Virus record (IMG/VR): IMGVR_UViG_3300038345_000144
Strand: one strand, 5' to 3'
Length of the DNA: 64,000 nucleotides
DNA from: a virus
Lineage: Duplodnaviria; Caudoviricetes
This document shows positions 1 to 64,000 of this stretch, one piece after another. The notes under the pieces are model-generated. The model ran no database searches. It had not been told where the DNA came from and was given only the letters and a program-made list of their open reading frames with translations. A program made the translations under genes and the position numbers. Every line of letters starts with the position of its first letter. The first letter of the stretch is position 1.

Positions 1-54
1 GCTCGCAAGGCTGAAACCCGCAGACTCGTTGCAGAATGGTAAAGGAGAACCATA

Positions 55-408
55 ATGTATAAGAAGCACGGACAACTGGTAGAGGAAGCCACCGTACAGC
101 AGATAGCAAATTCGTTTATCTTGTCACATCACGCAAAAGAACGACTGCCTCGTTGGAAAGATGTTCCAAGCCTGAAAGACGCAATTCTGAATAACTCCCT
201 TGCTTATTATAATACCGATGGTAGCATTAACATTGGAGTTGATGATTACAGATATATGGTAGTCGTAAAGAAAGATGATGGGGCATATCTTATAGTAACA
301 TTAAAAGAAACTATATATGAGCCTCGCACTTCCATTTATGAAAGACGAGAACTTGCATTGAAGGGAATAGAACGCATCCCTAATAGCAGAAATCTATATA
401 AACTATAA
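55..408 (+). CDS. Hypothetical protein, DUF4258/RelE-like motif; paralog of 967..1305
   Basis: AAAGGAG RBS; LSHHAKERL and AYYNTDGSINI shared with 967..1305. Confidence 0.7.
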   Translation: MYKKHGQLVEEATVQQIANSFILSHHAKERLPRWKDVPSLKDAILNNSLAYYNTDGSINIGVDDYRYMVVVKKDDGAYLIVTLKETIYEPRTSIYERRELALKGIERIPNSRNLYKL

Positions 409-422
409 GGAGAATATTTAGT

Positions 423-851
423 ATGAAGATGATTTATTCCGATGGAGGACGCTCCCAGTATTTCAAGGCTCAAAATGTAGGCGACTGTGTTACAAGAGCC
501 ATCTGCAACGCTACTGGTATGGATTATAAGCAGGTATATGACGACCTCAAGGAACTTGCCAAGAAGGAAAGAATAACCAAGAGGCATAAGCATAGGTCAA
601 CGGTAAGGGATGGGGTTAGTCGTACTACCCTCAACAAGTATATCAAGTCATTAGGCTGGATTTGGGTCCCCAAGATGACCATTGGTAGCGGTTGTACCTT
701 CCACCTTTCTGAATATGACTTCCCTATGGGTACATATATAGTTAGCGTATCAAAGCATTTGACTTGCGTTAAGGATAAGGTGCTTTATGATACCTATGAT
801 TGCTCCAGAAAGGGCAACAGATGTGTCTACGGGTACTGGTATAAGCCTTAA
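423..851 (+). CDS. Conserved phage protein, possible papain-like Cys/His fold
   Basis: AAGGAG RBS; GDCVTRAI motif and downstream KHLTCV. Confidence 0.6.
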   Translation: MKMIYSDGGRSQYFKAQNVGDCVTRAICNATGMDYKQVYDDLKELAKKERITKRHKHRSTVRDGVSRTTLNKYIKSLGWIWVPKMTIGSGCTFHLSEYDFPMGTYIVSVSKHLTCVKDKVLYDTYDCSRKGNRCVYGYWYKP

Positions 852-966
852 CGGGGAAAAACTGCCACTTGAAATGTATAAGAGAAAAAATAAGAGGGGC
901 AAAAAAGTTTAACTATAAATGATAAAAAATAAAGCCAAAATAACAAATGTAAGGGGGATATAAGAA

Positions 967-1305
967 ATGATATTTGAAAAGCACGGAGAGTTAGTACCAG
1001 AGTCAGTTTTAATGGAAATCTCAAGAAATTACCGTATTTCAGCACACGCTTTAGCAAGAATGAAGGAAAGAGGCGTGTTTGCTAATGAGATTAGGCAACT
1101 TTTCCAGAAGCCGTTTATGGCATATTACAACACTGACGGTACTATCAACATAGCCGAAGATGAAACTCACTACTTCGTGATTAGTACAAAGAACGAATAT
1201 GGTAAGTACACGATTATTACCTATAAGGAGCCTTCTCTCTTTGAGAAGTGTGTCTCCTACAAGCGTTATTTAGCCTTACAGGGCATAGAACGCAGGATAG
1301 CCTAA
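967..1305 (+). CDS. Hypothetical protein, DUF4258/RelE-like motif
   Basis: ISAHALARMKERG motif; paralog of 55..408. Confidence 0.7.
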   Translation: MIFEKHGELVPESVLMEISRNYRISAHALARMKERGVFANEIRQLFQKPFMAYYNTDGTINIAEDETHYFVISTKNEYGKYTIITYKEPSLFEKCVSYKRYLALQGIERRIA

Positions 1306-1312
1306 AGAAAAC

Positions 1313-1338
1313 GGGTAGTCACTATGTAGCGACTACCC
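1313..1338. terminator. Hairpin between convergent gene blocks
   Basis: GGGTAGTC...GACTACCC inverted repeat; T-tract on the minus side. Confidence 0.6.
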
Positions 1339-1410
1339 TATATACTTAAAACTTGTAAGGGGGTGGTTTTAAGCCCCCTTATTATATATCTTTTTTACGG
1401 TTCAAGCAAC

Positions 1411-2355
1411 TTAATAGTTAATGGCATCAATCTTATTGATGAAGAAGTGAATACCATTTGAACACTCTTTCCAACGGTTAGCATTAAAGTCATCAGGATA
1501 TATCCATTCACCTTTCACATATTCGCAGTTTGTATAGTGATTATTGGTGAGTTTGACAATATCCGTTATCTCATTACCGTCCAAATCATAGAAACCAAGT
1601 ACCTTTGCCTTACTACAACGACACTTCTTTGTAGTGGCAGAACAACGCTGTGCGTCTTCAGGTATTAACAACTTGATAAGTACCTTTCTACCATACCATT
1701 CAGACTTCATATCCTCCCAGTATGTCAACTTCTTCCAGCCAATAAAGGCTCCGTCAGAAGGACAAGCCATCGAGAATTCAAAAGGAGGCAGGTTCCTTGT
1801 TCCGTTCAGAGACGCACCTGCTAAATAGAGAATATTATCTAACATAAGTATGTCCTTGAAATCAGCGTTATCTAAAGTTGCATTTATAAAGATTGTTTTA
1901 TATACATTCGTACCTACAAATGAAGCCATAAAGAAGCCAGCATATGAACAATTTGCAAAACCTAAAAACGCTTCATCAAAAATGCTGTGCATAAAGTCGG
2001 TACTACTCATATTAGCAGATTTTAAGTCCGTTTTTGTAAAAATTGACTTAATAAATTTACTATGAGCCAGACTACAATCCTCCATTTTAGCATTAGAAAA
2101 ACAACATCCGCTACTCTGTACGCAATCAAAAGAAGAACGACATAAAATAGCATTGGAAAAATCAGTATAGTTTAGTTGAGCATAATCGAATATACAGTTG
2201 GTCATTACGCTTCCTGACAGATTATATTCAGTTAGGTCCATACCAGTAAAATCGGCTCCGTCCAACTTTAACTGCATATCTCTCCAGCCTTCACAATCCT
2301 TCTCTAACCAGTGCTGGTGACGGCTGTAAAGTTTTGCAAATTCGATAGCGTCCAT
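1411..2355 (-). CDS. Pentapeptide-repeat protein with DUF5758-like C-terminus
   Basis: A(D/N)(F/L)xx repeats; C-terminal SATTKKCRCSKAKV and CSNGIHFF. Confidence 0.85.
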   Translation of the reverse strand: MDAIEFAKLYSRHQHWLEKDCEGWRDMQLKLDGADFTGMDLTEYNLSGSVMTNCIFDYAQLNYTDFSNAILCRSSFDCVQSSGCCFSNAKMEDCSLAHSKFIKSIFTKTDLKSANMSSTDFMHSIFDEAFLGFANCSYAGFFMASFVGTNVYKTIFINATLDNADFKDILMLDNILYLAGASLNGTRNLPPFEFSMACPSDGAFIGWKKLTYWEDMKSEWYGRKVLIKLLIPEDAQRCSATTKKCRCSKAKVLGFYDLDGNEITDIVKLTNNHYTNCEYVKGEWIYPDDFNANRWKECSNGIHFFINKIDAINY

Positions 2356-2765
2356 TATAGCAGACCTCCCTCTTCCTTCTTTTCTCTTCTATAACGAGAA
2401 GAGAACTTTTCCAAAATCTCATAAAGAGCAACCTCATTTATCTGATTTTCGCCAATGGGGTCAGCAACATACCAATTCGGTCCTAACAGGTATTCAATCG
2501 CAAACTTTTTGAACTCTGCGTCAGTAATCCCTACACCGTAAATGTTATCCTTATCTTCACGGTTAGCATACTTCTTTCGCATTATTCTTGTAAGTGTGTC
2601 CTGTCTGTGCGTATAGAACTCTTCAATCAACTGCTTCTGTGCCTTTGCCTTTCTTTTAACAACAAAAACCGCAATAGTAACAACAACGGCGATTACTGCT
2701 ACCAAAATTAACAGGAAAATGCAATACAGTCTCCAAACACTCTCATCATAAGTTACGGTAATCAT
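2355..2765 (-). CDS. Hypothetical membrane protein
   Basis: N-terminal hydrophobic helix; coupled to neighbours. Confidence 0.65.
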   Translation of the reverse strand: MITVTYDESVWRLYCIFLLILVAVIAVVVTIAVFVVKRKAKAQKQLIEEFYTHRQDTLTRIMRKKYANREDKDNIYGVGITDAEFKKFAIEYLLGPNWYVADPIGENQINEVALYEILEKFSSRYRREKKEEGGLL

Positions 2766-2976
2766 AGATTTTATACCTCTTTCCTGTGCTCATTAACTCA
2801 ATGATAGAAATTTCCTTTACATCAACCTTCTGTCTGCCATAAACTCTATGCAGGGTCTTATAAACACGAATAGCCTCATCCTTGTTCGGGGCATAGATGA
2901 GTTCGGTATCATAAGCATAATACTGGCAGAAACCGTCAAACTTTAATCGGCTTACCCTGTAAAACATACCTTCCAA
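2746..2976 (-). CDS. Hypothetical protein
   Basis: AAGGAG RBS; overlaps next gene. Confidence 0.55.
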   Translation of the reverse strand: MEGMFYRVSRLKFDGFCQYYAYDTELIYAPNKDEAIRVYKTLHRVYGRQKVDVKEISIIELMSTGKRYKIYDYRNL

Positions 2977-3140
2977 TTTGTGTATCTCCTTTGTTATTCT
3001 GATACTGTAATTGTACCAAAATGACTACTAATTTGTAAATATCTATATACAACTCGTTTTCTAACATTAGGTATGTATTGTGTCCAAAAAATAAGGGAGC
3101 GACATAGTGCCACTCCCTGTAAGGTAGTATATTATAATAA

Positions 3141-3767
3141 TTAGTCGGGGTCTTTCTTAAAAATAAAGATACCGTCTTTTGATTTAGCAATTCCGTAGCC
3201 GTCCTGAATAGGAATAAAAACATTATCCATAAACAACCTGTTGATAATATCATCACCTGTGCTAACTGGTCCTAAAATCAAAATCTGTTCCATTCTATCC
3301 AACATAAGGGTTGTAACGGAACCACAGTTTGCTCTCTGGGAGGTCATAATGATTGAAGCACCTGTAATGGTAGCAACTGATGAAATAGAATACAAAGCCG
3401 TCTTAATGCTTTCAACACTCCTGTAATCGTTAGCGTTCATATAGTAGTCAATACTATCAATGATGATAACAGGCGGTTTATAACCCTCAATCTCCGTATA
3501 GGAGTTAAGTTTCTTTTCGCCAATTTCTCTTGCGAGGTCAATCTGCTTGCTTGCTATGTTAGTTAATACATCGGCGGCAGTCTTGGGGTCCATAGAGTCA
3601 AATACAAATTGTGTGTATTCTCCGTATGGATTGATGATAACAATATTCTGCTTTTCATTGAGTAACTCGACTATCCATCTTTTGAGGATATATCCTTTAC
3701 CAGTACCAGGTTTTCCACAGATTAAAGTATTAGTTAACTTCAAATCAAATTTGTTAATGAGTTGCAT
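3141..3767 (-). CDS. P-loop ATPase, FtsK/HerA/VirB4-like
   Basis: Walker A GKPGTGKG; Walker B-like IIIDS; TSQR motif. Confidence 0.7.
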   Translation of the reverse strand: MQLINKFDLKLTNTLICGKPGTGKGYILKRWIVELLNEKQNIVIINPYGEYTQFVFDSMDPKTAADVLTNIASKQIDLAREIGEKKLNSYTEIEGYKPPVIIIDSIDYYMNANDYRSVESIKTALYSISSVATITGASIIMTSQRANCGSVTTLMLDRMEQILILGPVSTGDDIINRLFMDNVFIPIQDGYGIAKSKDGIFIFKKDPD

Positions 3768-3928
3768 TAAAATTTCCCGTCCTTTCGTGTTTTGATAGAA
3801 AAGCGGTACTTCACCGCCAGGTAAAAGAAGTACCGCCCAGTATCACATTCCGTGATTTTCTCATTTGGAGGATTTTTTTAAGTCCATTTGAGATAATTAA
3901 ATTATATCAGAACACCTATAAATTGCAA

Positions 3929-4408
3929 CTAATTATACAAAAAATCATAGTCCTCAAAGGTATCTCCCATAAGTTTTAACTTACCGTCAACAACCTTGAT
4001 AGAAGTAGGAGCCTCCCACTCTTCATAGTAGAAAAAGCCAGTCACATCCCCATCGTTGTATAAATATTTGGAGAGAAAGTCCAAGAAACAGCCAATCTCG
4101 TCATTATAATTCTTAATTGTAAAATGACAAGTGAAATGCACATAATAATCCCATTCGGTATCAGGGATTTTCTCGTAAGTAAGCGTAGGCTCGGAATACT
4201 CATTGAAGTCAGTCAAACCGCTACGAAGCATCCGAGTCCATCGTTCGGTTGTGAATAACACATCATTTAACTCAATGCCTTCCTGCTCGACCAATTCCCT
4301 TCTTGGGTTCTTGTGTGGTCTGCGGGACATCATAAAGTCTAAAATACTTATCAAGTTCGCATCACTTTGCAAATTAACTTTTAATTTAAGAGTTGAGTAC
4401 ATTCCCAT
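3929..4408 (-). CDS. Hypothetical phage protein
   Basis: GAGG RBS, 159 aa. Confidence 0.65.
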   Translation of the reverse strand: MGMYSTLKLKVNLQSDANLISILDFMMSRRPHKNPRRELVEQEGIELNDVLFTTERWTRMLRSGLTDFNEYSEPTLTYEKIPDTEWDYYVHFTCHFTIKNYNDEIGCFLDFLSKYLYNDGDVTGFFYYEEWEAPTSIKVVDGKLKLMGDTFEDYDFLYN

Positions 4409-4420
4409 ATTATTTACCTC

Positions 4421-5056
4421 TTATTCGTGCTGTAAATTAGCAAGTTCATCTATTGCATAATGTGTTGTAGGCTTTGAAGCCTTATTATCCTGACTTACAA
4501 CCCCACTAATCTGATTTCCAACCACCACATCGGTCAGCGTTGTTATCATCTGAATGGCTCCGTGATAATGAACACTACCACAATAACGAGCACTGTAAGG
4601 GATATATTCAAATTTTCTCTCATTTGCCAACACAGGCTGACCGTCTTCAATGGTATGTGTTGCCTTGTATCTTTCAACAGCATCAGTTTCATTTAATGCT
4701 AATATGATTTCGGTTTCTTCAGCATATTTAACATCTTCGTTATCTCTGCTGACAAACTTACTTACCCAATATTCTTTCAAAAGTTCCTCTGGGTCAATGT
4801 CAAACTTCTTATTGAGCCACTTATTCTGTTCTGCATAAGACCATTCAGGAACGGTCTCATTACAAGATAAAAACTCATTAACTTCTGCATCGGAAAGCCA
4901 ATGATAATACTCAATCTTCGTGTTGCCCTTTTCCCTGTAAAAACCGCAAATGTGGTGTTTTTTATTCTGGGTAAATCCTTCCATAACAAGGTTCTGTACC
5001 TGATTACGCCATTCCCACGACTGCAACCTAATTAAATGATTAGTGTGTTTTGCCAT
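4421..5056 (-). CDS. Hypothetical protein
   Basis: AAGGAG RBS, 211 aa. Confidence 0.65.
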   Translation of the reverse strand: MAKHTNHLIRLQSWEWRNQVQNLVMEGFTQNKKHHICGFYREKGNTKIEYYHWLSDAEVNEFLSCNETVPEWSYAEQNKWLNKKFDIDPEELLKEYWVSKFVSRDNEDVKYAEETEIILALNETDAVERYKATHTIEDGQPVLANERKFEYIPYSARYCGSVHYHGAIQMITTLTDVVVGNQISGVVSQDNKASKPTTHYAIDELANLQHE

Positions 5057-5071
5057 ATAAATTACTCCTTA

Positions 5072-5371
5072 TTAAAAAATCCAAAAGAGGGAGTCGTTGG
5101 TACGGTGAAACTTCGCATCCTCGTCCTCTGTATAATGATATTTTTCTCTACTATGAATATCGTTGTTAAGATAGGCTCTACCAAAAGAATAGCCTAACTC
5201 TCGGAGGTGCTTACGGGGAATTTTCACAATAGTACCCCTGCCATTATCAAGTTTGCCAATGACATACTTGGAATTAGGTCTCAAGCCCTTTCTTCCGAGG
5301 ATGACTTCAGTAATCCATTCGGAAGTTAAAGGACCTTTGACAATCTCATATAAATAGCAAATAGCGTCCAT
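5072..5371 (-). CDS. Hypothetical protein
   Basis: Tightly packed minus-strand ORF. Confidence 0.55.
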   Translation of the reverse strand: MDAICYLYEIVKGPLTSEWITEVILGRKGLRPNSKYVIGKLDNGRGTIVKIPRKHLRELGYSFGRAYLNNDIHSREKYHYTEDEDAKFHRTNDSLFWIF

Positions 5372-5373
5372 AA

Positions 5374-5700
5374 TTAGTCACCTACACAAGTAACTTCATC
5401 ATCATCAAACTCACCTGCATAAAGCAATTTTGCGATGTTATGAGCAGGACGAATTTCTCTGTTTGTATGAGGGCAATCACCCATAGTCAGTTCAAAAGTG
5501 TCACCCTTGAAAGGATGAACGATAAGATGATAACCAAAATCAGTAATCAGCGTAGAGTCAACCATATACAACTGGGTTGTACGGATAACTGGTGTATCAT
5601 CAGCAATAGCCTTATCCACCTCGGCACAAGTATGAAGCGTACCTTCAGGGTATGCACCAAAGTAAATGTGAAATTCCTTATAAAGTTCAAACTCTTTCAT
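5374..5700 (-). CDS. Hypothetical protein
   Basis: GAGGAG RBS; packed ORF. Confidence 0.6.
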   Translation of the reverse strand: MKEFELYKEFHIYFGAYPEGTLHTCAEVDKAIADDTPVIRTTQLYMVDSTLITDFGYHLIVHPFKGDTFELTMGDCPHTNREIRPAHNIAKLLYAGEFDDDEVTCVGD

Positions 5701-5702
5701 AA

Positions 5703-5954
5703 TTATTTAATCTCCTCAACAAACTTATTAGAATAGAAACAGGAACACTCTAAACAATAAGACTTATCCCCGTTAAGATAATTCTTAAACTTGGCACAGC
5801 GATAGCAAGCCTGCCTCTTTTCTTCAGCAAGATTGATTGCCTTTTCCATTACTCTCTTTTCTTCCTCCGAAAGATTATGATTTTCTACAATCTTCGGCAA
5901 TTCTTCAACTAACATATCAGGTGTTTTCATTTTTATACCTCTCTTAATGGACAC
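5703..5954 (-). CDS. Small Cys-rich hypothetical protein (start probably MKTPD)
   Basis: CxxC pairs; GAGG before second Met. Confidence 0.55.
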   Translation of the reverse strand: MSIKRGIKMKTPDMLVEELPKIVENHNLSEEEKRVMEKAINLAEEKRQACYRCAKFKNYLNGDKSYCLECSCFYSNKFVEEIK

Positions 5955-6290
5955 ATTTCGGGTCTTTCTTCCGAATATACGATTTCGGAATGGTCGAATA
6001 CACAGTTGGTAGTGTTTCTTCCCCAGTATGCGTCATCACCCGTATCACGATATGTAAACGGGCAGTTCTGACAATTCTTTGGCATATTTACATCTACTTT
6101 AATCAATGACTAAATCCTCCTTAACTTCAGAGTCCAGTATCTTCTGGAGCATTTCCTTCTGTCTAAATCGAGGCAGGTTTTCGTATTCGGGATAATCCCT
6201 TGCGATTTCTGCTATTATTCGCATCTTCAAAAGTTCATCTGTGTCCTTCAGTGTTGCTAACAAATCTCTTACCTTCATTACTATATCTCC

Positions 6291-6935
6291 TTAATCTTCA
6301 TCAAAAAATGTTTGTTCTTGCATTTTGTCCGAAACCCAACGGCTTGTTGTCTTAACTTCCTTAATGATTTCGTCCATTTTCTTATATCTTGCACTGGTTA
6401 GCATCAGTTGACCCTGACAATACTGCTGAAAGGCAGTTGCAAAGTTTTCTGTGCCGTTCTTTCTGTCGTGTCCACGCTTACTCTTACTTCTTCCTCTAAT
6501 GTACTGGGGCTGATAACCGAAGTAAACCCAATGTACCCAGTGTCCGATTTCGTGAATTATAGTAGACTGTGCATCCTTTATGCTTTCCTGCTTTCGTAGT
6601 TCTACATATTCATCTTCGGATAATGGTTCAATCTTACCATTAGGTCTACAAATGATATGTACGAAACTCTCTCTTCTATAAAAATCACGGTAAAACTGTT
6701 CATTAAAGTCAAACAGGCTGGGACGGACATAAACTTCTTCTCCGTGGTCGTAATAACCTCTCCAATGCTTGTGCTTCTTAAAATAATCCGTCCAATCAAC
6801 AATTACCTTATTAACATCAAAAAGAATTCCTGTCTTTTCATAAATAATGTTAATTGCTTCCTGTATTACCTGTTCTTGGGTCATAACCGTCTCCTTTAGG
6901 TTGTTTCCTCGGTCTCTTCCTGCCAATCGTCCCAA
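6291..6935 (-). CDS. Zincin-like metallopeptidase-motif protein (start probably MTQEQ)
   Basis: HEIGH (HExxH) followed by ENFA. Confidence 0.65.
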   Translation of the reverse strand: MGRLAGRDRGNNLKETVMTQEQVIQEAINIIYEKTGILFDVNKVIVDWTDYFKKHKHWRGYYDHGEEVYVRPSLFDFNEQFYRDFYRRESFVHIICRPNGKIEPLSEDEYVELRKQESIKDAQSTIIHEIGHWVHWVYFGYQPQYIRGRSKSKRGHDRKNGTENFATAFQQYCQGQLMLTSARYKKMDEIIKEVKTTSRWVSDKMQEQTFFDED

Positions 6936-7336
6936 AGTTCTTCTTCGGTTTCTTCATAATACTCGGTAATCTGAATTGTATCTGTGGGGTCAGGATATTC
7001 CGTAGCACCAACCTCACTCCAATTAGGCTGATAATCTACTTCAATACGAGTATTGCAGTAATCACATACATACATATATGAAGTAGTATATCTATGACCT
7101 ACTGCCTGAACATAACGATACTTATGACCACAAACAGGGCAATATCCGTCATTCCAAGTGTTTGCCTCGTTGATAAATCCACAACATACCATTAAAACGA
7201 TACCAACAAGAAGAAAACCAAATAAGACCATCTTCAGAATATCGTCTTCGCTCCCGCCTCTCTTGTTAAGTCTCTTATTCTTATAAATGATTGTCATATT
7301 AAAATATCTCCTGTGCTTTCCTTTATGATAATACAA
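6896..7336 (-). CDS. Membrane-anchored zinc-ribbon protein
   Basis: TM helix, CPVC...CDYC. Confidence 0.6.
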   Translation of the reverse strand: MYYHKGKHRRYFNMTIIYKNKRLNKRGGSEDDILKMVLFGFLLVGIVLMVCCGFINEANTWNDGYCPVCGHKYRYVQAVGHRYTTSYMYVCDYCNTRIEVDYQPNWSEVGATEYPDPTDTIQITEYYEETEEELWDDWQEETEETT

Positions 7337-7387
7337 TCATAGCACAGGAGATACTAATTTGTAAATAGGTAAAATACGAATGTAATA

Positions 7388-7852
7388 TTACTTTACTGGC
7401 TCAAACCAGTCGAGCATTACTTCAGCCACCTGACCGTCATTTCCGATAACAAAGGCATCGGCTACATCACCAAATCCAACGACCTCGAAAATCTCGTATT
7501 CTTTTCCGATAGATACATTTTTAACCTGTTCGTAATCAGGACTCTTATCAAAGAAATGTCTGATGTACTCCGTGTCCTTAATCCTTCCCTTAATAGGAGG
7601 CATAAACCTTTTGTTACCTGTAAAAGTACGGTGCTGATAATCCTCCAGGTCAGCATTTGTCTCAATTTTAGGTACATAATGGCTGTTCTGAAGAAGATGC
7701 CATAACTTCATCCAACCGTCTGTGAAGCGAATTCGTCCTTCAGGTGTTAACTGCTCACCTTTAAGCATTAGTGAGTCAATGTTATCTCTAAACTGGTCTA
7801 AATCTACTAAAAACATTTTTATCCTTCCTTTCTGTAAGGTGCGTTCCACCAA
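7388..7852 (-). CDS. Hypothetical protein
   Basis: Packed ORF; real start probably MFLVD. Confidence 0.6.
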   Translation of the reverse strand: MVERTLQKGRIKMFLVDLDQFRDNIDSLMLKGEQLTPEGRIRFTDGWMKLWHLLQNSHYVPKIETNADLEDYQHRTFTGNKRFMPPIKGRIKDTEYIRHFFDKSPDYEQVKNVSIGKEYEIFEVVGFGDVADAFVIGNDGQVAEVMLDWFEPVK

Positions 7853-8154
7853 TAAATATCAAATGTTTGTGTACTTAATGAAGGGTCTGTGGTTACATTA
7901 ACACTTTGAAGGCTCTCTATAATAAACCATTCACAGTTAGGAAAAAGTGCTCTAATCATATCTCCGTTGGTAGGATTTTCTGGGATTGTGAAAACTGTAT
8001 CTGCTTCTCTAATCTTTGCACTCTTTCCGACACACTCCTTATAATTTCTGTTATCTGTCGGATAAATGTAGATGTTCTCGTACTCGATTTTATTTGAGTC
8101 AATCAATCTCTGTTCCATAATCTTCTTCTCCAAATACGGGTGCATTGTCAACAA
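7819..8154 (-). CDS. Hypothetical protein, paralog of 8800..9114
   Basis: MEQRL...PENPTNGDMI.ALFP...WWNAPY shared. Confidence 0.7.
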   Translation of the reverse strand: MLTMHPYLEKKIMEQRLIDSNKIEYENIYIYPTDNRNYKECVGKSAKIREADTVFTIPENPTNGDMIRALFPNCEWFIIESLQSVNVTTDPSLSTQTFDIYWWNAPYRKEG

Positions 8155-8410
8155 AATCTAAAACTTCACACGCACATTCTGTATAGCCTACATTGTATCT
8201 ATCTTCCTCTGTTCTATCAGCGTAATACTCGGCGTGTTTTCTAACTTCGTCTTTCATAGACTCACGGCTTATCGCATCATCAGTGATTACTGTGCCGTTG
8301 GCGATTGCATTATGTACCGCCTCTGCACTCCAATAATCAAAACAACCATTTTTAAGGTGTTCATATTCACCCTCATCAAGTTCAATCAATACCTTAACTT
8401 TTTTACTCAT
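8099..8410 (-). CDS. Hypothetical phage protein
   Basis: AAGGAGG RBS; DAISR motif. Confidence 0.6.
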   Translation of the reverse strand: MSKKVKVLIELDEGEYEHLKNGCFDYWSAEAVHNAIANGTVITDDAISRESMKDEVRKHAEYYADRTEEDRYNVGYTECACEVLDFVDNAPVFGEEDYGTEID

Positions 8411-8744
8411 TGATAGCCCTCCTTACACACATTCTATCGCCGTTTTGAACAGGACATAATTTACCATAACAAGGGTTAGTACAGCCCTCACACAATTCGT
8501 CATCTGAAGGATAATCAAATCTGTTTTGAGCACCACACGAAGGGCAAAATTTTTCTCGTACAAAACCCCAACCACAATCAGGACAAAAACAACGCCCATT
8601 GTCAGTTACTATCCAACGCTCTGACTCATCTCTTAATGGTTTGTTTCTCATTACATCACATAGATTTTTCATCTTTATTCTCCTTATGTTTCTTTTCTTC
8701 AAATGGACAAGATATACTTTCAGGGCAAAAGCACTCAAACACAT
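8403..8744 (-). CDS. Cys-rich zinc-finger protein (start probably MKNLC)
   Basis: CPDC, CPSC, CEGC. Confidence 0.6.
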   Translation of the reverse strand: MCLSAFALKVYLVHLKKRNIRRIKMKNLCDVMRNKPLRDESERWIVTDNGRCFCPDCGWGFVREKFCPSCGAQNRFDYPSDDELCEGCTNPCYGKLCPVQNGDRMCVRRAINE

Positions 8745-8799
8745 ACGAACTATTGCTACATCTATGAGGACAATGCCCCTCTTCGTGCCAACAAATCAT

Positions 8800-9114
8800 T
8801 TATTTGTCCTCCTTTTTTACATATGGAGCGTTCCACCACTTGGTATTAAACCGACACTCTGCACCAAAATATGTGCCGTCAGGAAATGAGAAAACCATCT
8901 TGTCGTGAGTTATTGATGGTTCGTGCTTTACTTTACCTTCAGGGAACAAAGCCTTTATCATATCTCCATTCGTAGGGTTTTCAGGAAGCGTCAAAACGGT
9001 ATCGGCTTCAATATAACAATCAACTCCATTATCGGGTGTGTAAGATATGAAAGTTATTGAGTCCTCAAGTGTAACCTCTTTGACTTTATTTATATCAACT
9101 AATCTCTGTTCCAT
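8800..9114 (-). CDS. Hypothetical protein, paralog of 7819..8154
   Basis: AAGGAG RBS; shared motifs. Confidence 0.7.
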   Translation of the reverse strand: MEQRLVDINKVKEVTLEDSITFISYTPDNGVDCYIEADTVLTLPENPTNGDMIKALFPEGKVKHEPSITHDKMVFSFPDGTYFGAECRFNTKWWNAPYVKKEDK

Positions 9115-9116
9115 CT

Positions 9117-9530
9117 TTATTCTCCTTCATAGGGTACAGGTGTAGGTCTCCAAGCAATAATGTCCTCATTATCAAATTGCTTTTTGAAAATATCACGACC
9201 CGTCCAATAATTTTCTGGTTTGCGATAACCTTCTTCAAAAACGACTCTCCCACCACCATATGCGTGACAGGTGACAAGATACCAGCCAGTCTTATCGGGT
9301 AATCTCTCTGACATAGGAACCCACTCGTCTGCTTCTCTTCTTTCCTTGAGTTCAGTCAACCAACTTACAAGGTCATTAAGTCTATTCAGTTCTGCTTCAC
9401 ATTCGCCATATGCCTTCGCATCTTCAGAATTAGGAAAAATAGAAAATCCCTTATGGATTTCTTCCATTTGGTTTTCTACCTTTTCAATCTGGTCCTGATA
9501 CTCCTGAATTGCATTTTCTAAATCAGTCAT
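9117..9530 (-). CDS. DUF551-like phage protein
   Basis: WVPMSERLP...YLVT...IIAWRPTP.PY. Confidence 0.75.
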   Translation of the reverse strand: MTDLENAIQEYQDQIEKVENQMEEIHKGFSIFPNSEDAKAYGECEAELNRLNDLVSWLTELKERREADEWVPMSERLPDKTGWYLVTCHAYGGGRVVFEEGYRKPENYWTGRDIFKKQFDNEDIIAWRPTPVPYEGE

Positions 9531-9694
9531 ACAGTATCTCCTTTGTTTGTTGAATTATAAACACATTATACCAATTGGATTACAAACTTGTAAATAGTTT
9601 TTTTAATGAAATATCGAACACGACCTATACTTATTTGTTCGAAAAAGAAAAACCCCGAAAACCTTTATAGGAATTCGGGGTCTGGAGTTTTTGT

Positions 9695-10237
9695 TTACTT
9701 TGAAAGTCTGTCTGCGATGCAAGAAGATGCTGATGGGTATGGAGCAGAAGGGTCGTCTTCCTTTGGCTTTACAACCGCATCGAAGCCCTGTGCCTTTACC
9801 CAACCTACCAACTCGGCAATCAATTCGTGTGTCTTACCCTTTTCAGAGTAACCAGCGTCGATATGGATTTCCCAGTGAGTGTTCAAGAACAACTCTTCGT
9901 ACTTTTCATCTGATGTCAAGGCGTTAACCAAGTAATCAGCGATTTCAAGAGAGTCCTGTGTTTCTGTGTGCAACTTCTGTCTTACATCGTTAATCCTATC
10001 TCTTGAAGTAATCTTGTAGAAGAATATACCTCCGTGATGCTCACAAGTGATAGCAATAACATTTACTTCCTTTGTGAATGAGAAGTTCTGTGAGTCTGTA
10101 CCAATAGTAATATTGATATGCTCGTTAAACATCTTCATCCTGTTGTAGTATTCAAGTATCTTTTCTGGAATTTCGCTCAACTCAAGGTTTCCCTTTGATG
10201 GCGACTTCCACTTTGTATTAAATGGCTTCCTTCTCAT
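9695..10237 (-). CDS. RNase H-like YkuK (DUF458) family protein
   Basis: IGTDSQ, EIHIDAG, ASSCIADR motifs. Confidence 0.85.
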   Translation of the reverse strand: MRRKPFNTKWKSPSKGNLELSEIPEKILEYYNRMKMFNEHINITIGTDSQNFSFTKEVNVIAITCEHHGGIFFYKITSRDRINDVRQKLHTETQDSLEIADYLVNALTSDEKYEELFLNTHWEIHIDAGYSEKGKTHELIAELVGWVKAQGFDAVVKPKEDDPSAPYPSASSCIADRLSK

Positions 10238-10267
10238 ATATTAAAATTTCATCTCTTTTCTATTTAG

Positions 10268-10492
10268 TTATTTTCTGGTAACAGTAAGTTTGATAGTATG
10301 ACTAACTAACTCTAAATGAGTGATTTTATAATTATCCTTCTTAATGTAGGCGGGTATTCGGTTCGCCTGTCCCTCATAAATATCGGTCTTTACCGTATTA
10401 GGGGTCATCAGGCTCGGTCCTTCATAGTGAATGATAATCCACTGGGAGCCGTCCAAAATATGCTCTGCAAAATAATTAAGATTAAAGTCCAT
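10268..10492 (-). CDS. Hypothetical protein
   Basis: AGGAGG RBS. Confidence 0.55.
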   Translation of the reverse strand: MDFNLNYFAEHILDGSQWIIIHYEGPSLMTPNTVKTDIYEGQANRIPAYIKKDNYKITHLELVSHTIKLTVTRK

Positions 10493-10655
10493 AAAATCAC
10501 CCTCCTAAAAACAAATATGTTTTTATTTTATTCTTTTTCATAACAGGTGTCAATGAAAGAACATAAGTTCATTTGAAAATTCAGATGAAAATAATTTCTT
10601 ATCAACTTCTGGCGGTTTATCTTTGTAAACCCTTGTGGTTACTTGGATTAACCAT

Positions 10656-11111
10656 AATTTTCATTTGAAAATTTTACTTATCATCTTTATCTAACAACTG
10701 TTCTTTCGCTTCTTTCAGAATAGCGTCCGTTCGTTGCAGATAAATCTGTTTTTCATTGTCATCCATTTTGTTTTTATCTCGAATATGGCTCATTAAGTAA
10801 TGAATACCGTCAATGATGCGTTCTCTGGCTTCACTATCAATGTCTTTTTCCTTATTTATCATATCTTCCAGTTGAGCCAAGTGACGGTACTGTTGATAAT
10901 ACATTAGTTCTCTTATAAAGCCCTTAATGCACCAAATCAGTGCCAAAGCCCAGCCAAATGCTAAAATAGGATGCTCTGCCATTTTCATTTACCCCCGATG
11001 TTATTTTCATTTCTGGTCCAAATGATTTTCATTTTTGGTCTGACGAAACCTTCAAAATTCTGCTTATCCCTTGTCTCCCAACGGATTTGGGATAATTTTC
11101 ATTTGAAAATT
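10656..11111. repeat. Quasi-palindromic AATTTTCATTTGAAAATT direct repeat (10656-10673, 11094-11111; partial at 10568)
   Basis: Exact copies seen. Confidence 0.75.
10674..10988 (-). CDS. Small membrane protein
   Basis: N-terminal TM helix. Confidence 0.55.
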   Translation of the reverse strand: MKMAEHPILAFGWALALIWCIKGFIRELMYYQQYRHLAQLEDMINKEKDIDSEARERIIDGIHYLMSHIRDKNKMDDNEKQIYLQRTDAILKEAKEQLLDKDDK

Positions 11112-11112
11112 T

Positions 11113-11188
11113 TGGTGTCCTATGCAAGACTCGAACTCGCAATATCGGTTTAGGAAACCGAAGGTTTATCCTGTTAGCCTAATAGGAC
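11113..11188 (-). tRNA. tRNA-Arg(CCT)
   Basis: Cloverleaf, loop TTCCTAA, encoded CCA. Confidence 0.92.
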
Positions 11189-11192
11189 TTGA

Positions 11193-11428
11193 TTGGGGAG
11201 GTGGGAGTCTCACCCACAAGTGAACTGGTTTTCGATGGTTAATTACTCCTCTACTCTCCTTGACGACTTGTTCGTTTGCCCTTATGTAGGGTACGCACCA
11301 TATAACCTTGCTTCACCCCGAAGTCTTCACTGGTTCGTCATTCCCAAAGACTTTTTGAAGAAACTTCGACCAAGAGTATTTCATCTCGTCTCTCTTTGCT
11401 CTTTTGGACGCTTTGAAGTAATCTCCCC
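11193..11428 (-). ncRNA. tRNA-ended long RNA (acceptor-like stem + T-like arm around ~200-nt insert)
   Basis: GGGGAG/CTCCCC ends; GTGGG-TGAGACT-CCCAC arm. Confidence 0.55.
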
Positions 11429-11461
11429 GTAACCCCAAGTTACAAAGTGGCATTGTTTCTG

Positions 11462-11537
11462 TGGCACTCCCAGCAGGACTCGAACCCGCAACAAAGGGGT
11501 AGAAACCCTCCGTTTTATCCAGTTAGACTATGGGAGC
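11462..11537 (-). tRNA. tRNA-Arg(TCT)
   Basis: Cloverleaf, loop TTTCTAC, CCA. Confidence 0.92.
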
Positions 11538-11543
11538 GTATAA

Positions 11544-11700
11544 CTCGCTTGATAGGGTCTCGAACCCTATATGAACCGATGTTCCGTGAACAGTCTTAAA
11601 GGGCTTGTCTATGAGTTACTTAAGTCCTCATAAATTCGCAATAGTTGTACTTCCTAACCAATAAGACCATCCACTGCAATTCCATTCTGCCACAAGCGAG
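11544..11700 (-). ncRNA. tRNA-like RNA with greatly extended anticodon arm
   Basis: CTCGCTTG/CAAGCGAG acceptor, D arm, T arm TAGGG-TTCGAGA-CCCTA; GTGGATGGTCTTA...TAAGACTGTTCAC long arm. Confidence 0.7.
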
Positions 11701-11702
11701 GT

Positions 11703-11777
11703 TGGCTGGGGTACAGGGATTTGAACCCCGAATTCTTGAGTCAGAGTCAAGTGTGTTGCCAGTTACACCATACCCCA
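11703..11777 (-). tRNA. tRNA-Gln(CTG)
   Basis: Cloverleaf, loop CTCTGAC, CCA. Confidence 0.93.
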
Positions 11778-11836
11778 ATATTTATAAAAAAGAGGGATGC
11801 TTGTGACACCCCTCTTTCAAATGAAAATCATTCGGA

Positions 11837-13324
11837 TTATGCGACGATGTTCTTGTACCTTTCGGAGGCAAGAATTTCGTTCATAACATCCATAGGTGTC
11901 TTACCAATGTTGTCCATTACCTGCTTCATAATGTTAGGTGAGTAACCAGAAACAAGTGAAACTGCATCATCGGACATTGATGCGTGGAATGTTGCGTTCT
12001 TGGCGTTTACATTCCAGTAAATAACGTGAGGAAGTCTGTAACCTGCTCTCTCGTATCTCTGCTTCATTACATCTGTGAAAGACATAATGCCGTTTCTTAC
12101 GCTGTAAGAACAACCAGAGTTAATCTGCATATCGGAGATAACACAGATTGCTTCAGGCATATCTTCCTGTGCAATATTGTACTTAATACCCATATCGAGT
12201 ATCTTGTCAAATACTGCCTCAAGGTTAGTAGACATTCCTACATTTCCAGAGTGCAAAATCTGGGAGTACATCTGACCAAGAGTATCACCCTTAATCTCAA
12301 TGAGAGAAGGGTTGTCGGAGAAAGTGAAGAACTTGTCCTTGAACTGTCCGACATTCTGCTGTGCAAAGTAGATACCAAGAGCAGTAGCAACTGTCATAGG
12401 GTAAACACCACCTGCACAACTACTATCCCAAGTCATAGAACCTGAAGTATCAATTACGCAGAGTGCCTTTGAAGCAACCTTTGGTAACTGTGACCACATA
12501 GTATTAACTTCAACAGAGTTATCACCCTTAACTACCTTCTGCATAATATCACAAGGGTTAGCAGTACCCATCTGCATCTTCTTCTCACCAGACTGAACCT
12601 GTGAGATAAACTCGTTGTATCTGTCCTCGTCGTGCTTCAAGAAAGCCTTACGGTTCTGAATGTTGCACTTTGAAGGTACAGTCTCGTAGTTAATCTCGTT
12701 CCATCTACCAGTAGACATCTTTGCCTCTGGAATGTCGATTGCCTTTCTCAAAGCAACCAAAGTCTTTCTGTACTGGGACATAGACTTGAAATCATATCCC
12801 AACTTCTTTGCAGTCAATCTACCCAACTGGGCAGTCTTCTGTGAAGATGCGTTAGGAGTTGCAAGCCACTTTGCCAAGAGTGATACAGGCTTACCCTTCT
12901 CAAGGTTTGCCTTATCCTGCTCGAACTGTTCCTTAACGAACGCCCACATAGCATTTTCAGCAGGAGTGTCCATCAAAGAATACAAGTCGTCTGCTCTACC
13001 GTACTCAAAAACATAAGGAATGTTCTTGATAACGGACTCCTTGTGAGTCTTTGCCAAATGTGCGAAAATCTGGTTAAAAGCGTCACGCTCACCGTAACCA
13101 CCACGAATATCTCTTGCGAAGAAGAGCAACTTCATAGCGGCAGTAGCGTCCTCACGATAAGCCTCATCAAACAAATCCAACTTATCAGAGACAGGTGCAG
13201 TTCTCATAGCACCAATTCTACCGAAAAAGTCCAAGCACTTGTTAGAAGTGGAAGTGTAGCAATCTGCACCGTTCCAAGTCTTACCGTGGTTCATTTCATT
13301 AGTCATAGCGTCAGCAAAATTCAT
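11837..13324 (-). CDS. TROVE/DUF2828 + vWA protein (Ro60/Rsr-like RNA-binding protein)
   Basis: LFFARDIRGGYGER, EYGRADDL, SLLAKW; MIDAS DTSGSM and SDMQ; YWNV. Confidence 0.85.
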   Translation of the reverse strand: MNFADAMTNEMNHGKTWNGADCYTSTSNKCLDFFGRIGAMRTAPVSDKLDLFDEAYREDATAAMKLLFFARDIRGGYGERDAFNQIFAHLAKTHKESVIKNIPYVFEYGRADDLYSLMDTPAENAMWAFVKEQFEQDKANLEKGKPVSLLAKWLATPNASSQKTAQLGRLTAKKLGYDFKSMSQYRKTLVALRKAIDIPEAKMSTGRWNEINYETVPSKCNIQNRKAFLKHDEDRYNEFISQVQSGEKKMQMGTANPCDIMQKVVKGDNSVEVNTMWSQLPKVASKALCVIDTSGSMTWDSSCAGGVYPMTVATALGIYFAQQNVGQFKDKFFTFSDNPSLIEIKGDTLGQMYSQILHSGNVGMSTNLEAVFDKILDMGIKYNIAQEDMPEAICVISDMQINSGCSYSVRNGIMSFTDVMKQRYERAGYRLPHVIYWNVNAKNATFHASMSDDAVSLVSGYSPNIMKQVMDNIGKTPMDVMNEILASERYKNIVA

Positions 13325-13419
13325 AAAAAAATCCTCCTATAAATGTATTTTTCTAACTTACTACCCAAACAAATTCAGGTGTGTTAGAACCATACTTCAT
13401 TAGAAGGAAAGGACTAAAC

Positions 13420-13477
13420 AAGACTCGCTTTTTCACTCTACCCATTAGAATTTTGTAAAAATTGCTGTATGAGTCTT
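13420..13477 (-). ncRNA. Y-RNA-like element A (AAGACTC stem, ATACAGCAA)
   Basis: AAGACTC/GAGTCTT stem; conserved ACAGCAA; in the leader of the Ro60-like gene. Confidence 0.75.
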
Positions 13478-13502
13478 TACCTTTATTCAATTGTGTAGCA
13501 AC

Positions 13503-13569
13503 GAGACACTGTTGTTTTTTTGATGGCAAGAATATCAGTCTTTATAAATATAATTGCTGTGTGTGTCTC
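13503..13569 (-). ncRNA. Y-RNA-like element B with Ile(GAT) anticodon stem-loop
   Basis: GAGACAC/GTGTCTC stem, ACACAGCAA, AAGA-CTGATAT-TCTT. Confidence 0.8.
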
Positions 13570-13581
13570 AACTATGTATTG

Positions 13582-13610
13582 ATTATATAACTAATCATTT
13601 CGTTTGTAAA
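13582..13610 (-). promoter_or_regulatory. Sigma-A-type promoter for Y-like B, A and the Ro60-like gene
   Basis: TTTACA-17 nt-TATAAT. Confidence 0.8.
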
Positions 13611-13657
13611 GTCCTAAATTGAAATTTTTTCAACTTTTTTTCAGAACTTGTCTAAAC

Positions 13658-13731
13658 TGGCAGGGGCAGTAGGAATTGAACCCACATCAAAGGTTTTGGA
13701 GACCCCCGTTCTACCATTAAACTATGCCCCT
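13658..13731 (-). tRNA. tRNA-Trp(CCA)
   Basis: Cloverleaf, loop CTCCAAA, CCA. Confidence 0.93.
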
Positions 13732-13779
13732 GTGTTTGCCCTATTAGTATAGGGCATTTATTTATATAAAGCAACTACT

Positions 13780-14019
13780 TTATATCATAGGTGTCATCAT
13801 TGACGGTATGCAAGCCGCACAATCGTCAATAAATTGCTGTTGTCTACGGTAATAATAATCACTATCACCCGTATAAGAACTGCTACTCGTATGTTCCGTA
13901 TAACGATACCTTACAGGCTTTTCGGGCATTTTCCGACCCCTGTTGGCATAATAAGCGTAGCGTTTCTTTGCTTTCTTTCTTGCCGAGCGTTTACCCATAA
14001 ATAAACTCCTTATTACCAA
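13780..14019 (-). CDS. Small basic hypothetical protein (start probably MGKRS)
   Basis: AAGGAG before MGKRS. Confidence 0.5.
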   Translation of the reverse strand: MVIRSLFMGKRSARKKAKKRYAYYANRGRKMPEKPVRYRYTEHTSSSSYTGDSDYYYRRQQQFIDDCAACIPSMMTPMI

Positions 14020-15254
14020 TCACTGCCCCAGTCGTAACCACTGTCGTAATCATAACCACTGTCATAACCACCACTGTAATCGCCAGAGTCCCAACCGCCT
14101 CCCCAGTCATAATCACCATAATCGTAGGAGTCATAACCAGAGTCATATCCACCACTATCGTAACCGCCCCAATCGTATGAATAACTATCGTCGTCATCAT
14201 AAGAATTGTTGTTACCACCGTCATAGTAGATAAAGGCGTTATTTCCACCACTACTTCCACCGCCTCCGCTACGGGATGTCCATTCTGTTGAGAAGTCCTC
14301 TGTCGGGAACGGAACATCTGCACCGTCAACGCCTACATAATGAGTCATTGAAATTCCGTCAGGCTTCTGTGTGTAGTCCCACAAATTTGCATTTGTGCTG
14401 TAATAATACCAGAAAGAATTATGGTGATAATATAGGATATTATTATAATTAAAATATCCGTTATCCAGATGCTCGGTAGTTGTGATTTCAGGGAACCAAG
14501 TACCACCGTTTCTCTCAAGGATTTCTGCCTGTTCCTTATTACAACAATGTACGCCTACTGCTACAAAAGCGATAAGTCCAATTACAACAATTATAGGTAA
14601 AAAGACTGTCAAACAACCCTCAAAGAGACCGTCCCAGTCAATACTATTATGCTGTTCTTTCTTAACTCGCTTCTTTGTTTCCTTGTCCATAGGGACTTCT
14701 TCAAAAGTAGAAGTAGGGTGCTTATCGACCAACTTCTTAATCTCATCAGCAGATAAATCACCAGAACCTTTGATTTTGTCTGAAGGCTTATCATACTTTT
14801 GTTCAGGAGGCATTTCCAGACTGGAATACAGGCTATCTACCTTTGCCTTCTTAACATACTGATGATTGGAACTTTTTGGGTTAAGAGTTGCTTCCTTTGC
14901 AGTAAGAACCATATTCTTAATCTTCAGGAATAGTTCATTAACACCGTATTCCTCATCATAACCCTCATATCTGATGGCTCGCTCACCTGTGTCTTTATTC
15001 TTATAAACAATAACACGGGGACCTTCCTTATAAATACCAAAGGCTTTTGCACCCTTATAGTCCTCGCCAAGATGAATGTGCATATTAGCCAGGTCTAAAC
15101 CATTGTCATCGCACCACTTCTGTAACTCCTCGATAGTCTTCGGAGTACCTTCAGCACTTCTGACATAGTTAGTATTTACAGCACCACAAGAGGGACACTT
15201 TTCGTCCGTAGAGTCCATAAAGGCTCCACAGAACCCACAAGTAACTTTCTGCAT
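14013..15254 (-). CDS. Zinc-ribbon, single-TM protein with low-complexity G/Y/D/S/W tail
   Basis: CGFC...CPSC; TM helix; YDSGYD/DWG repeats. Confidence 0.8.
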   Translation of the reverse strand: MQKVTCGFCGAFMDSTDEKCPSCGAVNTNYVRSAEGTPKTIEELQKWCDDNGLDLANMHIHLGEDYKGAKAFGIYKEGPRVIVYKNKDTGERAIRYEGYDEEYGVNELFLKIKNMVLTAKEATLNPKSSNHQYVKKAKVDSLYSSLEMPPEQKYDKPSDKIKGSGDLSADEIKKLVDKHPTSTFEEVPMDKETKKRVKKEQHNSIDWDGLFEGCLTVFLPIIVVIGLIAFVAVGVHCCNKEQAEILERNGGTWFPEITTTEHLDNGYFNYNNILYYHHNSFWYYYSTNANLWDYTQKPDGISMTHYVGVDGADVPFPTEDFSTEWTSRSGGGGSSGGNNAFIYYDGGNNNSYDDDDSYSYDWGGYDSGGYDSGYDSYDYGDYDWGGGWDSGDYSGGYDSGYDYDSGYDWGSDW

Positions 15255-15342
15255 ACTTAATTTCCTTTCAATATAAGAACATCAACCGCTACTGGGTTGG
15301 CATAAACATTATATCAAAAGGTGCGGTTTATTGTAAAGCGGG

Positions 15343-15633
15343 TTAATAGAGTTCCCACCAGAAATCAAAGACTTTTCGGTAAAAACTTCTCTTACTTATA
15401 GTCCCATCTTCCTCATAAATCCTCCGACCATATCTACGGTTTCTTTTAGCCGATTGGTTTTTGAGATATGGGGAAGCCTTACCACGATAGAAACGACGAT
15501 AATAGCACTTACCGTCCTTTTCTACTTTAGTGGCTCCTGATGGAAAATATCCTAATTTTTCGGATAAAAATTTAAGTCTGCGTTTAGACCTTCTTAATGC
15601 TCTTCGCCTATATGGGATATTCTTGTGTAACAT
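15343..15633 (-). CDS. Arg-rich hypothetical protein
   Basis: AAAGGAGG RBS; YRKVFDFWWEL C-terminus. Confidence 0.65.
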   Translation of the reverse strand: MLHKNIPYRRRALRRSKRRLKFLSEKLGYFPSGATKVEKDGKCYYRRFYRGKASPYLKNQSAKRNRRYGRRIYEEDGTISKRSFYRKVFDFWWELY

Positions 15634-15661
15634 AGAAATATCCTCCTTTAGTATTAAAAAA

Positions 15662-15737
15662 TGGTGAGAACAGCAGGACTCGAACCCGCAACACGAAGTT
15701 CGTAGCCTCGTAGTTTATCCAGTTAGCCTATGCTCCC
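15662..15737 (-). tRNA. tRNA-Arg(ACG)
   Basis: Cloverleaf, loop CTACGAA, CCA. Confidence 0.93.
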
Positions 15738-15738
15738 A

Positions 15739-16071
15739 TTAGAATTCGTCTTTTTTAATACTCATACCGTCGATTTCACTAATAACGACTTGTGTGGAAT
15801 AGCACTTCTCACCCATATCATTATCATATGTTGAGGTCTGAAGCCTTCCGTGAACAACAACTAAATCTCCCTTATGGAACTTTCGCTGAATATATGTAGC
15901 AACATATTGCCAAGCAATACATCTGATAAAATCAGCAGTTGCCTGTCCGTTACTGTCCTTAAAAGGACGAGAACAAGCCAATGTTATGTTAGCATACTCG
16001 GTCTGATTGCTGGTATGACCATATTCAGGGTCTTTTGTTAATCTTCCCTCGATAGTAACGCTGTTAATCAT
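15739..16071 (-). CDS. ssb: Single-stranded DNA-binding protein
   Basis: INSVTIEGRLTKDPE...ADFIRCIAW...KGDLVVVHGRLQT OB fold. Confidence 0.92.
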   Translation of the reverse strand: MINSVTIEGRLTKDPEYGHTSNQTEYANITLACSRPFKDSNGQATADFIRCIAWQYVATYIQRKFHKGDLVVVHGRLQTSTYDNDMGEKCYSTQVVISEIDGMSIKKDEF

Positions 16072-16098
16072 TGTTATAAGTTCCTTTCAACTAATCTA

Positions 16099-16338
16099 TT
16101 ATTTCTGCCACCAGTGTTTCTTCTTTGGCGGTTCAGGGTCAGGTTCAGCGAACTGTGCCTGATATTCCTCAAAATTATCAATAATTTCCTGTAACTCTTC
16201 GCTGGTCAATCCACACGCCTGACGAAGATTAACCCAATTCATTTCACCTGCTTCCAGTTTTGCCTTAATGGTCTCAAACTGGAACCTCGTTATCTTTCTG
16301 CCCATACAAATCTCCCCTTTCAGTTCAGTACCGTACAA
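16099..16338 (-). CDS. Hypothetical protein (start probably MGRKI)
   Basis: AAGGGGAG RBS. Confidence 0.55.
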   Translation of the reverse strand: MYGTELKGEICMGRKITRFQFETIKAKLEAGEMNWVNLRQACGLTSEELQEIIDNFEEYQAQFAEPDPEPPKKKHWWQK

Positions 16339-16517
16339 GACTTAAGATGTGATACCTTGAAATCCAGATTGCCTACGGTAAAATAATTTGGCTTGCGATA
16401 ACCATATTTTTCACTAAATTCGGGAGTATATCCTAATACACCTTCATATTCATCATTATCAAATAGCCTTATTTTAACTCTCTTGCCAATAAGGGCTTCT
16501 AACTCTGACTTTTTCAT
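16320..16517 (-). CDS. Small Sm/LSm-like protein
   Basis: LIGKRVKIRLFDNDEYEGVL resembles an Sm1 motif. Confidence 0.45.
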   Translation of the reverse strand: MKKSELEALIGKRVKIRLFDNDEYEGVLGYTPEFSEKYGYRKPNYFTVGNLDFKVSHLKSCTVLN

Positions 16518-16532
16518 TAAATCTCCTTAAAG

Positions 16533-16784
16533 TTACCAGTTCGGTACAAATTCGTCTCGTTCCATTTTAGGAAAAGGTGGAACACTATGAGTGCTCCTTG
16601 TAAACTGCTCAAACTGAACAATATTACCATCTTGAATATACACCAAATACCAGTCTTTAGGAATAGCGTGAGACTCTTTGATACAATCTCTTAATATTTG
16701 TAAATATCCGTTATAAGCGTCTTCATATTTGTCAAATTCAAAGAAATCCTTTGTTTCGACATTAAATAAGCCATATTTCATCAT
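16533..16784 (-). CDS. Hypothetical protein
   Basis: GGAGG RBS. Confidence 0.55.
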   Translation of the reverse strand: MMKYGLFNVETKDFFEFDKYEDAYNGYLQILRDCIKESHAIPKDWYLVYIQDGNIVQFEQFTRSTHSVPPFPKMERDEFVPNW

Positions 16785-16847
16785 TTCCTGCCTCCATATA
16801 TTAAAAAACGCCGACTTTCACGGCTATTTTAAGAAAAATAGTATATT

Positions 16848-16934
16848 TGGTGTCGATGAAGGGACTTGAACCCTTACGCTTTTTAAGGCAACAGATTTTG
16901 AGTCTGCCGTGTCTGCCAATTCCACCACACCGAC
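16848..16934 (-). tRNA. tRNA-Leu(CAA)
   Basis: Class II cloverleaf, loop CTCAAAA. Confidence 0.93.
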
Positions 16935-17111
16935 ATTTATTAAGGGCTTTTCACCCTTCCGAAATGACTTTACAGGCTCATTTTGACCTGATGCTCGGTA
17001 TTACCACGAAGCGTCCCCCTCCCGCAAAGATTTCCCTCTTTGGGAGGATGTATATTACACCACTAATAATACCAATATTTTTTGACTTTGTAAAGATGTA
17101 AATAGGGGAAA

Positions 17112-17194
17112 AAGAACAATGTAGACGGGGGTTGAACCCGTAGTTCCACAAAACGAAAGGGTGGCGGTCTTGCCATTAGCCTACTACCTGTTCT
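17112..17194 (-). pseudogene. Degenerate tRNA-like element
   Basis: T arm ACGGG-TTCAACC-CCCGT and D-like arm; 11-nt anticodon loop; no CCA. Confidence 0.55.
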
Positions 17195-17294
17195 CTTCTA
17201 TGGTAATAAAGAGGGTCCATCTTCCTTATTACATAGGACTTCGGCTTACTCCTTTGGACATAGGTTAACCACCGAAGAATTTAACTTATTAAAA

Positions 17295-17378
17295 TGGCAG
17301 TTTTTAAGGCGTAATGATAGTTGTGAATATCTCGATTTCGTACTCAAAATATTCGACACAGAACTGCCAAACTATGTC
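17295..17378 (-). ncRNA. H-type pseudoknot family member with inserted hairpin
   Basis: S1 GACATAG/CTGTGTC, TT link, S2 TGGCAGTT/AACTGCCA. Confidence 0.65.
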
Positions 17379-17381
17379 TAA

Positions 17382-17457
17382 TGGTCGAGGTGACAGGACT
17401 CGAACCTGCGTCTTTATGCTCCCAAAGCATACCGTCTACCAACTGGCTTACACCTCG
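17382..17457 (-). tRNA. tRNA-Pro(TGG)
   Basis: Cloverleaf, loop TTTGGGA. Confidence 0.92.
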
Positions 17458-17689
17458 ATATAACGGTTGGTTAACTACGCCTTTTCGGTATTAAGGAGAC
17501 CGTTACACTTCCTCTTGTTGCTTTATAATCCTTTATTTAACAAGGCGATACCCACCTTCAACTCGTTCTCGCACGGTCATACGCCGAAGTTTTGCAGTTA
17601 CCCAGGTATTCGGAATTTACCTTCTTTATCCCTTGTTAATCGTTTTCGCAGGGTCTATGACTCGCCACTAAAGTCAGCACAAGGGGGTC

Positions 17690-17765
17690 TGGGGCTTTCG
17701 AAGGGAGTCGAACCCTTGACCTAATGATTACTAATCATTCGTTCTGCCAACTGAACTACGAAAGC
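17690..17765 (-). tRNA. tRNA-Thr(AGT)
   Basis: Cloverleaf, loop TTAGTAA, CCA. Confidence 0.9.
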
Positions 17766-17770
17766 ATTTT

Positions 17771-17812
17771 TGGTGTATAGAGTGGCAACTCTTCCTGAAT
17801 ACACCAGTCAGG
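17771..17812 (-). ncRNA. Pseudoknot RNA ending in CCA
   Basis: S1 CCTGA/TCAGG; S2 TGGTGTAT/ATACACCA; loop hairpin AGAGT/ACTCT. Confidence 0.55.
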
Positions 17813-17920
17813 GATAAATTTTGCTTTGTTCATTAAGTAGGTACAAAAGGCATCCTGAACAAAGGCTTATAGGCTTATCTAACCCCGTTTTCATCAGGTC
17901 AAGGAGGCTGTCCCGATTAT

Positions 17921-17994
17921 TGGAGTCGCATAAGGGACTTGAACCCTCACCGTCTGCTTGGAAGGCAGTGATGCTACCGTTACACCAATGCGAC
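17921..17994 (-). tRNA. tRNA-Gly(TCC)
   Basis: Cloverleaf, loop CTTCCAA, U73. Confidence 0.92.
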
Positions 17995-18148
17995 ATTTAT
18001 AACATAATGGTTATCAGCCTTGCTGTTATGCGGTTATGTTATCCACATAGGTAAAAGTCTTATATTTACCATTCAGACGGTGCATATCGTCCAGACCGTC
18101 AAGCCCGCTATCTATTTTGATAAAAGGGTTGATAGGACACACCCTTAT

Positions 18149-18225
18149 TGGAGCAAGTAAAGGGATTTGAACCCTCACCTTCTGCTTGGCAAGCAGATAT
18201 GCTAACCAGTTAACACTATACCTGC
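18149..18225 (-). tRNA. tRNA-Gly(GCC)
   Basis: Cloverleaf, loop TTGCCAA, U73. Confidence 0.92.
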
Positions 18226-18342
18226 ATTTAAGTCTGACATAGTTTTAAGTCGCTATGCCCCGCTACATATTTGGTGAAACCACGGTCAATTACCCCCGCA
18301 GTAGGCACATTTGTTCCCAGCCTTTTGATTTATATAAATCAA

Positions 18343-18418
18343 TGGTTGGAAGTAGGAGAGTCGAACTCCTCGCAACTGCTTTATAAGAACAGCCCGTTAA
18401 CCGCTACGGTAACTTCCA
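18343..18418 (-). tRNA. tRNA-Ile(TAT)
   Basis: Cloverleaf, loop CTTATAA, CCA. Confidence 0.85.
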
Positions 18419-18681
18419 GTATAGGTGGGCTTGTGAGAACCACTCACTAACGGCTTTGCCCTCTCGCCGCCTGATTTTAGGTGAATTAGGATAATCAGAA
18501 ACCTTGAGATGAAAATGACTGTGACTTGTCTTCCTCGACCTTTCATCAGAGCCGTATTAGATTTATTCTGCCCTTAAACCTAACTAAAAGGAACTACCCG
18601 TATCGCACGATAGCGTCGCCTTTCCTTATTACGGGGAAAGGTAGACCCGTCAAGTAAGTCACAGGGTACTTGAAAACCCTT

Positions 18682-18868
18682 TGGTGGGGAGTGTGGGACT
18701 CGAACCCCTTAATATCCCGAACACTTTATCCCATTCCTATTCTTTTACTTTTCCAAGTTAATTACTCTTGTACTTTCTAAAACAATAGTTCAAGGAGTGC
18801 CTAATCGTCATTAGGACGGGCAACTATGCTACGAACATAGTCTGCTTTTCCTTCTTGCATACCACCCC
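18682..18868 (-). ncRNA. tRNA-like RNA (CGT loop) with ~115-nt variable-region insert
   Basis: D arm, ACTATG-TTCGTAG-CATAGT arm, T loop TTCGAGT, ACCA end. Confidence 0.7.
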
Positions 18869-18999
18869 ATATTAAAATGTAAAGGTACAATAAGTGCCAT
18901 TTGCTTTCTCGCTCGCAAGCGGTTTGATGCTACTGCCGATGGCTCGACGGGAAGGAGGTTTTCATCTTCCGTAGTCTCCGAAAAGGCTACCCGCTATTG

Positions 19000-19035
19000 T
19001 GGTGATAGGTTTTTGAAGAGAACCTACCAAACTCT
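19000..19035 (-). ncRNA. H-type pseudoknot family member ending in CCA
   Basis: AGAG-TT-TGGTAGGTT-CTCT-TCAAA-AACCTATCA-CCA. Confidence 0.7.
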
Positions 19036-19135
19036 GCCTGCATATTCGCAGTGCGATTATACTACCTTCCTGACTATTCAGGAATATTCATTCGCCACCT
19101 AATGTGGTCATAGCAGTGTCAATTCACTGCGGTAT

Positions 19136-19211
19136 TGGTGACGGGTACGGGATTTGAACCCGCAATCTCCTCCTTGAAGGGGAGGCGTGTTAGCCGTTCC
19201 ACTAACCCGCC
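19136..19211 (-). tRNA. tRNA-Glu(TTC), C33 variant
   Basis: Cloverleaf, loop CCTTCAA. Confidence 0.88.
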
Positions 19212-19418
19212 ATAGTGTGAACCCAAAATGAAATCAATTACTTCAGAAAGATAACGGTTCACTTGGGGCGGCTCACCGCCCGTTTGCTTTCTTATTTTTC
19301 CCAGGAGGGCAAGCAAATGCCCCAATTGCCCCTTCCATTTATATGCCGTCGAATGGGGCGAGACGGAAACAAGCACCCTTTAATTTGTAGACCGCACAGG
19401 GGTTCGAAACTGCGGTTT

Positions 19419-19786
19419 TGGTGGAGATGAGGGGAGTTGAACCCCTGTCCAAAACATTTGATTATGAGTTTCTACGAGTGTAGTTGGTATTTTGATTAGT
19501 CCAATTCATATTTCGTCTGCCAACAAACAATATGTCCTGTATCTCGGTAAGTAAGCCTTGTTTGTGTCGAGAACCCTCAAACTCCGCTAATCACTTTGCG
19601 ATAAGTGAATGAAAACCTATGAGGTACAAACTATCAAAGCCATAGAACAGTGATAGTCGGCAGTCACGCTACTGCAAGTTCGTAATCAGCGATTACTTTT
19701 CTGCTTAATCTGTTTTAGGTGAAGTATAAGCATCACACCACTCGCTTGTCATAATTGAGATGCCCTGTCGAAACCAGTACATCCCC
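19419..19786 (-). ncRNA. ssrA: tmRNA; probable tag (A)ADYELAVA* at 19664-19690
   Basis: GGGGATG...GGTTTCGAC 5' end, T arm, CATCTCCACCA 3' end with G3-U70; Ala-ending tag ORF. Confidence 0.92.
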
Positions 19787-19791
19787 ATATA

Positions 19792-19980
19792 TCAAGAACA
19801 CTTTGCTTCAAGCCAGTCAGGTACATCAATACCGTTCTGAACAAGTGCGTCCTTTATTTCCTGCGGGCTATGAGAGAGTGTCATCAGTACCAGATGGGAC
19901 TGAAATGCCTTCTCAAGAGCATCTTCCATACCTGAAAGTTCTTTCCTGCACTCTGCCACGGCTTCTCTTGTCATTTCCAT
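19792..19980 (-). CDS. Hypothetical protein
   Basis: GGAGG RBS. Confidence 0.55.
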   Translation of the reverse strand: MEMTREAVAECRKELSGMEDALEKAFQSHLVLMTLSHSPQEIKDALVQNGIDVPDWLEAKCS

Positions 19981-20045
19981 ATCAGTATATCCTCCGATTT
20001 AGATTATATCTGATTATAACACGAAAAGTTAAATGATGTCAAGAG

Positions 20046-20441
20046 TTAAGCACTAAATTCGCTCTCAAAAATACCGTCATTCTTGTACTTTGATACATCA
20101 ATAACCTGTTCCACACCGTCAATATTGAGTTTAACGGTCTTGTCATTGATTACGATGTAAGAAACATCGGCACTCGGAGTTGCTCCGTTCAAATAGTTCT
20201 CTGTGGCTCTCTGCTCATCGCCTTCATAAATAACCGTAAAAGTCATACCCTTCGGAGCCTGTATGCTGTAAATATCAAACTGCTTATCCTCAAAAAGAGT
20301 GGCTCCTGAATATGAAATGGTTAAATAATCAACGGCACGGGGGTCATAAGAAGTTTCTGTTGTGTCTTCTTTCTTACACCCTGTAAACAGACTTCCGAGT
20401 AATACCATAGAAAGTATTACGCTTCCAATCTTTTTATTCAT
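20046..20441 (-). CDS. Lipoprotein
   Basis: Signal peptide with LFTGC lipobox. Confidence 0.75.
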   Translation of the reverse strand: MNKKIGSVILSMVLLGSLFTGCKKEDTTETSYDPRAVDYLTISYSGATLFEDKQFDIYSIQAPKGMTFTVIYEGDEQRATENYLNGATPSADVSYIVINDKTVKLNIDGVEQVIDVSKYKNDGIFESEFSA

Positions 20442-20470
20442 TCAACATTCCCTCCAAATAATAATTCAAG

Positions 20471-20546
20471 TGGAGCGTCCGACAGGACTCGAACCTGCAT
20501 AATTTGGTTTTGCAGACCAAACGCCGAACCAACCGACAACGGACGC
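20471..20546 (-). tRNA. tRNA-Cys(GCA)
   Basis: Cloverleaf, loop CTGCAAA, U73. Confidence 0.9.
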
Positions 20547-20732
20547 ATATATGGTGCGAGGCTCAACCCTCGCTTGCAGGGTAAATCCCTGGAGTTCCCC
20601 GACTTTTGTATCTCACGGGCTTCGGGTGGTGGACCTGACGGGTAACTTAATCCCAGTCGCCCAACTCTGATTTATGAGCAGAGGAGGATAGTACCTGTAC
20701 TGCTCTGTCGTTTCTATCCTCTATCAGAGTAT

Positions 20733-20809
20733 TGGTGACGGGTAAGGGACTCGAACCCTTAAGCCACTGGTTCTAAGCCAGCGTTGTCTGCCAGTTCCAT
20801 CAACCCGCC
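20733..20809 (-). tRNA. tRNA-Leu(TAG) with short variable loop
   Basis: Loop CTTAGAA; Leu-type D loop; 5-nt variable loop. Confidence 0.85.
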
Positions 20810-20850
20810 ATATTTGTATATTATCACAAATACCCATATTAAGTAAAGAC

Positions 20851-21987
20851 TCAATATGGATTTTTGTATTGTGGTAATCTGCGTAATCTCCTGCAAGTTC
20901 TTATCAGAATTTGGCGTACTCGTTCTTGACTACGACCAATTTCTTTTCCAACCTGCTTAAATGTTTTTTCTTTTAGAAGAATATCAACAACAATCTTGCT
21001 TGCTCGCTCATTATCAAACATCGGATTAGTGTTCAATTCGTGTAAGATTTGGTCTACGGTAAATCCGTATTCATTTAACACAGAAAAGAACTCTACTTGA
21101 TAAGTGTCAATGCTGTCAATTTCATCTATGCACTCTTCAATAGGCTCACAAGAAATACTGGTAAAATCTTGCTTATAATATCTGGACATATAAATTGAAG
21201 AACAGTTATGCAAAGCATAGTCCCCAACTTTATTAAGTATAATTTGATTTAACCAACTCTTGAAATAGTCCCAGTCATTATGCTGTAAAACAAATTGCCA
21301 AAGTGCTACGGTTCCTTCCTGTACCAAATCATCTTTTACAGAGTCAGAAAGTTCATACTTTGCTATAATCTGTTCAGCAATATTGTTGAGCAACGGATAA
21401 TAATGCTTAATAACGGCATCCATAGCCTCGGAATTACCTGTTATAGCACTATTATAGATTGATTTAATGTTAGAACCACGACCTGCACGATTGCTTAAAA
21501 TGTTTTTTGGCTTAATACAATGACCACAAGTTTGTACTTCGCCTGAAAGTAATTTTTCCTTTTTAACCGTAACAATCTCACCGCACTCACAGTCACAAAC
21601 GCAGGTCTTTCCTAAATCCTGCTTAACCATAAGTCTTCCGTAGATATTACCTGTAAAATCAATTTCTTCAGGCTTTTTAGGAGGGTCAACCTTTTTAGGC
21701 TCTTCAACAGGTGCTACTTCTATTATAGGCTTTCTTCTCTCTGGTTGACGAGTACGATAATATTCTGGTCTGAAGTAATCCATAGGTTGAGGTCTTGGAA
21801 TAATGGGAGCGTCTTTATAACTTTCAGGAACAAAACCTCTGATAGCCTTTTCAGCCCTAACATTTTGTCTATTCCTATCTCTAACCTTCATATATACGAC
21901 AGGCTCACCTTCCAAGCCCATCTCTTTAATAAGTTGATTTAACTTATCTAATGCCGTTTCTTTACTCATAATTAAATATCCTCTCAT
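20851..21987 (-). CDS. Sigma-70-family sigma factor with N-terminal Cys-rich domain
   Basis: Region 2 DDLVQEGTVALW; region 4 TFKQVGKEIGRSQERVRQI; DFTGNIYGRL...CDCECG. Confidence 0.75.
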   Translation of the reverse strand: MRGYLIMSKETALDKLNQLIKEMGLEGEPVVYMKVRDRNRQNVRAEKAIRGFVPESYKDAPIIPRPQPMDYFRPEYYRTRQPERRKPIIEVAPVEEPKKVDPPKKPEEIDFTGNIYGRLMVKQDLGKTCVCDCECGEIVTVKKEKLLSGEVQTCGHCIKPKNILSNRAGRGSNIKSIYNSAITGNSEAMDAVIKHYYPLLNNIAEQIIAKYELSDSVKDDLVQEGTVALWQFVLQHNDWDYFKSWLNQIILNKVGDYALHNCSSIYMSRYYKQDFTSISCEPIEECIDEIDSIDTYQVEFFSVLNEYGFTVDQILHELNTNPMFDNERASKIVVDILLKEKTFKQVGKEIGRSQERVRQILIRTCRRLRRLPQYKNPY

Positions 21988-22081
21988 TAAGATATGTGCC
22001 TATATCATACCAAACGAATGTTGGTAATGTAAAGGACATTTTATAAAAAGTGGATATGAAAATGAGTAGAAAAGTAACATT

Positions 22082-22153
22082 TGGTCGCTCGTCGGAGGGT
22101 CGAACTCCGTCAGTGTCGGATATGAGCCGACCTGCTCTGCCGAGAGCCGAGCG
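22082..22153 (-). tRNA. tRNA-Met/Ile2(CAT), reduced D arm
   Basis: Loop CTCATAT, T arm, CCA; shortened D region. Confidence 0.7.
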
Positions 22154-22230
22154 ATACGGAAAACGTGGAAGTAGGTTTCCAACCACACATCACTTTTAAT
22201 TTGGACAGAGTGTATTTGTTATAACTGTCT

Positions 22231-22308
22231 TGGTGACTCGTAGGAGACTCGAACTCCTAATCTCCTGCTTGAGAGGCAGGCGTGATAAACCAGTTCCACT
22301 AACGAGCC
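22231..22308 (-). tRNA. tRNA-Glu(CTC)
   Basis: Cloverleaf, loop CTCTCAA. Confidence 0.92.
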
Positions 22309-22547
22309 ATAAAAATAGCCACTACTAAAATCTCAAAACTTCGTGGCTAATAAAGTTTATACGTCAAAAGTAATTGACTTTGTAGATATTGGGTTTAGAA
22401 AACATAAGTTTAGTGATACCCACAAACACTTCCGATTGTTTAATCCTCTTTCGGACAACCGCTATTGGTCAAGAGGGGCTTATTTTCAAGTGCCACTCGC
22501 CCGTTATCGTGGCTGGTCACGCTACTTTTGATTGGAGTAGTTACCAT

Positions 22548-22622
22548 TGGCATCCGTATAAGGACTCGAACCCTAACCAACAGGTTTGGAGGCTGTGGTG
22601 CTCCCAATTACACCATACGGAT
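22548..22622 (-). tRNA. tRNA-Trp(CCA), second copy
   Basis: Loop CTCCAAA; C-C mismatch at base of anticodon stem. Confidence 0.85.
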
Positions 22623-22687
22623 GTGTTTGTAAAGTGTTTCTATTATAACCATTAAATTTACCTTTGTCAATAGGTAAAATCAGAAAA

Positions 22688-22803
22688 TGGTTGGGAGCAG
22701 GGGATTTGCACCCCATTTACGCCTCGACTAACTGACGCACCGTGCTAACTCCGTCTATCCAGTAAGGTGTCACCTTACGGTTGTTTCGGTCTTGGAACTC
22801 CCC
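22688..22803 (-). ncRNA. tRNA-ended RNA with non-tRNA core
   Basis: GGGAGT/GCTCCC stem, GGGG-TGCAAAT-CCCC arm, ACCA end. Confidence 0.55.
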
Positions 22804-22810
22804 TTAAGAG

Positions 22811-22886
22811 TGGTAGGCGTGAGGAGACTCGAACTCCCAACTCCCCGATTAAAAGTCGGGTACTCTCGCCATTGAGTTACACACCT
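22811..22886 (-). tRNA. tRNA-Lys(TTT)
   Basis: Cloverleaf, loop CTTTTAA. Confidence 0.93.
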
Positions 22887-23039
22887 ATATATGCTTAATG
22901 CAGATGCACCTACATTAAGGCTAACTTATGTAATAACCTACTAACTCTTTCGATTATCTTTAACGACAAAGTTTAGTGCCGACCCATAACGAGGTTGGTA
23001 CTCGGCAGAACCTTTTTGTACGGCGTTGTCTGCTAACGC

Positions 23040-23161
23040 TGGTGACAAGGATAGGACTCGAACCTACAACGCACCTGTACTTGTATTATTAGACGCTCAC
23101 GCTTTTGGTTGTTTACGCTAACCAAGATTTATCAGGCTCATTACCATTGTGGAACCTCATC
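23040..23161 (-). ncRNA. tRNA-like RNA with expanded anticodon arm
   Basis: GATGAGG/CCTTGTC acceptor, CCTG...CAGG enclosing ~55 nt, T arm, ACCA. Confidence 0.65.
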
Positions 23162-23164
23162 ATT

Positions 23165-23239
23165 TGGCGGCTATCACGGGCTTTCACCGCAACTCTCCCC
23201 CCGACGGGGAGTATTTTACTCATATTAAACTATCAAGCC
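23165..23239 (-). pseudogene. Degenerate tRNA (TCG-like loop CGTCGGG)
   Basis: D and anticodon stems intact; T loop and acceptor degenerate; GCCA end. Confidence 0.55.
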
Positions 23240-23374
23240 ATTTTGGTTGCTCTTACGGACTTTCATTTCCAATGTGGTAACTACTTCCCCGCATCTCTCC
23301 CCGTATGTATGGAAGTATTCTCTCACTATTTCCGTGTTAACCCAGTAAATAGTTACAACTTGAACTATCGAGAG

Positions 23375-23453
23375 TGGTGGAGAATACGGGCATCGAACCC
23401 GTCTGCTATCCTGCTTGCAAGGCAGGCGACCACTCCAAGCAGTCCCATTCCCC
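23375..23453 (-). tRNA. tRNA-Ala(TGC)
   Basis: G3-U70, loop CTTGCAA. Confidence 0.9.
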
Positions 23454-23466
23454 ATAATAAAAAAAA

Positions 23467-23535
23467 TACGACGGCGGGGGTCGAACCCACATCTTCGGCT
23501 TTCCCACCGAAGTTTTACCATTAAACTACATCGTC
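23467..23535 (-). pseudogene. tRNA-like element with non-canonical GGGAAA anticodon loop
   Basis: Good D and T arms; 6-nt loop; no CCA. Confidence 0.65.
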
Positions 23536-23634
23536 TTCTACCCACAATAACCAGTCCGTGTCTTTGAGACTAATTAGAATGAATAGGACTTAAACTACTC
23601 AACTTCGACTCTCATCTTGTAGTATAAGAATTTG

Positions 23635-23712
23635 TGGTGGCGGGTACGAGACTTGAACTCGCAATCTTCGGATTGAAAGTCCGATGTGTTAACCAAACTC
23701 CACTAACCCGTC
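23635..23712 (-). tRNA. tRNA-Glu(TTC)
   Basis: Cloverleaf, loop CTTTCAA. Confidence 0.92.
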
Positions 23713-23717
23713 ATATG

Positions 23718-23794
23718 TGGTGGACCGTGATGGGACTTGAACCCACAACTTCCTGCTTGCAGGGCAGGCACTCTCCCACTTGAGTTACACGCCC
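23718..23794 (-). tRNA. tRNA-Ala(TGC), C33 variant, bulged acceptor
   Basis: Loop CCTGCAA. Confidence 0.85.
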
Positions 23795-23805
23795 ATATAT
23801 AAGAG

Positions 23806-23948
23806 AGGTACGGTAGGAATTGAACCTACTTGACCGTTCATCTGTATAAGTAATGCGTATTCCTTATACATTTTACTTGGTTTGCTACGAGAACCGCTTG
23901 GCTAATCAAGGATTACGCACTCCTCAAAAAGTTGCACTCGACATACCC
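23806..23948 (-). ncRNA. tRNA-ended RNA with multi-hairpin core
   Basis: GGGTATG/CGTACCT acceptor; GTAGG-TTCAATT-CCTAC T arm. Confidence 0.6.
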
Positions 23949-24130
23949 ATATTTTTAATAAAAAAGAGATAGCATACCTTCGCCTTCGAGTCTGGTTAAC
24001 CCTTTGGGATTTCAACCCACCGAGAAACACTCCATAATAGTCACTTTACAGATTTAATTAGTTGACTAAACTAACGATTTTCTCTGAACCTCCACCCATC
24101 TTGCAAAACAGGTTTCGGTCTATCTCTTTT

Positions 24131-24206
24131 TGGGGCTTCTAATGAGACTTGAACTCATAACTTTCGGTTTACGATACCGACACTCTACCAATTGAGTTAT
24201 AGAAGC
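24131..24206 (-). tRNA. tRNA-Thr(CGT)
   Basis: Cloverleaf, loop ATCGTAA. Confidence 0.9.
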
Positions 24207-24208
24207 AT

Positions 24209-24306
24209 TGGTGGAGAGGGTAGGATTTGAACCTACGAACCCGTAATAACAGGTATCTACGGCTCTACTCTGCCGTTTGCTTAATCCAGACTTGCTTACC
24301 TCGTCC
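24209..24306 (-). pseudogene. Tyr-type tRNA body with 8-nt purine-rich anticodon loop AGAGTAGA
   Basis: Class II body, T arm, ACCA; abnormal loop; bulged acceptor. Confidence 0.65.
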
Positions 24307-24317
24307 ATATTATTTTT

Positions 24318-24474
24318 TGGTTGCACCCCCGTCGGACTCACCCTGTTTTTATGATATTGTCCACAATATCAGTATTTCATTGTTGCAATCAACGACACTT
24401 AATATTGCCCGAAATATCCAAGATTGCTATTACAGGTAATTTGCTCTCTTGTAAGATACTCAAGAACGGTGTGC
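24318..24474 (-). ncRNA. CCA-terminated structured RNA
   Basis: GCAC-A-CCGT...ACGG-GG-GTGC closing stem then AACCA; internal hairpins. Confidence 0.5.
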
Positions 24475-24478
24475 GAAG

Positions 24479-24563
24479 TGGTGGGGGAGGTAGGACTCGA
24501 ACCTACACGCCTTGCGGAACTGATTTACAGTCAGTTTGCTTCACCCAATTTGCATACTCCCTC
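24479..24563 (-). tRNA. tRNA-Tyr(GTA)
   Basis: Class II cloverleaf, loop CTGTAAA. Confidence 0.92.
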
Positions 24564-24568
24564 ATAAT

Positions 24569-24645
24569 TGGTGGGAAGGGTCGGACTTGAACCGACAACG
24601 CACGGATTTTCAGTCCGTCGCTCTACCAGTTGGAGCTACCATCCC
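24569..24645 (-). tRNA. tRNA-Phe(GAA)
   Basis: Cloverleaf, loop CTGAAAA. Confidence 0.93.
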
Positions 24646-24934
24646 ATAATAAAAATAAATTTGCCTGTACGCTTTCCCTGTTCCTCCACGGGAAACTCTC
24701 TCACATTAGATTGAGCAAAGGTAAGTAAGATTTATCGGAGGAGTTCTTACTCGTTTATCCTTCACTAACGCACAGGCTTGCCTTTTGACCTTGATGAACT
24801 CCCTAATATCTGCTGATTAGGCTCCATTAAGGCTTGTTCTGTACCTTGCACCCGCTTGAATACAGATAATGCCGAGGTTTCCAGCCTTGCACTGAATTAC
24901 CAAGTAGGTCATCACCCCTAAACAAAAGGCTTTT

Positions 24935-25011
24935 TGGTGTGGCAGGCGGGACTTGAACCCGCAAAACCAGGTCTCTCAAACCTGTATGTGTGCCAATTTC
25001 ATCACAACCAC
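24935..25011 (-). tRNA. tRNA-Leu(GAG) with short variable loop
   Basis: Loop TTGAGAG; 5-nt variable loop GTTTT. Confidence 0.85.
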
Positions 25012-25033
25012 ATAAATAAACAAAAAGGAAACT

Positions 25034-25187
25034 CGGCGGGGGTAGGACTCGAACCTACACGCATCACGAAGTCTTAAAACAGGCGACTAACCCTGTAAGA
25101 ATATCCGTGAAGTATCGTCAATGTGACATAGAGATTTAACCCGTTGCAACGGAACCTCTACCGCACTACCCATTGTGCTACCCCGCC
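25034..25187 (-). ncRNA. tRNA scaffold with ~100-nt multi-hairpin insert
   Basis: GGCGGGG/CCCCGCC acceptor, perfect D and T arms. Confidence 0.75.
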
Positions 25188-25192
25188 ATATT

Positions 25193-25286
25193 TGGCGACC
25201 ACAGAAGGATTTGAACCTTCGCACGGCTCATCACCGTCTATACGCTTTCCAAGCGTACCTCTTCGACCAGACTTGAGTATGTGGTC
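25193..25286 (-). tRNA. tRNA-Ser(GGA)
   Basis: Class II, loop TTGGAAA, G73. Confidence 0.92.
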
Positions 25287-25297
25287 ATTTAGTCATT

Positions 25298-25385
25298 TGG
25301 CGATAGGGAGAGGACTTGAACCTCCATCGGTTTTACCCTACATCTGCTTTCGGGGCAGACCTCTTACCAATTAGAGTACCCTACC
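25298..25385 (-). tRNA. tRNA-Ser(CGA), C33 variant
   Basis: Class II, loop CCCGAAA. Confidence 0.88.
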
Positions 25386-25390
25386 ATTTT

Positions 25391-25551
25391 GTGCGTTTCC
25401 GTAGGAGTTTGCACCCGTGAGATTTGGCTAATGGCTACTCTCCCCAAACCCTCCATTTGCAACTGATTGGCTACCGTTTACCTTATCCTACGACATTTTC
25501 ATTCTTCGTGAGGTGTTACGCTACTCTCACATCAGTCAGGAGCGACCCGAC
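25391..25551 (-). ncRNA. Three-hairpin motif copy 1
   Basis: hairpin-TGAT-GTGAG..CTCAC-GAAGAATGAAAATGT-CGT stem; shared with 25648. Confidence 0.6.
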
Positions 25552-25554
25552 ATC

Positions 25555-25641
25555 TGGCGATGCGGGAGGGACTCGAACCCTCAATGGTGTTACCCACAGC
25601 GGTTTTCAGGACCGCCCGACTACCAATTATCACACCGCACC
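25555..25641 (-). tRNA. tRNA-Ser(TGA), C33 variant
   Basis: Class II, loop CCTGAAA. Confidence 0.88.
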
Positions 25642-25647
25642 ATTTTT

Positions 25648-25733
25648 TGGAGCAATTCCGCATTGTTGCAACAACACGGCATTTTCATTCTTTGTGAGGA
25701 CTCTGCCACGCTCACATCAGTTAACATATTAAC
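25648..25733 (-). ncRNA. Three-hairpin motif copy 2, ends in CCA
   Basis: hairpin-TGAT-GTGAG..CTCAC-AAAGAATGAAAATGC-CGT stem. Confidence 0.6.
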
Positions 25734-25736
25734 TTG

Positions 25737-25830
25737 TGGCGGGGTAGACAGGACTCGAACCTGCACATCGTAATACACGATTACTCAAAGTTTAGCAAAC
25801 TTCTGCCTTACCAGTTAGGCTTACTACCCC
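25737..25830 (-). tRNA. tRNA-Ser(GCT)
   Basis: Class II, loop TTGCTAA. Confidence 0.92.
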
Positions 25831-25906
25831 ATAAGGTTGAAGTAAGTCAAAACTTGCTATGATGTCCCCTTGTGAGGTTAGTTCAGCCGATTAACTTACT
25901 TCAAAG

Positions 25907-25983
25907 TGGTTGCAGGGGCGAGAGTCGAACTCGCTATCTTCAGGTTATGAGCCTGATGTGGTATTCCGTTCCACTCCTCTGCG
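25907..25983 (-). tRNA. Initiator-type tRNA-fMet(CAT)
   Basis: C1-A72 mismatch, loop CTCATAA. Confidence 0.85.
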
Positions 25984-25992
25984 ATGTTAAAA

Positions 25993-26082
25993 TGCTCGTT
26001 TTTAGAAGAAAACCTTGAAAATTATTATAATGGAGATACAAATAACAATAAGAACGAAGTCGAAAGAACGAGCAAAACTTTC
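25993..26082 (-). ncRNA. H-type pseudoknot family member with long loop 3
   Basis: GAAAG-TTT-TGCTCGTT-CTTTC...AAA-AACGAGCA. Confidence 0.65.
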
Positions 26083-26088
26083 TTGTTG

Positions 26089-26162
26089 TGGCGACCCTAA
26101 CGGGATTTGAACCCGTACCTTCTGGCAGACAACCAGACCGACTCCCATTATCGTATAGAGCC
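26089..26162 (-). tRNA. tRNA-Asp(GTC), loop variant TTGTCTG
   Basis: Cloverleaf, G73. Confidence 0.85.
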
Positions 26163-26230
26163 ATTTTGAGGGGGATTAAGGTGTCCCCCAAACCGATACA
26201 ATACCAAGTTAGCATCTTACTTGGATTTAT

Positions 26231-26308
26231 TGGCGACTCCGACCAGGCTCGAACTGGCGACCTTCTGCGTGACAGGCAGGTATTCTAAACCAACTGAACT
26301 ACGGAGCC
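26231..26308 (-). tRNA. tRNA-Asp(GTC)
   Basis: Canonical loop CTGTCAC. Confidence 0.93.
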
Positions 26309-26489
26309 GTATAATAAAGTGTTTTACCTGATAAACTACCCACCAACTATTTCACGGTGGGGAGGAGCATCGAACGCCTCTTCTCTTTGTTCATACATAC
26401 TTTCTTGGCAGTTTATCCACCTCTGCCTCGATTTCAGTATGCACCTAAACTCGGAAAGTTGGATAAGGCTTTCTTTGAATAGGAATTAG

Positions 26490-26565
26490 TGGCGACTCTA
26501 ACGAGACTCGAACTCGTATCTTCGGAGCGACAGTCCGACATCGTAAGCCTTTGGACCATAGAGCC
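26490..26565 (-). tRNA. tRNA-Asp(GTC), loop variant CTGTCGC
   Basis: Cloverleaf, G73. Confidence 0.88.
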
Positions 26566-26721
26566 ATCTAAAATTTTATTCTACCTACTAAACTTAAAAC
26601 TCTTGGCACTCGGTAAAGTGTGTTACTATTCGATACTTTTCAATGTGCCTATATTGTGTATCAAACTAACATAGAACTTGCCTCTCTATATAGCACATCA
26701 TAGATTAGCGTAGAGTTTGTA

Positions 26722-26798
26722 TGGTCGGGATGAGGAGACTTGAACTCCTAATTTCTCGCTTATCAGACGAGTGCTCTAACCAATTGAACTACATCCCG
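26722..26798 (-). tRNA. tRNA-Ile(GAT)
   Basis: Loop CTGATAA. Confidence 0.93.
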
Positions 26799-26848
26799 AT
26801 ATAAAATGCTGTTTTGAAAGAGAACTCCAACAGCGAAGTTTTAATCTC

Positions 26849-26926
26849 TGGTGGGTATGACAGGACTTGAACCCGCAATCCCCCGATTAAGAGTCGGGTG
26901 CATTAAACCAGTTTTGCTACATACCC
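26849..26926 (-). tRNA. tRNA-Lys(CTT)
   Basis: Loop CTCTTAA. Confidence 0.93.
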
Positions 26927-27103
26927 ATAAATCCGTGTTCAGGCTGTAATCACTAACACGGTCATTCCTGTATTTAACCTCTTTCAGAAATCCAGGGAGG
27001 GCTTTTTACGCTTGTCCCGCATTACAGGCGAGAGTACGGTGTGTCGCATCACACGGAGATTGTTCAAGAGTTGCAACGCTCAAGGAAACCTCTTAATCCT
27101 TAT

Positions 27104-27180
27104 TGGTTGGGGATAAGGGACTCGAACCCATAACTTCTTGCTTGTAGGGCAAGCACTCTACTCTGTTGAGTTAATCCCCA
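27104..27180 (-). tRNA. tRNA-Val(TAC), C33 variant
   Basis: Loop CCTACAA. Confidence 0.88.
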
Positions 27181-27184
27181 ATAT

Positions 27185-27259
27185 TGGCTCTTTAGGGAGG
27201 ACTCGAACCTCCATCTTCCCGCTTAACAGGCGTTCGCTTTACCATTAGGCTACTAAAGA
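27185..27259 (-). tRNA. tRNA-Asn(GTT)
   Basis: Loop CTGTTAA; mismatched top of anticodon stem. Confidence 0.85.
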
Positions 27260-27346
27260 ATATGGTGATTGTTAAAGTCCAATCTACTACCCATTGGTTT
27301 TTGTTTACATATAGGAAGGACCGCATTTGTTCGGAAACTCCCTCAC

Positions 27347-27422
27347 TGGCTCCTGTGATAGGACTTGAACCTACAACTTCTCGGTTAACAGCCGATTGCT
27401 CTACCGATTGAACTACACAGGA
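27347..27422 (-). tRNA. tRNA-Asn(GTT)
   Basis: Loop CTGTTAA. Confidence 0.92.
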
Positions 27423-27429
27423 ATATCGG

Positions 27430-27497
27430 GGTAATTTTTGAGAAGAATTACCAAACTCCTTACCGAGCCAAGTTTTGAATAGACCTGACGAAACTAT
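27430..27497 (-). ncRNA. Two tandem H-type pseudoknots (27430-27460, 27467-27497)
   Basis: AGGAG/CTTCT + GGTAATT/AATTACC; ATAG/CTAT + GTCAGGT/ACTTGGC. Confidence 0.65.
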
Positions 27498-27511
27498 ATT
27501 AAACTGTAAAC

Positions 27512-27636
27512 AAGACACATTTTTTTGCGTTCCTGCTCTACCAACTGAGCTACCTCCCCATTGGCGGGAAGGGTTGGACTCGAACCAACGACCAGGGGTT
27601 TGACAGACCAAGCGATAAGATTGCTGTGTGTGTCTC
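27512..27636 (-). ncRNA. YrlA-type Y RNA: permuted tRNA module in the AGACAC/ACAGCAA stem, with Asp(GTC) loop
   Basis: Order T arm, CCTTCCC-GCCA-AT-GGGGAGG closed acceptor, D arm, enclosed by AGACACA/TGTGTCT. Confidence 0.85.
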
Positions 27637-27645
27637 AAACAGCAT

Positions 27646-27678
27646 TGGTGATAAGTTTTTGCAGAACCTAACAAACTG
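27646..27678 (-). ncRNA. H-type pseudoknot family member ending in CCA
   Basis: CAG-TT-TGTTAGGTT-CTG-CAAA-AACTTATCA-CCA. Confidence 0.65.
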
Positions 27679-27692
27679 TTTTTTTAATTAAC

Positions 27693-27761
27693 AAGACCCG
27701 TTTGTTTCAGAGGTTTTTGATTATCAGTCAAATTCTAAAATAAGATTGCTGTATGGGTCTT
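27693..27761 (-). ncRNA. Y-RNA-like element D with Ile(GAT) anticodon stem-loop
   Basis: AAGACCC/GGGTCTT; ATACAGCAA; TTTGA-CTGATAA-TCAAA. Confidence 0.85.
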
Positions 27762-27780
27762 AAATTTGGTTACTGATAAC

Positions 27781-27868
27781 GAGACACGAAATTTTTATGG
27801 AGTCGAACCATATAAGTTTGAGTTGCAGTCAAATTTTTTACCGATAAGTAGATTGCTGTGTATGTCTC
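27781..27868 (-). ncRNA. Y-RNA-like element E with Cys(GCA) anticodon stem-loop and T arm
   Basis: GAGACAT/GTGTCTC; ACACAGCAA; TTTGA-CTGCAAC-TCAAA; ATGG-TTCGACT-CCAT. Confidence 0.85.
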
Positions 27869-27876
27869 AATCAGTC

Positions 27877-27912
27877 TGGTGAATAGTTTTTGGATAGAAC
27901 TAATCAAACTAT
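27877..27912 (-). ncRNA. H-type pseudoknot family member ending in CCA
   Basis: ATAG-TT-TGATTAGTT-CTAT-CCAAA-AACTATTCA-CCA. Confidence 0.7.
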
Positions 27913-27921
27913 ATAAATTAC

Positions 27922-27994
27922 GAGACACAGTTTTTTAAGGGTGTTTCATTAAAAGTAAAATCCTGAAAAATCAAAGAGTTGCTGTGTGTGTCTC
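27922..27994 (-). ncRNA. Y-RNA-like element F with Lys(TTT) anticodon stem-loop
   Basis: GAGACAC/GTGTCTC; ACACAGCAA; TTTTA-CTTTTAA-TGAAA. Confidence 0.8.
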
Positions 27995-28000
27995 AATTTG

Positions 28001-28076
28001 TGGAGCCACCGACAGGACTTGAACCTGCAACCTACTGCTTACAAGGCAGTCGCACTACCAATTGTGCTACGGGGGC
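28001..28076 (-). tRNA. tRNA-Thr(TGT)
   Basis: Loop CTTGTAA. Confidence 0.92.
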
Positions 28077-28083
28077 ATACAAA

Positions 28084-28157
28084 GGGTAACTAATGACGGA
28101 TAATTACCCAACCCGCCATCTTTCGATGGAGTAGTTATATGAACTCTACTAAACATA
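28084..28157 (-). ncRNA. Two tandem pseudoknots (28084-28119, 28127-28157)
   Basis: ATGGCGG/CCGTCAT + GGGTAAT/GTTACCC; TATG/CATA + AGTAG/CTACT then CCA. Confidence 0.55.
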
Positions 28158-28158
28158 G

Positions 28159-28235
28159 TGGGGTGACATCCGAGACTTGAACTCGAACTAACAGGGTCAC
28201 AGCCTATCGTGCTAACCAATTACACCAATGCCACC
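28159..28235 (-). tRNA. tRNA-His(GTG)
   Basis: G-1/C73, loop CTGTGAC. Confidence 0.92.
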
Positions 28236-28250
28236 ATATAAAAGATTAAG

Positions 28251-28263
28251 TTGTCAAAGAACA
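28251..28263 (-). promoter_or_regulatory. boxA-like antitermination element
   Basis: TGTTCTTTGACAA; second GAACTTTGACAA at 28615-28626. Confidence 0.55.
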
Positions 28264-28354
28264 ATTCTTAATAGTAGTATCAATCTTTTAATACCTATTT
28301 CTTATAACTTCACACAGGATTTACTTAAATCTCCTGACTTGCTATTAAGAAGAA

Positions 28355-28431
28355 TGGTCAGAGTGGTGAGACTTGAACTCACAACCTCCTGTCTCCAAAG
28401 CAGGCAGTCTACCAGTTGACCTTACACCCTG
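28355..28431 (-). tRNA. tRNA-Pro(TGG), A37 variant
   Basis: Loop TTTGGAG. Confidence 0.87.
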
Positions 28432-28437
28432 ATACGG

Positions 28438-28477
28438 TTCCCCATCTTTGTTTCTCTTCAGAACGGGGAAACTGAAG
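28438..28477 (-). ncRNA. H-type pseudoknot family member
   Basis: CTTCAG-TTT-CCCCGTT-CTGAAG-AGAAACAAA-GATGGGG. Confidence 0.65.
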
Positions 28478-28514
28478 GTTTTTCACAGGAACTCTTTTTA
28501 TAAGAGTGTGTGAC

Positions 28515-28601
28515 TGGTGGGCAGGGAGGGACTTGAACCCCCAGAGTCTCTCGACAACGGATTTACAGTCCGTCCCGCTACCAGTTACGGTTTACCTACC
28601 C
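28515..28601 (-). tRNA. tRNA-Tyr(GTA)
   Basis: Class II, loop CTGTAAA. Confidence 0.92.
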
Positions 28602-28644
28602 ATATTATGTTCTTTTGTCAAAGTTCGTTGTGTAAAAGTCTCCT

Positions 28645-28687
28645 AAAAATAAATAACCCCTACACTTTTTCCGATGTAGAGGTTATT
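28645..28687 (-). terminator. Attenuator/terminator hairpin ahead of the tRNA operon
   Basis: AATAACCTCTACA/TGTAGGGGTTATT then TATTTTT. Confidence 0.65.
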
Positions 28688-28721
28688 CATAGGAGATTTT
28701 AGTATGAACACTTATTTCATC

Positions 28722-28871
28722 TTATGTTTTTATACCCTCTACGAAAGGAGTAATAATATCTTCTGTATTATAATCACTATACGCATAAGCAGACTGAACT
28801 GACGGTTCTACTTTCGTAAATGAACCGAGCACGATATTCTCAAAACGCTTATTCATAATAGAATGTCTCAT
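28722..28871 (-). CDS. 49-aa leader peptide (MRHSIMNKRF...PFVEGIKT), not in the ORF track
   Basis: GAAAGGAG RBS; lies between a consensus promoter and the terminator. Confidence 0.6.
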   Translation of the reverse strand: MRHSIMNKRFENIVLGSFTKVEPSVQSAYAYSDYNTEDIITPFVEGIKT

Positions 28872-28902
28872 AAACTAACTCCTTTCGTTAGAATTCACAT
28901 TG

Positions 28903-28931
28903 ATTATAAGCAATCAAAATTGGTTTGTCAA
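28903..28931 (-). promoter_or_regulatory. Consensus sigma-A promoter of the main tRNA operon
   Basis: TTGACA-17 nt-TATAAT. Confidence 0.85.
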
Positions 28932-28962
28932 TGGTCTGATTAAAATTTCCTGAAAAAATTTT

Positions 28963-29739
28963 TTATGCGATGGAAGTTACCTGAACCATTGGGGTTTCAT
29001 AGAAGTACATATATCCCTGAATTGTAATTGACTGTCCCTGCTGTAAGCCCTGAACGGCTGTATATACCGTTGACTCGGCTCCACCAACAAGGTAAGGATT
29101 TACAGCGAAGGTATATGTTACTCCACCCTGCGATGCCTTAAAGAAGATAGCGTCGCCTACTGAACCATTACCATTATATCCATATCTGAATACCGCACCG
29201 TCTTCCCAAGTTTCTACTACGAAACCTGAAAGTTGAATTTTTCTGTTAATATAGTCGCCTGCTGATGAAGCGAAGATTGTAGTAATATCAAGAGGCTGTG
29301 CAATTACAGGACTTGCAGAAAGAACTTCGATTGTTCCGTTTGCAATCTCTACCTCATTACTAAATACCTGCTTCGTTCCAGTAACCTTAACAGGTGTACC
29401 TTCAGTAATTGAGTCATAAACCGCCTGCGTAAGTCTTACATTATAGAGGAAGTACGCATTGTCGGAGGTCTGGTCCTTAATGAACATTGATGTATTACCG
29501 TCACCAGTCTCTTCTGCGATATAACTCATCTTTGCCTGAACATAGCCAGCAACTACTACCTGCTCTCCGAAGTTCGTTGCCAAGAACTCGTTATAAGTCA
29601 AGGTCGTTCCGTCTGTTACCAACATCGGTACTGTTTCGACTGTCGGAGTTGTAGGCTTATTACAACCTGCAAATGACAGACAAAGGGCAAATACCGTAAT
29701 CAGTCCCAAAAGTCTCTTAATGTTTTTTGTCATTATCAT
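28963..29739 (-). CDS. Lipoprotein, possible tandem OB folds
   Basis: FAGC lipobox; beta-rich body. Confidence 0.7.
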   Translation of the reverse strand: MIMTKNIKRLLGLITVFALCLSFAGCNKPTTPTVETVPMLVTDGTTLTYNEFLATNFGEQVVVAGYVQAKMSYIAEETGDGNTSMFIKDQTSDNAYFLYNVRLTQAVYDSITEGTPVKVTGTKQVFSNEVEIANGTIEVLSASPVIAQPLDITTIFASSAGDYINRKIQLSGFVVETWEDGAVFRYGYNGNGSVGDAIFFKASQGGVTYTFAVNPYLVGGAESTVYTAVQGLQQGQSITIQGYMYFYETPMVQVTSIA

Positions 29740-30011
29740 AATTTACTCTCCTTTATTATGGCTATGATTAGTAAAAGTACAGCCATTATAAACAAAATTA
29801 TTGATGCAGTCATCCACACTGCTTGGGTTTCCCATAGTATATACACCTGCTCCATTGTGGTTTCTACAAACCAACACTGGTGAAATGCACCATAGGTTGC
29901 CTTGTTCATAAACATAAGAGATGCAGACAGAGATAACATTGACAATAGAAAGAAAACCAGCGTAGGTTCGGCTTTTAATTTACTTTTACTCTTTCTATTC
30001 TCAAGATACAT
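29736..30011 (-). CDS. Two-TM membrane protein
   Basis: Two hydrophobic helices. Confidence 0.6.
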   Translation of the reverse strand: MYLENRKSKSKLKAEPTLVFFLLSMLSLSASLMFMNKATYGAFHQCWFVETTMEQVYILWETQAVWMTASIILFIMAVLLLIIAIIKESKL

Positions 30012-30040
30012 TCCTTTCTGCTCCTATGTTTATAGGATTT

Positions 30041-30115
30041 TGGTGTCTCGGACGAGGCTCGAACTCGCAACTCCCTGATTAAAAGTCAGGTACTCTACCA
30101 TTGAGTCACCGAGAC
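30041..30115 (-). tRNA. tRNA-Lys(TTT)
   Basis: Loop CTTTTAA. Confidence 0.93.
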
Positions 30116-30662
30116 ATTTACCTTTGTAGTATAACAAAGGCTAAACATTTTGTAAAGTATTAAGATACTTCGTTTACGGAAACAATATCAAGCCAAAAGG
30201 CTTCATTTTTATGGCGGTTAATGAATTTTTCCTGTGCTTCTTCCTTCGTATCAGCATTGACACACTCTGCTGAAGCAAAATCATCACCATCGAAGATAAA
30301 TTCAATCTTATACTTATTCATAACCTCTTTCTCCTTTGTAAATATTAAACGGCTGTTTACTAAAGGTACAGCCGTAGAAACCTATAATTTTTTACATTTG
30401 ACAGGGTGAGTGACTCACTTTTCCTCCACCACAGAGGCGTTTTAGTGTGGGTGGTTAATCCCAAGATAAACTACCTGTCAAGTTGTGTTTTTGTACCATC
30501 AGGGTCAATGATGTTGGTCTTGGGCAACACAAAACACGAAAATACCCAATGGGTGGTCTTATCGCCAGACTCTTCCGAACACGACTACTTTGGTGTAGCG
30601 TACCGTTATAGCAACCTCTATAACCAGACATCTCTTTTGACCGAGGGTAGATGAAGCCCTAT

Positions 30663-30745
30663 TGGTGGGACTGAAGGGACTCGAACCCTCACGGTTTCCC
30701 GACGGATTTTAAGTCCGTTGCGTCTGCCAGTTTCACCACAGTCCC
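30663..30745 (-). tRNA. tRNA-Leu(TAA)
   Basis: Class II, loop CTTAAAA. Confidence 0.93.
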
Positions 30746-30810
30746 ATATAATTTTCAGAAAATAGGATATACTCTGCAAGTTCTATGAACCGAGTATATC
30801 CTTTTTCTAC

Positions 30811-30889
30811 TGGCTGGGGTAACAGGACTCGAACCCGTACCTCCAGAGTCAAAGTCTGGTGTGCTAACCAATTACACAGTCATACCCCA
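30811..30889 (-). tRNA. tRNA-Gln(TTG), 3-nt insertion before D arm
   Basis: Loop CTTTGAC, G73. Confidence 0.85.
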
Positions 30890-30964
30890 GTATTATTCTT
30901 CTGTGAAACTCGACATATTGAGTATAACAAAAGAATAAAGTCTTGTAAAGAGTTTTTTATAAAA

Positions 30965-31396
30965 TTATCTATCTAAAAATGTTCTAATGCTCATAATAGC
31001 CTGTCTATCTTCAGAAGACAACTTGGAGAACTCTCTACAAAGAATTAAAATTGCCCTAAAAGCACCTTCGTCAATGAAATGATGTGTATTTCTACCTTCC
31101 TTTGCATTGGCTTCATCCTGCTTTTTACAATTCTCCTTCTCCTCTTGAAGTGCCTTCTCAATGTCGGCATCGGTTAAATCGGCATAAGCCTCATAACCAT
31201 CCTTCAAAAGGCGTTGGCGAACAGGCAATAATAAAAAGGCAAACCCTTGTTCATAAGTTGTTGCAATATCTCTGGTCTCATCACTGATGTTCAGCCAGTG
31301 ACCCAACGCTTCATTCTGTTTCTTTTCTTCTGCGGATAATCGTCTTCCCATCTTAAATCTCCTCTCTGATTGCTCCTGCGGAGTCTGCGTCGGCAA
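30965..31396 (-). CDS. Hypothetical protein (start probably MGRRL)
   Basis: GAGGAG before MGRRL. Confidence 0.6.
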   Translation of the reverse strand: MPTQTPQEQSERRFKMGRRLSAEEKKQNEALGHWLNISDETRDIATTYEQGFAFLLLPVRQRLLKDGYEAYADLTDADIEKALQEEKENCKKQDEANAKEGRNTHHFIDEGAFRAILILCREFSKLSSEDRQAIMSIRTFLDR

Positions 31397-32231
31397 AACT
31401 CATAAGCAGGTCGAACTTTTCCTGACCGAGAAATCTTCTCCACTTGTCAAAGTTCTTCTGTGTACGGTCTTTATCCTTCTTCAAGAGCATATGATAGTTG
31501 ACAAGGAAAATACCTTCCAAATCAATAACTCCATCAATAGGGTGGGTAATAAGGTAGTATGCACCAACATTGGCGTGGTCATAGAAGTGATAACACTTCT
31601 TTTCCTCGTCCCAAGTCTGGGTGTATATCTTACCGATGTCGTGGTAAAACACATACTTTTGCTTATTATTATAATTAAATAGTCTATCAACAGCGACACA
31701 ATGCTCATAGACATTTTCCTTGTGCCATTTTGATGTCTGTTCAGTAGCCTTCATTTGAGCCTGAATTTCAGCCTCGTTAAGAGGGGCATTATCACCAATA
31801 ACCCTAATCTCATTGAAACCTTCCTCTCTAAAAGGCATTTCAAAACGGTGGACGAACTTCCAAATGACTGCCTCACCAACAGTTCTATCCCTCTTGCTAT
31901 CCTGCTCAATCGCCTTTTCAACAGGCACAGCAATAACAACAGCCACAAGGTTATACTTGTACTGCTTACCCATATTTACGGCTCTGGACCTATTCTTAAT
32001 GTTGATATTTGTTGCATTGAACCAAACATCATTACCAGCCTTGAGATTTTTCTCAAGTCTTTCGTAAAGCATAGAAAATACCAGTTCATTCTGGGACTGG
32101 TCGTTCACATCGCCTAATTCAGCCCTAATACCATCTGAAGAAAGCACAATATCTGTGTCCTTCTTGTTATGTTCAATGTAATAGTCCTTTCCTGCACCAG
32201 GAATTCCAACCATAATGTAAAGTGTTGACAT
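31353..32231 (-). CDS. Polynucleotide kinase (AAA_33) fused to HD phosphoesterase
   Basis: GIPGAGK, SSDGIR, NATN; WHKE...H, YHDIGK, HANVGAY, YHM, AD. Confidence 0.85.
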   Translation of the reverse strand: MSTLYIMVGIPGAGKDYYIEHNKKDTDIVLSSDGIRAELGDVNDQSQNELVFSMLYERLEKNLKAGNDVWFNATNINIKNRSRAVNMGKQYKYNLVAVVIAVPVEKAIEQDSKRDRTVGEAVIWKFVHRFEMPFREEGFNEIRVIGDNAPLNEAEIQAQMKATEQTSKWHKENVYEHCVAVDRLFNYNNKQKYVFYHDIGKIYTQTWDEEKKCYHFYDHANVGAYYLITHPIDGVIDLEGIFLVNYHMLLKKDKDRTQKNFDKWRRFLGQEKFDLLMSFADADSAGAIREEI

Positions 32232-32285
32232 AAAATCTTCCTTTCAAATTACCCCCGCTTTGATTTTCTCTCTGCGGGGGCTGTT

Positions 32286-32546
32286 TTATCCTATTTCGTC
32301 AAAGGTAATCTGCTGTTTAGCGGGTTCCTTTGGCTTTCTTTTCTTGTCTTGGGGCTTATACGGCTTACCTGTCTCAACATCACCCAAATCAGATAGAGCA
32401 AATCCTTTGCAGTTATTTGCCCTGTTTATGTCCTGTCGGGACATATGTAACTGCTTTTCAGGGTATTTTGAGCATCGGAAGTCGTCAGCCTCAAAACAAA
32501 ACGCACAGTAGCGACAATATTGTTTCATATTGCTCTCCTTACACAA
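32286..32546 (-). CDS. Cys-rich hypothetical protein
   Basis: CRYCAFC motif. Confidence 0.55.
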   Translation of the reverse strand: MCKESNMKQYCRYCAFCFEADDFRCSKYPEKQLHMSRQDINRANNCKGFALSDLGDVETGKPYKPQDKKRKPKEPAKQQITFDEIG

Positions 32547-33705
32547 TCTCGTTCATCCACTTAACAACTCTATCCATAGCGGAAAAGTTGAGTGACCTTC
32601 TGATATAAGCGTCAGCAGTAACAGGCTCTTCTCTATCATTGTAATAGAAAGAAGTAGCCCACATTCCCCACTTCTGCTTTGCGTGAGCCTTAACGAAGGT
32701 ATGTCTATCCATAACCTCGGCATCTGCCTTGCAGTAGTCGAAGTATGTCTCAATAGACTCTACCAATGCGTCAATCTTTGCCTCAACAGCGTCTACCTTC
32801 TCCTTGAAGGAAGGAATATAAGTAGCAATCTCGTAGGCATTTCCCTCTCTGATGAACCAGATAATCTTCTTCTCGGAAGGGTTCTTATATGTAGAGCAAT
32901 AGTGAGCCTGAATATAGTCAGGCGACTTTACCTTAACTCTATTCCAGTTTCCGTCTACTACTACATATCCCTCTCCGTTAAGAGCGTCTGCCTCGGCGTT
33001 CTCGTTCATCATCTTTGCAGAAGCAATACAGTCCTCAAGGGAGTTCAAATTGTACTCCTTTGGCTTCTTTACTCCAATATCAGTAACCAACTCAACACCA
33101 GTTGCATTACATCTTGTTCCAGTATGATAGATAGTTGTCTTCTCATAAGGAACAACAATAGTGCAGTCAGGTGATACCAACTCAAAGATATATGTGTTTG
33201 CAGGGTCAAGTCTGGAGTAGTCCAATGCTACATCCTTTGCTCCCTCGTCAAACAACTGTCCGAAAGACTTTCCAGTAGAAGTATAGGAACCTACATTAGC
33301 ATAAGCGTCAATAGTACCATTAGTAGCCAACTCCCACTTTCCATTGTAGAAATACAACTTCATAATGGAACCGTCTACCTTCTCCTGTACTCTTGCAGTA
33401 TTCCAGTCAATATGGTCAGCATAAGGCTCACCATAATTACCGAACTTTCTGAAAGGGAAGCATACTACATCAAGAGTGTTGAGGTCCAAAATGATACCTC
33501 TTGCCTCCTGAACGATAGGATTTGCAAAGTCGCATCCTATTCCATAGTTAAATATAGCCCTACCGTCGGCAGACTCCTTTACACCAATTCCCAAGTCCTC
33601 GAAGTCCTGTCTCCAATTAGCAGGGTGGTTTGAAATATAAGTAGCAATTAAAGAATTCTCGTTCATAACAACATCTCCTTTTGTGTTATGAACAAATGAT
33701 AGCAT
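32539..33705 (-). CDS. T4 Rnl1-type RNA ligase
   Basis: EARGII, PFRKFGNYGE, motif I EKVDGS, FELVSP, EGYVVV, KVKSPDY. Confidence 0.9.
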   Translation of the reverse strand: MLSFVHNTKGDVVMNENSLIATYISNHPANWRQDFEDLGIGVKESADGRAIFNYGIGCDFANPIVQEARGIILDLNTLDVVCFPFRKFGNYGEPYADHIDWNTARVQEKVDGSIMKLYFYNGKWELATNGTIDAYANVGSYTSTGKSFGQLFDEGAKDVALDYSRLDPANTYIFELVSPDCTIVVPYEKTTIYHTGTRCNATGVELVTDIGVKKPKEYNLNSLEDCIASAKMMNENAEADALNGEGYVVVDGNWNRVKVKSPDYIQAHYCSTYKNPSEKKIIWFIREGNAYEIATYIPSFKEKVDAVEAKIDALVESIETYFDYCKADAEVMDRHTFVKAHAKQKWGMWATSFYYNDREEPVTADAYIRRSLNFSAMDRVVKWMNEIV

Positions 33706-33751
33706 AACACATCAGGAGTTGTCAATAGGTTTAATAAGAAAATAAAGTAAA

Positions 33752-34522
33752 TTAAAGAGTATTTATATATTCGTCTTTAATTGGGTTTAACATAGTGAAC
33801 CCAATATACATAGAATTTTTACGGAATTTTACCCTAAAAAATAAGGGTTCTATTCCATAAGCCTGTAACTTTACCATAATCTTATCAGTTATTGCCGAAT
33901 TATAATACCAGTGTTTAGCGGCTTTTTTGGTTAATCTTTCACGAATAAAGAAATCTTCACCAGAAAATATAAAATGAAGACAGTGCTGACAAGGTTTGTG
34001 TACCCATACCCCGTCACCCATTTTATCGCCACAATTCTCCCAGTCCTCGAAGTTAACATCACCTTTATTTATGCCAAGTCCATATTCAAGAGGTACTTTC
34101 TGAAAAAACCAATCATTAGGGTAAATCTCACACGATGGTAAGTTATCATCGACATCCTCATAATCATATACATCATATTCAGATGTATAATAACACTCTA
34201 ACAAACACTCTGTCTTTTCAGGCTTCACGATTTCTTCAATATTGAAATCAGGTTTCTCAAATAAACCAATTTCAGGGTAATAAAACTTAAATCCAACCCA
34301 CCAGAAGTTATCATCGTCCATTACTAACTTCCCCAATGCGTTGTCTAACTCCTGCGGGGCATACTTTGATAAGATAAAATCTTCAAAGGCTTTAAGAATT
34401 AAATCAGTATTCTGGCGAACAAAATGAGACACCCTCATCATCTTTCTTTTGGGGGTCTCTGACTTACCCCATTCTTTATCCAGATTATCTTTTCTCACCC
34501 TTGCTAATTTGCATTTATCCAT
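33752..34522 (-). CDS. Hypothetical protein
   Basis: 256-aa ORF with RBS and upstream promoter. Confidence 0.65.
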   Translation of the reverse strand: MDKCKLARVRKDNLDKEWGKSETPKRKMMRVSHFVRQNTDLILKAFEDFILSKYAPQELDNALGKLVMDDDNFWWVGFKFYYPEIGLFEKPDFNIEEIVKPEKTECLLECYYTSEYDVYDYEDVDDNLPSCEIYPNDWFFQKVPLEYGLGINKGDVNFEDWENCGDKMGDGVWVHKPCQHCLHFIFSGEDFFIRERLTKKAAKHWYYNSAITDKIMVKLQAYGIEPLFFRVKFRKNSMYIGFTMLNPIKDEYINTL

Positions 34523-34731
34523 ATTCGTACAACATTCCTTTCAAGTGAATATTTACATTGTATAATAATACAATTACCTTCGTAAATATTCATATTTAAC
34601 TTTAGTACACTAAAGTCCTCTATTCACAAGAAACCCCCAACCATAACTGGCGGGGGCTTCATCACCATAATAACAAGGAGGAAAGCATATGAAAACCATA
34701 AGATGCTTTCGCATAATTATAGTATCACACT

Positions 34732-35961
34732 TTATCCTTCGAGGTCAATAGTTTGATTTGATTTCTTCCTATTTTTAACTAAAAAGATACAAAGTAAGAG
34801 TGAAACTACATAAAGTACCGTAGCCACAGATACTATCAATAAGTAATTGTCATTAGACGCTTTAAGCAGTAACTCGGAGGTATTGTTACCTGTAATACCC
34901 GCAACTGCCCACGCTGACAGGGTGATACCGTGAATTTTTGAGATATTCTTCATACCAAAGCGGGACTCAAGGAGTGCAGGTAGCGTGGAGAAACCACCAC
35001 CGTAGCCCAAATTAACAATCATTAACAGGGCAATAATCAGGAACCCGTCATAGCCCGCAATACCCGTAACCATACAGATTACAATGCAAGATATGAAGAT
35101 AATCAGGTAAACCGTGCTTCTATCCTTCATCTTATCAGACACCGTAGAGTAGCCGATACGACCAAGAGCGTTACATACAGCAGTTACCGACGGTACTACA
35201 CTGATAATGGTAGCCAAGATTGCCATTCCTGCAAAAGTAGTGTTCAAAAACTGCTTCTCATAGGTAATAAGCATCAGACCGCAGTGAATATTCAGGTAGA
35301 AAATGAGCCAAATACCAATGAAGGTCTTGTTCTTAAACAGGGACTTAACCTGAAATTCGTTATTTGTAGCCTTATTTTCGACCCAACCTTCAGGCTTTTT
35401 CAGGAGAAGGTGTCCAGCGAACATCATTATGAAGTAAATACCGCCTAAAATTATAAACATAGCGGAAATACCTACCGTATTCTGGAGATATTCCATTATA
35501 GGAGTAGCAATAGCCTTTGCCAGACCAAATCCCATAATAGAAATGCCCGTTGCCAAGCCCTTATTGTCCTTAAACCATAACATCAAGGTCTTAACAGGGG
35601 TTAAATAACCAATTCCCAGACCAATTCCCATAATACAGCCGTAACAGATATACAGCAAAATCAGGGCTAACGGTCCAGTGCAAAATTTTATAGTAAGTCC
35701 AGTACCAATCATACCTGTTGTGAAGCAAATCGCTGAAATCAACGAGGATTTATGGATGTTTAACTCCACCAATTTGCCCGCAAAGGCGGCAGACATTCCC
35801 AAGAAGAATATTGCCAGTGAAAACGCCCAACCAACAGCAAACGGGGACATCCCTATCGCTGTGGCGATACTCTGCTTAAAGGTACTCCAGCAATAAACCG
35901 TTCCGATTGAACAGTGAATGAGCAACGCTGGAATTGCCGACCTAATCCATTTTTCCATCAA
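34732..35961 (-). CDS. MFS transporter, OFA (oxalate/formate antiporter) family
   Basis: 12 TM pattern; IGTVYCWS, GIGYLTPVKT...WF...KGLATG, YGGGFSTLPA. Confidence 0.9.
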   Translation of the reverse strand: MMEKWIRSAIPALLIHCSIGTVYCWSTFKQSIATAIGMSPFAVGWAFSLAIFFLGMSAAFAGKLVELNIHKSSLISAICFTTGMIGTGLTIKFCTGPLALILLYICYGCIMGIGLGIGYLTPVKTLMLWFKDNKGLATGISIMGFGLAKAIATPIMEYLQNTVGISAMFIILGGIYFIMMFAGHLLLKKPEGWVENKATNNEFQVKSLFKNKTFIGIWLIFYLNIHCGLMLITYEKQFLNTTFAGMAILATIISVVPSVTAVCNALGRIGYSTVSDKMKDRSTVYLIIFISCIVICMVTGIAGYDGFLIIALLMIVNLGYGGGFSTLPALLESRFGMKNISKIHGITLSAWAVAGITGNNTSELLLKASNDNYLLIVSVATVLYVVSLLLCIFLVKNRKKSNQTIDLEG

Positions 35962-36422
35962 TCTGCCTCCACTTCTACACCGTTAACTATAATTTTTATC
36001 TCTGAAAAGCCCTCTTCAATGGACGGGTTCTCAAATCTACGAGCAAATTTCTGGATAACTTCCCTACCAACCTTACGGTCACGGAGGTCCTCGTTAGAGA
36101 TACATCTCTCCGTAGGGGTAGCCATTACAACGCCAATAATCTTGGCATTATACTTCTTTCCCAGTGAAATTGCCCTCGACCTGTTATCAACGGTAACATT
36201 TGTGGCGTTAAACCACACATTTTTACCCTCCGAGAGAGCCTTTTCTACTCTTTCATACAACATCTGGAAGACTAATTTATTCTTTGTCTGGTCATTTACA
36301 TCTCCCAGTTCCTCTCTGATACCATCGGAGGAACAAACAACATCGCCGTCCTGCTGGTGAGTGCCAATATACCAGTCTTTGCCACTACCAGGTACGCCAA
36401 TCATAATATACAGGTTTCCCAC
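35958..36422 (-). CDS. Stand-alone AAA_33/Pnk-like kinase, paralog of 31353..32231 N-terminus
   Basis: GVPGSGK, SSDGIREELGDVNDQ, WFNATN. Confidence 0.85.
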   Translation of the reverse strand: MGNLYIMIGVPGSGKDWYIGTHQQDGDVVCSSDGIREELGDVNDQTKNKLVFQMLYERVEKALSEGKNVWFNATNVTVDNRSRAISLGKKYNAKIIGVVMATPTERCISNEDLRDRKVGREVIQKFARRFENPSIEEGFSEIKIIVNGVEVEAD

Positions 36423-36426
36423 ATAC

Positions 36427-36831
36427 TTACCTCGCTTTTTTAATTGCTAAAATACCATCATCAATCATAGATGTTAACCAACGGATTGTATTTACCTGAA
36501 CATTCAGGTCCATCCAGTTCTCGATTTCCTTCATATCGTAGAACTTTTCAAACTCGTAGCCACACATTCCACCATAACAAGTGAAATGGAAGTCTACTTT
36601 GTTGTCATCTTCCCTGAAACCTATCCAGAATTCATCTTCATCATTGAAATTTTTATTAGAATTAGGCTCCTGACAGCCTTCCAGATGGCAATACCAGGTT
36701 CCGTTGGTCATAGCCTCGTTTTGCCAAGTCTTTTCTTTCAATCTCTCCCAATCCATTATAACCAATTTCGTGATTGATTTGGGAGTTAATTTGTATTTAT
36801 TAGGGTACTGTGTAAATAATTTTGTATTCAT
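36427..36831 (-). CDS. Hypothetical protein
   Basis: AAAGGA RBS. Confidence 0.6.
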   Translation of the reverse strand: MNTKLFTQYPNKYKLTPKSITKLVIMDWERLKEKTWQNEAMTNGTWYCHLEGCQEPNSNKNFNDEDEFWIGFREDDNKVDFHFTCYGGMCGYEFEKFYDMKEIENWMDLNVQVNTIRWLTSMIDDGILAIKKAR

Positions 36832-36846
36832 AGAAATATTCCTTTC

Positions 36847-37233
36847 TTACTCTAACGGTTCTGCTATACAAACTCTTTCTTTGCCATTGGGCATAGTGAG
36901 ATATGTCCAGTATTTAGGGGTTGCACCTTTCCTGAAACGGAGCAACCTTTCTTCATTATTGTCGTCAAAGATATACCAGCCGTCCTCTTCTACCTCGTAA
37001 GTAGCGTCGTACAAATCAGCGAGGGCTAACATCAAGTTAGTAACAGGGCTTTTTGGTAAATCATTGGAGATGTCCCTCTCTACATTGAGTAAAGTACCCT
37101 TTTTCAGGTAGTACAGGTAGGGAGCAATATCCTCAAACCCGTCTACATCATAAAGTCCCATCACCTCTCTGTTTTCTTCAGGGAGTTCCTCGGAGGTTAA
37201 ATGCCACTGCATCATAACAACATTCTTCATCAT
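36847..37233 (-). CDS. Hypothetical protein
   Basis: AAAGGA RBS. Confidence 0.6.
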   Translation of the reverse strand: MMKNVVMMQWHLTSEELPEENREVMGLYDVDGFEDIAPYLYYLKKGTLLNVERDISNDLPKSPVTNLMLALADLYDATYEVEEDGWYIFDDNNEERLLRFRKGATPKYWTYLTMPNGKERVCIAEPLE

Positions 37234-37320
37234 TGTTCGTAAGTTCCTTTCATTTATTTATATACATATGTAATATGAGGACAAATGTGGCATTTGTAAA
37301 CCCTCTTTTTTGTAAATTTT

Positions 37321-38139
37321 TTATTGTGCATTAGCAATCGGGTTCTTTATAGTTATATAATAACTAATCGAAACATCGTGATAGTAATGATAGAATGTTC
37401 TTCTCTTTATTTTAGTAACCGTAAGCCCATATTCAGTCAGTCTATCCTTAATCTTCTCCATAATATGATGTTGTTTAAGCCATCTTTTCAGGGAACTCGT
37501 AGACGCATAAAACATTGGACAGTCGGTTTTACTGCCTCCGTAACCACGCCTAAAAGCCAAATAAAAGTCATTAGGGCATTGTCCATAATCCTTAAAATTA
37601 ACAGGACAAACCCAAAATTTGCTGTGCTTTAATAGGTCTAACCACTCAAAATCACCATTACGGTTTAATCTACGGTTATTGTCCCACTTATCAAACTCAT
37701 ACATTACCCCATTAAATACTAATTTTTCAGTAACCGTGTCATTATAGGGAAGTTCTAATTCTCGAACTGCTCGTCCACCAACTCCAGATACCTGAAATAA
37801 ATGGATAAATTGTTTTGTACCCATTCCTGCATTGTCCATAATTTTAGGAGCATCGCATCGAACCTCCAGTTCCCAGAGGGGCTTATTTGCAATTTTAGAA
37901 GAAGAGGCACACTGTTTCATTAGGTTATCTAACGCCTCATCAGTTATCTGTTCAAGAATAAACTCTTCATATCCCTCAAACGCCAGATTATCGAGGTCCG
38001 TGAAAAACTTATCAATATCTGCTTTGATTTTTTCCTGCTCTGCTATCTTACGAGCCTGCTTTTCATCTCTTTTCTGCTGGGCTTCATCTCTAACCTGTAT
38101 TAACTCATTTGTTTTAATCATATAAATATACCTCTCCAT
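37321..38139 (-). CDS. Hypothetical protein
   Basis: 272-aa ORF. Confidence 0.65.
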   Translation of the reverse strand: MERYIYMIKTNELIQVRDEAQQKRDEKQARKIAEQEKIKADIDKFFTDLDNLAFEGYEEFILEQITDEALDNLMKQCASSSKIANKPLWELEVRCDAPKIMDNAGMGTKQFIHLFQVSGVGGRAVRELELPYNDTVTEKLVFNGVMYEFDKWDNNRRLNRNGDFEWLDLLKHSKFWVCPVNFKDYGQCPNDFYLAFRRGYGGSKTDCPMFYASTSSLKRWLKQHHIMEKIKDRLTEYGLTVTKIKRRTFYHYYHDVSISYYITIKNPIANAQ

Positions 38140-38203
38140 TATAATAGGGTAGTTCTGATTATATCAAATCTACCCTATATATGTAAATGGTTATAATTAT
38201 CAA

Positions 38204-38680
38204 TCAACTTTTCAATTTTTCGACGATGCTTTCCAACTTTCTATTGAAGTGGTCCTTTGTGCAGGTCTGATATTCTTCATAAAACTGCTTAAGCGGGTCA
38301 TCATAATTAACCGCCCTACTAAATAGGGTAGTTTTATCAATAGTATCATCTTCTAAAACAACAACTGGGATTTGATACGGATTAAATTCAAAGCCCACGG
38401 AGAACATTTGCTCCTGTGGGACATCTATTACCTTATAAACAGTACCTTTACTGATTACGCAGGCTCCAACTAAAACCTTCAGTTTTTCCTGCTGTTCTGC
38501 CATTAACTGTTTTTCTAAATGAAAACGCTCGTTTCTTAAATCCTGTATCTGCTCATCAATTTCGTCAATTCTATCTTCTGTATTCATTAAATTACTCTCC
38601 AAATACATATTCAGCAATCTGTCTACGCTCACATTCGGCAATAAATTCATCTTCCGAACTGGCTGAAAATCCTGTTTCAC
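38204..38680 (-). CDS. Hypothetical protein (start probably MNTED)
   Basis: GGAG before MNTED. Confidence 0.55.
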   Translation of the reverse strand: MKQDFQPVRKMNLLPNVSVDRLLNMYLESNLMNTEDRIDEIDEQIQDLRNERFHLEKQLMAEQQEKLKVLVGACVISKGTVYKVIDVPQEQMFSVGFEFNPYQIPVVVLEDDTIDKTTLFSRAVNYDDPLKQFYEEYQTCTKDHFNRKLESIVEKLKS

Positions 38681-38975
38681 AGCGATTTCCCTTAATATCT
38701 TTATAAAACTGACTGAATGTGTATAGTCTTTTCTTATTTTTCAGGTATTCTACCTTAATAATCACGGATTTATATGATGGGAACTTATAAGTGATACGAC
38801 CCACGCAGGCGGGATTATCATTTTTATCTTCTTCCTCATCTATTTCTTCCTGATTTTCCTCATCATCATCTTCGTCATCATAAGCGGGTTTGATGTATTC
38901 GTTTTTAGAACGGGACTTCGCCCAAACAATATCCTTCTCTTTAAGCCAATTTTCAATCTTAAGAGGTCTTATCAT
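38592..38975 (-). CDS. Hypothetical protein with acidic tract
   Basis: AAAGGA RBS. Confidence 0.6.
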   Translation of the reverse strand: MIRPLKIENWLKEKDIVWAKSRSKNEYIKPAYDDEDDDEENQEEIDEEEDKNDNPACVGRITYKFPSYKSVIIKVEYLKNKKRLYTFSQFYKDIKGNRCETGFSASSEDEFIAECERRQIAEYVFGE

Positions 38976-39136
38976 AGACTTTCCTTTCTTTGGTTACTCG
39001 CTCTCTTTTTTCAGTGTAGCATATCCTGGTCAAATTGTAAATAAAAAAATCAACTAACTCGGAAAAACTTGTTTATATCATATTACTTAAACAAGTTCAA
39101 GGCAAGTATTACCCAGAAGTTTTAGTCAAAAAATGA

Positions 39137-39167
39137 TATAGGCACGGGGAGAACTTCCGTGCCTATA
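39137..39167 (-). terminator. Intrinsic terminator of the large ncRNA
   Basis: TATAGGCACGG/CCGTGCCTATA hairpin then TCATTTTTT. Confidence 0.75.
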
Positions 39168-39191
39168 CCTATTGAGAGGAGAATACTGTAC

Positions 39192-39793
39192 GATTTGTAC
39201 CTTGAAAACTATATATAAAGAACGAGCCTTCGCTCTACCCGACTATATCTTCACTGTTATTAGGTCACATACGAAGTACAGGCTGTGCAACAGGGAGCTA
39301 CCCTATTACATCTGTACCCCACCTTGCGGTCAAGGTATGGGGGGAGTGCTTACCCCCACCTTTCAGGGACCATTCAGCAATTTCCTAAAGATACATTCGT
39401 AAATGTAAGAAGTTGCCCTTACCCTACTCGGAAAGTTCGCAAGTGTTATATCAGCATTTCTGCTGTTTCACGGCAAATCCCCTTATTGATATTCCCAAAG
39501 GTGTCAAACAGTCATCGGCTAATCGTCCTTTTTGGGTTCTTCTAACCTTTCGGGTTAGCGTCTATTACGGAGACCACTCGCTCTCTACCCTACAATGCAA
39601 TATAGTGAGTGCCATACCTTTTACTTATGACCTTTTGAGTCTTCACCTAACCCATCGCTGAATTAGGTGCGGACCACCTTTACTGGCTATCGTCAGTATC
39701 AGTGCCGAGCACTTTTCGGTATGCCTCGACGAAGGTGGTCAACCCCCGTCTGCATCGAGTTGTAAATTATATACAGATTTCAAGGTGCAAATC
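39192..39793 (-). ncRNA. ~600-nt structured ncRNA (ROOL/GOLLD-class candidate)
   Basis: Own promoter and terminator, 16-bp terminal stem, GNRA/UACG hairpins, no credible ORF. Confidence 0.7.
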
Positions 39794-39828
39794 TTCAAAT
39801 CGAGGTTGTGCCTCAATTCGATAATGGT

Positions 39829-39857
39829 ATCTTAACACAACACTTTTACCTTGTAAA
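39829..39857 (-). promoter_or_regulatory. Promoter of the large ncRNA
   Basis: TTTACA-17 nt-TAAGAT with extended TG. Confidence 0.7.
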
Positions 39858-39931
39858 GTGTTTTTTGAAAATTTTTTCAAATTTTTTTCAAAAAATCCCC
39901 CATAGCCTAAAAACTACGGGGGAGAAATTGT

Positions 39932-40486
39932 TTAATCAGTTTTAATTAAAGCCTGAACATCGGCAAGTTCTGTATTTATATAATACCTATAAAAGAACTG
40001 GGTATCATAAGCATTATAGATGTCTCTGGTATAATTTGTGTCCTGATGTTCGCAGTCAGGGCATCCAATCCACGAAATCTCTAAAACATATACATTTCCG
40101 TCATTCGGGAAGATGTCCGACAACTTATATCTTTGACCATTCAGGTTCGCAATATCATATTCGCAGTAGTCATCAAAAGCACTTCCAAGAGGGGTACTGA
40201 CTATGTAATTGTACTGGGCAGTGAATTCCTCAACAGGAATATCTCCTCTTATAAGTCCCAAAACCTTACCTTGTGTGCAAATCAGGTATGAGGGAACCCA
40301 GTTGAGTCCGACACCATCTTCGTTCATCATCCATAAGTCAAAGTCTGACTTGTTTTTAGGATTATCACACACAAAAACGTGAGATTGCACCATTTCGTGA
40401 TGAGGTTCGTAGGTGTTTGGTCTGCCACACGAACATAGCCCGACCACTATTGCCAATGTTAAAAATAATGCTGTTATCTTTCTCAT
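39932..40486 (-). CDS. Lipoprotein with thioredoxin-like CxxC
   Basis: LCSC lipobox; WIGCPDC. Confidence 0.65.
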   Translation of the reverse strand: MRKITALFLTLAIVVGLCSCGRPNTYEPHHEMVQSHVFVCDNPKNKSDFDLWMMNEDGVGLNWVPSYLICTQGKVLGLIRGDIPVEEFTAQYNYIVSTPLGSAFDDYCEYDIANLNGQRYKLSDIFPNDGNVYVLEISWIGCPDCEHQDTNYTRDIYNAYDTQFFYRYYINTELADVQALIKTD

Positions 40487-41544
40487 AAGTTGTCCTCTTC
40501 GGTGGAGATAATCTCCATAATGTCCTCGGAGTCTATTCTCAAGAAGGAGGTCTTACCATCTGGGCAGTTACCATAATAGAGGGTAAACTCATCGTCCTTT
40601 ACAAACAGCATCCTGCTTAAAAGAGCAACAGATACCTGATAGGTAAACGGCTCGCAAGCCTCCGAACTAATCTTATAAATAAACTCTGAATTATCAACCT
40701 TTAAGAATACACCCTTATCGGAGAATACCAGTCTGGGTTCATAGTTGAACAACTTACTGGCGTTAACAGCCTGCATAAATGTATTCTTTGAAATCTTTAC
40801 GGTATGTTCAGGTCCACTCTGGAACAAATCAGCAAAATCATCATACTGATAGTTGTCCATTTCCTCGGTGTGAGCATAAGCACGATAAGTTAACTTATCA
40901 GTAGTAACGACAATCTTCTTACGCTTGTCCTTTGACTTGACATCTACCTTACCCTTGCCAATCTTGTTGAGTATCTCAACTGTTCTGACATCGAGGATAA
41001 TTCTTTCACTAAAGAAAAACTTTGCAATAAGGGCTACATTATCAGTATCGGTAGCCATAATGCCTCTGGGTCCAAAATAGATGTACTTATAGCACTCTTC
41101 TACAAAGTCCTTTTTAATAACCGCCTTACAAACAGGCAGAACTGTTGCAATATTACTAAAATCTATCTCATCACCAGTAGCATCCTGCGGATGAGGCATA
41201 CCTTTACCACTCTGGATAGGATAAATAGGCAACTTACACTTCATAATAGCCGACTTAATCCCAAGTGACTTATCATTCATTGTAAGTTCAATAGCACCTT
41301 CGCCACAAGACTTAATTATGCTGTAAAAGTTCTCAAAGTTAATGAGGCAATCAAAAGACTCATCACACTCTGCAATCTTTACCTTCATATTATGAACTGT
41401 TGACCAAGTATAGCCATAAAGATAACCGTCCTCGGTAATCAACTGAAGTAATGAAGCAAGGGGCTTACTAATTCCCTCTGTCTTTGAGGTTGCCAATCCT
41501 AAAAGTCCAAGACATTCTTTTAATGTTGTTGCGTCTGTTGTCAT
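40483..41544 (-). CDS. DNA sliding clamp (beta-clamp-like)
   Basis: 353 aa; IMATD motif; next to polymerase and clamp loader. Confidence 0.65.
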   Translation of the reverse strand: MTTDATTLKECLGLLGLATSKTEGISKPLASLLQLITEDGYLYGYTWSTVHNMKVKIAECDESFDCLINFENFYSIIKSCGEGAIELTMNDKSLGIKSAIMKCKLPIYPIQSGKGMPHPQDATGDEIDFSNIATVLPVCKAVIKKDFVEECYKYIYFGPRGIMATDTDNVALIAKFFFSERIILDVRTVEILNKIGKGKVDVKSKDKRKKIVVTTDKLTYRAYAHTEEMDNYQYDDFADLFQSGPEHTVKISKNTFMQAVNASKLFNYEPRLVFSDKGVFLKVDNSEFIYKISSEACEPFTYQVSVALLSRMLFVKDDEFTLYYGNCPDGKTSFLRIDSEDIMEIISTEEDNL

Positions 41545-41554
41545 TTTGTACTCC

Positions 41555-41806
41555 TTATTGTATGTTTATGTCTTGTATAAATAACTTAAGTAACATCTCA
41601 CCAAACGACTTGTCAGTGTTGCTGTCCATACACTCGGTATCGGCGTACCACTTTCCGCTTTCCGTATCTTTATAGATAACATATTCGCCAAATCCGATGT
41701 TTGCTGACCAGTAGATAGTGAAGCCTTCGACGTTTTGTTCTTCATTCTTAAAAACTGATACCTCATCTATTTGTAAGTTTTCAATTTTTAATCTTCGCTC
41801 GGACAT
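41555..41806 (-). CDS. Hypothetical phage protein
   Basis: WSANIGFGE; coupled to dUTPase. Confidence 0.6.
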   Translation of the reverse strand: MSERRLKIENLQIDEVSVFKNEEQNVEGFTIYWSANIGFGEYVIYKDTESGKWYADTECMDSNTDKSFGEMLLKLFIQDINIQ

Positions 41807-42303
41807 TACTTAACTCCTGAACTACCAAATCCACCACCCTGTCTGTCAGACTCGATAGCAGATACATTAGAAATCTCTGTAATTGTTGCCTCTACATAAG
41901 AAGCCACTACCATCTGGGCAATTCTATCACCCTTTCTAATGATGTAAGTGCCTCTTTGGTCTGCCTTTGCTTCTGATACCTCAATCATATTTGTAGCGGT
42001 ATGTAGAGGAGAAGTGTTTTCCATAATAACACATACTTCATTACGATAACCACTATCAATCGTACCAGGGGCATTAGGAATTCTTAACGCTGTCTTCAGA
42101 GAAATTCCACTTCTGGGTCTAATCTGAACCTCTTTGCCAACAGGAATTGCCATCTTCAATCCAGTAGGGATTAACTTAACATCACCAGGGGTTAGGATAA
42201 TCTCTTCGGCTGATGATAAATCCATTCCTGCATCACCTTCGTGAGCGTAAAAAGGTAATTTAGCATCGGGTCTACACTTTTCAATCAAAATCTCTGTACT
42301 CAT
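41806..42303 (-). CDS. dut: Trimeric dUTPase
   Basis: AGMDL, RPRSG, GTIDSGYR, GDRIAQ, RQGGGFGSSG. Confidence 0.95.
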   Translation of the reverse strand: MSTEILIEKCRPDAKLPFYAHEGDAGMDLSSAEEIILTPGDVKLIPTGLKMAIPVGKEVQIRPRSGISLKTALRIPNAPGTIDSGYRNEVCVIMENTSPLHTATNMIEVSEAKADQRGTYIIRKGDRIAQMVVASYVEATITEISNVSAIESDRQGGGFGSSGVK

Positions 42304-42374
42304 TTTTTACTCCATTTAATATAAAATTACTGTAATATTATAACAAAAAATATGATTTTTGTGAAGAATTTTAC

Positions 42375-43196
42375 TTACTTTTTAGGTAGTTGATATACGC
42401 TAATCCAGTGGTAAATAGTAGCAGTTCCGCACTTATACTTTTCTGCTAATTCACCCAATGTCATAGAATTGTAATCTTTCTCAAAGACTGCCTTCTCTGG
42501 CATTTCAGTAACAGATTTCTTCGGCTTGTTCTGTCGAGGGATTTCATAATAATCCAACCACTTATAGAAAGTATTTTGAGCACAGCCTAATTCCTCAAGT
42601 ATCTGGTGAACACTCTTCTTACTATTATAGAGTTTTAAGAGTTTCTCTTTACTCGGCATCCTCTTATACTTAAAATGGACGCTATGAATTTGGTCATACA
42701 CCTCTGATAACTCATACTTCTTAATCAGTGCTTCTACAATGTCTTTTCTCTCGCCTGACTCTTTACTGATTTGCTTAACTGATAACCCTGATTTGACATA
42801 TTTAGTCAAGGTGGATTTATTCAGTTTCGTGTTTTTCAATGCACGGTCATAATTTCTATTGTGAATTCGCTCTATTCCATAAAAATCAATCCACTGCATC
42901 GCTCGTTGTCGAGTAACGCCATATGCGTCACCGATTTGCTGAAGTGTCATAAACTTTTTACAATATAAGTCTTGTAACACCTCTTTCGATGGTCTGTTTC
43001 CTTCCAACATATCTTTATACTCCTTTCGTATTGTTGGCTCTCTTTCTTTTGTATTAAACCACAGGAAGTCCCTGTAATTCGCTTTCAATATCGAGTTCTT
43101 CACCGTACCACTTGTCCGAGGAAACGACATCGCAAGTGATAGGGATAGTAAGTGTAGGCTTTGCGGCGGTCTCCATATCATTCGCAAATCTCGCAC
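42375..43196 (-). CDS. Multi-HTH DNA-binding protein (start probably MLEGN)
   Basis: Four HTH-like repeats; annotated N-terminus overlaps polA. Confidence 0.7.
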   Translation of the reverse strand: MRDLRMIWRPPQSLHLLSLSLAMSFPRTSGTVKNSILKANYRDFLWFNTKEREPTIRKEYKDMLEGNRPSKEVLQDLYCKKFMTLQQIGDAYGVTRQRAMQWIDFYGIERIHNRNYDRALKNTKLNKSTLTKYVKSGLSVKQISKESGERKDIVEALIKKYELSEVYDQIHSVHFKYKRMPSKEKLLKLYNSKKSVHQILEELGCAQNTFYKWLDYYEIPRQNKPKKSVTEMPEKAVFEKDYNSMTLGELAEKYKCGTATIYHWISVYQLPKK

Positions 43197-45807
43197 CTAC
43201 AAATCTCGCATATCTTAATGGAGTCTCAATCAAGATTTCATCGTGAACAGGAATGATTGCATAAGCCATATGTCTAATCAATTCCTCGTCATTATGTATC
43301 TTAATCAAGGCTAACTTACTCATATCTGCGGCACTACCCTGAACTCGGCTGTTGATGATTTCTCGCTCTGCCGCCGCAATTCTGGCGTTGTTATCTACAA
43401 CTTCAATATCCTCAAATACGAGCAACTTATCAATGAACTTCTGCCTTTCTTTTGCATACATCGTTGCCATCTTATTGATGTAGTTTTCAGCATCGGCAGT
43501 AGGTACTTTCATCTTGTTATTTCTAACATAACTGAACTTTTCTTCACACCATTCAGGTGCTCTGTCAGGATGTTTCTTTGTAATCTTACACTTTGTAATA
43601 TAGTGGAACTCATAAGAAGGGAGGTTATAGTTAGGAAGTCTTCTCTTTCTACCCCAAAGAGTAGTAACATAACCCTTCTCCTTAACATCCTTCTTGGACT
43701 GTTCCTCAAAAGGCTTAATGCAGACGAACGCCGCATATACATTGTCCTTAATCTCTTGAGCCTTATCCATATTTTTCTTCTGCAACTCTTTGTTGATGGA
43801 ACCATCTTCATTGAGAGGCTGTCCGAAAATCTGTTCAGCAATAGATTTAGCACCACGACCATACATAATACCCAAGAGGATTTTCTTTGCGTCGCCTCTT
43901 GTATTCTTACCGTCCTTATAGGTGTCTTTTTCACCATCGGCAAGTTTATCGTAGTCGTAGTCTTCAGGATTTATATTGGAATAGTCCAAGTCCTCAAAGT
44001 TCTGCTTATCGTCCTCTTCACCTGTCTTGAGTAAGGCATAATACCACTTACCATTTTCGTGTTGCTTAATAGGAGCACCCTTTGGGAAGTGTTCAAGACA
44101 GTGCTTATAAGGCTTATTGAAGGAAATAGAAGCGATTTCTGCATACAAATCCTTACCGTCCTCGTATGCTTTCAACATAACAGGGTCGGCACAAAGTTGT
44201 GACAATACACGGGGTTCCTGACCTGAATAGTCAGCACCCTGAATAATTCTACGAATTCGGCAGAGAATTTCCTTACCTTCGTCACCTTCAAGTGCCAGTA
44301 AAGCCTTGAGGTCCTTAAGTCTGGTGGCTCTTACTACGCAACCGTTTGCAAGAACTTCGCCTTCAGCAACGCACTCAACCCACTTCCAAGTACCATCTTC
44401 CATTCTGACTTCTTCGCATCTGTCAAAGACATAGCCCTTATCAGAACGCATTTTAGCATTACGGTAAGTTACCTGTCCTACATACATCTTACGAATATCC
44501 TCGTTATGGGACGGAATATTCTGGAGGTTGATAGGTTTACTACTGGACATTCTACCTGTTCTTGCACCGTTTGAATTAAAGTGCGTATGAACTCGTCCAT
44601 CAGTAAAGACAATATTAGGGATATTATCAATATAAGTAGAGATTAACTTCTTTGCCTTACGATAATCAGAAATAGCGTGGCAAACAGGGTGTTTCTCTGC
44701 GAAATATGCCAAAATGTCACTGTCTACACATCTTTCCTTCTTATCCTTCAAGTCGTGCTTGAGTCCAAGAATATCATAGAAAAGAATAGCCAACTGGTCA
44801 TCTGAACCAACATTGATAGGGTCTTCAAGTCCCTTGTTGTGGTGCAATCTCCAATCGTCAATTAAATCCTGGTATGAGTTAATGGCTTCATAACACTTTT
44901 CAAGAGCAACATCCAAGTCCTTATTGTACTTCTGGGAAAGAACCTTAACATAATCCAAATCTACGGCAACGCCCTTTTCCTCAAGGTCAACAACGACATC
45001 AATCATAGGAATTTCGATGTTTCTGTAAAGCCAGTTAAGTTTAACCATATCTTCACGCTCTGTATTGCAAAGATACTTCTTCTGGAATTCATACAAATCC
45101 CAAGTATCAATAGCGTCGTGAGAAGCATAAAGGTATGCGAAGGCAATAGGGATTAAGTTCCAAGTAACCTTACCGTGTAAGTAATCCGAGAAACTCTTTT
45201 CTACTGTATGGCTGATGTACTTACCGTGTAAACCTTTAAGGTCGTGGTCCTCATTCTCGTTCAAGAGAGTAGCACCAACCTGTGTCTCCCACCAGCAAGA
45301 CAAATTAACACCTAACCAACGCTTGATAATTCGGAGGTCGAATGGAGCGTTATGGAACAGGTTTTTAGTAGTAAGTCGCTTCATTTCTTCAGCAACCTGC
45401 TCTCTGGTCAACTGTGGCTCAATTCTCGCCTGCGTGATGTAGTCAATATGGTTAATAGGCACATAGACAGGTTTTTCTTCAGGGAAATACATTGAGAGTC
45501 CGACAATATCGCACCTCAAAGGGTCAAGTCCCATAGTCTCCGTATCTATTGCTACGATGCCATAACGGTTAGCGTGGTCAATATAATCGTGTAACTCTTG
45601 CAGGTCTGTAATACATCTGTAATCATCTTTATGTTCACCGAGGTTAGTCTCGATGTCTTGTCTAATTTCTTCAATAATATCAAGAAGGCTATTACCCTTT
45701 GGCTTACCCTTCTTCTGTTCTTTCTTCATTCTTTCCAGAGCCTTTTTATCATCGACTTTGGATTTTACGCCAGCATTTAGTTTAATCAATGACATCTCAC
45801 GCCTCAT
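43054..45807 (-). CDS. polA: Family A DNA polymerase with 3'-5' exonuclease
   Basis: AIDTET; RTGRMSS; motif A DYSGQEPR; motif B KKILLGIMYG; motif C VHDE. Confidence 0.95.
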   Translation of the reverse strand: MRREMSLIKLNAGVKSKVDDKKALERMKKEQKKGKPKGNSLLDIIEEIRQDIETNLGEHKDDYRCITDLQELHDYIDHANRYGIVAIDTETMGLDPLRCDIVGLSMYFPEEKPVYVPINHIDYITQARIEPQLTREQVAEEMKRLTTKNLFHNAPFDLRIIKRWLGVNLSCWWETQVGATLLNENEDHDLKGLHGKYISHTVEKSFSDYLHGKVTWNLIPIAFAYLYASHDAIDTWDLYEFQKKYLCNTEREDMVKLNWLYRNIEIPMIDVVVDLEEKGVAVDLDYVKVLSQKYNKDLDVALEKCYEAINSYQDLIDDWRLHHNKGLEDPINVGSDDQLAILFYDILGLKHDLKDKKERCVDSDILAYFAEKHPVCHAISDYRKAKKLISTYIDNIPNIVFTDGRVHTHFNSNGARTGRMSSSKPINLQNIPSHNEDIRKMYVGQVTYRNAKMRSDKGYVFDRCEEVRMEDGTWKWVECVAEGEVLANGCVVRATRLKDLKALLALEGDEGKEILCRIRRIIQGADYSGQEPRVLSQLCADPVMLKAYEDGKDLYAEIASISFNKPYKHCLEHFPKGAPIKQHENGKWYYALLKTGEEDDKQNFEDLDYSNINPEDYDYDKLADGEKDTYKDGKNTRGDAKKILLGIMYGRGAKSIAEQIFGQPLNEDGSINKELQKKNMDKAQEIKDNVYAAFVCIKPFEEQSKKDVKEKGYVTTLWGRKRRLPNYNLPSYEFHYITKCKITKKHPDRAPEWCEEKFSYVRNNKMKVPTADAENYINKMATMYAKERQKFIDKLLVFEDIEVVDNNARIAAAEREIINSRVQGSAADMSKLALIKIHNDEELIRHMAYAIIPVHDEILIETPLRYARFVGARFANDMETAAKPTLTIPITCDVVSSDKWYGEELDIESELQGLPVV

Positions 45808-46601
45808 ACTTTCTTTCTATACTTCATAATTAAATAGTCTATAATGTTATCTATGTCAATAATGCCCTTCTTTACCGAACAGTCTAAATAAAAGCAATCA
45901 TTGATAATACTAATCAACTCTGCCTCCGAACGGTATTTCAATAAACCCTGCAAGTTACTGATACGATAAGGGTTCATACCTGCCGTCTTGCCTTGCTTAA
46001 TCTTCAATAAATCTTGACAATTCGTAGTCAACACCGCCATTATGCTGATTGCTGACTCTTCTATGTTAGGGAGGGACTTCCCCATAACAAATCGGTCTAC
46101 CCAAAGGTAAATGTCATTTGAGGTATCGGCTATCTTATACTCGCCGTCGCTCAAATTATAGATTTTCAGGTTGTTTATGATAGTTCCCAAGTCGTTATTG
46201 CTCTTACGCACAAAGTTACGGGCTTTCACCTCGTCCATATCGCTATGTTTCATTACATAAGGCACATAATCGTTCTCTAACTCTATAAAACAATCCTTAT
46301 TATTCTTGTAAACAGCAGTTCTCTTATCCACCGACTCGGTATATATCAAGGTATATCCACGCTGTTGCTTAAAGATTTCCTCATCAAGTTTAGGCATATA
46401 GATTACATTCAGAGTAACCTTCTTCAAAAGACCTACGCCTGTCTTGATTGTACCGCTATAATTAACATTATTGGCTCCGATGGCTTCCTTGAAACGCTTT
46501 ACATAAATATCCACTAACCCGCTATCTATGGTAACAAGGCAGTAAATATGCTTTGGAGACTTTAGGCTTTCCTTAAATTCTTTGCCATTCATTACTCTCA
46601 C
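45804..46601 (-). CDS. Clamp loader subunit (delta-like)
   Basis: Operon position; weak motif support. Confidence 0.55.
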   Translation of the reverse strand: MRVMNGKEFKESLKSPKHIYCLVTIDSGLVDIYVKRFKEAIGANNVNYSGTIKTGVGLLKKVTLNVIYMPKLDEEIFKQQRGYTLIYTESVDKRTAVYKNNKDCFIELENDYVPYVMKHSDMDEVKARNFVRKSNNDLGTIINNLKIYNLSDGEYKIADTSNDIYLWVDRFVMGKSLPNIEESAISIMAVLTTNCQDLLKIKQGKTAGMNPYRISNLQGLLKYRSEAELISIINDCFYLDCSVKKGIIDIDNIIDYLIMKYRKKV

Positions 46602-47175
46602 CTCGCATATCTAATTCCCAGTTAACTATAAACTGCTTCTTATTAAGGGCTTTCAGGTTTTTAGCGGAATTGTACTTACTGCAAATGAGGTACTCCCTCT
46701 CCAGGTTTTCCCCACCCTTAATCCTCTCTAAAAGACGATTGCAGAGTACCGTAAAGAATACATCAAAATCGAACTCTTCAGAATACTGGAAGTTGTCAAC
46801 TGCACGGAGCATCTTATAGGAAAAATAAGGTAACTGTCCCTCAAAATCACAATATCCAGCCTCGGTAGGCTCCATTCTCTGAACTACACATCTTGACTGG
46901 ATAGAACGGGGCAGGTTCATCAGGTTCCTGCAAGTAAGTACCATATGCTGGTTCTCATTCTGCTCTAAAAAGGTCAATAAAGCACTAAATGATGCAGGCG
47001 ACCAGTTATCTATATCTATAAAGGCATAATCTGTATGTTTATCCAGTTCCCTAATATCTCCAACATTACCAGTTTCTACCCATACAAAATCGACAGGAAG
47101 GCTCTTAACATACTCCTTCTTGCCACTGTATTTAGCACCAACTAATATTAAATTATTAGGTAACTCTTGGGTCAT
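46573..47175 (-). CDS. Clamp loader subunit (delta'-like)
   Basis: Degenerate Walker A GAKYSGK; LPRSIQSRC (SRC motif). Confidence 0.7.
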   Translation of the reverse strand: MTQELPNNLILVGAKYSGKKEYVKSLPVDFVWVETGNVGDIRELDKHTDYAFIDIDNWSPASFSALLTFLEQNENQHMVLTCRNLMNLPRSIQSRCVVQRMEPTEAGYCDFEGQLPYFSYKMLRAVDNFQYSEEFDFDVFFTVLCNRLLERIKGGENLEREYLICSKYNSAKNLKALNKKQFIVNWELDMRGESNEWQRI

Positions 47176-48056
47176 ACAATAAGTCTCGCTATAATCATAT
47201 TCTTCGGGGTATCATCGTATCTAATCTCGTTAGTGATGGTCAAAAGAGTTTCAACCAACTTGAGATTATCACACTTCAGGCAATAGTCTAAAAACTGCCT
47301 AATGAACAGGTGTAACTCATATCCGTTGTTATACACCTGTTCCACCAGTTCAATAATCTTTAGCCTATTATCATCGTTATAAGCGTCATACAACTCCTGC
47401 ATAACATCATCGGACACGATATTAAGGGCTTTACAAATATCTTCATCGGAGGTTCCGAACAGGAGGCACTTATCAAGGTTTGTGAGTGCCTGACGCATAT
47501 TTCCATTAGCGGATTTAGCAATATACTCAATTCCCTTGTCAGTAATGGTAATGTTCTCTTTAGAGCATACATAGGTCAAACGATTGATGATGTTTGCCTC
47601 CGACATAGGGGTAAAATTAAATCTCTGAACACGGCTCATAATGGTATTAGGTATCTTTTGAACATCCGTGGTGCAGAGAATGAAAATAGAGTGCTCTATT
47701 GCCTCCTCAAGGGTCACAAGCATAGCAGACCAAGCCTGTGCTGACAATGTATGGCACTCGTCAAGTACAAACACTTTATACGCCTTAACAAGGGGCTTTG
47801 TTTTAGCAATTTCAAGTATGTCCTTAATAGACTCTACGCCGTTGTGTGATGCACAGTCTATCGGGAATATCTCTCCGTCTACCATAGACGCAAAAATGTT
47901 GGCACAGGTTGTTTTACCCGTACCAGCAGGACCAGTGAATAGCATCGCATTGGGGAATATATCTTCCTCAATTTCTTTATTCAATACTTTGCAAATTACT
48001 TCTTGTTGTATTACATCCTCGAACTTTTGTGGTCTGTATTTGTTTGCTAATGTCAT
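47172..48056 (-). CDS. dnaX: Clamp loader ATPase, DNA pol III gamma/tau-like
   Basis: LANKYRPQKF, GPAGTGKTT, DECH, TIMSRV, GNMRQA. Confidence 0.9.
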   Translation of the reverse strand: MTLANKYRPQKFEDVIQQEVICKVLNKEIEEDIFPNAMLFTGPAGTGKTTCANIFASMVDGEIFPIDCASHNGVESIKDILEIAKTKPLVKAYKVFVLDECHTLSAQAWSAMLVTLEEAIEHSIFILCTTDVQKIPNTIMSRVQRFNFTPMSEANIINRLTYVCSKENITITDKGIEYIAKSANGNMRQALTNLDKCLLFGTSDEDICKALNIVSDDVMQELYDAYNDDNRLKIIELVEQVYNNGYELHLFIRQFLDYCLKCDNLKLVETLLTITNEIRYDDTPKNMIIARLIV

Positions 48057-48065
48057 TTTACTCCT

Positions 48066-48356
48066 TTAAGCGATTTCCCAGTGATACTCGGCTTCCGCTA
48101 TATCATTAAGTATTATTGGGGGTATTTCTATCGTTATACCATCAATATTAACCGCCTTAAGGCTCTCATATTTGAGAGTATCGTAATTGAAGTGGTTTAT
48201 CACTTCATCAAAGGTAATAAAAGCAGGATTAAAGTCTCCTACCCATACACACATCATATTATAGTTAGCATCACAAACTGACCACCCACCGTCAAATCCG
48301 TCACAGTGAGCAAAGTATTTACCACTTGCAGTTTTCCATAAATCATTATTACCCAT
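48066..48356 (-). CDS. Hypothetical protein
   Basis: Follows a promoter-like region. Confidence 0.55.
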   Translation of the reverse strand: MGNNDLWKTASGKYFAHCDGFDGGWSVCDANYNMMCVWVGDFNPAFITFDEVINHFNYDTLKYESLKAVNIDGITIEIPPIILNDIAEAEYHWEIA

Positions 48357-48430
48357 AGAAAAAGCCCCTTATAGATATGCCTTATTATAACACTCTATAA
48401 GGGGTCTGTAAAGACTTCTAATAGTTCTTT

Positions 48431-50305
48431 TTAGAGAACTCTGTCAAGAAGGTCACAAACGGCTGATGTAAACTCGTCCATATATCTCTTGCAGTAGTGA
48501 ACCTTTGCGGTATGAACGGAAGGCTCAATGTACTTTCTGTTCTGTTCGTCTGTTACGATAATGCTGTGTCCACCATCAAAAATTCTGAATGTATCAGAAG
48601 CGGAAGGAACAACATTGTACTCACCATAATGAGCGTCACCATCGAAAAGAACTACAAGATAGTTTTCTGCGTTTGTCTTTCTATGCCTCTTGAGCAAATC
48701 AGGAATGTTTGTCATCTGCTTTGTTGCTCTATCCGTCATATTTTCCTTGAAAATACTGTTTTCTTGGAAAGAACAGAACTTTCTATCTATTGTTGTCCAT
48801 TCTTCGATATAACTGGAAATAGTGATAATATCGAAAGTAAATGCGGGATAGTTCTGTGCCAGTCTTTCAAGAGTTCTGATAAAGACATTCATTCTGGTAT
48901 CGTTATTTCTGAAAGACCACGATGTATCGAGGAAGAATGTGATATGAGTAGCACCAAAGCGTCTTCCGTTGCCCTGTGTGTTAGGTCTTTCCCAAACCTT
49001 CCAATCGTCTCTTGTAAGGAGGTTACGATAGTTCATTACACCGCTATATGCCGAAATTGCGGCACTTCTCTGCTGTGTCTTACGCAACTTCTTTTCAAGA
49101 ATGTTACGGAGTCTCGTTTCGAGTTCAGGGTCAGTAAACTTCTCAAAGGTATCGTTAAGAACGCTATCAACGGCACTCTTCATTTCGTCCTTTGTAAAAT
49201 CGTCAACATCTAACTCATCAATATCTGCGAGTGTTTCTTCGAGTTCAGGGTCAATACCCTCGTCCTCTTCATTTTCTACACGGCTCTTATCCTCTTCTTC
49301 GCTCTCTTCTTCGTTAGAGCCTTCGGAGTTTTCGGGGTCCTCTTCATCACCCTCATCACCCTCGTCCTCTGTGGCATCGGGATTGTAAGAAACATCGTCT
49401 TCCTCGTCATTTTCTTCGTTCTCTTCATCAGAAGAACCATTGGAAGACTCGTCATCTTCTTCGTTCTCGTCAGACTCTTCATCAGAACCCTCGCTGGAGC
49501 CTTCAGAACCATTGTCCTCGTCCTCGGAACCTTCGTCCTCATTATCCTCGCTCTGCTCGTTAGAAGACTTATTCTGCTCGTTCTCCTCGTCTTCCTCGGA
49601 GTTGTTGTTGGACTCTGTGGACTCGTTGTTCTCCTGCTCATCAGACTCTTCGGACTGATTGGACTGGCTCTGCTGTTCCTGCTCCTGCTGTCTCTTCTCT
49701 TCCTGCTCCTTCTCCCAATCCTCTGTGAAATCGTTATAGAAATCCATAACAGCCTGTGTGTACTGCTTAACCTTCCACTCATCTGCGTTTGCGGAGAGGT
49801 ATCTGTACTCCATAATAATATTCATAAGTCTTGTAAGCCACTTTGTTTCGCCCTTGTGGAACCTTACGAGATTGTAAAAAGCGGAAAATGCCGTTCTTGC
49901 TTCTTCGCCCTTGTAGTTGTTGAGCAAAACAATATTTCTTCTGAAATTAACTTCGAGAAAATAGTTCTTCAGAAGGGTCTCAATACGCTCGTCCTCAAAG
50001 ACATTAAGAACTCTGTGGTGGTCCTTATTCTCTTCGGTCTCAACGATTGCCGTAGGAGTAAGGATTGCGTGTGCTACTTCGTGATAGAGGAGACCACGGA
50101 TAACGCTGTACTGAATGTTGCCAGCAGGAACATCCTTGAGCATACGCTGAATTGTAGGAAATGAAACAACAATCTTATCCTTGTAAATGTCATAAGATGT
50201 AGACATTGACTCACGGCTTAATTCGTGAGGAATACCTCTACCAGAATAGAAACTAATAGGCAGTGTATCGAACATCCTTGAAACTTCTTCGAATGTAACC
50301 TTCAT
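48431..50305 (-). CDS. HExxH domain + acidic linker + vWA protein (MoxR partner)
   Basis: HEVAH, NVFEDERIE, ~150-aa E/D/N/S tract, LDTSWS, LFDGD. Confidence 0.85.
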   Translation of the reverse strand: MKVTFEEVSRMFDTLPISFYSGRGIPHELSRESMSTSYDIYKDKIVVSFPTIQRMLKDVPAGNIQYSVIRGLLYHEVAHAILTPTAIVETEENKDHHRVLNVFEDERIETLLKNYFLEVNFRRNIVLLNNYKGEEARTAFSAFYNLVRFHKGETKWLTRLMNIIMEYRYLSANADEWKVKQYTQAVMDFYNDFTEDWEKEQEEKRQQEQEQQSQSNQSEESDEQENNESTESNNNSEEDEENEQNKSSNEQSEDNEDEGSEDEDNGSEGSSEGSDEESDENEEDDESSNGSSDEENEENDEEDDVSYNPDATEDEGDEGDEEDPENSEGSNEEESEEEDKSRVENEEDEGIDPELEETLADIDELDVDDFTKDEMKSAVDSVLNDTFEKFTDPELETRLRNILEKKLRKTQQRSAAISAYSGVMNYRNLLTRDDWKVWERPNTQGNGRRFGATHITFFLDTSWSFRNNDTRMNVFIRTLERLAQNYPAFTFDIITISSYIEEWTTIDRKFCSFQENSIFKENMTDRATKQMTNIPDLLKRHRKTNAENYLVVLFDGDAHYGEYNVVPSASDTFRIFDGGHSIIVTDEQNRKYIEPSVHTAKVHYCKRYMDEFTSAVCDLLDRVL

Positions 50306-50440
50306 TGTTGTAATCTCCTCTCAATTGATTTACACTGATATTATAATATATAAATTATAATATTGTCAAGGGTGAGAACCATAAAATAAGCAAAAATAAA
50401 GGAAAGTTTTTAGGCTTTCCTTACTTTATTCTCCACTCAA

Positions 50441-50680
50441 TCACTTATAGATTAAATTCTCGGCTCGTTGTATATTTAACGCCGTAGCCTTATTGTTCTT
50501 CAGGTCCGTTATAAAGGTCTTGAGAAAGACTCTATCGCTGTCTGTAAGCCTTGTATCGCTTATAATTGCCTTGCGTATATCCGTTATCAGAATTTCCTTT
50601 CCAATGGACGAGAGATAGCGTTTTAGACCATATACGAGAAATGGAATAGCAAGGATAAATACAATAGTTAAAACAATCAC
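50441..50680 (-). CDS. Small membrane protein
   Basis: TM helix, AGGAG RBS. Confidence 0.55.
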   Translation of the reverse strand: MIVLTIVFILAIPFLVYGLKRYLSSIGKEILITDIRKAIISDTRLTDSDRVFLKTFITDLKNNKATALNIQRAENLIYK

Positions 50681-50696
50681 TGGTTACAATCTCCTA

Positions 50697-50954
50697 TCAG
50701 TTATTAAGTGCTTCCCACTGTGCAAGCATTTCTGCTCTCCTGCCTTCAGGATAATCTGAAGTACCATAATACAGTTCTCCGTCTGCATCACGGTTCTCGT
50801 CTACTGTGGTCTCTACGGATGTTTCATATACATTAGCAGAAACCTCATTACCCTTAATAACAGTACAACCTAATACAGCACTTAAACCCAAAATAGCGGT
50901 AAGGATTGCTACTGGAATTATAACCTTCTTCATTGTATTTTCCTCTCTCAACAA
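50697..50954 (-). CDS. Small secreted protein or lipoprotein
   Basis: Signal peptide MKKVII...VLGC. Confidence 0.55.
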   Translation of the reverse strand: MLREENTMKKVIIPVAILTAILGLSAVLGCTVIKGNEVSANVYETSVETTVDENRDADGELYYGTSDYPEGRRAEMLAQWEALNN

Positions 50955-51193
50955 ACGCCTTATTTTATTATGTTTCTCTCACTTGCGAATGTAAGCAAAT
51001 CATAGCAAATTTTTATGGCGATGTAAAGCGAAAAATGGGCTTTTTTGCAAAATGTAATATTACATTTTCAAGACCTTAAAACCCAGTAAAATCAAGGGGT
51101 TTAGGCATAGTAATACCCCCACGGAGAAAGCGAGACAAAAGGAAAAAACCGTGGGGGTATCGAGATATATTTTATTGGAATAAAACGCTTACT

Positions 51194-52204
51194 TTAGATA
51201 CAAGCCTCGAAGAGGTCTTCGGGTGAAAGTTCGAACTTCTTAATGCAATCACATCTGTCTACGAGAGGACCAGGAAGAGGGCATACACCAAAGTCTTCAA
51301 GATAAAGGTTCATTGTACCGATAATCTTAAAACCTTCCTTGATGTGAATACGCTGACCCATAAAGTCAATGTAGTCCTTATTGTCGAGAATACCCTGCAA
51401 GAAACGAACTGTATCGAACGGAAGGAGGTTAATCTCGTCGAAAAGGATAGGCTTGCCAAGTTCCATAGCCGTCCAGAGAGCAGACTTACCGAACTTCGGC
51501 TGACCCTGTTCAAAGTCAAAATCTCTAAAGAGGTCAACAGGGAGCATACTTGAGTTGCATACGATAGTGTTCTCTGTAAGGGACTTACCAAGAGTGGTCT
51601 TACCTGTACCAGCGTCACCATAGTAAACTGTGAGACGCTTGTTAATGCGTGTGGAAGGCTTTGTAATGCCTGCCTGTGCAAACTTTGTTACAATCTGCTG
51701 AAGTTCAGGAGACTCTACGAGGGAGCAAATCTTACCGAAATCGGGGCTGTTCTTAACCTCAAAGTAGTTCCTGATAAATGCCGCCTTATTATCTGACCAC
51801 AGGAATGTGTTAATCATACGATAAGAAGGCTTATAACTTGTTTCCTTGAAGAAGTCAACAAACGCTCTTGATGCTTCAACGCCAAGCGTTCTATTGATGT
51901 TCTTAATAACAGAACCTACTGTAACCTGCTCAACAGCCTTATCAATAGGGTATCTCTCATCAAGTTCGGCTCCTGACAGACCAAGAAGCAGGAAGTTTGA
52001 GTTCAGATTGCTCTTTACTGCTTCGAGGGTTAAAGTCTTGCTATTAACCTTCTTTACGAGGTCATAGGTTGCCTTTACTGCGGCATACTCCATATCTGTA
52101 CTTACAAACTTTGTAACCTTGTCCTTATCAATAAGGTTGGTCTCATAAGAACCGTCTGTGTTCTTGATGATGTAATATGTGGGGTTAATTGTTACCTTTG
52201 CCAT
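51194..52204 (-). CDS. MoxR/AAA_5 ATPase
   Basis: GDAGTGKT, FDEINL, IIGTMN, LPGPLVDR. Confidence 0.88.
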   Translation of the reverse strand: MAKVTINPTYYIIKNTDGSYETNLIDKDKVTKFVSTDMEYAAVKATYDLVKKVNSKTLTLEAVKSNLNSNFLLLGLSGAELDERYPIDKAVEQVTVGSVIKNINRTLGVEASRAFVDFFKETSYKPSYRMINTFLWSDNKAAFIRNYFEVKNSPDFGKICSLVESPELQQIVTKFAQAGITKPSTRINKRLTVYYGDAGTGKTTLGKSLTENTIVCNSSMLPVDLFRDFDFEQGQPKFGKSALWTAMELGKPILFDEINLLPFDTVRFLQGILDNKDYIDFMGQRIHIKEGFKIIGTMNLYLEDFGVCPLPGPLVDRCDCIKKFELSPEDLFEACI

Positions 52205-52359
52205 TGTCTTAATCTCCTTTGTCTCAATAATTCGCTTTCTGTCATTTCCTTTGACAGCATCATATTACCACACTTTAATATCAGTTGTCAAGTGTCTGGA
52301 GCAAAAAATAATTAGTAGTTATGAAATAACTACTAATCATTACTTCCTATAATAAGGGG

Positions 52360-53163
52360 TCAATATCGGATAATCTGGTTCTCTATAACCGAGATAACAT
52401 TCTTCGGAATATCTGCTACGGGCATACGATAAGCGATGTTAAATCTTGGGTTATAAATACCAATATACTTTACTCCACCAAATACGGCTCTGCCTGAATG
52501 TTTGCTCATTACCCATTCAGACGCTACCAAAAGGGTATGCTTTGGGTTCGGAGGGTTATAAGATACTCTAAAGTCCCAAATAGTATCTTCGGTCAGATAG
52601 GCACAATCACCATCATTTATAGAAGGAGAATACCCGCCAAAGTTCTCTTTGATTTCTAACCATTCTTTAGGGTTGGACATATCGGCAGGGGTAAACTTGA
52701 TGTTTCTTTTCAATTCGCCGTTCTTCTTGAAGAAAACAACACTACGATTGATGAGGTGCATCAGATTGATGATTGTTGCCCTCTCTAAATGGACCTTGTA
52801 ATAAGGCACAAAGTTAAAGGCATTTGTGTCTTCCTGCTCGAATGTGATTAACTTAACGGCGTTTACAATAGACTCGTCATCCAGTCCTTTGATATTCTCA
52901 AAACATACCTTTGCGACGGCTTCAGCGTCAGGTGTCTGCTGGTGAGGTGCATTTGTCATAGCCTTCAAGAATGAGGTCATCTTCTCTCTGCCTAACAGAA
53001 AGTCCGTCATACAGACTACTGTTCTATCTACGAGAAATGCAGGAATATTCTCTTTTCTGCACAAACTACCTATGAGTTTTTGTGGCATAGGTTCAAAAGT
53101 GGTCACAGGAAGATAACCACCCTTCGGTTGCTTAAATACTTTTATCTTATCTTCTATCGTCAT
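52360..53163 (-). CDS. Hypothetical protein, possible degenerate PD-(D/E)xK nuclease
   Basis: GDCAYL...IWDFRVS, IGIYNPR. Confidence 0.5.
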   Translation of the reverse strand: MTIEDKIKVFKQPKGGYLPVTTFEPMPQKLIGSLCRKENIPAFLVDRTVVCMTDFLLGREKMTSFLKAMTNAPHQQTPDAEAVAKVCFENIKGLDDESIVNAVKLITFEQEDTNAFNFVPYYKVHLERATIINLMHLINRSVVFFKKNGELKRNIKFTPADMSNPKEWLEIKENFGGYSPSINDGDCAYLTEDTIWDFRVSYNPPNPKHTLLVASEWVMSKHSGRAVFGGVKYIGIYNPRFNIAYRMPVADIPKNVISVIENQIIRY

Positions 53164-53340
53164 ATATCTTTACATAGTAGCAAGCGTGAAAATGATAAAG
53201 CCTACTACAATTACTCCAATAACTATTTTCAGTATCATAAAAAAGAACCCCAGTTTATTCAATACATAAGTAAAACCTATATGTTCTACCTTTTACTGTA
53301 TCAGTAAACTGGGGATTTGTAAAGGGTTTATCGAGTTGAT

Positions 53341-53844
53341 TTATTTTTCAAGACGGCGAATATAGTACCATTTCGGGTTCTCGATATACAAAATAGGCTC
53401 TCCGTCTTCGTTGAAGTCGCTTGCTGGGCATAAGAAGTCAATCATACGATAGCCCTTGCCCTTCTCATCTTCAACTATGCTGTGGACTTTACCATAACAC
53501 TCGCCATCCGAGTCAAAGATAATATCTCCTACCTGAATGTCTCCGAGGGCTTCCTGCTGTTCGTCCTCGTACTTCTTTATGGCTTCAAATACCTTGTCAT
53601 CCATAGCATCTATAATTGAAACAATGGTATCTACTGCTTCTAAAGACACCCTCTCACGGAAGTTTTCTACCAATCCGTCAGCAATTTCAGAAGCAATATT
53701 ACATAGTGTTTTAGAGCCTCTGTAATTGTCTAACACATCAGGGTCGGAGGTCATCATATTGGCTCCCCACCACATACCGTCAATAAAGATTTTGTCTTTC
53801 TCGCTTAAATACCTGTAATTATAGATGTCCGTATCAAAATACAT
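53341..53844 (-). CDS. Hypothetical protein
   Basis: AAAGGAG RBS. Confidence 0.65.
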   Translation of the reverse strand: MYFDTDIYNYRYLSEKDKIFIDGMWWGANMMTSDPDVLDNYRGSKTLCNIASEIADGLVENFRERVSLEAVDTIVSIIDAMDDKVFEAIKKYEDEQQEALGDIQVGDIIFDSDGECYGKVHSIVEDEKGKGYRMIDFLCPASDFNEDGEPILYIENPKWYYIRRLEK

Positions 53845-53868
53845 TGGTATATTCTCCTTTATGCTTTA

Positions 53869-55029
53869 TTAAGTCGCTTGACTTTCTTCTTGTTCTTCTG
53901 TAACAACTGTTGTCTTCTCAAACGGGTTACTTGTAAGGAGTTTAGGGTCATAGATAGATACAATTCTGATAATACCGTTTCTACCCTTTCTATCCATAAA
54001 GAAGCAACAACCTTTCGGAAGTTTTGTTACTGATGACTCAATGGAGTCAAGGTCCATACCATATGCCGAGTCTTTATCGACGAATTTCTCCAAGAACAAA
54101 TGGGCTTCTTCAGCCGAAGACTTAAACATAAATTTAGAGGTGATATAGTTGGCAATACCATCAGGGAAGTGTGAAATACCCTGTGAAGCCAATACAGTTG
54201 CACAGTTAAGTGAACGACCAAGTGTTAAGAACTTGTCGATGACTCCCGCCATCTGCGGGTTACTGAACAATAAGTGAGCCTCATCACAGAAGAGTGTAGT
54301 AGGCACACGGCTCTCCAACTGTAAGATTTCAAGCAGTTTGCTGGTAACAATATAGATAATTGCAGAAGTCAAACGCTCGTTAGCGTCATAGGCTTCAGGC
54401 TTCTTATTGTAGTCAGGCATAGGGAGACCAAACAAGGTGATAACCATTGACTCTGTTTGTGATAACTGCATAGGCTTTGCTTCGCTTCTTGAACACAATA
54501 ACTTGTAGAAGTCGTTATCCTTGAACAGGTTAATCATAGAACCGACATTCTGGGCATCCAGATTATCTCTGGAGAGCAAGTAAGTAGCGACATCGTTAAG
54601 GTCGGCATAAGCATCTTCCAAACGAACCTTTTTACAGAAGTCCTGTACGATAGGTGTGATTTTGGTATATGCTTTCGGGTCTAACTTACCAGTACCAACC
54701 AAGATTTCTATGATAGTCATAATGGTTGCGGCATCAACATACTGTACCGTACCGTCAGGGTTAGTCTTCTTTAAGAACTCAAACGGATTTAACGCTCCGT
54801 CTGCGGCGTTACGCAAGTCGATTAACTTAATATTACGGTTAACATTGTATAATCGGTTAAAGTCGTTTTTAGGGTCAAGTACAATAACTCTCTGTCCCAT
54901 TCCCAAGCAGTTCGCCGCAAAATTCATCATCGCAAAGGTCTTACCACTACCTGGACTGCCTGTAACTACTGTACCTGGTGCGTCATTACACATATGAGCC
55001 GTTGTTGGCATCCAATTGATTGTTGACAT
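53869..55029 (-). CDS. VirB4/HerA-like ATPase
   Basis: GSPGSGKT, LDPKND, LNPF, CDEAH, GRSLN...ASQ. Confidence 0.85.
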   Translation of the reverse strand: MSTINWMPTTAHMCNDAPGTVVTGSPGSGKTFAMMNFAANCLGMGQRVIVLDPKNDFNRLYNVNRNIKLIDLRNAADGALNPFEFLKKTNPDGTVQYVDAATIMTIIEILVGTGKLDPKAYTKITPIVQDFCKKVRLEDAYADLNDVATYLLSRDNLDAQNVGSMINLFKDNDFYKLLCSRSEAKPMQLSQTESMVITLFGLPMPDYNKKPEAYDANERLTSAIIYIVTSKLLEILQLESRVPTTLFCDEAHLLFSNPQMAGVIDKFLTLGRSLNCATVLASQGISHFPDGIANYITSKFMFKSSAEEAHLFLEKFVDKDSAYGMDLDSIESSVTKLPKGCCFFMDRKGRNGIIRIVSIYDPKLLTSNPFEKTTVVTEEQEESQAT

Positions 55030-55054
55030 TTATACTCACATTCCTTTCTATAAG

Positions 55055-55264
55055 TTACTTTATTTTTTCATCACAACGATAAAGAACAATCGGCAGGCTG
55101 TCGTCGTGATTTTTGCGAACTACATAGTCCACTCCAAAAATGTTGACAATGCCTGTCGAATAAGCAATTCCCCCACCTGGTTGCCCAATAACTAATGACG
55201 GTTGCTCATTTATTTTTACATTTACTGGGTTCCATTTTAGTGCCATAAAGTAAATTCCTTTCAA
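55055..55264 (-). CDS. Short ORF resembling the N-terminus of the adjacent ATPase
   Basis: LKWNP...VIGQPGGG vs INWMP...VTGSPGSG. Confidence 0.5.
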   Translation of the reverse strand: MKGIYFMALKWNPVNVKINEQPSLVIGQPGGGIAYSTGIVNIFGVDYVVRKNHDDSLPIVLYRCDEKIK

Positions 55265-55298
55265 CTAAATATAATTATAACTGTTTATTTGTAAAGAC

Positions 55299-55658
55299 TC
55301 AATCAAATATTTCTCTCTGACGAGAGCCTTTATCTAAAACAGCAACTCTTAAACAATTTTCATTAAGACGCTTGGAAAGCATATTAAGAAAAGTAAAACT
55401 ATCTTCAGGAAGTTCTTTTGCTTCACCGAATTTTACTGTATCAATATTGCCGTCATCAACCTTAAAATCCCTGTGATAAAAGGCTTTATACTTATAACAA
55501 TCTTCTTCTGGTAACTCTTTTTTGTCTTGATACTCTTTGACGGTTTTATTCCAGCATTTTTCAAAAACGCCACCAACGCCACCCTCAATATAAGGACTCC
55601 AGCCGTCCATAGTTACTATGGAAACACTATATAAAACAGTTATAAATGTAGTTGCCAT
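55299..55658 (-). CDS. Hypothetical protein
   Basis: AAAGGAG RBS. Confidence 0.6.
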   Translation of the reverse strand: MATTFITVLYSVSIVTMDGWSPYIEGGVGGVFEKCWNKTVKEYQDKKELPEEDCYKYKAFYHRDFKVDDGNIDTVKFGEAKELPEDSFTFLNMLSKRLNENCLRVAVLDKGSRQREIFD

Positions 55659-55673
55659 AATATTTTCTCCTTT

Positions 55674-56048
55674 TTATTCCTCATAGTCCTCGGTAAAGGC
55701 TTCAAAAGTCTCTTTTAATTGGGCTACATTTATACCAATAATAAGAGACATATTTAGTTTTCCTGTTTCAATGTCTGCTGACTCTAATTTAATCTCTCCA
55801 CTATCAAAATCAGCATTTTCCACCAAACTAACGCCCAGTTCTGTGCCTACATCGTAGTCTCTTGGATGTTTGGACACCCAATCATATAAGGCTTTGGAAA
55901 ATTCATCATCTTCTTTGGAAATAGCCTCACAAAGACCCTCAAGGTCGTTGTCTAAAATATCTGCTAAATCTTGTTCAATCGCATCTTCAAAATCACGACC
56001 ATACATATATTTAATGTAATCAAAAAACTTGAGTTTATATTGAACCAT
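55674..56048 (-). CDS. Acidic hypothetical protein
   Basis: AAGGAG RBS. Confidence 0.6.
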   Translation of the reverse strand: MVQYKLKFFDYIKYMYGRDFEDAIEQDLADILDNDLEGLCEAISKEDDEFSKALYDWVSKHPRDYDVGTELGVSLVENADFDSGEIKLESADIETGKLNMSLIIGINVAQLKETFEAFTEDYEE

Positions 56049-56060
56049 AATTTATTCTCC

Positions 56061-57119
56061 TTAATCAGTCGGAAGGGCTTTTACTTTGACGCAGTGTGTT
56101 ACATCAGCGTCGCCTTCCCAGTGCTTTTCTGTTATGCTTACTTCGTTCCAGCCACTATAATAACGAGTGATGTCTTTTTCCAGTACACCGTCAAGAATAT
56201 CCTTAATCAAGACGCTGTACCAACCAGCACTCTCAATAGCCCTGTGTGAAGAATTGCTATACGACTGGTAACTCTTTTCACGGAATAATACCAACTGGTC
56301 TATATCCTGATATATACCAGTAAGTCTTTCCTTGAGGTCAGCCAAGTCTTCCTTTTTCTTTTCAGATAATTCACCCCAAGTGATGTCTTTCCACGGACGA
56401 GCCTTGATTTCCTCAAGTTCCTTTTGCTCTTTCTCCTGACGGGCTTTTTCAGCCTGTTCTTCACGGAGTTTCTGGGCGTAAAGCCTATGCTGTAAGCATA
56501 AATCACCGTACTCATCGTCAGTAATCTGCTCAATAAGGTTATACTCCATATCGAACTTCAAATACCAAGAAATATTAGATGAGCCGTAGTTAGAAATACC
56601 ATAAGTTAATGTCTTATCTGGGGATTTTGAGCAGTACAAATAGACTACTCGGATTTCTTTTTCAGCAATCTCCTGTTCGGAGTAACTGATTTCCCATTTA
56701 GGATTACCTAATTCCAGTGCTTTTAACTGGGCTTCCAGATTTTCCTTAATAACAGCCAATTTAGTGCCTTCAATCTGGAATTTTCCTGCTTTGATAGCGT
56801 CCTGAATGATATTCTTATCAAATACTTCCTGCACGGTAGTTGCTTTGATAGAGTATCTGGGAGTACCATCTCGCTTATCTTCGTATGCAGTCAGTTCACA
56901 GGAGATGATTTTATATCCTTCAGAAAAACTCTTCTTGATTTCAACCTTTTCTCCTGCGACCAACTTTGCACAGTCTTCCTCGGTTAACTCCAATTCAGAC
57001 TTCTTGAAATTCTTTTTGTACGGTGTCCAGTCAGGTATCGTCTGTAAAGATACCCTTTTTACAGTACCATTATCAGTCCATTCGTAATAAGTTCCATATT
57101 GTCCATTCTTAATAGGCAT
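56061..57119 (-). CDS. Hypothetical protein
   Basis: 352 aa, AAAGGAG RBS. Confidence 0.7.
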   Translation of the reverse strand: MPIKNGQYGTYYEWTDNGTVKRVSLQTIPDWTPYKKNFKKSELELTEEDCAKLVAGEKVEIKKSFSEGYKIISCELTAYEDKRDGTPRYSIKATTVQEVFDKNIIQDAIKAGKFQIEGTKLAVIKENLEAQLKALELGNPKWEISYSEQEIAEKEIRVVYLYCSKSPDKTLTYGISNYGSSNISWYLKFDMEYNLIEQITDDEYGDLCLQHRLYAQKLREEQAEKARQEKEQKELEEIKARPWKDITWGELSEKKKEDLADLKERLTGIYQDIDQLVLFREKSYQSYSNSSHRAIESAGWYSVLIKDILDGVLEKDITRYYSGWNEVSITEKHWEGDADVTHCVKVKALPTD

Positions 57120-57206
57120 TTTGAAAATCTCCTTTAACTCTAATTATTACAAATCCTCTGCTTGTCAATACTGTAATATTATAACACAATTAGCAAAAAA
57201 CTGTAA

Positions 57207-58208
57207 TTACTCGTACATCTTTAAGTACCACTTGTGGTTGTTCAAATCACCAACTGCTCTTGGGATATTTCTGTTCTCAATAGCGGAAATACCTGCATTG
57301 GAGAGTTTGATATACATATCGAAAGGTGCGTCAATATAAACTCTGTGCAAACTTCTGCAACGGAACTGAACAGCACACTTGTCATTATCAGCCCAAGTAA
57401 TCTGCTGGATTTCGATTTCCTCAAGAACCTCTGGGTGCTTGTCTCTCAAACTCTTCTCAACAATAGCAATCTGCTCCTGCTCTGGCTTGCCTTTGATACT
57501 ATCAAAGTTGTTACGGTCAACATAAGTGTAGATACCGCAGTAGTTATACTTGAGGTACTCTTCTACTCTGTTTTCCTCGATGATGTCCTCAATCTTGTGG
57601 ACTAAAGCAATATTACCAGTAACATTGAATGAAGACTGCTCCATAAGTCTCAAATCACCCTTATCGTTAAAACGGTCAAACTGGGCATTGTACTTGGTGA
57701 TTTCTTCTACTAACTTCTGGTTGACAATCCTCATATCAACGCCAATGTAGAATACGCCATTGTGACCAACATACCAGTCAGTAACCTCGCCGTCAGGGAG
57801 CAAGTTAATCAATTTTGCTGAAACAACCTGCATATTGTCTCTGGTGTTAATGATAACGATTTTACCATTATCTCTACTAATCAGACCAGAAAACATAACT
57901 CTCCAGTCGTCAAAACGGCTATTACCACCGCCACCTTCCTGAATTTCGAGTGTAATCTCGCCATTCTCAAAAGTAACCTTGTTGATTGCTGTGTTAAAGC
58001 AGTCCATACGACAGTTGTAGAGCAAGTCCTTGAAAGACCTATAATCCTCAAAGACATCATACTCCCTCTCACTCTTTGTATCACAAATTGTACGCTCTAA
58101 ATCCAAGATACTCTGGTGAAGCGGGGTGTCATTGTTGATTTTGATGTTAATGTCATTACCACGCTCTTTAGTGTCGTACAACTGGATAAATTCTCCTAAA
58201 TTAAGCAT
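57207..58208 (-). CDS. Hypothetical protein
   Basis: 333 aa, AAAGGAG RBS. Confidence 0.7.
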   Translation of the reverse strand: MLNLGEFIQLYDTKERGNDINIKINNDTPLHQSILDLERTICDTKSEREYDVFEDYRSFKDLLYNCRMDCFNTAINKVTFENGEITLEIQEGGGGNSRFDDWRVMFSGLISRDNGKIVIINTRDNMQVVSAKLINLLPDGEVTDWYVGHNGVFYIGVDMRIVNQKLVEEITKYNAQFDRFNDKGDLRLMEQSSFNVTGNIALVHKIEDIIEENRVEEYLKYNYCGIYTYVDRNNFDSIKGKPEQEQIAIVEKSLRDKHPEVLEEIEIQQITWADNDKCAVQFRCRSLHRVYIDAPFDMYIKLSNAGISAIENRNIPRAVGDLNNHKWYLKMYE

Positions 58209-58222
58209 AACTTATTCTCCTT

Positions 58223-58597
58223 TTACTCTAACTCAAACTTGTAAATGGTATTGAACTGTAACAAGCCACAAATCTTTGCAACCCAACGGTAAACATTGTT
58301 GCTGAACAAGTCATCACAACCAGCGTTCTCGGTAAGGTCGTAAGCAGGAAGGTGTATCATTTCCAATGTAACCTTTACAGTAAACGGGTCAGTAGGATAG
58401 GTCTTTGGCTGTTCTGCTACATTCAAAACAACATAGCCCATCTCATTTCCACCACCGTAAGGAATGTTGAAACGAATTTTACAACCGTTAACGCCCTCCT
58501 GAATAATAGGGTCCAAACCTGTGTCGCCTGCCAATAACGGTGCTAATCCGTCCTCATACGCCTTTGCCTTTGTCTTGTACTTAATCGGTGTTGCCAT
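58223..58597 (-). CDS. Hypothetical protein
   Basis: AAGGAGG RBS. Confidence 0.65.
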   Translation of the reverse strand: MATPIKYKTKAKAYEDGLAPLLAGDTGLDPIIQEGVNGCKIRFNIPYGGGNEMGYVVLNVAEQPKTYPTDPFTVKVTLEMIHLPAYDLTENAGCDDLFSNNVYRWVAKICGLLQFNTIYKFELE

Positions 58598-58636
58598 AAA
58601 AAATTTTCCTCCTTAAATGTAATTTATTTGTAATAT

Positions 58637-59125
58637 TTATTCTTCCGCAAAGTCCCTTATCGGGTCATCATCAAAATAAATACTGTAACGATGTCCATTT
58701 GAGAGATTGAACTCAAAAGGATTTTCATTATAACCGTCAGTAATCTGTCCTCTGGTCTCATTAGCCATAATATCCAATTCTTGCTGTGTGAGAGGCTCCT
58801 CGGATAAGATTTCTACATAACCCTTCTGGGTATTCTTCAAAAACCAGTTCCAACCCTTGATTTTCTTGTCCATCTCAACGGGAACTTCCTTCCAAAATCT
58901 ATCCCTGACACACTTGTGAAAACACTTGTTAATTGAGGGATTGAAATACTTGCCTGTTCTAAAAATCTCATTAACTTCGGCTACATCGTCAGCCTTCATA
59001 ACAGGACTGCTATGATACGAGTAATATGCAACATATCTATACATTTTTTTAATCCTCCATAAGTCTGTCAATGTCAAACCATACAGGAATGACATACCTG
59101 ATAATCTTACCGCCGTCATCAACAT
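58637..59125 (-). CDS. Hypothetical protein (start probably MYRYV)
   Basis: GGAGG before MYRYV. Confidence 0.6.
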   Translation of the reverse strand: MLMTAVRLSGMSFLYGLTLTDLWRIKKMYRYVAYYSYHSSPVMKADDVAEVNEIFRTGKYFNPSINKCFHKCVRDRFWKEVPVEMDKKIKGWNWFLKNTQKGYVEILSEEPLTQQELDIMANETRGQITDGYNENPFEFNLSNGHRYSIYFDDDPIRDFAEE

Positions 59126-59372
59126 AGGCAGTTAACTGTTCCATATCCACCGTTATATACTTCATAATGAACTCAATACCTAAACTCTTGTAGATATTGT
59201 ATATCTCAATGTCGTCATCTTCGGTCAAATCTCCATCTTCATAGAAGCAGATATATTCCTCCGAAAAAGCCTCATCAAGAGTATCTTGTACGGTGTCCAT
59301 AAAGTCCTCTGCCTTGACAAAAACCTGGTTAACAGGTAGGGCGGCGATTAAGTTGTAAGTAAATCCAGCCAT
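59049..59372 (-). CDS. Acidic hypothetical protein
   Basis: GAGGAGG RBS. Confidence 0.6.
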   Translation of the reverse strand: MAGFTYNLIAALPVNQVFVKAEDFMDTVQDTLDEAFSEEYICFYEDGDLTEDDDIEIYNIYKSLGIEFIMKYITVDMEQLTAYVDDGGKIIRYVIPVWFDIDRLMED

Positions 59373-59373
59373 A

Positions 59374-59649
59374 TCAGCCCTCCTCTAACTCTAAAGCCAT
59401 ATACTTTCTGGCATTAAACTGCTCTCCTGCTTCCTCACCAAATTCCTCTGCAATAAAGGACTTGATATGTGACATTGTGGTAGTAGTTGGAGCGTCTGTG
59501 TCCCAATGTCTATGGAGTTTTCTCTCTGGGTCAATAGACAATACCAATGTGTTATAAGAATATAACTTTCTGGTTCCGTCTGGAGTAATGTCTACAAAAG
59601 CCTTGCCATAAAAAGACTTTCTTCCATTGTGTGGTCTTAATTCGTACAT
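59374..59649 (-). CDS. Conserved small phage protein
   Basis: RKSFYGKA...LYSYNT...TTMSHIKSF. Confidence 0.7.
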   Translation of the reverse strand: MYELRPHNGRKSFYGKAFVDITPDGTRKLYSYNTLVLSIDPERKLHRHWDTDAPTTTTMSHIKSFIAEEFGEEAGEQFNARKYMALELEEG

Positions 59650-59660
59650 AGTAATCTCCT

Positions 59661-59876
59661 TTACTTGATGTCTTCTGCTAAATAACGCTCAACTGCCTTA
59701 CCAACATCTTCTACGCTGTCAACCTTGTAAACAATCTGGTTAGTACCACCGTCTTCACCCATAATCAAAGCAATAAACTTGCCGTCATCAGTAGGGTTGA
59801 TGCCAATATGAATTAACAATTCCTCGGAGGCTCCTGCTTCCTGCCAAACTTCTGAAATCTTTTTAGCCATAATCAT
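59661..59876 (-). CDS. Hypothetical protein
   Basis: AAAGGAG RBS. Confidence 0.6.
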   Translation of the reverse strand: MIMAKKISEVWQEAGASEELLIHIGINPTDDGKFIALIMGEDGGTNQIVYKVDSVEDVGKAVERYLAEDIK

Positions 59877-60304
59877 TCTCCTTTAGCCTTTTTGTAAAGT
59901 TTCATTCCTGCTATTTTGTCATCAGACTCGGCTATGTCAGCAGACTTTACGCTGTTCATCCATACCCATCTGATTGTTCCCGTGCTGTAATCATAGACAT
60001 ATAAATACTTTTCCCAGTTTAAGTGTTCCAAGTAAATCTCAATTACTGCAAACTTAAAGTCATCAATGATACAAGCCCTTCTTGTAGGAATATCGTAGAT
60101 GTCTTCATCTTCATCACTGTCATACCACATCTCGATACTATCCTTAAAACGATTTGTCGTCGTATTGAACGCCGCCTCATAAAACTTGTTTAGCGATGGA
60201 TGGTCGGTCAAAATTGTCCCATCGCTGGCAATAACACAAATATTTATCTCAATTTTGTGTTCTTCTTGGTCTAAAATATCGGTCCAAGTCTGTAATAAGC
60301 CCAT
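59873..60304 (-). CDS. Hypothetical protein
   Basis: AAAGGAG RBS. Confidence 0.6.
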   Translation of the reverse strand: MGLLQTWTDILDQEEHKIEINICVIASDGTILTDHPSLNKFYEAAFNTTTNRFKDSIEMWYDSDEDEDIYDIPTRRACIIDDFKFAVIEIYLEHLNWEKYLYVYDYSTGTIRWVWMNSVKSADIAESDDKIAGMKLYKKAKGE

Positions 60305-60314
60305 AAATTCTCCT

Positions 60315-60875
60315 TTACCAACTCCAGTTTATTTCGCCCTGACAGTATTTCCAATGCTTCTGAATATCCTTAACACGAACACCTTTCAGGTGGGCAATAT
60401 CGAATAATGCGTTGGTAATGATATTGTCTGCTCCTTCTCCGAAAAAGTCTTCATCTCTCGGAGGTGCATCTTCTTCATCACTTACAGCGTCACATCTTAT
60501 TCTAATATAAGACCCCCAACCATTGTTCGCATTATCGTCCCATTCAACCTCCATAGCATTAAAGAAAGAAACAAGACAGCACTCGCTCATAGCGTCCAAT
60601 AAAGGCTTCTCGTTCCCTAAAATAGCACCTACCAACGAACCAATCTTATTGCTGTAATAAGTACGGATAGCACCACTTACCCTTATCTGCTTGCTTTCCA
60701 TTTCATCATCTCTGGGAACCTGGTCAAACAGGGAAGCACCCTTATATTTTCTGATTGCCTCTAACTCTGCCATATCTTTAACATAGCCGTTCTTGATTAA
60801 ATACTCATCAGCATCGTGCCACTCGTCGGTAAATTCCAACGGTATGACTATATTTAAGGTTTCTCTAAAAATCAT
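60315..60875 (-). CDS. Hypothetical protein
   Basis: AAGGAG RBS. Confidence 0.65.
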   Translation of the reverse strand: MIFRETLNIVIPLEFTDEWHDADEYLIKNGYVKDMAELEAIRKYKGASLFDQVPRDDEMESKQIRVSGAIRTYYSNKIGSLVGAILGNEKPLLDAMSECCLVSFFNAMEVEWDDNANNGWGSYIRIRCDAVSDEEDAPPRDEDFFGEGADNIITNALFDIAHLKGVRVKDIQKHWKYCQGEINWSW

Positions 60876-60886
60876 ATCAACTCTCC

Positions 60887-61633
60887 TTAAAAGGTTGTAA
60901 GTAATTTGTAATACTGCTCGGCTAATCCTTGTCTTTGGTGGTTCAACAAATCCCAGCAGGACTTATCAGCCCTTAAAGCCTCACCCTCGGCATATAACTT
61001 CTGCCTGAATTGAGCATCAGTCTTTACTGGAGTGACATCTGTAAACCAGCCAACTCTCATCAAAGTTCTGTCGTCTTTATCCATCTCATAGCGGAATACT
61101 GGATTACCGTAGAGATTGAAGTTAATTCTGCCATTAGGGGCTGGAGGCATAATACGAGCCACTCCCAGTCGTAAGAAATCACATCTGAACTTCAATAACG
61201 ACCAGTAAGGTTCCAGTTTGTCTTTCTGGTTAGCATAATAAGCCAACCTGTTACCAGAAACATAACCAATAAGCCCAGAAGCAAAATCCTCATCAGCACA
61301 GATGTACTTGAAACACATATCAGCAGTCTTGCCAGTATAGTCAAGAGCAAACCTGTCCATAAAGATATAATATCTGGCTAACTCATAACGGTCATAGTCC
61401 TTACCAGAGTCCTCAATCATTCTCAAAATATCAATTGACTTATCTGACAGGTTCTTGGTCTCAAAATTAGCATCTCGGAGTATCAGTTTAATCAGATAGT
61501 TGATTTCATCAGCCCCGTGTTCATATACCAATTTCTTAATTTCAGCCTCATCGTGAGTTTTCCAAACGGCTTCGGTAAGTTGAATGGAATTTATAATCTT
61601 ACCGCCGTCTTTCTTTTTGAAGTTAAAAAACAT
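60887..61633 (-). CDS. Hypothetical protein
   Basis: AAGGAG RBS. Confidence 0.65.
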   Translation of the reverse strand: MFFNFKKKDGGKIINSIQLTEAVWKTHDEAEIKKLVYEHGADEINYLIKLILRDANFETKNLSDKSIDILRMIEDSGKDYDRYELARYYIFMDRFALDYTGKTADMCFKYICADEDFASGLIGYVSGNRLAYYANQKDKLEPYWSLLKFRCDFLRLGVARIMPPAPNGRINFNLYGNPVFRYEMDKDDRTLMRVGWFTDVTPVKTDAQFRQKLYAEGEALRADKSCWDLLNHQRQGLAEQYYKLLTTF

Positions 61634-61645
61634 ACCCAGTTCTCC

Positions 61646-62014
61646 TTAAACTAAATAAGCATCAACGAGGTCATCTATTGAGTTTAATCCCTCATTCTTG
61701 GCAAATTCTTCCATTAACTCCTTAAACATAGACTGTTCCTCGTCGGTAAGTTCCCAGTCATTCTCACAATCCCAGTCACCATCAGGTTTTGAGATGTTGT
61801 AATAGGAGGTAATCTTCTTTGTAATCTTGTTATATCTTACATAGAAGTCTACCCAGTCGGTCTCTGACTCATCGGTATCTGTACCAAAGTAATAGTCATA
61901 ATTGACCTCTAAACATACAAAGAAATCAACATAACCGTCATCATATCCATAAGGGTCTTGGATTTTTACTCTATCTTTTGTTAGTTCAACTCGTCTTGGC
62001 TGTGACATAAGCAT
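61646..62014 (-). CDS. Acidic hypothetical protein
   Basis: GAGGAG RBS. Confidence 0.6.
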   Translation of the reverse strand: MLMSQPRRVELTKDRVKIQDPYGYDDGYVDFFVCLEVNYDYYFGTDTDESETDWVDFYVRYNKITKKITSYYNISKPDGDWDCENDWELTDEEQSMFKELMEEFAKNEGLNSIDDLVDAYLV

Positions 62015-62081
62015 ATTCTCCTCATACTACATATTGTGGGATGATTAACCACTTTTACTAAAAACACACAATATATTGTGT

Positions 62082-62276
62082 TTATCTTCTGTTATTATCT
62101 GCTACACTCAATAAGCACCAATACTTATCCTGTGCAAACTTTTCTTTAGTTCGCTCGATTGCTGTATTCAAAGCGTCCTGCCAAGCATCAGCAAACGGCT
62201 TAACACTAAAGAACTCCTCGTACTCTTTTTCACCTGTTTTCTGGTTCAAGAAAGTAATCATAAAGTGAAATCCCAT
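62082..62276 (-). CDS. Hypothetical protein
   Basis: AAAGGAG RBS. Confidence 0.55.
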   Translation of the reverse strand: MGFHFMITFLNQKTGEKEYEEFFSVKPFADAWQDALNTAIERTKEKFAQDKYWCLLSVADNNRR

Positions 62277-62288
62277 ACTGCTTCTCCT

Positions 62289-63188
62289 TTAATCTTCCGT
62301 TATCCAACCTTTAGACAGGGAGCCGTCCTCATAAAGAACGGTATAGCCCAAGTCTGGTCGTGTATGCTGTAAAAACTTCTTTGCTTCTTCTTTGGTAGCA
62401 ACTATATGCTGTGGTTGAACACAGAAACAGGCTCTTTTGAGAGTAATTCTCATATTGTAAGGCAGTTCAATATCTCCCTGACAGCCATACACATAAGGTA
62501 CGGGCAGTTTCAGGTTGTATAAATCCTTAAAAGCAACATACAAGTCTGGTTCGTGCTGTAACTCATTGATTTTAGTGTGTTTTACGCCTATTTTCTCCAT
62601 AGTGGTCAAAAATTCATCTAACTTTTTACGGGTATCAATATAGCCCCTGACCAAATTGATAGATACTCGGACCTTATCAGCATACTTGGTGCAAATCTTC
62701 TCCAAAAGTTTAATCCTGTTAAACTTACTGGTAGCGTGTAGCACTTCGTTATTGATTTTCCAGTCATAGTGCTGTAAAGACACATTCAGGCAAGTAATGT
62801 TATCCATTATTTGCTCAAATATAGCATAATCTTGCTGTATGGCAATATGTAAAGATGTCGTGATATAGATGTTTTTTACAAAGGGCTTAATCCCAGTAAC
62901 ATACTCCAAAAGGGCAGTCGGATTTAGCATTGGTTCGCCGCCCAGTATGAGAATATCAGTTTTACCTGATAATTTTGTGGCTTCTATCATTTTAGGCACA
63001 TTCTGGGGCTTCCCAGTAATACCCTTACGCTCAATGCAGAATTCACAACGGTTATCACACGCCTTTGTAAATCTAACATCTAACGAGTCTTTATAAATCC
63101 CGTCGCAACTGTTTAATCTTGAATACATATTATTAGTGACAGTTTGTGCTATCGTTGACATCGTGACTTCCCCAGTGACATCTCTCAT
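62289..63188 (-). CDS. Radical SAM protein
   Basis: CDNRCEFC (CxxxCxxC), LGGEP, NVSLQH. Confidence 0.88.
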   Translation of the reverse strand: MRDVTGEVTMSTIAQTVTNNMYSRLNSCDGIYKDSLDVRFTKACDNRCEFCIERKGITGKPQNVPKMIEATKLSGKTDILILGGEPMLNPTALLEYVTGIKPFVKNIYITTSLHIAIQQDYAIFEQIMDNITCLNVSLQHYDWKINNEVLHATSKFNRIKLLEKICTKYADKVRVSINLVRGYIDTRKKLDEFLTTMEKIGVKHTKINELQHEPDLYVAFKDLYNLKLPVPYVYGCQGDIELPYNMRITLKRACFCVQPQHIVATKEEAKKFLQHTRPDLGYTVLYEDGSLSKGWITED

Positions 63189-63588
63189 TTACTGCTGAAT
63201 AATTACGGGAACTATTGCTACTATTGCTGTATCTTTCTTCCATAAGTTTTCTGTTGCGGGCTTCGTTGGACTGGTTGTTTCTCTTATAAATGAGGTCAAC
63301 CTTTTCTACGATTTCTTCCAGAATGTCTGAATAGTAACTTGCTACAAACTCATACATCTCGTCATCATCAAGTAAATCAGGGTCTTTTCCGTGTGTCCTG
63401 ATAAATCTATTAACCACGCCAGCAAATTCTTTAGCATCATAGTACCAGCACTCGACTACATCTTCGGACAAAGGCTTCTCTACCTTTATATACTTACCGT
63501 ATTTTTTAGAGTCACCAATGATAAAGGCTGTGCCTCTCCAATGACTTTCGCTGTCTTTAATAGCAGTCGTTCTATTATAATAAGCCAT
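63133..63588 (-). CDS. Hypothetical protein
   Basis: AAGGAG RBS. Confidence 0.6.
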   Translation of the reverse strand: MAYYNRTTAIKDSESHWRGTAFIIGDSKKYGKYIKVEKPLSEDVVECWYYDAKEFAGVVNRFIRTHGKDPDLLDDDEMYEFVASYYSDILEEIVEKVDLIYKRNNQSNEARNRKLMEERYSNSSNSSRNYSAVNERCHWGSHDVNDSTNCH

Positions 63589-63600
63589 AATTTATACTCC

Positions 63601-63957
63601 TTAAATTGAATGTTCTGCGGATAGATGTCGGACAAACTCCACCTGATTTTGTGTCAGATTATCCAACTGCTTTTGAACTTCGGCAATCCTTTTCTCTCTA
63701 AAGGACTTTAAGGCACATTCAACAAAAGACCTATCGGTTGAATAAATAGCCCAATTGCCTCCTGTTAACTTCTTAACTACCTCAACTTCTCGGTTCCAGT
63801 CAATATATCTGGTGCTATACAGGTCGCTTAAAAATATAGGAGTGCAAACATAATTATTACCACGCTCATCTTGTAAGATGTCATAAGAGTATATGGAAAA
63901 ACTTTCGCACTCTGCGTCATAAAAACCGCCGTATAAAATTCCAACTGGCTCGCTCAT
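63601..63957 (-). CDS. Hypothetical protein
   Basis: AGGAGG RBS. Confidence 0.6.
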   Translation of the reverse strand: MSEPVGILYGGFYDAECESFSIYSYDILQDERGNNYVCTPIFLSDLYSTRYIDWNREVEVVKKLTGGNWAIYSTDRSFVECALKSFREKRIAEVQKQLDNLTQNQVEFVRHLSAEHSI

Positions 63958-64000
63958 AATTGCCTCCTATTATCTTCTAAATGTACTTAATAAAAATAAC

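Follow-up and report, generated by a model that had tools for sequence, protein, structure and literature searches.

Genomic setting of the array

The stretch of DNA analysed here (the window; 64,000 nt of the IMG/VR virus record IMGVR_UViG_3300038345_000144, Caudoviricetes) carries on its minus strand 45 tRNA genes and a tmRNA, some of the tRNA genes being only 4-11 nt apart. CCA is encoded in 42 of the 45 genes, and three of them are tRNA-Asp(GUC) genes of normal order. The same tRNA island holds an array of four small RNAs, one of which, the 125-nt element at 27636..27512 on the minus strand, is the subject of this report. Its two ends pair into a stem, and the motif ACAGCAA follows the 5' strand of that stem; together these are called the handle. 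Three sister RNAs of the array (27995..27921, 27868..27781 and 27762..27692, minus strand) have the same stem and ACAGCAA architecture, as have two more RNAs (13570..13502 and 13477..13420, minus strand) immediately upstream of the gene for a Ro60-like protein. The handle of the element is thus common to five other RNAs of the window. It occurs in hundreds elsewhere and also closes RNAs without any tRNA parts.

The sister RNA at 27868..27781 carries non-permuted D, anticodon (loop CUGCAAC) and T arms without an acceptor stem, and the tRNA model scores it 19.4 bits. In the sister at 27762..27692 the cargo is only an anticodon-like hairpin, UUUGA-CUGAUAA-UCAAA. The spacers of the array (27637-27691, 27869-27920 and 27470-27511, minus strand) share a hairpin-forming sequence, AGUUU(G)...AAAACU, which may act as a signal for processing or constitute a further small element. 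A scan for sigma-70 promoters found none on the minus strand near the array, and the array RNAs are probably cut out of a transcript of the tRNA cluster. The Logan assembly of another run (SRR1725612, L113) is 100% identical to the window across 4055 bp that include the entire four-RNA array. Because this independent assembly comes from another sample, the element is not an assembly chimera of two tRNA genes, the outcome that the earlier note on this DNA had named as its own possible refutation.

Several other features of the window's minus strand deserve mention. At 31353-33705, a few kb from the array, an RNA ligase of the T4 Rnl1 type is adjacent to a kinase (AAA_33) with a fused HD phosphatase, and the two form a tRNA-repair pair. 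The relative L111 also encodes Thg1 (L111:19831-20634). A full-length ROOL RNA (Rfam RF03087, 324.7 bits) is found at 39205-39783. At 23465-23536 there is a tRNA-like gene with an 8-nt anticodon loop. ARAGORN reads its anticodon as 'ggaa', and its score with the Rfam tRNA model is 43.7 bits; it is possibly a four-base decoder or a decayed tRNA. The gene at 34732-35961 encodes a transporter of the major facilitator superfamily (Pfam MFS_1, E 5e-24), an unusual cargo for a phage.

Structure of the element

The terminal stem is formed by the 5' strand GAGACACA (27629..27636) and the 3' strand UGUGUCUU (27512..27519), which pair through seven Watson-Crick pairs and one G-U pair; all coordinates in this paragraph are on the minus strand. 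A single C separates the 5' strand from ACAGCAA (27621..27627), and an 11-nt linker follows. The tRNA parts begin with an anticodon hairpin, GGU-CUGUCAA-ACC (27597..27609), placed by ARAGORN and by the sequence itself at tRNA positions 29-41 with the anticodon GUC. Next come CC and UGGUC. Here C42, C43 and U44 (27594..27596) have as long-range partners G28, G27 and A26 (27532..27534), which are also paired in the YrlA alignment. The T arm, GUUGG-UUCGAGU-CCAAC (27573..27589), is seen in the YrlA match described below, by ARAGORN and in an alignment of 18 modules. It leads into a closed acceptor (27553..27572) made of CCUUCCC, G73, CCA, the linker AU and GGGGAGG, for which the sequence, ARAGORN and the 18-module alignment agree. 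After UA, the D arm GCUC-AGUUGGUA-GAGC (27535..27550) has the same three lines of support as the T arm. The chain then runs through A, GG and a 12-nt A-rich linker (27520..27531) to the 3' strand of the terminal stem. This linker, AGGA(U)ACGCAAAAAA, is common to the element and to that of Klebsiella phage KP13-26.

All the segments listed by the earlier note are therefore present and in the order it gave. Its reading of a tRNA 3' half placed ahead of a 5' half, with the acceptor closed between them, describes a topology that matches YrlA. Its further claim, that an anticodon hairpin and an internal CCA are retained, was borne out when the element was rejoined at G28-G29 in a script. ARAGORN then returned a tRNA-Asp(gtc) of 76 nt with a 7-bp acceptor, a 5-bp anticodon stem, G73 and CCA. 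This single 5-bp anticodon stem consists of the local 3-bp hairpin and the long-range pairs of C42, C43 and U44. The universal tRNA nucleotides are all kept (U8, A14, G18, G19, A21, U33, G53, T54, T55, C56, A58 and C61, and G15 with C48).

Because rejoining gives a perfect 76-nt cloverleaf with G73-CCA, the element is an entire circularly permuted tRNA-Asp(GUC), beyond a mere YrlA-type module of T arm, acceptor and D arm. The break of the permutation lies at 28|29, within the 5' strand of the anticodon stem, and AU bridges CCA to G1. From the new ends, linkers of 18 and 12 nt lead to the 8-bp stem, with ACAGCAA after its 5' strand.

Single-sequence folding is usually uninformative for tRNAs. 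The minimum-free-energy fold of the element misses the cloverleaf (-36.1 kcal/mol, versus -31.9 for the proposed structure; z-score -0.9). The folding energy is compatible with the cloverleaf and is by itself no evidence either way. A purpose-built covariance model of the permuted modules scores the element 90.2 bits, and the second-best match in the window, at 40.9 bits, is a junction of tandem tRNA genes. The element is beyond chance expectation.

Permuted relatives and covariation

Eighteen modules, each from a different contig and chosen for paired T, acceptor and D arms, were aligned (alignment A3). The helices are conserved and all of them covary. In the alignment 94.2% of the cells are paired, and 19 of the 21 pairs change on both sides, including all seven acceptor pairs. 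None of 500 shuffles reaches this level of pairing, and controls in which the strands were slid give 26-44%. Pairs 27-43 and 28-42, which played no part in the selection, are 100% paired with at least four pair types each. Since the set was selected for paired T, acceptor and D arms, the anticodon helices are the only unbiased evidence of covariation.

An explicit parse found a complete split anticodon arm, with a 5-bp stem and a 7-nt loop, in 16 of the 18 modules; L001a and L023b have no anticodon arm. The class as a whole thus conserves the anticodon hairpin, which is no quirk of the element. U33 and a purine at position 37 are both present in 15 of the modules. The breakpoints range from 26|27 to 31|32, and the anticodon types include Asp, Asn, Lys, Thr, Gln, Tyr, Arg, Leu, Ser and Val. 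The tRNA body of the element itself carries GUU, UUU, UGU and other anticodon loops elsewhere. Of about 35 modules, 5 have GCCA after the acceptor 3' strand, above the expectation of 1 in 64 per site. In most relatives the acceptor is sealed by short or stable loops (such as UUCG, GUAA and GAAA) without CCA, so that the family as a whole does not operate through a free, chargeable end.

Exhaustive un-permutation of the relatives with ARAGORN had been tried and was too permissive; the explicit split-arm parse replaced it. The covariance model also matches junctions of tandem tRNA genes, with scores up to about 60 bits (L088, L089), and for this reason its 275 hits and the alignment A4 were left out of the counts.

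Two relatives have unusual arrangements. In Vibrio phage PhiImVa-1 (ON042477; L002:2963-3205) the design is nested: a permuted tRNA with GCCA holds a second tRNA-like unit in its acceptor loop, and the inserted unit has its own ACAGCAA in the anticodon region. GenBank annotates part of this nested element as a suppressor tRNA (tRNA-Sup-TTA). A Bacteroidia metagenome-assembled genome (OZ252261; L119:4051-4140) carries the same tRNA body with ACAGCAA 3' of the D arm and then a stem strand, that is, the handle in rotated order.

The Ro60-like protein and the handle RNAs

The presumed protein partner, encoded at 11837..13324 on the minus strand, is a 495-aa protein with Pfam matches to DUF2828 and DUF7788. 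It has a Ro60 fold, as seen in an AlphaFold model with a pLDDT of 85. In a structure search the 13 best PDB matches were all Ro60, Rsr or TROVE proteins, including a phage Ro60, and were full length with E values of 4e-9 to 8e-5. Alignment to a canonical phage Ro60 by hhalign gave a probability of 94%. No TROVE match was found in 20 of the window's larger ORFs, and the DUF2828/DUF7788 gene is the only Ro60-fold gene found there. The DUF2828 protein has more than 3600 homologues, and a protein atlas places the family in eukaryotes as well.

The association of the motif with the gene was assessed in 80 IMG/VR loci around DUF2828 homologues. These came from an alignment-based scan, a single-protein query having given one locus. 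ACAGCAA occurs in them 239 times on the gene strand versus 45 times on the opposite strand, mostly just upstream or downstream of the gene. A closing stem, counted if it had at least 7 bp within 150 nt, is present at 52% of ACAGCNA sites beside DUF2828 genes and at 18% of random or opposite-strand sites. The closing stems of the family comprise 93 different sequences. The family design is a covarying stem of 6-9 bp with ACAGCNA 0-3 nt further on, and the element conforms to it with its 8-bp end stem, one base and ACAGCAA.

The element and the DUF2828 gene are on the same strand and in the same tRNA island, 14 kb apart. In other contigs a permuted-tRNA member lies within 100-300 nt of a DUF2828/DUF7788 gene. 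L111, which is 80% identical, has two ACAGCAA motifs just upstream of the gene, in the equivalent position; its sequence was covered to 10 kb from the gene, which falls short of the expected place of the array. The contig of the closest IMG/VR relative, whose protein is 71% identical, has no permuted module at E 1e-8. RNAs with the ACAGCAA handle are covered by no Rfam family, and a literature search did not find a link of DUF2828 or ACAGCAA to Y RNAs.

The same tRNA body on different handles

The tRNA body of the element recurs on a canonical Y RNA. In the contig L084 (IMGVR_UViG_3300006056_000001) it is identical at 62 of 65 positions (95%), including the GCCAAU loop, with a compensatory change of A5-U68 to U5-A68 and the loop GUU instead of GUC. 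The L084 RNA spans the full YrlA model, including the Ro60-binding motif CGAAUGC, at 56 bits. It adjoins the gene for a 529-aa protein that matches vWA_Ro60 (68.6 bits) and TROVE (30.9 bits). The earlier note had held that the element ties the ACAGCAA family to Y RNAs independently of the protein, and this near-identical body beside a TROVE/vWA_Ro60 gene provides that tie. The identity of the GCCAAU loop is not significant as a sign of constraint, because only about 1.3 changes would be expected. A metagenome scan for an acceptor with the GCCAAT loop on the element's body returned the L084 contig only.

The same tRNA body with anticodon-like hairpins is found in five Paenibacillus species, with a TROVE gene in two of the three searched. 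Such hairpins are thus present in unannotated YrlA-type RNAs of Paenibacillus as well as of phage L084.

Among five viral contigs that share the body, handle type and protein type sort together. DUF7788 without TROVE accompanies the (A)CAGCAA handles of two contigs, and TROVE without DUF7788 accompanies the handles of the CGAA or UACAUKG type in the other three. This partition is small but clean, and it speaks for selection of the protein by the handle, with the tRNA body as an exchangeable cargo. The third kind of handle, a helix with UACAUKG (GGACUACAUUG or GGACUACAUGG), carries the same body in L092:1981-2068, L096:3826-3912 and L121. In the contigs with this handle the Ro60-like gene is only borderline for TROVE, at 22-23 bits.

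A probable Y-like RNA with a tRNA mimic as cargo

The element is likely to be the gene for a non-coding RNA of about 125 nt with two modules, a Y-like partner of the phage's divergent Ro60 paralogue in which a tRNA mimic is the effector. The first module would be the handle, consisting of the 8-bp end stem with ACAGCAA on the 5' strand, and it would serve as the docking site for the DUF2828/DUF7788 protein (11837-13324), in the manner of a Y RNA, which docks on Ro60 by its terminal helix. The second module would be the complete permuted tRNA-Asp(GUC) body. The chain would enter it at position 29, pass through the anticodon loop, T arm, acceptor 3' strand, G73-CCA, AU bridge, acceptor 5' strand and D arm, and leave after position 28. 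Since the permuted body is complete, the RNA should fold into a full L-shaped tRNA look-alike, which would be held on the protein ring. There it might engage proteins that recognise tRNA, such as processing or modification enzymes, anticodon-directed nucleases or the phage's RNA-repair enzymes, in a setting of host-phage contest over tRNA. We infer both the binding of the RNA to the DUF2828/DUF7788 protein and the nature of what the mimic would recruit or decoy; its function as a tRNA mimic is conjecture.

The context agrees with a Y-like partner RNA, namely the Rnl1-like ligase and the kinase/HD phosphatase, the 45 tRNA genes and the tmRNA. Against it count the distance of 14 kb from the DUF2828 gene, the minimum-free-energy fold that misses the cloverleaf, and the 71%-identical relative without the module.

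The Y-like partner RNA could also be opened at its acceptor. A 7-bp acceptor, U at -1, G+1 and G73-CCA favour cutting by RNase P, and the element offers this good context in full. We regard a cut between U-1 and G+1 as a real possibility, though less likely than not. If it occurred, a chargeable end would be plausible in the element, though for the element only, in view of these same features and of the precedent of M. smegmatis. There YrlA, whose acceptor likewise has 7 bp, undergoes cutting by RNase P and gains CCA in vivo (PMC4201824). In the full version of this scheme the AU would be trimmed, AspRS would charge G73-CCA, and a two-piece aminoacylated mimic would be held together by the handle. 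The occurrence of GCCA in the relatives above the rate expected per site is in its favour. The sealed acceptors of most relatives speak against it as the family's mode, and the loop identity in L084 adds nothing significant. In addition position 38 of the element is A, versus the C38 that belongs to the E. coli Asp identity set. On balance opening followed by charging is unlikely.

There is similarly a slim chance, smaller by a little, that the element's G73-CCA is functional in the strongest sense, with RNase P cutting, trimming and AspRS charging leaving the Ro60-like ring to carry an aminoacylated two-piece tRNA-Asp with its anticodon. If this were true, the charged particle could enter or jam steps at EF-Tu or the ribosome, or engage toxins that attack charged tRNAs or those with QUN anticodons. 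The varied anticodon loops of the family would then be baits for particular host weapons directed at tRNA.

The earlier note had assigned the element to the YrlA type. The topology stood. Family membership did not: the Rfam YrlA model (RF02553) matches 27596..27532 at 38.9 bits (E 4.8e-7 in a search of 611 nt), covering model positions 24-84 with all pairs standard. This local match misses the gathering threshold of 69 bits, and it is absent from a window scan at that threshold. The Ro60-binding helix of YrlA has a GNCGAAN0-1G (CGAA) motif on its 5' strand (PMC4201824, PMC12135203). Neither the element nor its flanks contain CGAA; ACAGCAA follows the helix instead.

The element might all the same be an ordinary member of YrlA, partnered with a canonical Ro60/Rsr from the host or from another part of the phage genome. 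The model does match its tRNA-like part, and its body is nearly the one found on a YrlA-type RNA whose neighbour is a canonical Ro60 gene. The sub-threshold score over part of the model, the terminal helix with ACAGCAA in place of GNCGAA, the lack of a TROVE match in the larger ORFs searched in the window, and the sorting of handle with protein in the five body-sharing contigs leave this explanation with a very small probability.

We give still less credence to a true permuted tRNA-Asp gene, in which the handle would be a processing signal. The transcript would be cut at 28|29, the ends joined by the Rnl1-like ligase with the kinase/phosphatase, and the acceptor opened by RNase P and 3' trimming to yield a working tRNA. 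Much in the element looks suited to this: the perfect cloverleaf with its universal nucleotides, G73, GUC and an encoded CCA such as most of the phage tRNA genes have, the ligase and kinase genes 4-6 kb away, and the many different canonical anticodon loops in related modules. The phage, however, already has three tRNA-Asp(GUC) genes. Most relatives have acceptors sealed by UUCG, GUAA or GAAA and lack CCA, L001a and L023b are without an anticodon arm, and the breakpoints vary. A bulge-helix-bulge was looked for at the ends of the element, which form a continuous 8-bp helix with no 3-nt bulges 4 bp apart, and the same handle closes RNAs that have no tRNA parts. We know of no nuclease for a cut at 28|29.

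The earlier note had also proposed an origin from tandem tRNA-Asp genes. This finds no support in the phage, whose three tRNA-Asp genes agree with the un-permuted element at only 40-46 of 76 positions and are among the window tRNAs least similar to it. A normal-order tRNA-Asp(GUC) with the element's D arm and T arm is absent from the GTDB species genomes, and the element is therefore no exact copy of a catalogued cellular tRNA-Asp. An older origin of the family's ancestor from a tRNA dimer is possible, and it is reasonable because 42 of the 45 tRNA genes encode CCA and some lie 4-11 nt apart. That the element is a functionless and decaying remnant of a pair of neighbouring tRNA genes, or else a chimera of the assembly, has next to no probability: it does lie inside a dense array of closely spaced tRNA genes, and tandem junctions do score well with the covariance model, but the independent assembly is identical, the acceptor strands are mutually complementary as in the 18 covarying relatives, every universal tRNA nucleotide is intact, and the handle is that of five other RNAs in the window and hundreds elsewhere.

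Significance

Ro60/Y RNA particles are known in animals, in bacteria and in a few phages, and the DUF2828/DUF7788 protein family numbers thousands of members in phages and bacteria. In the element this design takes its most explicit form, a whole tRNA with anticodon loop and CCA set on a different handle for a different Ro60-like family. Canonical Ro60 partner RNAs bear the same body, which speaks for an exchange of cargo between the two systems and for the handle as the determinant of the ring. The anticodon loops, varied yet canonical, suggest that the role of these RNAs concerns anticodon-reading proteins. Three points are new here: a whole tRNA-Asp that has its CCA encoded, a canonical Ro60 partner RNA with nearly the same cargo, and the sorting of handles with proteins.

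Comparison with known systems

Soma and colleagues reportedly described circularly permuted tRNA genes in Cyanidioschyzon merolae and its relatives in 2007. The permuted genes of C. merolae mature through a bulge-helix-bulge, the splicing endonuclease and a circular intermediate, and give working tRNAs. As in those genes, the 3' half of the element comes first, the acceptor linker is short, leader and trailer pair, and the whole tRNA is kept. Unlike them, the element is broken in the anticodon stem (28|29), and its closing helix is the shared handle associated with a protein.

The dictyostelid Class I RNAs (Rfam RF01414) are 42-65 nt long, have no tRNA module and are reported to be unique to Dictyostelia (Kjellin et al. 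2021, PMC7919456). Like the element they have a short terminal stem and then ...ACAGCAA on the 5' strand, the stem covarying and the motif fixed (PMC7919456), and the ends of the element resemble their AAG...CUGU. They are eukaryotic and have a 6-bp terminal stem and an 11-nt CCUUACAGCAA-like motif; the element is 125 nt long with a tRNA module. The RF01414 model, with a threshold of 41.5 bits, gave no match on the element; on the sister RNA at 27760..27692 it gave 18.9 bits (E 0.86), which is below the threshold. The resemblance is one of design level only, stem plus ACAGCAA.

The closest comparison is with YrlA (RF02553; Chen et al. 2014). The helix of the element carries ACAGCAA and not GNCGAAN0-1G, and its presumed partner belongs to DUF2828/DUF7788 and not to Pfam TROVE. 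It has a complete anticodon arm and an encoded G73-CCA, neither of which is described for YrlA in the sections of PMC4201824 considered here. Judged from its sequence, the element would work like a YrlA-type Y RNA, yet it falls short of YrlA in threshold, motif and neighbour. The common ground is the order of T arm, loop-closed acceptor stem and D arm. In both RNAs, moreover, the two ends pair into a helix, which in YrlA docks the protein, and the partner, presumed in the case of the element, has the Ro60 fold.
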